Positions 1 to 31,467 of a stretch of 31,467 nt of DNA are shown one piece after another. Source of the stretch: a virus. Lineage: Duplodnaviria > Caudoviricetes. How positions within the stretch are numbered: position 1 is the first letter of the stretch; the number at the start of each line of letters is the position of its first letter. The DNA lies in IMG/VR virus record IMGVR_UViG_3300008003_000032, positions 1-31,467 of that record. One strand, written 5' to 3'. The notes below the pieces were generated by a model. That model worked only from the letters and a program-made list of their open reading frames with translations. It did no database searches and was not told where the DNA came from. A program made the translations under genes and the position numbers.

Positions 1-22
1 AAGAAAAGAAATTAAAGATTAT

Positions 23-101
23 CTGGGTGTGGGGAAGTCAGGCCGTTCCCGCTACTTTTGGAAAGTAGAGCTCGAGAGTTCAAATCTCTCCTCCCAGACC
101 A
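23..101 (+). tRNA. trnP: tRNA-Pro(TGG)
   Basis: CTGGGTG/CTCCCAG acceptor (one mismatch), CTACT-TTTGGAA-AGTAG anticodon arm, GTTCAAATC T loop, encoded ACCA. Confidence 0.93.
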
Positions 102-243
102 AACTACTGATATCCACTATAGAGTACACCCTAGTTAAAGAATTAACTATAGGAATTCTAAGTGGCAACTTAAGTAAGTCTCGATAAAGCGGAAAAATTT
201 GGATAAAATCGTGATCTGCTATATTCTACTTAGTATCGGGTAT

Positions 244-333
244 TCCCAGCGGACAGGCATAGTGAACGTTACCGGCTGTTAACCGGATGACCATCGAAAG
301 GTGGGCGAGGGGCGGTACCTCGGCTGGGAGCCA
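244..333 (+). tRNA. trnN: atypical tRNA-Asn(GTT) with long variable arm
   Basis: TCCCAGC/GCTGGGA acceptor + GCCA, CCGG-CTGTTAA-CCGG anticodon arm, CCATC-GAAA-GGTGG variable hairpin, T stem CGAGG/CCTCG with non-canonical loop GGCGGTA. Confidence 0.8.
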
Positions 334-352
334 AAATAAAAATAAAAATTGA

Positions 353-380
353 TTGACAATAACGTGTTTCATGTTATTGT
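353..380 (+). promoter_or_regulatory. sigma70-type promoter
   Basis: TTGACA at 353, TG-n-TATTGT at 372-380, upstream of the pseudoknot and tRNAs. Confidence 0.55.
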
Positions 381-419
381 AAGAAATAACTTGATAAACA
401 CCTCAATATATGAAGCTCG

Positions 420-482
420 TCCTAGGAACTTTGATCCGGCGGTAAGTATGTTCCCTAGGGGTCTTCGATGGAAGTACGCCGG
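420..482 (+). ncRNA. putative H-type pseudoknot RNA, unknown function
   Basis: GC-rich island; 420-429 pairs with 450-460, loop segment 436-444 pairs with 475-482, CTTC-GATG-GAAG hairpin in between. Confidence 0.4.
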
Positions 483-511
483 CGGCAGTATATTAGTTGT
501 GTCAAGTTTAT

Positions 512-594
512 TGGGTAATGGTGGAATTGGTAGACACACCTGACTGTTAATCAGACGCGAAAGCATGTAGGTTTGAGACCTACTTACCCAGCCA
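512..594 (+). tRNA. trnN: tRNA-Asn(GTT) on a Leu-like class II scaffold
   Basis: TGGGTAA/TTACCCA acceptor + GCCA, D arm GTG-GAATTGGTAGA-CAC, loop CTGTTAA, variable arm CGCGAAAGCAT. Confidence 0.88.
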
Positions 595-644
595 AATTTT
601 AGTGGGGGACTCTAGTGATGCTGGTGCCCACACTGGCAAAATAA

Positions 645-678
645 TATTTGAACTATTTGAACTATTTGAACTATTTGA
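645..678. repeat. 9-bp tandem repeat (TATTTGAAC)x3.8
   Basis: read directly from sequence. Confidence 0.9.
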
Positions 679-694
679 TGATATATTATATAAT

Positions 695-770
695 GCCTTG
701 TAAGCTAACTTAGTAGAAGCGCCTGCCTGAAGAGCAGGAGGAGTTAGAGCGGAACTAACACAAGGCACCA
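695..770 (+). tRNA. trnF: tRNA-Phe(GAA)
   Basis: GCCTTGT/ACAAGGC acceptor, CCTGC-CTGAAGA-GCAGG, T loop AGCGGAA (atypical), ACCA. Confidence 0.9.
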
Positions 771-779
771 AAAATTAAG

Positions 780-1613
780 ATGAATTACAACAAAAAATAT
801 AACTGGACTGATATACAAAATTATTATAATTTAGGCCATTCTTGGCGTGAAATAATGGTAATGTTTGGGGTTTCTATGCGTGGAATACAAATGGCCACAA
901 AAAGAAATGATTTCATTAGCCATAGAACCTTTAATGAAAGTGTTAAACTAGCGAATAAAAAGAAACCCAAATACTATATGTCAGAAGAAAAAAGATTTGA
1001 ATTATCAAAAACACAAAGTGAAAAGAACAGAGGCGGTCGTTCTAAATGGTTTGATGTTAATGGCATTAAAGTTCAAGGAACATGGGAAAGAAATTTTGCT
1101 TTATTACTTTGTAATAAAAATATCAATTGGCGTCGAGGTACGCCCTTAAAGTATTGTATAGATGGTAAAAATAAACACTATACACCGGATTTTTATCTTC
1201 CTGATTATGATTTAAATATTGAAATAAAAGGATATTGGTGGGGTTCCGATAAAAGAAAAATAGATTGTATTATCCAACAATATCCAAACATAAAACTGAC
1301 GATACTTGAAGATGATAAAATATTTGAAGATTTTTTAATCAATTTAATATCTAAATGGAGATTAAAAATGTCAGATGATGGGAAATATAAAGTAATCATA
1401 CAACCTGGTGCTTTTGATTTTTTTGAAGGAACACAAGAAGAACTAGATCAACTTATGGAAACCCTAACCAAAGGTATCGAAGATGGTTCATTTTTTGAAA
1501 ATTCACAGACAATAGATATGGAATTATTAGCTGAAGAAGATCCCAAATTCTACGAGCATCTACAAAAACAATTAGATGACCTTGATACAGATAGAAATAA
1601 GAAATTAAATTAA
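780..1613 (+). CDS. PD-(D/E)XK-type free-standing endonuclease, in frame with a downstream acidic hypothetical protein
   Basis: YTPDFYLP..IEIKGYW nuclease motif, N-terminal HTH-like region; internal GGAG RBS and ATG at 1368. Confidence 0.7.
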   Translation: MNYNKKYNWTDIQNYYNLGHSWREIMVMFGVSMRGIQMATKRNDFISHRTFNESVKLANKKKPKYYMSEEKRFELSKTQSEKNRGGRSKWFDVNGIKVQGTWERNFALLLCNKNINWRRGTPLKYCIDGKNKHYTPDFYLPDYDLNIEIKGYWWGSDKRKIDCIIQQYPNIKLTILEDDKIFEDFLINLISKWRLKMSDDGKYKVIIQPGAFDFFEGTQEELDQLMETLTKGIEDGSFFENSQTIDMELLAEEDPKFYEHLQKQLDDLDTDRNKKLN

Positions 1614-1617
1614 CAAT

Positions 1618-1691
1618 GCCGAGTTGGTGTAGTAGCTGCACATCACACTGTGAATGTGGGAGAGTTGGGGCAGAACCAACACTCGGTACCA
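1618..1691 (+). tRNA. trnH: tRNA-His(GTG), A73, no G-1
   Basis: GCCGAGT/ACTCGGT acceptor + ACCA, TCACA-CTGTGAA-TGTGG, T loop GGCAGAA. Confidence 0.88.
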
Positions 1692-1694
1692 AAT

Positions 1695-1773
1695 GCGGGT
1701 AGACAAGCGTAAAGGCCGCGCAACAGACTTCCACTCTGTAGAACGGGGAGTTCAATTCTCCCTACCCGCTCCA
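1695..1773 (+). tRNA. trnG: tRNA-Gly(TCC)
   Basis: GCGGGTA/TACCCGC + TCCA (U73), ACAGA-CTTCCAC-TCTGT; irregular D arm. Confidence 0.88.
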
Positions 1774-1795
1774 AAATAAAAAAAAAAATAAATAA

Positions 1796-1823
1796 TTGAC
1801 AAAAAGCAAAATGCTGCTACTAT
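1796..1823 (+). promoter_or_regulatory. sigma70-type promoter
   Basis: TTGACA-16nt-TACTAT with TGn extension, ahead of tRNA-Glu. Confidence 0.65.
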
Positions 1824-1854
1824 AAACAGGTAGTTAGGAATAACTGCAATAAAT

Positions 1855-1929
1855 GGCGCCATAGTTCATTGGTTAGAACGCTGGGCTTTCAACCCGGAAA
1901 AGAGGGTTCAATCCCCTCTGGCACTACCA
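1855..1929 (+). tRNA. trnE: tRNA-Glu(TTC)
   Basis: CTGGG-CTTTCAA-CCCGG anticodon arm, GGTTCAATCC T loop, ACCA. Confidence 0.92.
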
Positions 1930-1936
1930 ATACCAT

Positions 1937-2013
1937 GCTCCTGTAGGCCAACTGGTAGAGTCGGCGGCTTTAGAAGCCGTGCGTTGGGGGTTCGAATCCC
2001 TCCAGGAGCACCA
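1937..2013 (+). tRNA. trnL: tRNA-Leu(TAG) with short variable loop
   Basis: GCTCCTG/CAGGAGC + ACCA, GCGGC-TTTAGAA-GCCGT, variable region only GCGTT. Confidence 0.92.
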
Positions 2014-2032
2014 ATTTGCATAGGAAAACACG

Positions 2033-2278
2033 ATGGCATTTTATCAAAATCCCTCAAATGGCTATCAGGAAACAGCAACTACACCTTTAAGTTGGTTATG
2101 GTGTTTGCTGTTTGGATGGCTTTACTTCCTATTTAATGGTAATTATAAACATGCACTTTTGTGGTTAATAGTATTTTTTATAACTGTCGGAATTAGTTGG
2201 TTGATATATCCGTTTTTTGTGTATACAATTAATAATAATTTTTATAAAAGGCAAGGTTGGGTTAAAATTGAAATTTAA
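2033..2278 (+). CDS. small membrane protein (DUF2628-like)
   Basis: 81 aa, hydrophobic W-rich helices (SWLWCLLFGWLYF), AGGA RBS. Confidence 0.7.
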   Translation: MAFYQNPSNGYQETATTPLSWLWCLLFGWLYFLFNGNYKHALLWLIVFFITVGISWLIYPFFVYTINNNFYKRQGWVKIEI

Positions 2279-2309
2279 TTTCAATTTTAACCTAATAATG
2301 CAAAATAAT

Positions 2310-2386
2310 GCCATAGTAGACCAACTGGTAGAGTCAACAGTTTCAAACACTGTAAGTTGGGGGTTCGAGTCCCCCGTGAGGTACCA
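2310..2386 (+). tRNA. trnL: tRNA-Leu(CAA), short variable loop, weak acceptor stem (possibly decaying)
   Basis: ACAGT-TTCAAAC-ACTGT, GGGGG-TTCGAGT-CCCCC, ACCA; two mismatches in acceptor. Confidence 0.8.
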
Positions 2387-2395
2387 AAGCATTAA

Positions 2396-3007
2396 TTAAT
2401 GAAAATTAATTTCTAATCGATTTTTATAAGACAATAATATTTCAGTAAATTCTGGTACTTTGGAGCTTAATAAGCCATCAGTAAGATCTTGAGCAAGAAC
2501 TATGCTTATGCCAAAAGCACCAATTACTTGGCTTTTATCATCCAATAAAGCACAACGAACTTGTAATCGGTTGGAATGCAAGGCAGGAGAGTTAGAACTA
2601 TGGCTAACAGCAGTTACAAAACTTGTGCAACCCCCGGATAATGTAATATCAATATTTGTTATTGATAAAAGTGGCATATTTTGTCGTTCTTGTATGGGAT
2701 TGGGTATGTCTGGTTTAGATTTAATATAGATTGCACTTGCATATCCCGGAGTAGAGTTGTTAATTAAATTACTATACCATCTTACTTCAGATCTTTCGTG
2801 AAATAACCAAATATAAAATAAATCAGCATTTGAATCTTCTATAATTTTAGTTGATATATTTTCAAAATTAAATAATGTTTTTTCATAGTTACTTGAATTA
2901 TTAAATCTATAAAGTCCATTATTGTATTTTGGCCAGAGCATGTTATAATTAAAGAAGGCTGCCGAAATAAAAAGACCTATTATAAAAAATGATATTTTAG
3001 TAATCAT
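2396..3007 (-). CDS. membrane-anchored GAF-like protein (T4 holin T-like), paralog 1
   Basis: N-terminal TM helix, LFH motif, two Cys (GGCTS; RCAL) then IGAFG, shared with 13312..13899 and 13933..14562; GAGG RBS. Confidence 0.6.
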   Translation of the reverse strand: MITKISFFIIGLFISAAFFNYNMLWPKYNNGLYRFNNSSNYEKTLFNFENISTKIIEDSNADLFYIWLFHERSEVRWYSNLINNSTPGYASAIYIKSKPDIPNPIQERQNMPLLSITNIDITLSGGCTSFVTAVSHSSNSPALHSNRLQVRCALLDDKSQVIGAFGISIVLAQDLTDGLLSSKVPEFTEILLSYKNRLEINFH

Positions 3008-3036
3008 GTTACACCTCGAGTAAATGTTGGTATTGT

Positions 3037-3085
3037 ATATTTATAATTCTAATAAGTATCGAATATTTATAATTCTAATAAGTAT
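3037..3085 (-). promoter_or_regulatory. 23-bp direct repeat carrying two T4-type late promoter boxes (TATAAATA on - strand)
   Basis: ATATTTATAATTCTAATAAGTAT at 3037-3059 and 3063-3085, upstream of 2396..3007(-). Confidence 0.6.
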
Positions 3086-3111
3086 TGTATATTAATAGTT
3101 AAATCAAAAAA

Positions 3112-3230
3112 TGTAACGCTACTTGGTAACACCGGTTAACATTCCCAAGTGTAAGGCGTACTGGCATGGACACGGAATGGGAGTAGCTACCCTTTTTAAA
3201 TGTATTCTGCTAAGTGCTGCGTTACAACCA
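3112..3230 (+). ncRNA. unknown ~119-nt structured RNA with tRNA-like acceptor end
   Basis: TGTAACGC/GCGTTACA 8-bp terminal helix + ACCA; internal ACTTGG/CCAAGT hairpin; no recognisable T or anticodon arm. Confidence 0.55.
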
Positions 3231-3234
3231 ATTT

Positions 3235-3315
3235 GCGCCGGTGACCCGAGTGACGAAGGGCGCGGACTTTTAATCCGCTATTCAAACACCGTGGGTGCGA
3301 GTCCCACCCGGCACA
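3235..3315 (+). tRNA. trnK: tRNA-Lys(TTT) with long variable region
   Basis: GCGGA-CTTTTAA-TCCGC, class II-like D arm CCC-GAGTGACGAA-GGG, 12-nt variable region, ends ACAA not ACCA. Confidence 0.85.
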
Positions 3316-3379
3316 CAAAAAATAATGACAAATATGTTCAAATATAGCATAGTAATAACTAGATAATACGGAGCATATT

Positions 3380-3832
3380 ATGGATCATTTTACCGAAGAA
3401 GAAGAAGAAATAGTAAAAAAGTTTTTTAGAAACAATTGCTTTTATTTGGTTACTTCTGAAAAATTAGAGCTATGCCAATCATGTAAGGGATTGGGTGTTA
3501 CTAGTCGAGAAGAATTAACTGATTACCATAAAGGCGAATATGGTACTTTTTACGATAAATGTAAAATATGCGATGCTGATGGTAGAATTATAGTTAGAAA
3601 AACTGAAATTAGTTTCAGAGGTTCTTATGAAAAGAAAGAAACTATTCCGTTAACCAAATATAATAAAGATCCATTAACAGGCGGACATACATCAAATAAA
3701 CGTTTTAGTGTGATTGTTGACGAACGAGATTGGACTTTAGAACGAGATAATCTAAAATTAGCTAATTTAAATTATGATAATTATAACAAATTAGTTAAAG
3801 AACTTAGAATGATAGAAAAACTTAAGAAATAA
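3380..3832 (+). CDS. hypothetical protein with DnaJ-type Cys-rich zinc finger
   Basis: CQSCKGLG and CKICDADG motifs; GGAG RBS. Confidence 0.75.
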   Translation: MDHFTEEEEEIVKKFFRNNCFYLVTSEKLELCQSCKGLGVTSREELTDYHKGEYGTFYDKCKICDADGRIIVRKTEISFRGSYEKKETIPLTKYNKDPLTGGHTSNKRFSVIVDERDWTLERDNLKLANLNYDNYNKLVKELRMIEKLKK

Positions 3833-3834
3833 TA

Positions 3835-4311
3835 TTAGTCTTCTGATATATTAATTAAATCTATATTATCAATTATATTTTTAATATTTTTGTTTTTAAA
3901 ATAATTCAAACTTAAATTAAGAAATAAATCTATTGGTAACATTTTTTCAATAAATTCACCGCTATTATTATGGAATTTAAAAGCTAATTCTTCGTAATTT
4001 TCACCACTATTTGTATCATTGGATTCAATAAGTATTGAAAAAATTATTTCTTGATAAGAAACAGGTAATGTGGGTGTTTTTCTCATTATTTTATTTTCGT
4101 CTACAAAATTATTCCAAAATGTCATTTTTATTAATTCTTCTCTTTGATTTGACATTATTATTATTTTTCTTATGTCTTCATATGAAGATAGCTCAATATA
4201 TGGATATGTTAAATCTTTTAAATCCTGATCTCTTATTGTCAAATATAATGGAACCGTAAAATTAAATCCAGCATTATTTAAAAACGCTCTTATAGTTAAA
4301 TGGTATAACAA
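3835..4311 (-). CDS. hypothetical protein (start uncertain; overlaps tRNA-Thr antisense)
   Basis: 158-codon ORF filling the gap, convergent with the previous gene. Confidence 0.55.
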   Translation of the reverse strand: MLYHLTIRAFLNNAGFNFTVPLYLTIRDQDLKDLTYPYIELSSYEDIRKIIIMSNQREELIKMTFWNNFVDENKIMRKTPTLPVSYQEIIFSILIESNDTNSGENYEELAFKFHNNSGEFIEKMLPIDLFLNLSLNYFKNKNIKNIIDNIDLINISED

Positions 4312-4359
4312 GAGTCTTGTAATCTCTAGTTTTCAGTTCGATTCTGAGTAGGAGCACCA
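4286..4359 (+). tRNA. trnT: tRNA-Thr(TGT)
   Basis: GCTCTTA/TAGGAGC + ACCA, loop CTTGTAA, GTTCGATTC T loop. Confidence 0.9.
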
Positions 4360-4366
4360 TACGACA

Positions 4367-4500
4367 TAATTAAGCCGAAGTTGAAAGGTTATCGTAACTT
4401 GTAACTTACCGTATCCGGGTTCGACTCCCGGTCCGTACACAATTTATGTGCGGGCGTGTTGGAACGTTGAAAAACATCTTTCACATTACTTGCTTAATTA
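4367..4500 (+). ncRNA. yrlA: Y RNA (YrlA-like) copy 1 with permuted tRNA module
   Basis: TAATTAAGC/GCTTAATTA terminal stem, bulged-C GCCGAAG/CTTGC helix, GGTTATCG, T arm CCGGG-TTCGACT-CCCGG, loop-closed acceptor TCCGTACA/TGTGCGGG, degenerate D arm. Confidence 0.8.
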
Positions 4501-4503
4501 CTT

Positions 4504-4587
4504 GGACCCGTGTGCTGAGCGGCCGAAAGCACCCGGCTCTTAACCGGAGATACCACACCGTAGGTTCGAATCCTACCGGGTCCACCA
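4504..4587 (+). tRNA. trnK: tRNA-Lys(CTT) with long variable region
   Basis: GGACCCG/CGGGTCC + ACCA, loop CTCTTAA, D arm GCT-GAGCGGCCGAA-AGC, 11-nt variable region. Confidence 0.9.
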
Positions 4588-4606
4588 AACATATAATGAG
4601 GCTACT

Positions 4607-4822
4607 ATGGATAATTATAAAAGCGACCTTCATATAATGATATGGTTAAATGATGATGTTTTTCTGGGACCAATTGCGGGTTTAGAAAAACGCATTGAAA
4701 CTCGGGTATTAAATAGTAGAGAATTTGAAGGTAGACGATTGTGTGATTATAAAATGGAAATAGTTAATGATAATAAATACGAAACTATTTTTCATGTTAA
4801 ATTATCAAGAAAGAAAACATAA
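4607..4822 (+). CDS. hypothetical protein
   Basis: 71 aa, GAGG RBS. Confidence 0.65.
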   Translation: MDNYKSDLHIMIWLNDDVFLGPIAGLEKRIETRVLNSREFEGRRLCDYKMEIVNDNKYETIFHVKLSRKKT

Positions 4823-4916
4823 ATCAGTCAAGTGTAATTTAATGAGTTAAAATACCCATAATTTCATGCGGGAATAGGTTGTTGGATTCAACCCATTTGA
4901 CTGATGTGTAACGGTC

Positions 4917-4994
4917 ATATATTGTGTGGTGTAGTCTAGTAGCAACACGGCCGGCAAAAAGATACCGTCTGTTTGATTCACCCCATGCAATGTA
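4917..4994 (+). ncRNA. ATATATTG/CAATGT-closed RNA, copy A (degenerate tRNA-like interior)
   Basis: 12-bp helix TATATTGTGTGG/CCATGCAATGTA; interior has D-like TAGTCTAGTAGCAAC and T-loop-like GTTTGATTC. Confidence 0.45.
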
Positions 4995-5014
4995 ATAATT
5001 TTTAGGAGAACAAA

Positions 5015-5263
5015 ATGCCGTTTTATTTTAATCCGGAAACCAGGACACTCGAAAAACAAGCCGCTAACAATATTGTTAGAATAGGCAAATTAAATAGAAA
5101 AATGGGCATACTTAACGGCAATGAGTTTATTTATTGCATTCCGGATTTTCTCAAAATAAATAATAGGAAAGAATTAGAACCTCTATTAAAAGAATATTTA
5201 CAAAAAGAAACAATTTCTATTAAAACTATTATGGACTTTGAAAGTAACTGTAATAGAAAATAA
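5015..5263 (+). CDS. hypothetical protein
   Basis: 82 aa, AGGAG RBS. Confidence 0.7.
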   Translation: MPFYFNPETRTLEKQAANNIVRIGKLNRKMGILNGNEFIYCIPDFLKINNRKELEPLLKEYLQKETISIKTIMDFESNCNRK

Positions 5264-5355
5264 ATCATATATTGTTATACTAGTATAAAGGTAACATATC
5301 CGGCTGAGATCTGGAAGATACGGTAGTCGAGTGCCGTGTAGAACAATGTGATTTA
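5261..5355 (+). ncRNA. ATATATTG/CAATGT-closed RNA, copy B: tRNA-like cloverleaf (GAG loop) on an extended acceptor helix, no CCA
   Basis: TAAATCAT-AT-ATTGTTATAC / GTAGAACAAT-GTGATTTA helix; TCCGG-CTGAGAT-CTGGA arm; ACGGTA-GTCGAG-TGCCGT T-like arm. Confidence 0.6.
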
Positions 5356-5356
5356 T

Positions 5357-5428
5357 GCCGCCATAGGTTAATGGTTAGACCACTGGGTTCTCAACCCGGG
5401 AATAGGAGTTCAATTCTCCTTGGCGGTA
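5357..5428 (+). tRNA. trnE: tRNA-Glu(CTC)
   Basis: GCCGCCA/TGGCGGT, CTGGG-TTCTCAA-CCCGG; ends ACTA. Confidence 0.9.
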
Positions 5429-5480
5429 CTAAGCTTAAAAATTTTTTAAGCTTATCAATAAACAAACAACCATTATTAAT

Positions 5481-5554
5481 GGCGGGTGGCAAGGCCTGGT
5501 GGTCTGTCAAGTCTCATAAATTTGAAAGCAGGTGTTCAATTCCCTGACCCGCAA
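5481..5554 (+). tRNA. trnM: divergent tRNA-Met(CAT), initiator-like
   Basis: GGCGGGT/ACCCGCA with 1:72 mismatch, loop CTCATAA, bulged T stem, lacks the three G-C anticodon-stem pairs; ends ACAA. Confidence 0.65.
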
Positions 5555-5572
5555 CAAACCGGGAGAAAAAAT

Positions 5573-5791
5573 ATGAATATTAAAAATATGGTCATGGGTG
5601 GCAAAACGGTTTCATTTATCCATTTTGTTAACAACGAACTTTGGTACAAAACAGAATGTGGTTTTGAATTTCCGGTACCTATAGAAGACGCGGGCAATGC
5701 TACTTTTCTAAACGTAGACAAAGCAATACTTTTTATGCGATATATTAGAAAGCATATTAAATTTTTGGCACAAGCAACAGAGGATAATTAA
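5573..5791 (+). CDS. conserved phage hypothetical protein
   Basis: GGAG RBS before ATG 5573 (track start 5486 lies inside a tRNA); FPVPIEDAGNATF motif. Confidence 0.75.
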   Translation: MNIKNMVMGGKTVSFIHFVNNELWYKTECGFEFPVPIEDAGNATFLNVDKAILFMRYIRKHIKFLAQATEDN

Positions 5792-5792
5792 A

Positions 5793-6209
5793 ATGCTTTA
5801 TGGTAAAGTAAGATCAGACATGATTGCCGCAAGAATGGCAAAGGAAAGTGAACGAGTAATTATTCTTTCAACCTTTTTGGGTGAACTAAGTGCTAATGCC
5901 AAAATTGTAAACGGTGTTAAAACTGTTACAGACGATGAAGTTGTTCAATTAGCTAAAAAGTTCATAAAAGGTCTAGATGAATTAATATCCGGTAACTATG
6001 AAAACACCAAAGCAATATTTGAAAAAGCAATATTATCCGAATATATTCCTGCTCAAATGTCTGAAGAACAGTTGACAGATATTATAAAGGAGTTAATATC
6101 CAATGGTGCAAATAACATGGGTATGGTTATGAAAGAACTCAAACAAACCCATGATGGCAAATATGATGGTAGATTAGCTTCAACCATAACCAAAGGATTG
6201 TTGAGATAA
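5793..6209 (+). CDS. yqeY: YqeY/GatB C-terminal domain protein
   Basis: E.AILSEYIPAQMSEEQL and MGMVMKELK..HDGKYDG signatures. Confidence 0.88.
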   Translation: MLYGKVRSDMIAARMAKESERVIILSTFLGELSANAKIVNGVKTVTDDEVVQLAKKFIKGLDELISGNYENTKAIFEKAILSEYIPAQMSEEQLTDIIKELISNGANNMGMVMKELKQTHDGKYDGRLASTITKGLLR

Positions 6210-6224
6210 TTAAGGATAATTTGT

Positions 6225-7001
6225 ATGAAACCAAATAAATTAAAAATTTTTAGAGATACGGTTAGTAAATATTCTTTGGCTCGCACTTATCCAAATGGCA
6301 GGGCTAGATTAAAGGACACATACAAGTTATTTTTATTTACAATAGATCATTCTGGATCTCCATATAATACATATAAAATTAAAAAAGAACTTTGGCAAGA
6401 TTGGTTTTCTCATAATTTTGCCAAAATATACAATTATATTGCTGCCGCTAATTATTTTGATTTCGAGGAAGCGGTAATTTATCATGGGTTTATGGGTGAT
6501 AGATTAAAAACTCGAATATATCTTACAAGTAAAAACTACAATAAATTGAGAAGATTTAGGGATAAATTTAAACTTCATTTGAATATACTTCAGACTGGTA
6601 AATTTGACTATACCAATATTAATGCAAAATGTATTGACGGCCATTGTTATAACGTATTTACTACCGAAGTTAATGACGTATCGGAAGTGAAAAAAGCGGG
6701 CCCTGATATAAAATTATTCCCCTACCATGTTAAAATACTTAACTTTTTTCAATCTTCACTTCATAATATTATAAAAAATTCGTTTAGAACTACCGTTTTT
6801 GAGTCGCCTGCTATTAATAATAGTTTCAATAATCATTTTTATTTTAATTCTAACGCGGATTTGGAAAACTTTTTGATGTTGATTCTCTTATCCTCTGATA
6901 GCACTGTGAATTATGAGTGTATAGATCACACGGAGACGCCCGTTGGCAGCTTGTGTGACTATTTACATAATAAAACACGTAGAATCTCGACGGGGCTGTA
7001 G
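6225..7001 (+). CDS. hypothetical protein
   Basis: 258-aa ORF, AAGGA RBS. Confidence 0.7.
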   Translation: MKPNKLKIFRDTVSKYSLARTYPNGRARLKDTYKLFLFTIDHSGSPYNTYKIKKELWQDWFSHNFAKIYNYIAAANYFDFEEAVIYHGFMGDRLKTRIYLTSKNYNKLRRFRDKFKLHLNILQTGKFDYTNINAKCIDGHCYNVFTTEVNDVSEVKKAGPDIKLFPYHVKILNFFQSSLHNIIKNSFRTTVFESPAINNSFNNHFYFNSNADLENFLMLILLSSDSTVNYECIDHTETPVGSLCDYLHNKTRRISTGL

Positions 7002-7089
7002 ATGCCCTTGTAGGGGATTTTAAAAATAAAAAACTTGGTTGACATTGGTTTAATAGAGTGTATATTAACAACATAAGTTGATACAAGAT

Positions 7090-7163
7090 GGGCTTGGCTA
7101 TGGGGTAGCGGATGATCCTTGCAAGATCGTTGTCAATGGGTTCGATTCCCATTAGGTCCACCA
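7090..7163 (+). tRNA. trnA: tRNA-Ala(TGC)
   Basis: GGGCTTG/TAGGTCC with G3:U70, A73, loop CTTGCAA, ACCA; compact D arm. Confidence 0.85.
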
Positions 7164-7184
7164 ACAAAGAATGGAGATAACGGA

Positions 7185-7388
7185 ATGGCTGAAATAAATT
7201 CAGTAAAACTTGGACAGAAAGTTCATGTATTGCCCATCTTTCCGGATGAACCACAGGATATGGTCGGCGTTGTGACCGAAATTGATGCAGAATATTGCGA
7301 TGAAGAATGTGGTAGAGACTTAATGGTCAAACTATCAAATGGTGATATGATTGATGCTTGCGAAAAAATGGTAGAAATACTCAACTAA
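7185..7388 (+). CDS. small SH3/KOW-like hypothetical protein
   Basis: GGAG RBS before ATG 7185; KLGQKVHV..GVVTEID pattern. Confidence 0.7.
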   Translation: MAEINSVKLGQKVHVLPIFPDEPQDMVGVVTEIDAEYCDEECGRDLMVKLSNGDMIDACEKMVEILN

Positions 7389-7462
7389 ATACTATAACTA
7401 TTGACTGCTTAACATGATTCGCATAATTGTTTGGGCATTATATGTTACCCCGATAGTTATTT

Positions 7463-7543
7463 CCTTCGAGCGCTGGGACGCAACTGGGTCTTCTAAACCC
7501 GTGCCTTTGAGCTATCCAGGTTCGATTCCTGGGCGGAGGACCA
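7463..7543 (+). tRNA. trnR: atypical tRNA-Arg(TCT), short D arm, long variable region
   Basis: TGGGT-CTTCTAA-ACCCG, 14-nt variable region, CCAGG-TTCGATT-CCTGG, ACCA. Confidence 0.8.
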
Positions 7544-7553
7544 AAAAGAGTAT

Positions 7554-7630
7554 GTCCACGTAGCCCAATTGGTAGAGGCTGCATCCTGAGACGGTGTATA
7601 GTGTGGGTTCGAATCCCATTGTGGACACCA
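7554..7630 (+). tRNA. trnL: tRNA-Leu(GAG) with short variable loop
   Basis: GTCCACG/TGTGGAC + ACCA, GCATC-CTGAGAC-GGTGT, variable ATAGT. Confidence 0.9.
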
Positions 7631-7750
7631 ATAGATATATTGTTGAGCGGTTGGCGGTGGCTGTTTACCACAATGCCAGTCGTAGGACTGGGACACCAAC
7701 ACCCGAGGATGGTCTCCGCAGGCGTAAAGAGCCGTGTATGCAATGTCTAT
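7631..7750 (+). ncRNA. ATATATTG/CAATGT-closed RNA, copy C (multi-hairpin)
   Basis: ATAGAT-AT-ATTGT / GCAAT-GTCTAT helix fills the gap between two tRNAs; hairpins CGGTTGGC/GCCAGTCG, GGACT/GGTCT, GGC-GTAAAGA-GCC. Confidence 0.55.
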
Positions 7751-7754
7751 TTTT

Positions 7755-7828
7755 GCTGCCGTAGCTCAATTGGTAAGAGGCGCTCAGAGTAATTTGAGAA
7801 GTTAGAGGTTCGATTCCTCTCGGGGGCA
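7755..7828 (+). pseudogene. pseudo-tRNA (Thr-like body, 6-nt anticodon loop)
   Basis: TAGCTCAATTGGT D arm and GGTTCGATTCC T arm intact; loop AGTAAT, acceptor mismatch, ends ACTA. Confidence 0.7.
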
Positions 7829-7856
7829 CTACTAAGATAACAAAAGGATACGGTAG

Positions 7857-8513
7857 ATGGCTAAACTTTCTTCAAAAGATATTAAGATATTATTGAACTT
7901 AAAAAGTATACCCGAATTTAAATCCTTTTCTAAAGTAACTAGTTCATATAATTTTAAAATAGGTGATTGGAAAAGAATTAGAAAATACAATACATCCAAA
8001 GGTATTAGGCGAATTTTTACAAAAGAGCACACACCATTTATTGCTTATGTTGACGAATTAAAAAATGGTGAGATTGATATTCTTATTAGACTAGCTAACG
8101 ACTTTGAAGTATTAATGATTTCTGATACACTTTCATCAAAATATTACCATAATGGTTGTATAGCAGAAGATATCTCATTAAATTATAATTTAGATGATGC
8201 TTATGAATTATCAGAAGGACTGCTTCCGGAAGAATTTGAATTTGCTCTACATGTTGATGGAGATGAACTAACTATATTTGTTCAACCAATCCATGTAAAA
8301 GGATATGACCAAGAAATATATTATATTACTCCACTTTTTGGGGGATTGACGGACGGCGAAGTTACAGAATGTCATTTTACCCTAACCGATAAAGCTGTTA
8401 AAACAAAGAGTGAAGCTATCAAAAATTTAACTGCATTGGGATTTAATTATAGCCCTTCCTTACTTGATGGTAGCGATGGCGACGACGAAGAATATGATGC
8501 AGAAGTCGATTGA
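7857..8513 (+). CDS. hypothetical protein
   Basis: 218-aa ORF, AAGGA RBS, acidic tail. Confidence 0.75.
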   Translation: MAKLSSKDIKILLNLKSIPEFKSFSKVTSSYNFKIGDWKRIRKYNTSKGIRRIFTKEHTPFIAYVDELKNGEIDILIRLANDFEVLMISDTLSSKYYHNGCIAEDISLNYNLDDAYELSEGLLPEEFEFALHVDGDELTIFVQPIHVKGYDQEIYYITPLFGGLTDGEVTECHFTLTDKAVKTKSEAIKNLTALGFNYSPSLLDGSDGDDEEYDAEVD

Positions 8514-8704
8514 AATGAAGATAATTTACTAAATTTACGTACCAAACAAACATTTGGTGAATATAAATAAAAGGTATGCAACGGATTTTAGATGAAAAAT
8601 CAGCGCCAAAAGAAATAACCGATGTTCTCTCAAAATTTTTAGAGGAAATGAAACGAGATTCACCGATTGACAAACTACTTAAAAAATAGTAATCTATTTT
8701 TAAT

Positions 8705-8777
8705 AGCCCGGACACTTGATAGTGGGCAAGTCCTCATAAGACTTCGCAAATGGGTTTGATTCCCATCCAGGCTACCA
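8705..8777 (+). tRNA. divergent tRNA with CAT anticodon (Met or Ile2)
   Basis: AGCCCGG/CCAGGCT + ACCA, AAGTC-CTCATAA-GACTT, reduced D arm CACT-TGAT-AGTG. Confidence 0.7.
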
Positions 8778-8819
8778 ATTAAGACATAAATACTACATAC
8801 TTCTTTTTTTGGAGAAATT

Positions 8820-9038
8820 ATGTGGTATATTAAAGAAACAATTTCAAACAAATATGTTTACAAATGTTTTAGTGACTATTGTATTACAACCGGCAATTTA
8901 AACCAAGCGATAGTTTTTTCCAAACTGCCAGAAGCTAAAAAAATGGCAGAAATACTACAAAATGAATATGATGCTAAATGGAATCACCATTCAGAAAGAT
9001 GTAATAAAAAAATATTTAAAACTATTTCTGTAGGTTGA
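8820..9038 (+). CDS. hypothetical protein
   Basis: 72 aa, GGAG RBS; resembles 9206..9481. Confidence 0.7.
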   Translation: MWYIKETISNKYVYKCFSDYCITTGNLNQAIVFSKLPEAKKMAEILQNEYDAKWNHHSERCNKKIFKTISVG

Positions 9039-9205
9039 CATTATTTTATAATAATATAAAGTATGGTAGAAGACAAACATGGTATGTCATTCAGTGGTGT
9101 ATTTTGGCTATTAATTAATGGTTTTTCTATATTAATTAATTCTAAAATCTCTAAATTGGGTTAGTATTTATCCGATCTTCACTTTTATTGGCAAAGGAGT
9201 TATTT

Positions 9206-9481
9206 ATGTGGGTAGTTCGTTGCGCTATTACCGGCGAATATATTCTTAATTCCCAATCCAAGGCTGCTCTAGAAAATAAAACAGATTCAAAATATGCTAA
9301 AATATATAGTTCTTTATCTGGAGCAAAATCTGCAAGGGGAAATATCCAATCATTATACGATTATTGGCATGGTAGCCATTTAACGCCATGTGATATGGGA
9401 TATGCTGAATATATAGCACACGGCAAAAACTATATGTTAAGAAATTTTGAAGTTATTGAAGTAACCGTTAATTTAAATTAA
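9206..9481 (+). CDS. hypothetical protein
   Basis: AAGGAG RBS before ATG 9206. Confidence 0.7.
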   Translation: MWVVRCAITGEYILNSQSKAALENKTDSKYAKIYSSLSGAKSARGNIQSLYDYWHGSHLTPCDMGYAEYIAHGKNYMLRNFEVIEVTVNLN

Positions 9482-9587
9482 AACCCGACGATATCAGCTG
9501 ATAATAAATCGTTGAAATTTGTGTCTCATCGTTATAAAAATAAGGTTGACGAATGAATATAATTATCGTATTATAAATATACTAAAT

Positions 9588-9660
9588 GGAGGATGCGCCA
9601 GATGGGAAGGCATCACGTTTACACCGTGACATTAACCGTGTTCGATTCACGGATCCTCTA
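9588..9660 (+). tRNA. trnV: tRNA-Val(TAC)
   Basis: GGAGGAT/ATCCTCT, TCACG-TTTACAC-CGTGA; ends ACTA. Confidence 0.88.
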
Positions 9661-9663
9661 CTA

Positions 9664-9733
9664 AGAAAGCCGAATGAAATAGGTTATCGTTTATTGAACA
9701 AACCCAAATGTCTATTTCAACCATTTGCTTTCT
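9664..9733 (+). ncRNA. Y RNA copy 2, minimal, without tRNA module
   Basis: AGAAAGC-C-GAA-TGAAATAGG-TTATCG ... TCTATTTCA-ACCATTT-GCTTTCT; same carrier stem, ~20-nt interior. Confidence 0.75.
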
Positions 9734-9737
9734 AATT

Positions 9738-9812
9738 GGACGCATAGCTCAGCGGGAGAGCGGAGTCTTAACACGGCTTAGGTCCTAGGTTCAATCCCTA
9801 GTGTGTCCACCA
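9738..9812 (+). tRNA. trnV: tRNA-Val(AAC)
   Basis: GGACGCA/TGTGTCC + ACCA, GAGTC-TTAACAC-GGCTT, canonical D and T arms. Confidence 0.9.
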
Positions 9813-9831
9813 ACAAAAAAAAGGTATTGTT

Positions 9832-10008
9832 ATGAAAAATCGTAATTTCAAAAAACAGTTCAAAGCAATAAAAACAATTTTACGAAAAGAACAAGAAGAA
9901 AGACATGCTGGGTTAGACTGGGCCAAATGGGGCCTAAGTAGAGAAGAAGTAGTTGAAAACGTTGATAATTATAATAAAAAAGGTATAATTAGAAGGCTTA
10001 ACGTATAA
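9832..10008 (+). CDS. small basic hypothetical protein (58 aa)
   Basis: ATG 9832 to TAA 10008, AAGG upstream; below the ORF-track cutoff. Confidence 0.5.
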   Translation: MKNRNFKKQFKAIKTILRKEQEERHAGLDWAKWGLSREEVVENVDNYNKKGIIRRLNV

Positions 10009-10093
10009 TTTTTTAAAAATTTTGGTAGACATTTCAAAAAATCAACTTATATTAAGATGAGATGAGACGTGAATAATTAATGTGTGACTTAAT

Positions 10094-10169
10094 GCTCCTG
10101 TAGTATAATGGCTTATTACAAGGTTTTGGTAGAACTTAGACGACAGTTCGATTCTGTCCTGGAGCACCA
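10094..10169 (+). tRNA. trnT: tRNA-Thr(GGT)
   Basis: AGGTT-TTGGTAG-AACTT, GTTCGATTC, ACCA. Confidence 0.9.
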
Positions 10170-10199
10170 TGTAGTTGTACTTAGAAAAGGAACTGTATA

Positions 10200-10418
10200 A
10201 TGAATGCAACTATATTAAGTTTTTTAGCATGTTTAAGAACTGACCCTGCAGTTTGTGAAACAGTTAGTATTAGATTTGATCCTGCAGAAGTAAGTGTAGA
10301 ACGATGTGAATTAGCGTTTCAACAGGTTTTGGCAGGTTGGGTGGGGCAAAACCCAAAATATAGAATTAAAGGAAACATTAATTGCAAATCATCTGAAGAT
10401 GTTGATATTCCAATTTAA
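10200..10418 (+). CDS. small Cys-containing protein of a type seen in alphaproteobacteria
   Basis: ACL..P..CE..C...Q..LA.W...P.Y.I...C pattern; AAGGA RBS. Confidence 0.7.
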   Translation: MNATILSFLACLRTDPAVCETVSIRFDPAEVSVERCELAFQQVLAGWVGQNPKYRIKGNINCKSSEDVDIPI

Positions 10419-10425
10419 CTAAATT

Positions 10426-10558
10426 GGTCAGGTGGCAGAGTGGCTTATTGAAATTAATTTTACACAAAGAAAATCAATCTAAATATTCAAATAGTTTAAT
10501 TACACTAGATGAATTGCTTGACAGAATAAATATATTTAATGTAACATATGATTTTTAA
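10426..10558 (+). pseudogene. deletion scar: 5' fragment of tRNA-Ser fused to 3' end of an endonuclease-like ORF
   Basis: GGTCAGGTGGCAGAGTGGCTTATTG resembles the start of tRNA-Ser at 12623; followed by startless KLILHKENQSKYSNSLITLDELLDRI..F*. Confidence 0.6.
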
Positions 10559-10559
10559 T

Positions 10560-10634
10560 GGTTAGATGCCGGAGTAGTTACGGGACAGTCTGCAAAACTG
10601 GTCAACGCGGGTGCAAATCCCTCTCTAACCTCCA
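10560..10634 (+). tRNA. trnC: tRNA-Cys(GCA)
   Basis: GGTTAGA/TCTAACC + TCCA (U73), loop CTGCAAA. Confidence 0.9.
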
Positions 10635-10767
10635 ATACAAGACAAATAGAGCGGGTTATCGATTCTGTGAAAATCCTTGTCCGAGTTCGAATCTCGGCGG
10701 CAGTTGAAAAACTGTTGTGATGTAATGATAGCATAACAAAACATCCAATCTAACACCTTGCTTGTAT
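10635..10767 (+). ncRNA. yrlA: Y RNA (YrlA-like) copy 3 with permuted tRNA module, GTG anticodon hairpin
   Basis: ATACAAG/CTTGTAT stem, GGTTATCG, GATT-CTGTGAA-AATC, CCGAG-TTCGAAT-CTCGG, acceptor CGGCAGTT-GAAA-AACTGTTG, D arm ATGT-AATGATA-GCAT, AAAACATC. Confidence 0.8.
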
Positions 10768-10775
10768 TAAACTAT

Positions 10776-10912
10776 ACATAAGCCGAATAAAAAAGGTTAT
10801 CGCATTATAAGCCTCTATTCCAAGTTCAATTCTTGGTCACCCCACCAAATTATCGGGTGATAGTGTAACGGTAACACGGAGAAAAACATCTTTTTTAACT
10901 ACTTGCTTATGT
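10776..10912 (+). ncRNA. yrlA: Y RNA (YrlA-like) copy 4 with permuted tRNA module retaining internal ACCA
   Basis: ACATAAGC/GCTTATGT stem, GCCGAA, GGTTATCG, 3' tRNA half 10802-10847, 5' half 10854-10881. Confidence 0.85.
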
Positions 10913-10915
10913 TAT

Positions 10916-10990
10916 GCGCGATTAACTCAGTGGTAGAGTACAGTCCTGATAAGACTGGAGTCGCTGGTTCAAGTCCAGCATCGCGCACCA
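10916..10990 (+). tRNA. trnI: tRNA-Ile(GAT)
   Basis: GCGCGAT/ATCGCGC + ACCA, CAGTC-CTGATAA-GACTG. Confidence 0.95.
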
Positions 10991-11059
10991 ATAAAATACC
11001 TTGACACCCATCAATAAAAATCGTATCTATAAGATAGTTTTATAGCAAGGATATAATAC

Positions 11060-11506
11060 ATGGAACCCTATGAATATATTTGTAATACAAACCCTATTCG
11101 AATAGTTGGCGGTTTTACATTATATTTTGATAATGATGCAACACTTTTTTATTCAAAGTCTAAGAAAAAATCCATTAGATTCCATAAATTAAAAGAAAAT
11201 TATATTGGCTATACTAAGTATTATCTATCAACATATATCAAGCGTTATACTGCTAATACACACGGAGCCAATATAGTAAAATGCCCAAGGTGCGAAAGTA
11301 CCGGAGATTTGGCTAAATTTTGGCGAGTAAATTGCAACACTTGTGGCCTTTGGTTAGAAACCGATGAAACCTTTTTATATACTTGGGGTGATATACTAAA
11401 AGAAGTTAAGGGTTATTTTTCAAATAAATATTATTATAACAATGAAGAAATTTCTCTTAAAGAATATAACGAATTAGCGGTATATTATAGACTAGAAAGA
11501 ATGTAA
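11060..11506 (+). CDS. hypothetical protein with zinc ribbon
   Basis: CPRC..CNTC; AAGGA RBS; TTGACA at 11001. Confidence 0.7.
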   Translation: MEPYEYICNTNPIRIVGGFTLYFDNDATLFYSKSKKKSIRFHKLKENYIGYTKYYLSTYIKRYTANTHGANIVKCPRCESTGDLAKFWRVNCNTCGLWLETDETFLYTWGDILKEVKGYFSNKYYYNNEEISLKEYNELAVYYRLERM

Positions 11507-11656
11507 ATTACCAATAATTTATATTTACTCTATTATACCATGCATCGATAATAGCATAATAGAAATTCTAGGGTCAAATTTAATGCTACCTTGAAAAAGT
11601 ATTTTGCCCATTTTATCTACAAATTAATATTTATATCATAAATCATAAAAAAGAAT

Positions 11657-11732
11657 GGGGTCTTAGCTCACCTGGTAGAGCGTTTCACTGGCAGTGAAAA
11701 GGTAAAGGGTTCGAGTCCCTTAGGCTCCACCA
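11657..11732 (+). tRNA. trnA: tRNA-Ala(GGC)
   Basis: GGGGTCT/AGGCTCC with G3:U70, TTTCA-CTGGCAG-TGAAA, ACCA. Confidence 0.95.
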
Positions 11733-11805
11733 ATTTAAATTTTGATTTTAAATTCATTTTACTATATTAATATACTATGTTTAATATAACAAAAAAGAGG
11801 ATTTT

Positions 11806-12252
11806 ATGGATTTTAATGTCAAATATTCCATGGGGTTAGTTTTTGATACTAGTAAAAACTATGTTATGCTACTTCAAAAAACAAAACCCGATTTTTTAAA
11901 AGGTAAGTGGAATGCGCCGGGAGGTAAAATTGAAGAAAATGAAACTGCACTAGATTGTTGTGTGCGAGAAGTTTACGAAGAAACAGATGTTAAAATTTTT
12001 AGTGACCACTGGACTCACATATTTCATTTAGAAAATATGCCTAAAAAATATTCATTAGATATATTTTATACCGTTTCTGATTTAATTTTTACAGCTAGAA
12101 CTACCACTGAAGAGCAAGTTCAAATAGTAAAGTTGGATAATATAGACATGTATCCATTGGCTACGAATATCAACTGGTTTATTGAATTCGCTAGAGAAAG
12201 AAGTAACTCATTCATGTTACCCATCTGTATAGATGATTTTGGTGGTGATTAA
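11806..12252 (+). CDS. Nudix hydrolase (MutT-like)
   Basis: Nudix box GGKIEENETALDCCVREVYEETD. Confidence 0.92.
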   Translation: MDFNVKYSMGLVFDTSKNYVMLLQKTKPDFLKGKWNAPGGKIEENETALDCCVREVYEETDVKIFSDHWTHIFHLENMPKKYSLDIFYTVSDLIFTARTTTEEQVQIVKLDNIDMYPLATNINWFIEFARERSNSFMLPICIDDFGGD

Positions 12253-12274
12253 CAATTAAATAGGGAAATGTATA

Positions 12275-12577
12275 ATGACTAGATATTTGATAAGTTTTGG
12301 TAACGAAGGTCTTGAAACGGTTGTAAATCTTGATGAGCTAAAAGCGCAGGATGATGATTTTTTGGCCGCAAAACTCGCAGACCTTGAAAACAAAAATAAG
12401 CAAAGCCTGCCGTCTGGGCAGGTAATGCAGATGTTACAGTTACGCTATAGAATTAATATGCACCGTTGCATCAAAAGTTATATTTTGGAATACGATGGAC
12501 AAAAAAACGATATATGGGACCATGAAAAATTTATTATCAAACTTCTGAAAAAAGAAGGCAAAGAAATACGAATTTAA
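12275..12577 (+). CDS. hypothetical protein
   Basis: 100-aa ORF. Confidence 0.7.
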   Translation: MTRYLISFGNEGLETVVNLDELKAQDDDFLAAKLADLENKNKQSLPSGQVMQMLQLRYRINMHRCIKSYILEYDGQKNDIWDHEKFIIKLLKKEGKEIRI

Positions 12578-12622
12578 GTTGACACTAAGTCTGTATGTGC
12601 TAATATATAAATACTAAAAAAT

Positions 12623-12713
12623 GGATGGGTGGCAGAGCCCGGCTTATTGCACCGGTCTTGAAAACCGGCGAAGTTAATAGCTTCCGTGAGTTCAAATCTC
12701 ACCCCATCCGCCA
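12623..12713 (+). tRNA. trnS: tRNA-Ser(TGA)
   Basis: GGATGGG/CCCATCC + GCCA, CCGGT-CTTGAAA-ACCGG, long variable arm. Confidence 0.96.
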
Positions 12714-12751
12714 AACTACTTAAACTACTTAAACTACTTAAACTACTTAAA
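12713..12751. repeat. 9-bp tandem repeat (AAACTACTT)x4
   Basis: read directly; starts at the tRNA-Ser 3' end. Confidence 0.9.
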
Positions 12752-12767
12752 ATAATACCATTGTATT

Positions 12768-12853
12768 GGAACGGGGGCAGGATGGTAATGCAGCAGATTG
12801 CTAATCTGTAACACCGAAAGGTGTACTGGGTTCGACTCCCAGTCGTTCCGCCA
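12768..12853 (+). tRNA. trnS: tRNA-Ser(GCT)
   Basis: GCAGA-TTGCTAA-TCTGT, ACACC-GAAA-GGTGT variable arm, GCCA. Confidence 0.95.
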
Positions 12854-12948
12854 ATACGCTAAACGAGAGATAAAAATGATTAATTTTAGATACCTAAATT
12901 CTTTTTCTACTCGATGTTTTAGAAATAACACATCTGGAGTAAAAAGTA

Positions 12949-13173
12949 ATGGGCACAAAAACAAGATTTCAATTAAGCCATAAAATTGTTTTGAAAATCA
13001 CACATAGGCAAATAGCATACGATATGTTGTTGTGGTGTTATCAAAACAGTGACATATTTTATTCATCTTTTAATTTTGATGACATAGATTCTCTTTATGA
13101 TATTGAAATAATTTCCTTTGAGAATTCTAATGATGCATTAAGTTTTACACTTACCTTTATTGGATTGGAATAA
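12949..13173 (+). CDS. small hypothetical protein (F-x4-DA-x2-F-x-L family)
   Basis: C-terminal FENSNDALSFTLTF. Confidence 0.6.
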   Translation: MGTKTRFQLSHKIVLKITHRQIAYDMLLWCYQNSDIFYSSFNFDDIDSLYDIEIISFENSNDALSFTLTFIGLE

Positions 13174-13319
13174 AATTAAATAAGCCGAAGTATTAGGATT
13201 ATCGTAAAACTCCGGGTCGTGAGTTCAAATCTCACTTTCTGCACTAATACGCAGAAGTAGCTCAGCGGGTAGAGCAGAAGTCTAAAACAGCCTTTTACAA
13301 CCCTTGCTTATTTAATTTT
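13172..13319 (+). ncRNA. yrlA: Y RNA (YrlA-like) copy 5 with complete permuted tRNA
   Basis: 14-bp terminal stem AAAATTAAATAAGC/GCTTATTTAATTTT, GCCGAAG, GATTATCG, 3' half 13204-13246, 5' half 13251-13283. Confidence 0.85.
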
Positions 13320-13899
13320 GGAATAATATCCCAGCGAATACCGGTTGGTATAGTGCCATAATATTGGTATATTTTGATATATCTTCATCTGTGGGATTTC
13401 TAGTCAATGCCCCAAAATATCCAACTACTTCATTGCGTTGGTTTACCAACGGACAACGTAAGTCAACATCAAATTCACCATCATTTATTCCGGGTAATTC
13501 TATACGTATTCCCACACACTTGCCCTGCAGCGTTTCATGTATTCGTGGGATACTATCCAATGGTATATTTTGATAAGTTGCTAAACGAGAATTAAATTCT
13601 TTTCTTATTGCGTCGTCATCTGTATTCTTTCGCCAAAAGAATACTTCATTAACCAATGGCGGGTGAAATTCGTCATTTTGCCATCTTAATCCATTGTGAA
13701 AAAGAGAAATATAAATTAAATCCAAATTAATAGTATCGCCCAATTCGTCTAATTTTTCTCTAATAATTGGTGCTTTTTCGGCAAATCGTTCCGGGTCATA
13801 TGTAGTGGATAGATAGTAATTTTTTTCTTTATACAACCAATAACTTGAAATGACGAACCCCGTCAAAAAAATTGATAAAAGTATTATTATATATTTCAT
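13312..13899 (-). CDS. membrane-anchored GAF-like protein (T4 holin T-like), paralog 2
   Basis: N-terminal TM, SLFHNG, GKCVG..RCPL..VVGYFG. Confidence 0.65.
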   Translation of the reverse strand: MKYIIILLSIFLTGFVISSYWLYKEKNYYLSTTYDPERFAEKAPIIREKLDELGDTINLDLIYISLFHNGLRWQNDEFHPPLVNEVFFWRKNTDDDAIRKEFNSRLATYQNIPLDSIPRIHETLQGKCVGIRIELPGINDGEFDVDLRCPLVNQRNEVVGYFGALTRNPTDEDISKYTNIMALYQPVFAGILFQN

Positions 13900-13932
13900 G
13901 ATTACCTATTATGTTGTCAGTGCTGCCAATAT

Positions 13933-14562
13933 TTATTTATTTTGCGAAACTATTTTATCAATTTTATTTGCTAATTCTTGTAAAATTGGTATTAATTCAA
14001 CCAAATCACCCAAACTTCTTTTGTCATATGCATCAACAATATATACTAACCCCACTATTACATTTTTATATCGTATTGCGCATGTGATTGCGGGCCTTGG
14101 CGGAAGATTTTTAAACATAACATCACTTGCTTCGCTACCAAATTCGCCACCACTACATTCATTTAAATTTCGTATATTAAATGAAAAATTGGTTGTTATT
14201 GGTACCTCAACAAAAATATCAGTAGTACTAGACATTCCTGGCGCAGCTATTTCATATAAAATAGTTAAAAAATAATTACCGTAAACAGTAAGATTTTTCT
14301 TTTTATCATGAAATAAAACCAACCCCACACCATTTGCATTTGTTGAATCTCTGACTTTTTTCAATTCCTTATTAATTTCTTTACTTTTATTAAGATATGG
14401 GGTAAATCCGGTAACAATGGTTGGTTGTGCAGCGGGTAGAGTTAAAAATGTTGTAACTTGGGCTTTAATAATATCGGCCAAGGGAGTAAATCTACTTATG
14501 CCGATCAATACTACGATTCCCAATATAAGTAAAAAAGATTTCAATTTCATAGTCATAATCAT
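13933..14562 (-). CDS. membrane-anchored GAF-like protein (T4 holin T-like), paralog 3
   Basis: N-terminal TM, VLFHD, NECSG..TCAI..IVGLV. Confidence 0.6.
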   Translation of the reverse strand: MIMTMKLKSFLLILGIVVLIGISRFTPLADIIKAQVTTFLTLPAAQPTIVTGFTPYLNKSKEINKELKKVRDSTNANGVGLVLFHDKKKNLTVYGNYFLTILYEIAAPGMSSTTDIFVEVPITTNFSFNIRNLNECSGGEFGSEASDVMFKNLPPRPAITCAIRYKNVIVGLVYIVDAYDKRSLGDLVELIPILQELANKIDKIVSQNK

Positions 14563-14604
14563 CTCGCATAAATAATATGTATTATTTAGTGTAAAGGAGT
14601 TATT

Positions 14605-14769
14605 ATGGCAGAATGTGGGTTTTGCTCAAAAGTTAGAGCCAAAGTTAAGAGCACCGCTAATAATGTGTTGCAAAAAACATTATTTAGTGTTAATTTACGG
14701 AATAAAGGATTACCTGATTATTTTAATAAATCTACTTCGGGCAATAAATCTGGAAAAATAAAAAAATAA
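14605..14769 (+). CDS. small basic protein with CxxC (54 aa)
   Basis: AAGGAG RBS; MAECGFCSKV.. Confidence 0.55.
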   Translation: MAECGFCSKVRAKVKSTANNVLQKTLFSVNLRNKGLPDYFNKSTSGNKSGKIKK

Positions 14770-14828
14770 AACATAAAAACTAAATACACGCAGCAAACAG
14801 CAAGAATGAACGTATTCTGGAGGATTAA

Positions 14829-15539
14829 ATGATCGTTGATGCAGATAACTTTGTAAAAAAATTAAATATGTTTGGACAAACATATATAAGTGAAGAGTTA
14901 AAAACAAGTAAGAACTTCTCTAAAGAAATCATAGAATCTATAGTAGAAGAGGGATCAACTAATTTTTTATTGATAAATGAAAAACTTGAATGTGAATTAC
15001 AGAATTACGATTTAATGGCCGTATATAAAAGCATTTCTTGGTTTAGGCGAGTGTTTAATAGTAAAATTACTTCATCAGATATTAATAAATTTTTCTTAAA
15101 TAAAAAAAATAATTTAGTAAACATTAAAACAGATTTAATTTTACTTTCTAAAAAAATAGAAAAAACTAACTTGTTATTAGATGAAGAACTTGAAATTAAT
15201 AAAGCGCAATTAACGTCTATAGTAGTAAATTTAGCTAAATTATCAAGAGACGGAAAAGAATTAAAGGATTTAGTTTTAGATATAACCAAAGTTGAAGAAA
15301 ATATTGCTCTTGAACTGGGGCTTAAGAAAATAGAACTTTTGGAAAATCTAAATGATGATATAGATACACTAACGGTGGCCAAAACGATTATTAATCAAAA
15401 TATAACATTCATTAATGTCACTAAAAAGAATCTCAAACAATTATCCAAATCAATAAATTTATTGGTTGAGATAACAATACCAAAATGGGATGAATTATTT
15501 GCTCAAGAATTAACTAGAACTAAAATTATAAACGTGTAA
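14829..15539 (+). CDS. coiled-coil protein, possibly TelA/KlaA toxic-anion-resistance-like
   Basis: long heptad helices ending in ITIPKW; GGAGG RBS. Confidence 0.55.
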   Translation: MIVDADNFVKKLNMFGQTYISEELKTSKNFSKEIIESIVEEGSTNFLLINEKLECELQNYDLMAVYKSISWFRRVFNSKITSSDINKFFLNKKNNLVNIKTDLILLSKKIEKTNLLLDEELEINKAQLTSIVVNLAKLSRDGKELKDLVLDITKVEENIALELGLKKIELLENLNDDIDTLTVAKTIINQNITFINVTKKNLKQLSKSINLLVEITIPKWDELFAQELTRTKIINV

Positions 15540-15968
15540 TTATTTTGGTTGAGTAGGCCAAACAACATTATCAGGAAATTCTAATTGATTGGTAATATCT
15601 CTCAATTGTTGCCTGTAACTAGCCCATTTTAATTTGGTTGATTTGGGCACATCAGGGAGTTGTGTCCAATCACTTGTTGTTAATAACATGTTTCTTTGAT
15701 ATTTTATTGATTGAATTTTTTCTTCTTTAATTTCATCTTTAGTTGGGTATTTAAAATTACTTATTTTTCCAGTAATTTTATTTTGTAATATATCTGCAAT
15801 AATGTTGTCACATAATCCGCCGCCATTTTGTCTGGCGCAATATTCAACGCTTTCATATGAATCGGTACCATCAAAATCAATATCAACCATAACAAGAAAA
15901 GCATTTTCTTCTTCGTTTAATTTTTGTACATTTCTTATATTTTTGTATTTCATAATATTCCTTTTCAA
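15540..15968 (-). CDS. tail fibre assembly chaperone
   Basis: RNMLLTTSDWTQLPDVP..WASYRQQLRDIT..WPTQP signature, directly after the fibre gene. Confidence 0.9.
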   Translation of the reverse strand: MKRNIMKYKNIRNVQKLNEEENAFLVMVDIDFDGTDSYESVEYCARQNGGGLCDNIIADILQNKITGKISNFKYPTKDEIKEEKIQSIKYQRNMLLTTSDWTQLPDVPKSTKLKWASYRQQLRDITNQLEFPDNVVWPTQPK

Positions 15969-17881
15969 GCAGTTCTTTGGACCAATACGCCGTGATCGCC
16001 CGAAAAACTAGTAAATCCCCGACAACGCCAAACGCCCGTCAAAATAGCCCCAGTGCCAATTATTGAAAATTTACCAGCAGCCCCCAATCTAAGTGTTACT
16101 TGAACATTTCTGTTAAATGTTATTCCGTTTTTATCACCCGGATCACCCCACATTAATGTTGTTCCAACTGGATATGTTATTTGGTCAGCGGATGTGCCAT
16201 TATAAACTAACGAAGATTCTCGTAAATATCTTGCATCACCTTTTTCTCTGGTAATAACAGTTACGGTATTTACTGCTGCTGTACCTGGTTCATCAATAAC
16301 TCCGGCAGTTGCCCCATTAACAGAAAATGATAAATTTTTACCATTAGCTGATACATTAATGCCAACGACACCACTCGCGCCAGTAAACCTTATGGCGGGC
16401 GCCCCTGCAGATCCGTTATTTTGCACAAATAACCGGTTAACATTAAAATCATTAGTGGTTTTACCGCTCGTTAATGCGTATCTCGCATCGCCTTTTTCTC
16501 TGGTAATAACTGTTGTAGTAGAAGGCGAAGTAGTTCCGGCGGGTTGAATCATAGCGGCTAATACACCACTAACTCCTATTGCAATACCCCTAACTAAGTT
16601 TTGAACACCATCAAAGAATATATGTTTATTTGAAATATTGCCAATCGAAACAGAAGTAAAGCTTACGGATTGATTCAACTGTGCGTATCTCGCATCGCCA
16701 TTTAATTTATTAACAATAGATATATTAGAAGTTAGACTACCGTTTTCTTCCATTTGATACCGTGCTACTGTGTCTTTTGCGAATTGCAACTGCTCGCCAC
16801 TTACACCAGCACCTCTAGAAATTTTCCATGAATTGGCAGAGGTAATTAACGTGACTTGGTTTTGGGCAGCTCCTACTATGGTGATTCCTGACGAAAATGT
16901 ATTAGATGCGCTTAATTGTGCGTATCTTGCATCGCCCTTTTCTCTAGTAATAATAGTTGTGGTAGCAGGAGCGGCAGTCCCAACAGGATGAACTATCCCA
17001 GCCAATACACCACTTACTGCTATTGCTAACCCACGTGTTCCGTTCTGATTGCCGTCCGACAATAAGTGTCTATCGGAAACCAACCCAATTGCCACACTAT
17101 TGAAGTTACCTACGCCATCAACAAGAGTATATCTTGCATCGCCTTTTTCTCTGGTAATAATAGTTCTAGAATTTGGTATTGCGGTTCCGGCGGCATCTAT
17201 TACTGCGGCTTGCAATTGTCTAATTCTAAATTCATGCTGCGATGCTCCCGATGCTACCAATGTAATAAAATAATCATTTGACTGTGTTGTCCCGGTTGAA
17301 TTAACTGTACGTATACCAAATTGATTATTTTCTCTGTAAATATCAGTTCTATAATGTGTTGCGGGAGCGTCTGTATCAATCAACGTTAGTTTTGGATTAG
17401 TCCCGTAATGTATTACCGCATTATTTGATATTCGTAGTGTTTCAATTCCACCAGTAGAAAATCCTACACTATCTGATTCGGGCGAAAATAAACCGGTATC
17501 AATATCACCAAACCAACTGAACGACGGAGTACCGGCTGTATCAGCAAAATTACCATAAATTCTATTAGCTATAACACTTCCGCCAGCAGAAACATCAGTA
17601 AAGTTAACTGTCCCTGCAAATGTTGATGGGCCGGTTACAGTTAATGCAGAAGTAGTAATAGAGTTCTTCACGTCTATTGACCCAGAAACAAAAATATTTC
17701 CGTTAACACTGATCGAAGCAGTGCCTATTCGTAATGCAGATCTAACACCATCGCCATCTGTAAGAAATCTAGGTGTTGATTGCATACCCGTTCCAAAAAC
17801 AGAAGCGGCTGTGGTCCTTGCCGAAAGCCCGACCAAAAATCTGTAACTTTCTCGTATCTGTCTACCACGTAAATCTGCCAT
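15965..17881 (-). CDS. tail fibre protein
   Basis: G/S/T/A-rich, PSFSWFGDIDTGLFSP module, five (I/V)TREKGDARY-type repeats, C-terminal LTGVWRCRG tip motif. Confidence 0.85.
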   Translation of the reverse strand: MADLRGRQIRESYRFLVGLSARTTAASVFGTGMQSTPRFLTDGDGVRSALRIGTASISVNGNIFVSGSIDVKNSITTSALTVTGPSTFAGTVNFTDVSAGGSVIANRIYGNFADTAGTPSFSWFGDIDTGLFSPESDSVGFSTGGIETLRISNNAVIHYGTNPKLTLIDTDAPATHYRTDIYRENNQFGIRTVNSTGTTQSNDYFITLVASGASQHEFRIRQLQAAVIDAAGTAIPNSRTIITREKGDARYTLVDGVGNFNSVAIGLVSDRHLLSDGNQNGTRGLAIAVSGVLAGIVHPVGTAAPATTTIITREKGDARYAQLSASNTFSSGITIVGAAQNQVTLITSANSWKISRGAGVSGEQLQFAKDTVARYQMEENGSLTSNISIVNKLNGDARYAQLNQSVSFTSVSIGNISNKHIFFDGVQNLVRGIAIGVSGVLAAMIQPAGTTSPSTTTVITREKGDARYALTSGKTTNDFNVNRLFVQNNGSAGAPAIRFTGASGVVGINVSANGKNLSFSVNGATAGVIDEPGTAAVNTVTVITREKGDARYLRESSLVYNGTSADQITYPVGTTLMWGDPGDKNGITFNRNVQVTLRLGAAGKFSIIGTGAILTGVWRCRGFTSFSGDHGVLVQRTA

Positions 17882-17914
17882 AAAAAAAATCCTTGTTTAA
17901 TAGTTATTACATAA

Positions 17915-17922
17915 TATTTATA
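17915..17922 (-). promoter_or_regulatory. T4-type late promoter TATAAATA
   Basis: exact motif on - strand ~35 nt upstream of the tail fibre ATG. Confidence 0.6.
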
Positions 17923-17940
17923 CAAATCATAATGATAATA

Positions 17941-18144
17941 TTAATATATAATAAAAACTGCGCCTACGGCGCCGGTATTGGTACCAAGACGCTATCCCGT
18001 TCTGGTGCCTGTATCATCAGTAACAAATTTGGCACTGGTATTAATAGCCGGAGAATTTCCTGTTGCTCTAGAGCTTGTAACTGCTTCTAGACTAAGTAAA
18101 TACTTATAACTTTCTCGAATTTCTCTGCCACGTAAATCTGCCAT
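17941..18144 (-). pseudogene. truncated paralog of the tail fibre N-terminus with in-frame TAG
   Basis: MADLRGREIRESYKYLL..FVTDDTGTRTG*RLGT vs fibre MADLRGRQIRESYRFLV..FLTDGDGVRSALRIGT. Confidence 0.8.
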
Positions 18145-18303
18145 CATTTTTCCTAAAATATTATTGATATATATCTTAATATATAGTATTTATCAAAAAA
18201 TGTTTTTAGTTAAAACACTGGGTAACCAACAAGAACTATTGCAACCTGTAAATATCAATTGTACACGATTAATTATTTTATTATCAGAGAAAGAAAATTA
18301 TTT

Positions 18304-18501
18304 ATGTATGAACTACTTTTTATAGTTTGGAGTATAGTAAATTACTCGTTTTTACTATACACCATTGCAAGAAAATCACCAAAAATACAACGGTACAAAG
18401 CATACCATCCGGTATATATTGGCCTGTTAATATTAATTGGCTTTTTCTCTATACCATTAACCATATTTTTTGTTAAGATGAAAATAATTAATAGTTATTG
18501 A
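18304..18501 (+). CDS. small two-TM membrane protein
   Basis: two hydrophobic stretches; ATG at 18304. Confidence 0.5.
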   Translation: MYELLFIVWSIVNYSFLLYTIARKSPKIQRYKAYHPVYIGLLILIGFFSIPLTIFFVKMKIINSY

Positions 18502-19082
18502 ACCATTAATTTAGCAACATTTTCTTCATCTATATTAATATGTTTGATATCAAATTTTCTAGTTTTGTCTATACTCACTTGATTTTCAAATAATATTAAC
18601 CAAGGTTTGGTTGCAACCGCAGAAATTTGTTCCATCCACCACTCCGATGGTTGAACCGTTAAATGTGCATTTCTGCCATCCGGGAGTGTTTTTTTAGCCA
18701 ACCGTGTTGCTATGCTGACCAATACACATTTATCAGCATAATTATTAAGTTCTTGTAAAATCTCAGGAATATAATCTGTTTCGCAGTGTTCTAAAACATC
18801 AGTGCTGATTAACATATCAAAGTTTTTTGCGGGCTTATTACTAAATTCCGAAACCCCGATATCATATAAATTAACGGTCACTCCCCAATCACTATGAACA
18901 TTATGCGCAGTATATTGAAATCCCTTACCGCAGCCATAATCAATTACCGTTGAACAGCCATATAGATCAATCATATTTTTAATATAATCTTTTACAAAAA
19001 TAGTTTGTTGTCCAGGAAACATTCCTTCGTTACTTTCGTGCATTAATTTGTATTGTTCAACATACTCCGAAGATATAGCCAT
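18495..19082 (-). CDS. class I SAM-dependent methyltransferase
   Basis: IDYGCGKG motif I, FD..ISTDVLEH; AAGGAG RBS. Confidence 0.9.
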   Translation of the reverse strand: MAISSEYVEQYKLMHESNEGMFPGQQTIFVKDYIKNMIDLYGCSTVIDYGCGKGFQYTAHNVHSDWGVTVNLYDIGVSEFSNKPAKNFDMLISTDVLEHCETDYIPEILQELNNYADKCVLVSIATRLAKKTLPDGRNAHLTVQPSEWWMEQISAVATKPWLILFENQVSIDKTRKFDIKHINIDEENVAKLMVQ

Positions 19083-19181
19083 TTATTACTCCTTATTTGA
19101 ATTATTATAATTATAATTACCATATCAAAAAATGTAAATATTTTCTTGATTATTTTAATAAATATATTATTATAATTTTAC

Positions 19182-19258
19182 GCCCTTGTAGCATAGAGGC
19201 TCAATGCAGCGGTATCGTAAACCGAAGATCGTAAGTTCAAATCTTACCAAGGGCACCA
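19182..19258 (+). tRNA. trnT: tRNA-Thr(CGT)
   Basis: GCCCTTG/CAAGGGC + ACCA, CGGT-ATCGTAA-ACCG. Confidence 0.9.
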
Positions 19259-19264
19259 AACATT

Positions 19265-19552
19265 ATGCGATATATTTTCAAATTTAAAGCGTATGCTATT
19301 CAACTAAACACCAATGCGTATATAGAAAAAACGACAATCACTGATTGGCTTGCAGAAAATATACAGGGATATATTTTAGATCATCAAATGATTAATGTAA
19401 TATTTTTCTCCGAAGATGACGCATTTTTATTTCATTTAATCTTTTTCAGCTGTATGCAATCGTTTTATCTACGTGAATTAGAATATAAGCCACAAAATGA
19501 AAAAATGTTAAACATATTAATGTCACATTATCAATCCAGCATCATCAAATAA
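19265..19552 (+). CDS. hypothetical protein (F-x4-DA-x2-F-x-L family)
   Basis: DWLAENI..FFSEDDAFLFHLIF. Confidence 0.65.
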   Translation: MRYIFKFKAYAIQLNTNAYIEKTTITDWLAENIQGYILDHQMINVIFFSEDDAFLFHLIFFSCMQSFYLRELEYKPQNEKMLNILMSHYQSSIIK

Positions 19553-19572
19553 ATATTAAAAAAGGAGATATT

Positions 19573-20379
19573 ATGCGATTAATGGAATTTGATTATGATT
19601 ATCAAACCAAATCCGGTAAACCAATCGAATTTACAATAACAGAAGACGAAGAAGGCGACAATAACCGCGGGTTTCAAGTTGATCGTATTGATGCATATGT
19701 TGACGGCAAACATGCCGGGTACTTAAAACTCAGCTGGATTCCCAATCATAGATTTAACGATTGGTATAAAAGTATTTTTCATTTCATGTCAAACATTCAA
19801 GGTAGTTCAGTAATACCATATAATAACCGAAAAGCTGATATTTCGGAATTATCAAATAAAGACTTAGCACGTATAATCGAATATGTTATGTATCATTCAA
19901 GAATACGTTTTGGTAAGGGAAAACTTGATGTTAGAAAACGGGATTTTATCAATAATCTCATGGACGCTGAAAACTCCTTGAGCGGAACGGTTAAGGCAAG
20001 TGTTGATAGAGCTGATTTAATAACAGCTATTGAAATACTTGAAAAAAAATTATTAGAAAGTACGACTGGAAAGGATTTTAAAGATTTTAAAGATTTTCAC
20101 ATTGATAAACCCAAGGTAGATTATATAAGAGTTTTCGATGCACGATCGCCGGGAATGCATAATAAAAAAGATGACGACAATACGGATTGGTCAAGGCAGG
20201 GAATCGGGACTGCGTTATATATCAAGGGTGCTAAATATTTAAAATCTATGGGACTAAAACTCCACGCCTCTGGGTTGCAAAGCGATGAAGCAAAAGCCGC
20301 ATGGCAAAAATTAGAACGCATGGGTATAGTTGAACCCGGAGAACGTAGAACAATAAATGCTTCTAGAAATAATAATTGA
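19573..20379 (+). CDS. protein with C-terminal GNAT-like acetyltransferase motif
   Basis: RQGIGTALY acetyl-CoA-binding motif; AAGGAG RBS; TAAATA upstream. Confidence 0.65.
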   Translation: MRLMEFDYDYQTKSGKPIEFTITEDEEGDNNRGFQVDRIDAYVDGKHAGYLKLSWIPNHRFNDWYKSIFHFMSNIQGSSVIPYNNRKADISELSNKDLARIIEYVMYHSRIRFGKGKLDVRKRDFINNLMDAENSLSGTVKASVDRADLITAIEILEKKLLESTTGKDFKDFKDFHIDKPKVDYIRVFDARSPGMHNKKDDDNTDWSRQGIGTALYIKGAKYLKSMGLKLHASGLQSDEAKAAWQKLERMGIVEPGERRTINASRNNN

Positions 20380-20427
20380 CGACGGATATATTCTGTTATA
20401 ATATTGTTACATATTGTGGAGGGCTAA

Positions 20428-20682
20428 ATGAATAATAAATGGATTTTAGTTGAAAGTAGTAACATTAATAAAGTATCGTTTGATTTAAAAACACAGGAAT
20501 TACTGATCAATTTCAAACCAGATAATACATATGTATATAAAAATGTTCCATATTATATTTGGGAAGGATTGGTTGGTAATGAAAGCAAGGGTAAATTCTT
20601 CCATTCATTCATAAAAGGCAAGTTTGATTACACCAAATTGGTAGTAGAAAATAAACAGCAGGAACATATAAATGGCAATTGA
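20428..20682 (+). CDS. KTSC domain protein
   Basis: VESSNI..Y.Y.NVP..W..L...ESKGKFF...IKG. Confidence 0.9.
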   Translation: MNNKWILVESSNINKVSFDLKTQELLINFKPDNTYVYKNVPYYIWEGLVGNESKGKFFHSFIKGKFDYTKLVVENKQQEHINGN

Positions 20683-20893
20683 CATAGATCAAGCTAGACG
20701 AGATAAAGCAGAATTACAAAACTTTTTAATCGTAAATAATATTCTATATCATTATATTGGCTTAGGCATAGAAATAGCCGAGTATGTTATTATACTTGGG
20801 TTAGACCAATCTGTTGATTTTTCATTTGTGCCAGATCATATCAATACCACCACTATTAAAAAAGAAGTTTCAAATAAGATAAAAGCATTATGA
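20672..20893 (+). CDS. hypothetical protein
   Basis: 73 aa, coupled to neighbours. Confidence 0.6.
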   Translation: MAIDIDQARRDKAELQNFLIVNNILYHYIGLGIEIAEYVIILGLDQSVDFSFVPDHINTTTIKKEVSNKIKAL

Positions 20894-21156
20894 TACAAAT
20901 AACAGACACGGTTAATAACATGGATATTACAATTTTATGTGATAATCCAAATTCTGACTGTATTTTAACTATAGAATATGTCCCCAATAAAATTGTCTTA
21001 ATAGATAAATCCTTTCCTAATGCTAGAATATTAAGTGCCAATTTGCGTGATACACTGGGGCTGGGACCAGCAAAAGAGTTGTTACAAAAACATAATGTCC
21101 CACAATCAAATCCATTATGGGATTTAAACCATTCGGGCCTATGGATACCAAATTAA
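20890..21156 (+). CDS. hypothetical protein
   Basis: 88 aa, ATGA overlap with previous gene. Confidence 0.6.
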   Translation: MIQITDTVNNMDITILCDNPNSDCILTIEYVPNKIVLIDKSFPNARILSANLRDTLGLGPAKELLQKHNVPQSNPLWDLNHSGLWIPN

Positions 21157-21213
21157 TGGTTGACATAATCTAGATATAGTTTATAACTAAGTAATATATT
21201 CTATAGTTAGGGC

Positions 21214-21672
21214 ATGAAAAAAATGATTCTTGGATCAAAACTTGACATCGTTTCTTTGGGTGATTATGACGTTATCACAAAAGAAGGGTTAAATGCAAGA
21301 GATTGCCATCTATTGCAGGATTGTGATTTCGTTTACGCGGGAAATCATTTAATTTTTGATTTTTGGGGGAGTAACGAGATCTTAAACCAAAAATTGATCA
21401 TTGATAGTTGCGCCGATGCGGTAATTGAAGCCGGGGCCACAATCCTTCACAGACATTTTCATGAATTTGGCGAGGGTATGGGCCTCACGGGGGTTTTGGT
21501 ATTAAGTGAATCACATCTAAGTATCCACACATGGCCAGAAATTAATCTTATGACCTTTGATATCTATATGTGCGGAGATGCAGATCCCGCAAAAGCATTA
21601 AACATCTTGCGGGATCGTATTAGACCAAAGAAAATTACAATGATGAACCTCAAAAGAGGTGCATTTAAATAG
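21214..21672 (+). CDS. speD: S-adenosylmethionine decarboxylase proenzyme
   Basis: LSESHLSIHTWPE pyruvoyl cleavage motif, DIYMCG. Confidence 0.95.
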   Translation: MKKMILGSKLDIVSLGDYDVITKEGLNARDCHLLQDCDFVYAGNHLIFDFWGSNEILNQKLIIDSCADAVIEAGATILHRHFHEFGEGMGLTGVLVLSESHLSIHTWPEINLMTFDIYMCGDADPAKALNILRDRIRPKKITMMNLKRGAFK

Positions 21673-21692
21673 TTATAAATTACGAGGATCAT

Positions 21693-21980
21693 ATGTATAT
21701 TATTCATGTTAATCAACACGTAATTAAATTTAATAGTAAGTATGGAACAAGTTTACCAGCTTATAGAATTCAACATGGTAGATATGATGAAAAACCCAGA
21801 TATGCTAAAAAAGTTATGTGGAATGGAGAAAGTGAAACGGTTTATGATCCAGAAAATCCGCTAAGATGTGGTGCAAAAATTTGGATTGAAACCGCCGTTG
21901 AACCAACATTAATTGGTGAATGTTATTTTTCAGATATTCGAGTAGAGATGGAAAAAATTAAATCCGACTGCACACAATAA
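21693..21980 (+). CDS. conserved phage hypothetical protein
   Basis: IHVNQHVIK..PLRCGAKIWIET; GAGG RBS. Confidence 0.75.
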   Translation: MYIIHVNQHVIKFNSKYGTSLPAYRIQHGRYDEKPRYAKKVMWNGESETVYDPENPLRCGAKIWIETAVEPTLIGECYFSDIRVEMEKIKSDCTQ

Positions 21981-21988
21981 ATATTTAG

Positions 21989-22061
21989 GGTCCCATAGTA
22001 TAACAGGACAAAACCTCCCTCTCCTAAAGGGAAGATGCTGGTTCGAGTCCAGCTAGGACCG
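21989..22061 (+). tRNA. trnR: tRNA-Arg(CCT)
   Basis: TCCCT-CTCCTAA-AGGGA, GGTTCGAGTCC; ends GCAA. Confidence 0.88.
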
Positions 22062-22077
22062 CAAAGAGTATATATCA

Positions 22078-22431
22078 ATGGTAAAACGTATAATATTAAA
22101 TATTTCTGATAAAACTCTTGAAAAAATTTACCAATACATTTTGGCTTCGCAACCATTGCCTGATGGCCTAGTATCAATAAATAGCCATAAATTACGACAT
22201 TCAATAATAATATTTTATAAAAAATATGGCGGAGATAAAACTTATTTTATGCTAGGATTTGAGCAAGAATATGATTTGAAAGAAAAACATATCACACGGC
22301 AACAACTTCAAGAAAATTTTGATCGTTATTGCGACTTAATAGATGAAGGTGAGATTTTTATTATAGATAATGAGTTGTATTTCATTTCCATAGAAGTATT
22401 AAATTCTCTATGCGGATATATGCAGACATAA
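22078..22431 (+). CDS. hypothetical protein
   Basis: 117 aa; C-terminus faintly Phd/YefM-like. Confidence 0.6.
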   Translation: MVKRIILNISDKTLEKIYQYILASQPLPDGLVSINSHKLRHSIIIFYKKYGGDKTYFMLGFEQEYDLKEKHITRQQLQENFDRYCDLIDEGEIFIIDNELYFISIEVLNSLCGYMQT

Positions 22432-22722
22432 GTAATACTTTTATTTTTTGTTCTTTTTCTTACCTTGGCAGTGCGCTTTTTGACTGAATCCTTTGGGGTT
22501 GGTACAATTAATACTTTTTTTGTATTTTTCAGTCCATTTTTCGGCTACAATTTCGTTATATCTCATTATAATGTGCCTTTATTTGATAGGTAAGAGTATA
22601 GTATACATTCATTTTTCTTTATATTATTTATTATTATATAAGAGTAGTCAAATGAAGAGCATATTGACAAATGGTGTGCAATGCAGTAAAGTTTTTTTAA
22701 ATTGATGTAATTGGGTACCCAA

Positions 22723-22992
22723 ATGTATAGATATAAATTTGAACTAACCGAAAAACAAGACAAAATATTGACCGATTGGCTGGCCGAGCAATATAAAGAA
22801 CACATAGAAGAACAACGTAGAACTATGTCAGAAAAAGATTTTGCCATGCTTACTCTTGACGGGCAATATCCATATACAGGCGCCATTGGCGGAGGAATAA
22901 CATACCATTTCACTCCAACTAGTATGGGCGTTATTGCCGTGGTGACATATTCTGATAAAAAAATTGATTTAACAGAATACGATATGTGGTAA
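22723..22992 (+). CDS. conserved phage hypothetical protein
   Basis: GAIGGGITYHFTPTSMG motif. Confidence 0.7.
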   Translation: MYRYKFELTEKQDKILTDWLAEQYKEHIEEQRRTMSEKDFAMLTLDGQYPYTGAIGGGITYHFTPTSMGVIAVVTYSDKKIDLTEYDMW

Positions 22993-22996
22993 TATT

Positions 22997-23293
22997 ATGG
23001 CCATACGTATGGTTTATTTGACTACTTTGGAAATAATCAACAAGGGCGAAATGATAACATGCTTGGGGGATAAATGGGTGTTGCCATTTTATCCCGATGC
23101 CACTATTATTGGAGAAACAATTTTCAAAAAAGGTTGGTTGTGTGAGGAAACTAGATATTATAAGCCGGAAATAAATGAAATTAAATATTACAAATTATCC
23201 AAAGAAGGATTGTTTCAACTCAAACGTGGCAGAAAATGGTGGAATGACCTATCTCTAATAGAAAAAATATTCATTAGATTTAAATTTTGGTAA
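22997..23293 (+). CDS. hypothetical protein
   Basis: 98-aa ORF. Confidence 0.65.
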   Translation: MAIRMVYLTTLEIINKGEMITCLGDKWVLPFYPDATIIGETIFKKGWLCEETRYYKPEINEIKYYKLSKEGLFQLKRGRKWWNDLSLIEKIFIRFKFW

Positions 23294-23323
23294 ATACTAC
23301 ACTTATAAAAACTCGGAGTAGTA

Positions 23324-23860
23324 ATGAAATTTAATGACTTTGATCCGCAGCCCGTTTTTGAAATGGGCAGAAGTGCTTTTGCCAGCAATCAAAATTTGTC
23401 AGCCTGTCCATTCAGAAGTGATAGCTTGGGAGAAGATATTTGGTGTGAGGGCTGGCGATCAGCGTATCTTTCAACTTTGAATGAAAACACCATATTTGAA
23501 GACGAGTTTTATGATGAAGTAGAAGATTTTTATTTACACTGGGGATGGATTCCGGATATAATTAGCGAAGCTGTATACCACGGTAGAAAAGTTCAATTAC
23601 GAAAAGTAATGAAGGGCGATGTTAAACGACATAAAGTGTATGTGAATTGCGGAAATAAAAAAGACAAAGACGGTAATGTTATAGCCAAAAAAATAGAATT
23701 TGGTAGTGAAAAGGGCAGCAAACTAAGAGTAAGAAAAGGTAACGCGGCTAGAAGAAAAAGCTTTGCAGCAAGGCATAATTGCAGCACTGCTAAAGATCCC
23801 TGCACTGCGAGGTATTGGAGTTGCCGCGCGCCGCAATCCAAAAGCGGCGGCGTTTGGTGA
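23324..23860 (+). CDS. two-domain protein: Rmf-like N-terminus plus basic RKSFAARHNC phage domain
   Basis: G..A......CPF......W.EGW motif; KKIEFG..RRKSFAARHNC..ARYWSC; GGAG RBS. Confidence 0.7.
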   Translation: MKFNDFDPQPVFEMGRSAFASNQNLSACPFRSDSLGEDIWCEGWRSAYLSTLNENTIFEDEFYDEVEDFYLHWGWIPDIISEAVYHGRKVQLRKVMKGDVKRHKVYVNCGNKKDKDGNVIAKKIEFGSEKGSKLRVRKGNAARRKSFAARHNCSTAKDPCTARYWSCRAPQSKSGGVW

Positions 23861-23863
23861 TGG

Positions 23864-23893
23864 TTGACAAAAACAGATAGTTAATGCTATAAT
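23864..23893 (+). promoter_or_regulatory. sigma70-type promoter
   Basis: TTGACA-18nt-TATAAT with TGn, immediately before tRNA-Ser(GGA). Confidence 0.75.
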
Positions 23894-23901
23894 GTTATTA
23901 T

Positions 23902-23987
23902 AGAGAGTAATACTTGATGGTGATGGTCGCTGATTGGAAATCAGTTGGTGGGGGCGACTCCATGCGGTTCAATTCCGCTGCTCTCTG
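23902..23987 (+). tRNA. trnS: tRNA-Ser(GGA)
   Basis: AGAGAGT/GCTCTCT, GCTGA-TTGGAAA-TCAGT, long variable arm, G73, CCA not encoded. Confidence 0.82.
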
Positions 23988-24007
23988 CTCAGAAGGAAAA
24001 ACTAAAT

Positions 24008-24658
24008 TTGAAATATTATATCATATATAAAACAACTAATATTGTTAATGGTAAAATTTACATAGGCAAGCATATAACAAGAGACCTTAATGATAACTAT
24101 TTGGGATCAGGTACTGTGCTTAAAGCTGCATTGAAAAAATATGGCTTAGAAAATTTTAAAAAAGAAATACTTTTCATTTTAGATTCAGAAGAAGATATGA
24201 ATCTTAAAGAACGAGAAATAGTTAATTTTGATTTTTGTCTAAGAGAAGATAATTATAATATTAATCTTGGAGGTGGCGGCGGATTTGAATCATTAAATAA
24301 AATATACTGGGATAATGAAAAAAGAAAAATTCATTGTAGTAAAATATCTCCATTTAATAAATATGATTCCCTTGCTGATGAAATTAAAGAAAAAATCAAA
24401 AAAGGTAAGATATTAGGCGGCATTAATAGACGAAAAGCAGGGTATAAACCCACCAATAAACCCTCTATGTTGGGGAAGAAGCATACGATGGATTCTAGGA
24501 ATAAAATGTCATTGGCTCATTCCGGTGAGAATAATTCACAGTATGGATTAAAATGGATTACGAATGAAAAGGTTAATAAAAAAATTCATAAATTAGATCC
24601 AATACCTTCCGGCTGGACATACGGAAGAATAAATGGCAATGTCAAAATTCAAAAATGA
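24008..24658 (+). CDS. GIY-YIG homing endonuclease (Seg-like, NUMOD3)
   Basis: IYKTTNIVNGKIYIGKH, YLGSG, YNI..GG, GKKHT..R.KMS; TTG start after AAGGA. Confidence 0.9.
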   Translation: MKYYIIYKTTNIVNGKIYIGKHITRDLNDNYLGSGTVLKAALKKYGLENFKKEILFILDSEEDMNLKEREIVNFDFCLREDNYNINLGGGGGFESLNKIYWDNEKRKIHCSKISPFNKYDSLADEIKEKIKKGKILGGINRRKAGYKPTNKPSMLGKKHTMDSRNKMSLAHSGENNSQYGLKWITNEKVNKKIHKLDPIPSGWTYGRINGNVKIQK

Positions 24659-24694
24659 TTAAAATAAAGTATGAATTTATATTACGAGGTATAG

Positions 24695-25330
24695 ATGAAC
24701 ACCTTTGAATTTCTATCAAAAAAATTTGGGTTAAAGCCGAAAAGAAAAAGATATAATAATGTAATTTCAAAAGAAATAGACATTTCTAAACTAACACCCT
24801 TGGTAGAAGAAATTTACAATACTAAATTATTGGGGCTAACAATAGAGCAGTGGTATAGGGGCATATCTTTAACCGAATCAAATGAGAAGACCAACGATTG
24901 TATGAAATATACAAATATTATGCCATATGCTCGGCCAATTTTTAAGTTATTGAATGTACCACTAACGCCCATAATGAGCAGAGTAGGAGTATTATTTGGT
25001 GATAATAATTTTACAAGAGACGTTGGGTGGCATATAGATCAAGACTCATATGAAATGTTAAGAATTAACATACCTATAAAAACAAATGAAAATTTTGTTT
25101 TTCAGTTAGATAACCAACTGCCAAAACATTTAAAAATTAATAATATGTATTGGTGGGATACTGCCATCCCACATAGAGTTTTTTCTCTTATTAAAACCCC
25201 GGAAGTTAGGTTGCATTTAGTTCTTGGTTTTTCGCCATGGTTTGCGTATAATTATAATAATAAAGAATGGTCCCCCAATAAATTTTTTAATAAAGTGCAT
25301 CCTTTGGCAATTTTGAAAGAAACACGATAA
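24695..25330 (+). CDS. 2OG-Fe(II) oxygenase (aspartyl/asparaginyl beta-hydroxylase-like)
   Basis: WHID..RINIPIKTN..WDT..PH..R.HLV. Confidence 0.75.
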   Translation: MNTFEFLSKKFGLKPKRKRYNNVISKEIDISKLTPLVEEIYNTKLLGLTIEQWYRGISLTESNEKTNDCMKYTNIMPYARPIFKLLNVPLTPIMSRVGVLFGDNNFTRDVGWHIDQDSYEMLRINIPIKTNENFVFQLDNQLPKHLKINNMYWWDTAIPHRVFSLIKTPEVRLHLVLGFSPWFAYNYNNKEWSPNKFFNKVHPLAILKETR

Positions 25331-25590
25331 TGTACGATAAAAAAATATTTTTCAAAGATTGGGAAATCGAAATGCTAAGTTTCGATATAGTTAAAAAAAC
25401 TGTAAATTTTCAAGCCAGTCGGTCAAATTATAAAGAAAATTATATCTATAGAAAAGAAATAGAATTTATTTATGGTTTAGAAGAATTTCTTACCGCATTG
25501 CACAAGTTATCAGATAATTATGTGCCAAATAACAATCGTGATGAACTTAAAAAGTTTTTAAACAAATATAATTTTTTGACGGCAATATAA
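25330..25590 (+). CDS. hypothetical protein
   Basis: 86 aa, translationally coupled. Confidence 0.65.
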   Translation: MYDKKIFFKDWEIEMLSFDIVKKTVNFQASRSNYKENYIYRKEIEFIYGLEEFLTALHKLSDNYVPNNNRDELKKFLNKYNFLTAI

Positions 25591-25979
25591 TGATTAAATA
25601 TTCATTAAAATGTGAAGACAATCATTCTTTTGAAGGATGGTTTAAAAATTCAGAAGATTTTGATATACAAAAATCAAGCAACATGGTTTCTTGTCCCATA
25701 TGCAATTCGGTAAGTGTTGAAAAACAGGTAATGGCGCCCAACATTTCGCCAAGTAATCGAAAAGAAAATATTAAAAAACAAATATCCAAATTAAAAAAAT
25801 ATATAGATCAAAATTTTGAAAACGTTGGCGATAATTTTGCTGAAGAAATAATTGATATACACAATGGTTCCGCAGAAAATAGACCAATACAAGGTAAAAT
25901 TAACGCAGAAGATGCCAAAAAACTAAATGAGCTAGAACTACCGTACATGGTTATACCCAATTATAAAGAGGATGCATAA
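25590..25979 (+). CDS. DUF1178 family protein
   Basis: MIKYSLKC..HSFEGWF..CPIC..KQVMAPN..VGDNFAEE. Confidence 0.88.
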   Translation: MIKYSLKCEDNHSFEGWFKNSEDFDIQKSSNMVSCPICNSVSVEKQVMAPNISPSNRKENIKKQISKLKKYIDQNFENVGDNFAEEIIDIHNGSAENRPIQGKINAEDAKKLNELELPYMVIPNYKEDA

Positions 25980-26593
25980 TGGGTACCGACATTCATATCT
26001 ATTTTGAAAAATATCATGAAATTGAAACAGGCTCCGGTAATGTAAAAATTTGGACTCCGTATCCTACTAGGCCAAAATTAGATAGAAAATATTGGTATGA
26101 AGGGTTAACCATGGGTAAATCCAAAGTTATAAAAATCGAATCCGAAAAAGCAATGTTATTATTTGGGTGTAATGACGAAGAAGAAGCTTTAACCAAATTA
26201 GAACAATTTTATATTAACATGCCCATGGCTGAAGCTGAAATATTATTTGTTGATAACCCAAACGTAATACGCGATTGGGGTATTCCATACACGGTTAGAC
26301 GTAGGAATTATCAATTTTTTTCTGAACTCAACGGGGTACGAGCGTATGGCGATACCGCTAATTTTCCAATAGTTAATGATAATTGCGGATTACCGGTAGA
26401 CACATGTCGTGAAATCAAAAACGAATTCGTTCATGATGAAGGCGATGCACATACGCCCGGGTGGATTATGTTGGATGAATTATTTTTAAAATTACCCAAT
26501 TTTGATAATGTTGCGAATATAAAAGAATATATGGAGGATTTGGGCGAATACGAATACGAAAAAATTCGAATGGTCTTCTGGTATGATAATTAA
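25979..26593 (+). CDS. conserved phage hypothetical protein
   Basis: MGTDIH..RNY..F..L.GVR..GLP.D..RMVFWYDN. Confidence 0.75.
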   Translation: MGTDIHIYFEKYHEIETGSGNVKIWTPYPTRPKLDRKYWYEGLTMGKSKVIKIESEKAMLLFGCNDEEEALTKLEQFYINMPMAEAEILFVDNPNVIRDWGIPYTVRRRNYQFFSELNGVRAYGDTANFPIVNDNCGLPVDTCREIKNEFVHDEGDAHTPGWIMLDELFLKLPNFDNVANIKEYMEDLGEYEYEKIRMVFWYDN

Positions 26594-26647
26594 GTTGATT
26601 GACATTATTGAATAATATGTTATCCTTATAAGGTAACGGAGGATAAT

Positions 26648-27547
26648 ATGAAATTTGAAATTCCGGCCTTTGACGAAGTAGTTGTAGCATTATCTGGCGG
26701 CGCGGATAGTGTTGCTCTCCTTCATTATCTAGTTAAGAACTCTAACATTAAAATTCACGCTGTTCATATTAATCATAATATTCAAGAACACAGTTGTTCT
26801 TGGGTAAGTTTTTGCAAAAACATGTGTATTAGTCTTGGAGTAGAATTTACCGCAATCAATTTGCATCTTGATAAGAAAACAGAAAACGAAGCCCGTAATA
26901 AAAGATATGAAGCACTGAAATCGTTTGGGTTACCCATTTTTACGGGGCATCATGCGGATGATCAAACTGAAACATTTTTTCTAAAAATTATGCGAGGAGC
27001 CGGCGTTTCTGGTCTAAAATGTATGAAACAAATTGCTCAGCATAACGATTACACCATTGTTCGTCCCATGCTGGAAGTTCATAAAATTGATATTATCAAT
27101 TATTGCTATGATAACGGATTAGAGTTTGTTAAAGATCCGTCAAACGAAGCTAATTACTATGATCGAAATTATTTTAGAAATGAAGTATTAACTAAAATCG
27201 ATATTCGTTTTCCTGCTTTTAGAAAAGCTCTTTCAAAAAGTATTAAAAATATGCAAGATGCTGATGAATGTCTGCGTGATCTAGCCGACCTTGACTTGAT
27301 TTCGGTGATGGATAACGAATCTATCTCAATCGAACTAATTCGTGAAAAAAATATGAGCGAAGCTCGCATTAGAAATATGCTGGTATATTACATGCAAACC
27401 CATAATCTTACTTTAAATTGTGAAGAATTAGTTGCATTTTCTAAAAAAATCCTTACTATTAGTTATGACGGAAGATTGGAGCTAATTGGGCGTGGCAAAA
27501 CAATTAAAAAACTCAAACAGACAGGAAAAAGACTTTTTCTATATTAA
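26648..27547 (+). CDS. tilS: tRNA(Ile)-lysidine synthetase
   Basis: SGGADS PP-loop, GHHADDQTET, IVRPML, DPSN..RNYFR; own TTGACA promoter at 26599. Confidence 0.95.
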   Translation: MKFEIPAFDEVVVALSGGADSVALLHYLVKNSNIKIHAVHINHNIQEHSCSWVSFCKNMCISLGVEFTAINLHLDKKTENEARNKRYEALKSFGLPIFTGHHADDQTETFFLKIMRGAGVSGLKCMKQIAQHNDYTIVRPMLEVHKIDIINYCYDNGLEFVKDPSNEANYYDRNYFRNEVLTKIDIRFPAFRKALSKSIKNMQDADECLRDLADLDLISVMDNESISIELIREKNMSEARIRNMLVYYMQTHNLTLNCEELVAFSKKILTISYDGRLELIGRGKTIKKLKQTGKRLFLY

Positions 27548-27806
27548 TGATTATGGTTATTATACCATAAGAATAGACGCTACCAGAGATAAGACAATAG
27601 AAATGATTGATTATGCAGTTGCGCATTCACAAGGGTGTGTATATAAGCAGGATACAAAAATAGAATATGATGAGTGGATGGTGATTCGAGAATTTTGGAT
27701 TAAAAAAATAAGTCCAACTTCTTCATTTGGCGTTAGGTTAGGATTTTCTAATATGGCTGATGTCTTAACTTTTACTCTTAGATTTAAAGGATTTTCATAT
27801 GAGTAA
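27486..27806 (+). CDS. hypothetical protein (F-x4-DA-like family; start uncertain)
   Basis: C-terminal FSNMADVLTFTLRF. Confidence 0.55.
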   Translation: MGVAKQLKNSNRQEKDFFYINDYGYYTIRIDATRDKTIEMIDYAVAHSQGCVYKQDTKIEYDEWMVIREFWIKKISPTSSFGVRLGFSNMADVLTFTLRFKGFSYE

Positions 27807-28236
27807 AATTTCAAAATTTTACGAAAAAAAACGTAAAGCTGCTATTAAAATACCTTCAAAAGAAGAGCAAAAGCGTATGAGAGAAATTGAAGAATCCTGC
27901 GCTAGAGCAAGAGCGCGCAGAAAAAATATTGCATTGTTATCATTAGAAAAAGAACGTTTTCGTAGAGAATATTTTGCCACATTACGGCCAGATAATACCT
28001 CAAAAATTTATCCAAGTTTAATTGAAAATAAAGCAAATCCCGCCGTCACAGCAAAACGGGGTATTATTGAACAAAAAATAAAACTTAATTCAATGGATCC
28101 CGAAATGCGCGAACGAGAAGAACGAGCTATCAACGAAGCAATCAAAACTTCAAAAAGTGTGGCGCCGGCATACAATAAGGGCGGATATCAATTAATCAGT
28201 AGGTCGGATCTACATAGCATTGGGAAAAAATTATGA
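27799..28236 (+). CDS. conserved T4-like phage hypothetical protein
   Basis: VAPAYNKGGYQ motif. Confidence 0.75.
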   Translation: MSKISKFYEKKRKAAIKIPSKEEQKRMREIEESCARARARRKNIALLSLEKERFRREYFATLRPDNTSKIYPSLIENKANPAVTAKRGIIEQKIKLNSMDPEMREREERAINEAIKTSKSVAPAYNKGGYQLISRSDLHSIGKKL

Positions 28237-28883
28237 ATATTGAACATAAGATTAAAACGATTTTTAAACGATTCTATGAAATAGATCCGGAACCAAATAG
28301 GCCCCCCGAGAAAACACGCCAAGGCAGCGAATATAAAAGTTTGGTAAGTGTTGTATTAAGTGCCCAAACGCAGGACAAACGAACTGCTTTGGCTTCAAAA
28401 CAACTTTTTAATAAAATCAAAACACCTCAAGAATTATTAGAATTAAGCCATGAAGAACTAGTGGAATTAATACGACCTGTTGGAATGTATAATAATAAAG
28501 CAAAAAGTATTAGAAAAATGGCTGAATATTTAATTACCAACCATGAAGGCAAAGTACCAAATACAAGAGCAGAATTAATGAAAATTCCGGGTGTTGGGAG
28601 AAAAAGTACCGATATAATGATGCGTTTTGTATTTGATAGCGATGCTATTGCTGTTGATACTCATGTCAGACGTATTTGCTATCGGTTGGGCGTAAGTGAT
28701 AAAAATGAAGCAAACCATATAGCTGATATTTTAGAAAAATATACGCCCCAAGAATATAAATGGGGCGCACATGAATGGTTGATAGAATATGGTAAACAAG
28801 TTTGCTCAAGCCGCAAACCAAAATGCAGTTTTTGCATTTTTAACGACTTATGTTCAAAAAAGGGTGTGATTAATTTCCAGTAA
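28233..28883 (+). CDS. nth: endonuclease III (HhH-GPD glycosylase/AP lyase)
   Basis: VLSAQTQD, IPGVGRKS, AVDTHV.R, C-x6-C-x2-C-x5-C Fe-S motif. Confidence 0.95.
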   Translation: MNIEHKIKTIFKRFYEIDPEPNRPPEKTRQGSEYKSLVSVVLSAQTQDKRTALASKQLFNKIKTPQELLELSHEELVELIRPVGMYNNKAKSIRKMAEYLITNHEGKVPNTRAELMKIPGVGRKSTDIMMRFVFDSDAIAVDTHVRRICYRLGVSDKNEANHIADILEKYTPQEYKWGAHEWLIEYGKQVCSSRKPKCSFCIFNDLCSKKGVINFQ

Positions 28884-29214
28884 TTTGTAATTTGTCAGCG
28901 GTTGGGGCCGTATAATCCCATGGTTTGTCCTGGACTTCAAAAGTTTTTACCCTGTGTCCATGCAAACTTCTTACTGGAAATGTCATTGCCATATCATTAT
29001 CTGCTAGAACTCTAAATTGTCCTACTCCGTCCAAAGTTTCTACTATTTTGCATCTTACGGTATCAATCCCGTCTGATATAGTATATTCAATGTTGGAATG
29101 TTGTTTTACAATCCAGCCAGTAGTATTTAATCCTGTCAAATTACATTCTACGTTAATTTGAGTTCCCGGATTAGCAGGATTGCCAAAATTTCTTTTATTA
29201 AGCGGTCTTCCCAT
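28870..29214 (-). CDS. putative virion structural protein
   Basis: MGRPLNKRNFG start after AAGGAGA; ATAAATA late-type motif upstream. Confidence 0.65.
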   Translation of the reverse strand: MGRPLNKRNFGNPANPGTQINVECNLTGLNTTGWIVKQHSNIEYTISDGIDTVRCKIVETLDGVGQFRVLADNDMAMTFPVRSLHGHRVKTFEVQDKPWDYTAPTADKLQITGN

Positions 29215-29317
29215 CGATCTTCTCCTTATTTGGGTTGTATTATTATTTATCAAAGTCTTGACCTTATGGGTATTTTAGTTTATTTTACAGTTATTATATT
29301 AATTAGAGTGGTATATT

Positions 29318-29665
29318 ATGACGCAAAAAATCTGGGAATGTAAAATAGGTAGTATAAATATTAACCTACTACCGGATAGTGCTGATAATCCAATGCGTCG
29401 AGCCGTTGAAAAGGCATTTTTATCAACAGTAAAAAAAGAAAGTGATTTTTGTTTTTCTGGGTGGGGGGGACAGATAACCGAATCAGAGCTGGCGGCGATT
29501 GAATGTCGAGAACCCTGCGCTATCAAATCCGCTATTGAATTAATTGAACAATTTGAAATAGTCAATGAAGGTATATCCAAAATTAATAGACATAAAATAA
29601 ATGTAATAATAAAAGAATTAAAAGAAATCATATTAATAGAAAAATTAACGTATGGTTTTAAATGA
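29318..29665 (+). CDS. hypothetical protein
   Basis: IWECKIG..AD.PMR.AV..FSGWG. Confidence 0.7.
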   Translation: MTQKIWECKIGSININLLPDSADNPMRRAVEKAFLSTVKKESDFCFSGWGGQITESELAAIECREPCAIKSAIELIEQFEIVNEGISKINRHKINVIIKELKEIILIEKLTYGFK

Positions 29666-30141
29666 GAAATGTTATTACATTCACTAAGGTATGTTTACCG
29701 TATGGTTGGTTGGGAAATATGAGCCCCCACCCAGTAACCTACAAAGATATTAGATATCCAACTGCCGAACACTTGTTTCAGGCGTTAAGGTTTTCTGAAG
29801 ACCATATCATTCAAACAGAAATAATCAAACACAACTCACCAATGAGAGCAAAAATGATGTGCAAACCTTATTTAAACGAATGTATCATTGCACCTAGAAG
29901 TGAAAAAGACATTGAAAATATGTTAATGGTGTTATTATTAAAGATTGATACACATTTAGATTTGCGAGAAAAGTTAGCAAATACCAACGATGATATTATT
30001 ATAGAAGACGTAACTAAAAGGCCAAATGAATCCGGATTATATTGGGGCGCCGCATGGAATGGCACGGAATGGCATGGTACTAATATGTTGGGGCAATGTT
30101 GGATGAGTATTAGATCTCTCATTACAGGGGCTGTTAAATGA
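29662..30141 (+). CDS. NADAR (YbiA-like) family protein
   Basis: YGWLGNMS..YPTAEHLFQA.RF..IIED..YWG..G.N.LG..WM.IR. Confidence 0.88.
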   Translation: MRNVITFTKVCLPYGWLGNMSPHPVTYKDIRYPTAEHLFQALRFSEDHIIQTEIIKHNSPMRAKMMCKPYLNECIIAPRSEKDIENMLMVLLLKIDTHLDLREKLANTNDDIIIEDVTKRPNESGLYWGAAWNGTEWHGTNMLGQCWMSIRSLITGAVK

Positions 30142-30471
30142 ATTTTGTAGAATATTTAAAATTTGCATTTTCATCTTCATATAGAAGAAAATATATTGCA
30201 GACCGAGAAATGCGTATTATCGGCCATAGTGAAGTTAATTGGAATTTAGTGGGTGGCGACGGAAACAAAAATATTAAAATATTAAAATATTAAGTGTTCT
30301 TTTTTATGAAAACAATCCAGGAATTAGAGAGTATAAAGTTAATGTTCCGTAATATGATATAACATATTATTGGCCTAAATTAAAAGTGTTCATGAAGTTG
30401 AACTACGGAAAGCTTCCGGAATCAGACCCGATTGGTTTCAGGATATTTTACACAAAAAATTAATGTCATAG
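30138..30471 (+). pseudogene. disrupted hypothetical gene
   Basis: ATGA-coupled start; (AAAATATT)x3 at 30268-30291 shifts the frame; a further stop lies downstream. Confidence 0.55.
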
Positions 30472-30516
30472 TTTAAAATTGACTTGAATAATATTACCAT
30501 ATATAAATATATTATT

Positions 30517-30740
30517 GGAAGGTGACACCTCTTATTTGTGGAACAAAACTCCATATAGACAATGTGCCCCGGTACGCCAAAGAAATGCATACAATGCGTT
30601 TCTACAGGTCCTCAGAAGTACTAAATGCTCACGCCGATTGCAACGGTTAACGGGCAGATCAAAATAGACTACTAGACTACACTTCTTCTGCTTACAGAAG
30701 AATGATCAACTGCAATAGTGAAAAGAAGGAAGGGGCATTT
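30517..30740 (+). ncRNA. putative ~220-nt structured RNA
   Basis: no long ORF, raised GC, TGCCCC/GGGGCA long-range helix, hairpins at 30581-30603 and 30683-30702, promoter motifs at 30479-30509. Confidence 0.45.
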
Positions 30741-30809
30741 ATACAAGAAAATGCATGATTGAAAGCGGTGTTAAACCGGGCGGGGCTTCAATTTAATATA
30801 GGGAATAAA

Positions 30810-31070
30810 ATGTTTATTAAATTAAAACATGGAGAACATTGGCTATATAAACCAAGAAAAAAGAAATTAGGCATGAAACAAAAGTTTTCAAAACCCATGA
30901 TAGCATGGCTAAAGCAAAACATTTCATCATACCATATAATAAAGGATGGTCCTTTATCTGGTATTCTCATACAGGATGAGAATGAAGCGATGATTTTCAA
31001 ATTAACTTGGTTTTCTACAACCAAAAGTAATAGTATAATTACTTATATAAAAAAGTTAGGTAAATTTTAA
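30810..31070 (+). CDS. hypothetical protein (F-x4-DA-like family)
   Basis: AWLKQNI..QDENEAMIFKLTW; ATG 30810. Confidence 0.65.
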   Translation: MFIKLKHGEHWLYKPRKKKLGMKQKFSKPMIAWLKQNISSYHIIKDGPLSGILIQDENEAMIFKLTWFSTTKSNSIITYIKKLGKF

Positions 31071-31435
31071 TGAAAAAATACAAAACTGGCGATTTCGAAA
31101 ATAGGCCCTGGGGTAAATGGGAAGTTATTTCAGACGAAACGTACAATCCAAATTCCATAGTCAAACGTATTATAGTTTCCCCAAAACAACGATTAAGTCT
31201 ACAATATCATAATTTTAGGAATGAACATTGGTTTGTATCAAAAGGAATTATCAAAGCAACGGTTGGAGAAGAAACATTTGAGTTATCTTTTGGTCAAACC
31301 ATTCATATCCCTGTTGGTACTACGCATCGAATTGAAAACCCAAGTAATGAAGATGCAATAATAATTGAAATTCAATATGGCGATATATTAAATGAAAATG
31401 ATATTGTTAGAATACAGGATGATTACAATCGTTAA
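31070..31435 (+). CDS. mannose-6-phosphate isomerase type II C-terminal cupin protein
   Basis: RPWG..RLSLQYH..R.EHW..HRIEN..EIQYG..E.DIVR..DDY.R. Confidence 0.9.
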   Translation: MKKYKTGDFENRPWGKWEVISDETYNPNSIVKRIIVSPKQRLSLQYHNFRNEHWFVSKGIIKATVGEETFELSFGQTIHIPVGTTHRIENPSNEDAIIIEIQYGDILNENDIVRIQDDYNR

Positions 31436-31467
31436 TAAACAATCATTTGAGTAACTGCTGACCCGCC

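Follow-up and report, generated by a model that had tools for sequence, protein, structure and literature searches.

Our analysis suggests that the element at positions 10777-10911, here called copy D, is a YrlA-type Y RNA that is likely cut into two paired pieces and has a phage Ro60 as its partner, rather than a tRNA that takes part in decoding; we give this reading a probability of roughly 55%. The window, meaning the whole stretch of 31,467 bases that was analyzed, is the entire viral record, with 33% G+C and a CheckV completeness of 19%. Its setting is that of a bacterial phage, with TilS-family, GIY-YIG and endonuclease I domains encoded, and it carries an array of 23 tRNAs as counted by ARAGORN and a few more by Rfam. 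A megablast of 9000-13000 against GenBank phages returned only a 47-nt match to a tRNA-Ser, and searches for related loci with the ORFs at 11060-11503 and 6225-6998 found no close relative of the phage.

Copy D, which like the other four Y RNA units of the window lies on the plus strand, carries the parts of a tRNA in rotated order, with nucleotides 30-76 followed by a linker and then nucleotides 1-29, the whole being enclosed by a bulged Y stem. The 5' strand of the lower Y stem (10777-10783) pairs with 10905-10911 in the minimum free energy (MFE) fold, and the homologous helix covaries in 58 relatives. It leads into GCCGAA (10782-10787; repeat family D11), an instance of the GNCGAA motif of bacterial Y RNAs and the proposed Ro60 contact, and then into the 5' strand of the upper Y stem (10788-10797), which pairs with 10888-10897 in the same fold. 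A TTATC linker into the tRNA module (10797-10801) includes UUAU at 10797-10800, corresponding to the YUAY of YrlA; TTATC is invariant in our alignment A1, but the search pattern had demanded it. The equivalent of tRNA nucleotides 30-40 (10802-10812) is a 7-nt anticodon-like loop, ATTATAA, flanked on each side by GC and containing TAT at 10806-10808. Nucleotides 41-43 (CTC, 10813-10815) pair across the junction with 10879-10881, as indicated by pairing counts and by compensatory changes in RNAalifold. The variable loop TATT (10816-10819) provides a T48 able to pair with A15, and the T arm CCAAG/TTCAATT/CTTGG (10820-10836) is seen in the sequence, the MFE fold and the family model. Beyond the acceptor 3' strand TCACCCC (10837-10843) stand the discriminator A73 (10844) and an encoded CCA (10845-10847), which is enriched in the family at this specific position. 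The 6-nt linker AATTAT (10848-10853) is where RNase P is predicted to cut (10853/10854) and 3' trimming to take place, by analogy with Mycobacterium smegmatis YrlA and by its likeness to tRNA spacers and leaders of the array. The MFE fold then supports the acceptor 5' strand CGGGTGA with its C1:C72 mismatch (10854-10860), the D arm GTGT/AACGGTA/ACAC (10863-10877), and G26 with tRNA nucleotides 27-29 (GAG; 10878-10881). The element closes with a linker, AAAAAC, and then the Y stem's 3' strands (10882-10911; repeat family D13), comprising ATCTTTTTTA, an internal loop and GCTTATG with the CTTGC motif, for which repeat, fold and covariation evidence are available.

Taken as a whole, the MFE fold contains a two-part Y stem of 7 and 10 pairs, a GC:GC mini-hairpin with its 7-nt loop, a 4-pair CUCU:GGAG helix, the T arm, a 6-pair acceptor and the D arm (z -2.09; 7 of 200 shuffled sequences fold as well). 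The module keeps the features expected of a tRNA, namely U8, A14, G18 and G19, T54, T55, C56 and A58, A15:U48, A73 and CCA. The coordinates and letters of the initial annotation are all correct: the G of TTATCG is at 10802, GGAG extends to 10881 and AAAAAC follows from 10882. Joining 10854-10881 to 10802-10847 (28 + 46) yields the 74-nt cloverleaf it described, which ARAGORN calls as tRNA-Ile(tat) over positions 1-74. The anticodon stem across the junction has five perfect pairs (G27:C43, A28:T42, G29:C41, G30:C40 and C31:G39), and C1:C72, the mismatch noted there, is the sole one in an acceptor of otherwise six pairs. In genomic order, 10777-10912 is matched by neither ARAGORN nor the Rfam tRNA model. 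ARAGORN is a weak test of the anticodon arm, because shuffling the 17-nt anticodon arm of copy D left a tRNA call in 124 of 500 trials; the program also tolerated shifts of the junction. Running it on in silico permutations of 93 relatives, with 42 join variants each (a tRNA was called in 68), is not counted here as evidence on the anticodon arm. The strong evidence that the tRNA module goes beyond chance is comparative, drawn from the sequences of relatives and not from the ARAGORN call.

Relatives were collected from IMG/VR and from metagenomes. An initial IMG/VR pattern gave 111 loci, mostly by chance, with the 3' motif or T loop present in about a dozen, and it was replaced by more specific patterns. 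The first of these (5' motif, GRTTATC and T loop) found 68 IMG/VR loci with 77 distinct elements. The second, modeled on the junction of copy D (TTATC, GC, WT-NNN-RA, GC, then T loop), matched 39 IMG/VR loci and at least 120 metagenome loci, which together hold at least 121 distinct elements. An alignment of 58 rotated-order members from other contigs, leaving out the window's own copies, was folded with RNAalifold and gave the Y stem, the GC:GC hairpin, the 41-43:27-29 helix, the T arm, a 7-bp acceptor and the D arm, with a compensatory change in 25 of the 29 consensus pairs. Of the first 35 elements, 29 could be parsed cleanly, and in these 27-29 and 41-43 are paired in 78 of 87 cells, compared with 14-43 in slid registers and 46.8 +/- 4.2 when partners are shuffled (0 of 2000 shuffles reach 78). 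The covariance model built from the 58-member alignment, again with the window excluded (model R1), finds copy D at 107.7 bits (E 6.9e-24) over the full model length (positions 1-153; about 10777-10911). This score and the covariation together indicate that the Y stem truly interrupts the anticodon stem at 29|30 and that this is a conserved design. By sequence comparison, copy D belongs, with a high score, to a conserved phage family in which the Y stem is attached at tRNA 29|30. Two further proposals of the initial annotation, an anticodon stem that spans the junction and a Ro-type stem that encloses a tRNA in rotated order, are thereby upheld, the first by covariation of pairs 27-29:41-43 across homologues and the second by the fold and the family comparison.

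Five Y RNA units are present in the window, read from the sequence at about 4370-4500 (A), 9665-9735 (B), 10637-10765 (C), 10777-10911 (D) and 13180-13310 (E). Repeat analysis detected four copies of a 31-nt 5' motif (...AAGCCGAA, 7 nt, GGTTATCG) and three copies of a 3' motif (AAAAC...CTTGCTTA), and in a reading of the sequence the 5' and 3' ends of each unit pair into a stem that sets GCCGAA opposite CUUGC, the motif of C being degenerate. Under model R1 the paralogues score below copy D. Paralogue E (13171-13322) has ACTA replacing ACCA and scores 89.3 bits (E 1.5e-19). Paralogue A (4361-4508) has a Y stem and a permuted tRNA module with ACAA replacing ACCA (52.0 bits, E 9.2e-11). Paralogue C (10628-10768), with a degenerate GACAAA motif, an anticodon-like hairpin with a CTGTGAA loop and a closed acceptor loop, reaches 38.9 bits (E 1.2e-7), and paralogue B (9656-9743), which folds as a Y stem without a tRNA module and is thus YrlB-like, reaches 35.2 bits (E 8.5e-7). 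The best ordinary tRNA in the window attains 22.4 bits (E 8.9e-4). The GCCGAA of copy D is followed by UA and has no trailing G, while paralogues A and E read GCCGAAG. That copy D is a decaying, non-functional duplicate seems highly improbable: the C1:C72 mismatch and the degenerate motif of paralogue C would suit such a history, but copy D is the best of the five under model R1 and all of its helices are intact in the MFE fold. The region 10600-11000 is also identical in contigs from four further DNA runs, a point against decay that shows only that this one population has not diverged and that offers no natural variation to read.

Copy D is filed as YrlA-like by architecture and not as a member of the Rfam YrlA model, because RF02553 (gathering score 69 bits) gave no match to it at E <= 10 and cmscan gave none either; the one unit that this model picks up is paralogue E, with 24.7 bits across model positions 25-83. 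In the YrlA layout as described in the cited parts of Chen et al. (PMC4201824), a conserved YUAY is followed by T, acceptor-like and D stem-loops that mimic tRNA. The same order is found in copy D, with UUAU, the T arm, the acceptor (10837-10860) and the D arm, together with the tRNA tertiary nucleotides. The 5' motif of bacterial Y RNAs, GNCGAAN0-1G, is reported there to resemble the GGUCCGA contacted by Ro60 (PMC4201824).

The link to Ro60 comes from the relatives. No TROVE (Ro60) gene was found anywhere in the 31,467 bases of the record, at a completeness of 19%. A TROVE gene is present in 14 of the 15 relatives' records tested, including all ten of those that are at least 90% complete. It adjoins the RNA in G009 and G010 and lies within about 1 to 4 kb of it in G012 and G014 (in the latter across its ends), and in the remaining records it is tens to hundreds of kb away. 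The co-occurrence of Ro60 and RNA is meaningful because few jumbo phages encode TROVE, the protein being found in only a small subset according to a review of these phages (PMC7824862).

A sister form of the family sheds further light on the design. At least 27 of the at least 121 elements have the 5' half matching the acceptor 3' strand on the upstream side, not downstream. These genes, first noticed in L218, L201, L209, L220, L186 and L214, have the usual order of a tRNA with a hairpin of about 50 nt between nucleotides 29 and 30, in which the Y 3' strand leads through a small loop into the Y 5' strand and its GNCGA motif. They are missed by ARAGORN, and Ro60 occurs in all five ordinary-order records tested. 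One of them, L218:227-352, does not fold better than its shuffles (z -0.65), while its neighbor L218:88-220 does better (z -2.03). Copy D belongs to the rotated and not to the ordinary-order form, since the only partner of its acceptor 3' strand is CGGGTGA, which lies downstream. Judged from their predicted pairing, both forms follow one design and differ by circular permutation. In the ordinary-order form, a single predicted transcript already has a tRNA body with free acceptor ends on a Ro-type arm, which is the product predicted for a cleaved copy D.

The resemblance of these relatives to tRNAs with an insert of about 50 nt at 29|30 would fit a true permuted tRNA gene, from which the Y stem is excised, the ends are joined at a GGAG-GCATTATAA joint and the resulting circle is opened in the linker to give a translating tRNA-Ile(UAU). 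Joining at TTATC|G and G|AAAAAC does restore a perfect anticodon arm, and the junction motifs are conserved. Against splicing, inspection of the fold and the alignment by eye suggests a three-way junction where two 3-nt linkers stand opposite one another, with no bulge-helix-bulge (two bulges 4 bp apart) apparent, and RtcB is encoded by only one of ten near-complete relatives, which gives no support for a phage-encoded ligation step. The stem to be excised is the one with the Ro60-binding motif, and 14 of 15 records that have it also encode Ro60. In many relatives the acceptor stem is sealed, from which no tRNA could ever be made, and characterized YrlA RNAs retain their stem (PMC4201824). We consider splicing into a decoding tRNA very improbable for copy D.

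Cleavage without splicing has a direct precedent. Chen et al. 2014 report RNase P cleavage of M. smegmatis YrlA at its tRNA-like 5' end, both in vivo and, with M1 RNA, in vitro. CCA is then acquired by the other half, the two halves are both recovered with Rsr on immunoprecipitation, and the authors ascribe the cut to the full 7-bp acceptor stem (PMC4201824). Because of this precedent, we regard it as likely that copy D is cut in its ACCA-AATTAT linker. The initial annotation had likened this linker to the spacers between local tRNAs, and it does resemble the spacers of the two closest pairs in the array (Glu-Leu, 7 nt; Arg-Leu, 10 nt), having an A after CCA and AT before +1, as is also the case in 14 of 23 tRNA leaders in the array. 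In the cleavage reading, copy D would be transcribed together with the neighboring tRNAs. A scan of 9400-11700 found 19 promoter-like sites (11.3 +/- 3.5 in shuffles), all of them consensus matches only and one of them located at 10518-10547, ahead of tRNA-Cys; it found no terminator-like site. RNase P would then cut before C10854, as in M. smegmatis YrlA, and exonucleases would trim back to CCA10847. The two pieces would be held together by 27 predicted intermolecular pairs, with a co-fold energy of -30.9 kcal/mol compared with -7.4 and -5.3 for the pieces alone. The L-shaped tRNA body may then offer a tRNA-like surface to some tRNA-binding partner while the stem holds Ro60.

The two-piece proposal had been tied to conservation of the CCA among homologues, and CCA does recur in a minority of them at exactly this position. 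Among the matches listed, 20 of 120 sub-family members have NCCA at positions 73-76, against 1.56 of 120 expected from composition and 0-3 occurrences of CCA at each of eight other offsets; this is an enrichment of about 13-fold (binomial p about 2e-16, not corrected for relatedness). By group, NCCA is found in 16 of 65 rotated-order and 3 of 27 ordinary-order members among the matches listed, and in 7 of 77 members of the broader family. CCA is lacking in the other 100 of the 120 listed sub-family members, and of the four distinct homologues with an ATTATAA loop among the matches listed only copy D has it. The window's own paralogues read ACAA, ACTA and TGAA at this site, and its ordinary tRNAs have NCCA in 17 of 23 cases, with CAA, CTA or similar in the others. 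The CCA of an element tends to track that of the neighboring ordinary tRNA in the same short locus (2x2 counts 5, 4, 6 and 31).

Several of these observations would also suit an RNA that stays in one piece, with ACCA and AATTAT merely closing the acceptor as a loop, an unselected leftover of tandem tRNAs, and with copy D working like the closed-acceptor YrlA of Salmonella. In 38 of the 65 permuted members among the matches listed the loop is no longer than 8 nt, often in tetraloop style (e.g., CGAAAG). The ACAA, ACTA and TGAA of the window's paralogues resemble drift from ACCA, CCA is present in just one of the four listed homologues with a TAT loop, and the 1:72 pair of copy D is mismatched. 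Part of the Salmonella YrlA structure preprint (10.1101/312249) further expects most YrlA RNAs to be poor RNase P substrates and proposes an origin from dimeric tRNA. A leftover, however, does not readily account for an enrichment of CCA by about 13-fold at exactly 74-76 among the matches listed, for the tendency of CCA presence to follow that of neighboring tRNA genes, or for a linker built like the trailers and leaders between real tRNAs in the array. We regard the one-piece reading as a genuine but doubtful possibility. For our preferred reading, a Y RNA cut into two paired pieces, the points that count against it are the absence of Ro60 from the record, the absence of an RF02553 match, the C1:C72 mismatch and the minority status of CCA.

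If copy D is cut, its free CCA end raises the matter of aminoacylation. In 62 of 101 elements of resolved topology among the matches listed, the discriminator is the one that bacteria usually have for the amino acid of the anticodon, where shuffles give 44.7 +/- 3.7 and none of 5000 reaches 62; this count is inflated by related sequences and uses a table of rules that we take to be the bacterial standard. Examples among the matches listed are C73 with His (6 of 10), U73 with Gly (2 of 2) and A73 with Ile (5 of 5, including copy D), and L214 carries G-1 as well. Anticodon and CCA nevertheless vary between near-identical acceptor stems: L206 has TCACCCG/CGGGTGG, anticodon TGG and AAAA, whereas copy D has TCACCCC/CGGGTGA, TAT and ACCA, which counts against reading the element as a specific tRNA. 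Leu anticodons, furthermore, sit on bodies with short (5-nt) variable loops.

These data bear on whether the cleaved two-piece copy D is aminoacylated, with Ile identity given by A73 and the anticodon UAU, so that a charged tRNA would be tethered to a Ro stem. In favor of charging, the module has every standard tRNA feature, discriminator and anticodon agree across the sub-family (62 of 101 among the matches listed), and the ordinary-order relatives have naturally free acceptor ends. Weighing against it are the assumed discriminator table and the kinship that inflates the count, the Leu anticodons on bodies with 5-nt variable loops and the C1:C72 mismatch, as well as the exit of the Y stem at 29|30, near the binding site of anticodon-reading synthetases. 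TilS is the normal bacterial route to reading AUA, and the phage encodes a TilS-family PP-loop protein at 26648-27544 (PF01171, E 1e-47), with which a UAU tRNA would be unneeded. Possible aminoacylation of the cleaved M. smegmatis YrlA is itself raised by Chen et al. 2014 (PMC4201824), yet on balance we find charging of copy D quite unlikely. A broader conjecture, which we rate as unlikely, is that the family consists of tRNA-Y RNA chimeras widespread in large phages, namely complete tRNA bodies in rotated or ordinary order that have an anticodon loop, a discriminator fitting their identity and often CCA, and that bear a Ro60-binding arm at 29|30. Their free-ended forms, cleaved copy D among them, would be charged and would tether Ro60 to a specific charged tRNA or to the enzymes, factors or host anticodon nucleases that recognize it.

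The YrlA family is already known, and the combination found in copy D is a variant of it. The marks of this variant are the anticodon-like loop, the attachment at 29|30, the CCA with a spacer-like linker, the multi-copy tRNA array and the ordinary-order sister form. No description of it was found by full-text literature searches or in the passages of the papers cited here. A tRNA-binding effector for the tRNA-like domain is predicted in part of the Salmonella YrlA structure preprint (10.1101/312249). The anticodon-like loop, the matching discriminator and the CCA, present in a sixth of the members among the matches listed, suggest that the phage module may be read as a particular tRNA and not as a generic L-shape. 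Its members are concrete candidates for studies of RNase P cleavage, CCA repair, charging and synthetase binding. The origin of YrlA is touched by the ordinary-order relatives as well, since it may have arisen through a shifted gene boundary in arrays of tRNAs with Y hairpins and not only from dimeric tRNAs. Both forms are missed by tRNA finders, so current annotations of phage tRNA arrays under-report them.

A comparison of copy D with known permuted and tRNA-like RNAs shows both shared and distinct elements. The red alga Cyanidioschyzon merolae has permuted tRNA genes in whose maturation, as in that of archaeal split and intron-containing tRNAs, a splicing endonuclease acts at a bulge-helix-bulge and ligation follows. 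The C. merolae genes share with copy D a 3' half that precedes the 5' half, CCA and a linker between them and a break in the anticodon arm, but copy D has no apparent bulge-helix-bulge, belongs to a bacterial phage and has flanks that form a Ro60-type stem. The two-piece tmRNA of alphaproteobacteria likewise comes from a permuted gene, its two pieces pairing into a tRNA-like domain with a free CCA. Permuted order and two predicted pieces are common to it and copy D, but copy D has no tag reading frame, and the partner proposed for it is Ro60 rather than SmpB. An ARAGORN search of the window for tmRNA was negative, and the Rfam tmRNA_permuted model gave only 15.2 bits (E 4) at 9775-9929, outside copy D. 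With the YrlA RNAs of bacteria and mycobacteriophages, copy D shares the end-stem with GNCGAA, the YUAY and the module order of a V region, then T, acceptor-like and D arms; both keep the tRNA tertiary nucleotides, and the linkage to Ro60 is shared by the relatives of copy D. What sets copy D apart from YrlA is the Y stem at 29|30, the encoded CCA with a spacer-like linker and the tRNA array with four paralogues. The Salmonella YrlA is described as having no free CCA or anticodon loop and a closed 6-bp acceptor (10.1101/312249), whereas copy D keeps the 7-nt loop. Where the YrlA definition of Chen et al. calls for a Ro60 gene within about 4 kb on the same strand (PMC4201824), copy D has none within 31 kb. 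The M. smegmatis YrlA, a two-piece Y RNA with a CCA end, embodies the mechanism that the initial annotation had proposed for copy D; its final CA is put on once the RNA has been cleaved and nibbled, and its acceptor has seven pairs (PMC4201824), while in copy D the CCA is encoded by the gene and the 1:72 position is mismatched. By this analogy, M. smegmatis YrlA is a closer counterpart of copy D than is the two-piece tmRNA.

Among the relatives, the ordinary gene order, in which the tRNA lies outside and the Y hairpin inside, accounts for at least 27 of 121 elements. Two such tRNA genes are found at L218:88-220 and L218:227-352, both on the plus strand, and further examples are present at L201, L209, L214, L220, and L186; in these elements a Y-stem hairpin of about 50 nt sits in the anticodon stem, between nucleotides 29 and 30. 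The anticodons represented at these loci are CAT, TAT, GTG (accompanied by G-1/C73), GAT, and TGG. ARAGORN made no tRNA call for the ordinary-order elements bearing a Y hairpin, and Ro60 was present in all five of the tested records that carry them. Both orders meet around the GTC-loop element of record G002 (L029/L193), where a single 3' half is flanked upstream and downstream by an identical 5' half (GGGGGAT...), indicating a tandem array. The unit works in the rotated as well as the ordinary reading frame, and the array is possibly a snapshot of conversion between the two forms.

An ORF of 299 aa in the window (26648-27547, plus strand) belongs to the PP-loop family (PF01171, E 1e-47), which includes the tRNA(Ile)-lysidine synthase TilS. 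Judging from this gene, the phage would decode AUA via a CAU tRNA, in which case decoding does not require the Y RNA's UAU "anticodon". A promoter-like site on the plus strand (10518-10547; TTGACA, 18 nt, TAACAT), identified by consensus match only, directly precedes tRNA-Cys, and a single transcription unit may run from tRNA-Cys through Y RNA C and Y RNA D to tRNA-Ile.

ARAGORN missed seven tRNA-like sequences in the window. Five have Rfam tRNA matches within 33-43 bits (695-767, 1618-1688, 1698-1767, 5274-5345, and 7755-7828), while two were recognized by eye, at about 7100-7163 (T arm and ACCA) and about 8705-8784 (T arm, ACCA, and a CTCATAA loop with a CAT anticodon). Coded amid and alongside the tRNA genes are YqeY-like (PF09424; 5793-6209), NUDIX (11806-12252), S-adenosylmethionine decarboxylase (21214-21672), and NADAR (29662-30141) domains. 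A 637-aa ORF (15965-17881, minus strand) with no Pfam match contains four to six internal repeats of about 80 nt (repeat families D3, D6, and D7); as it adjoins a tail assembly chaperone gene (15540-15965), it probably encodes a tail fiber.

Paralogue B of Y RNA D (9656-9743) retains the Y stem and TTATCG without the tRNA module, and scores 35.2 bits with model R1, a covariance model built from 58 rotated-order relatives. In possessing a Y stem and no tRNA module, it resembles the YrlB RNAs, companions of YrlA.
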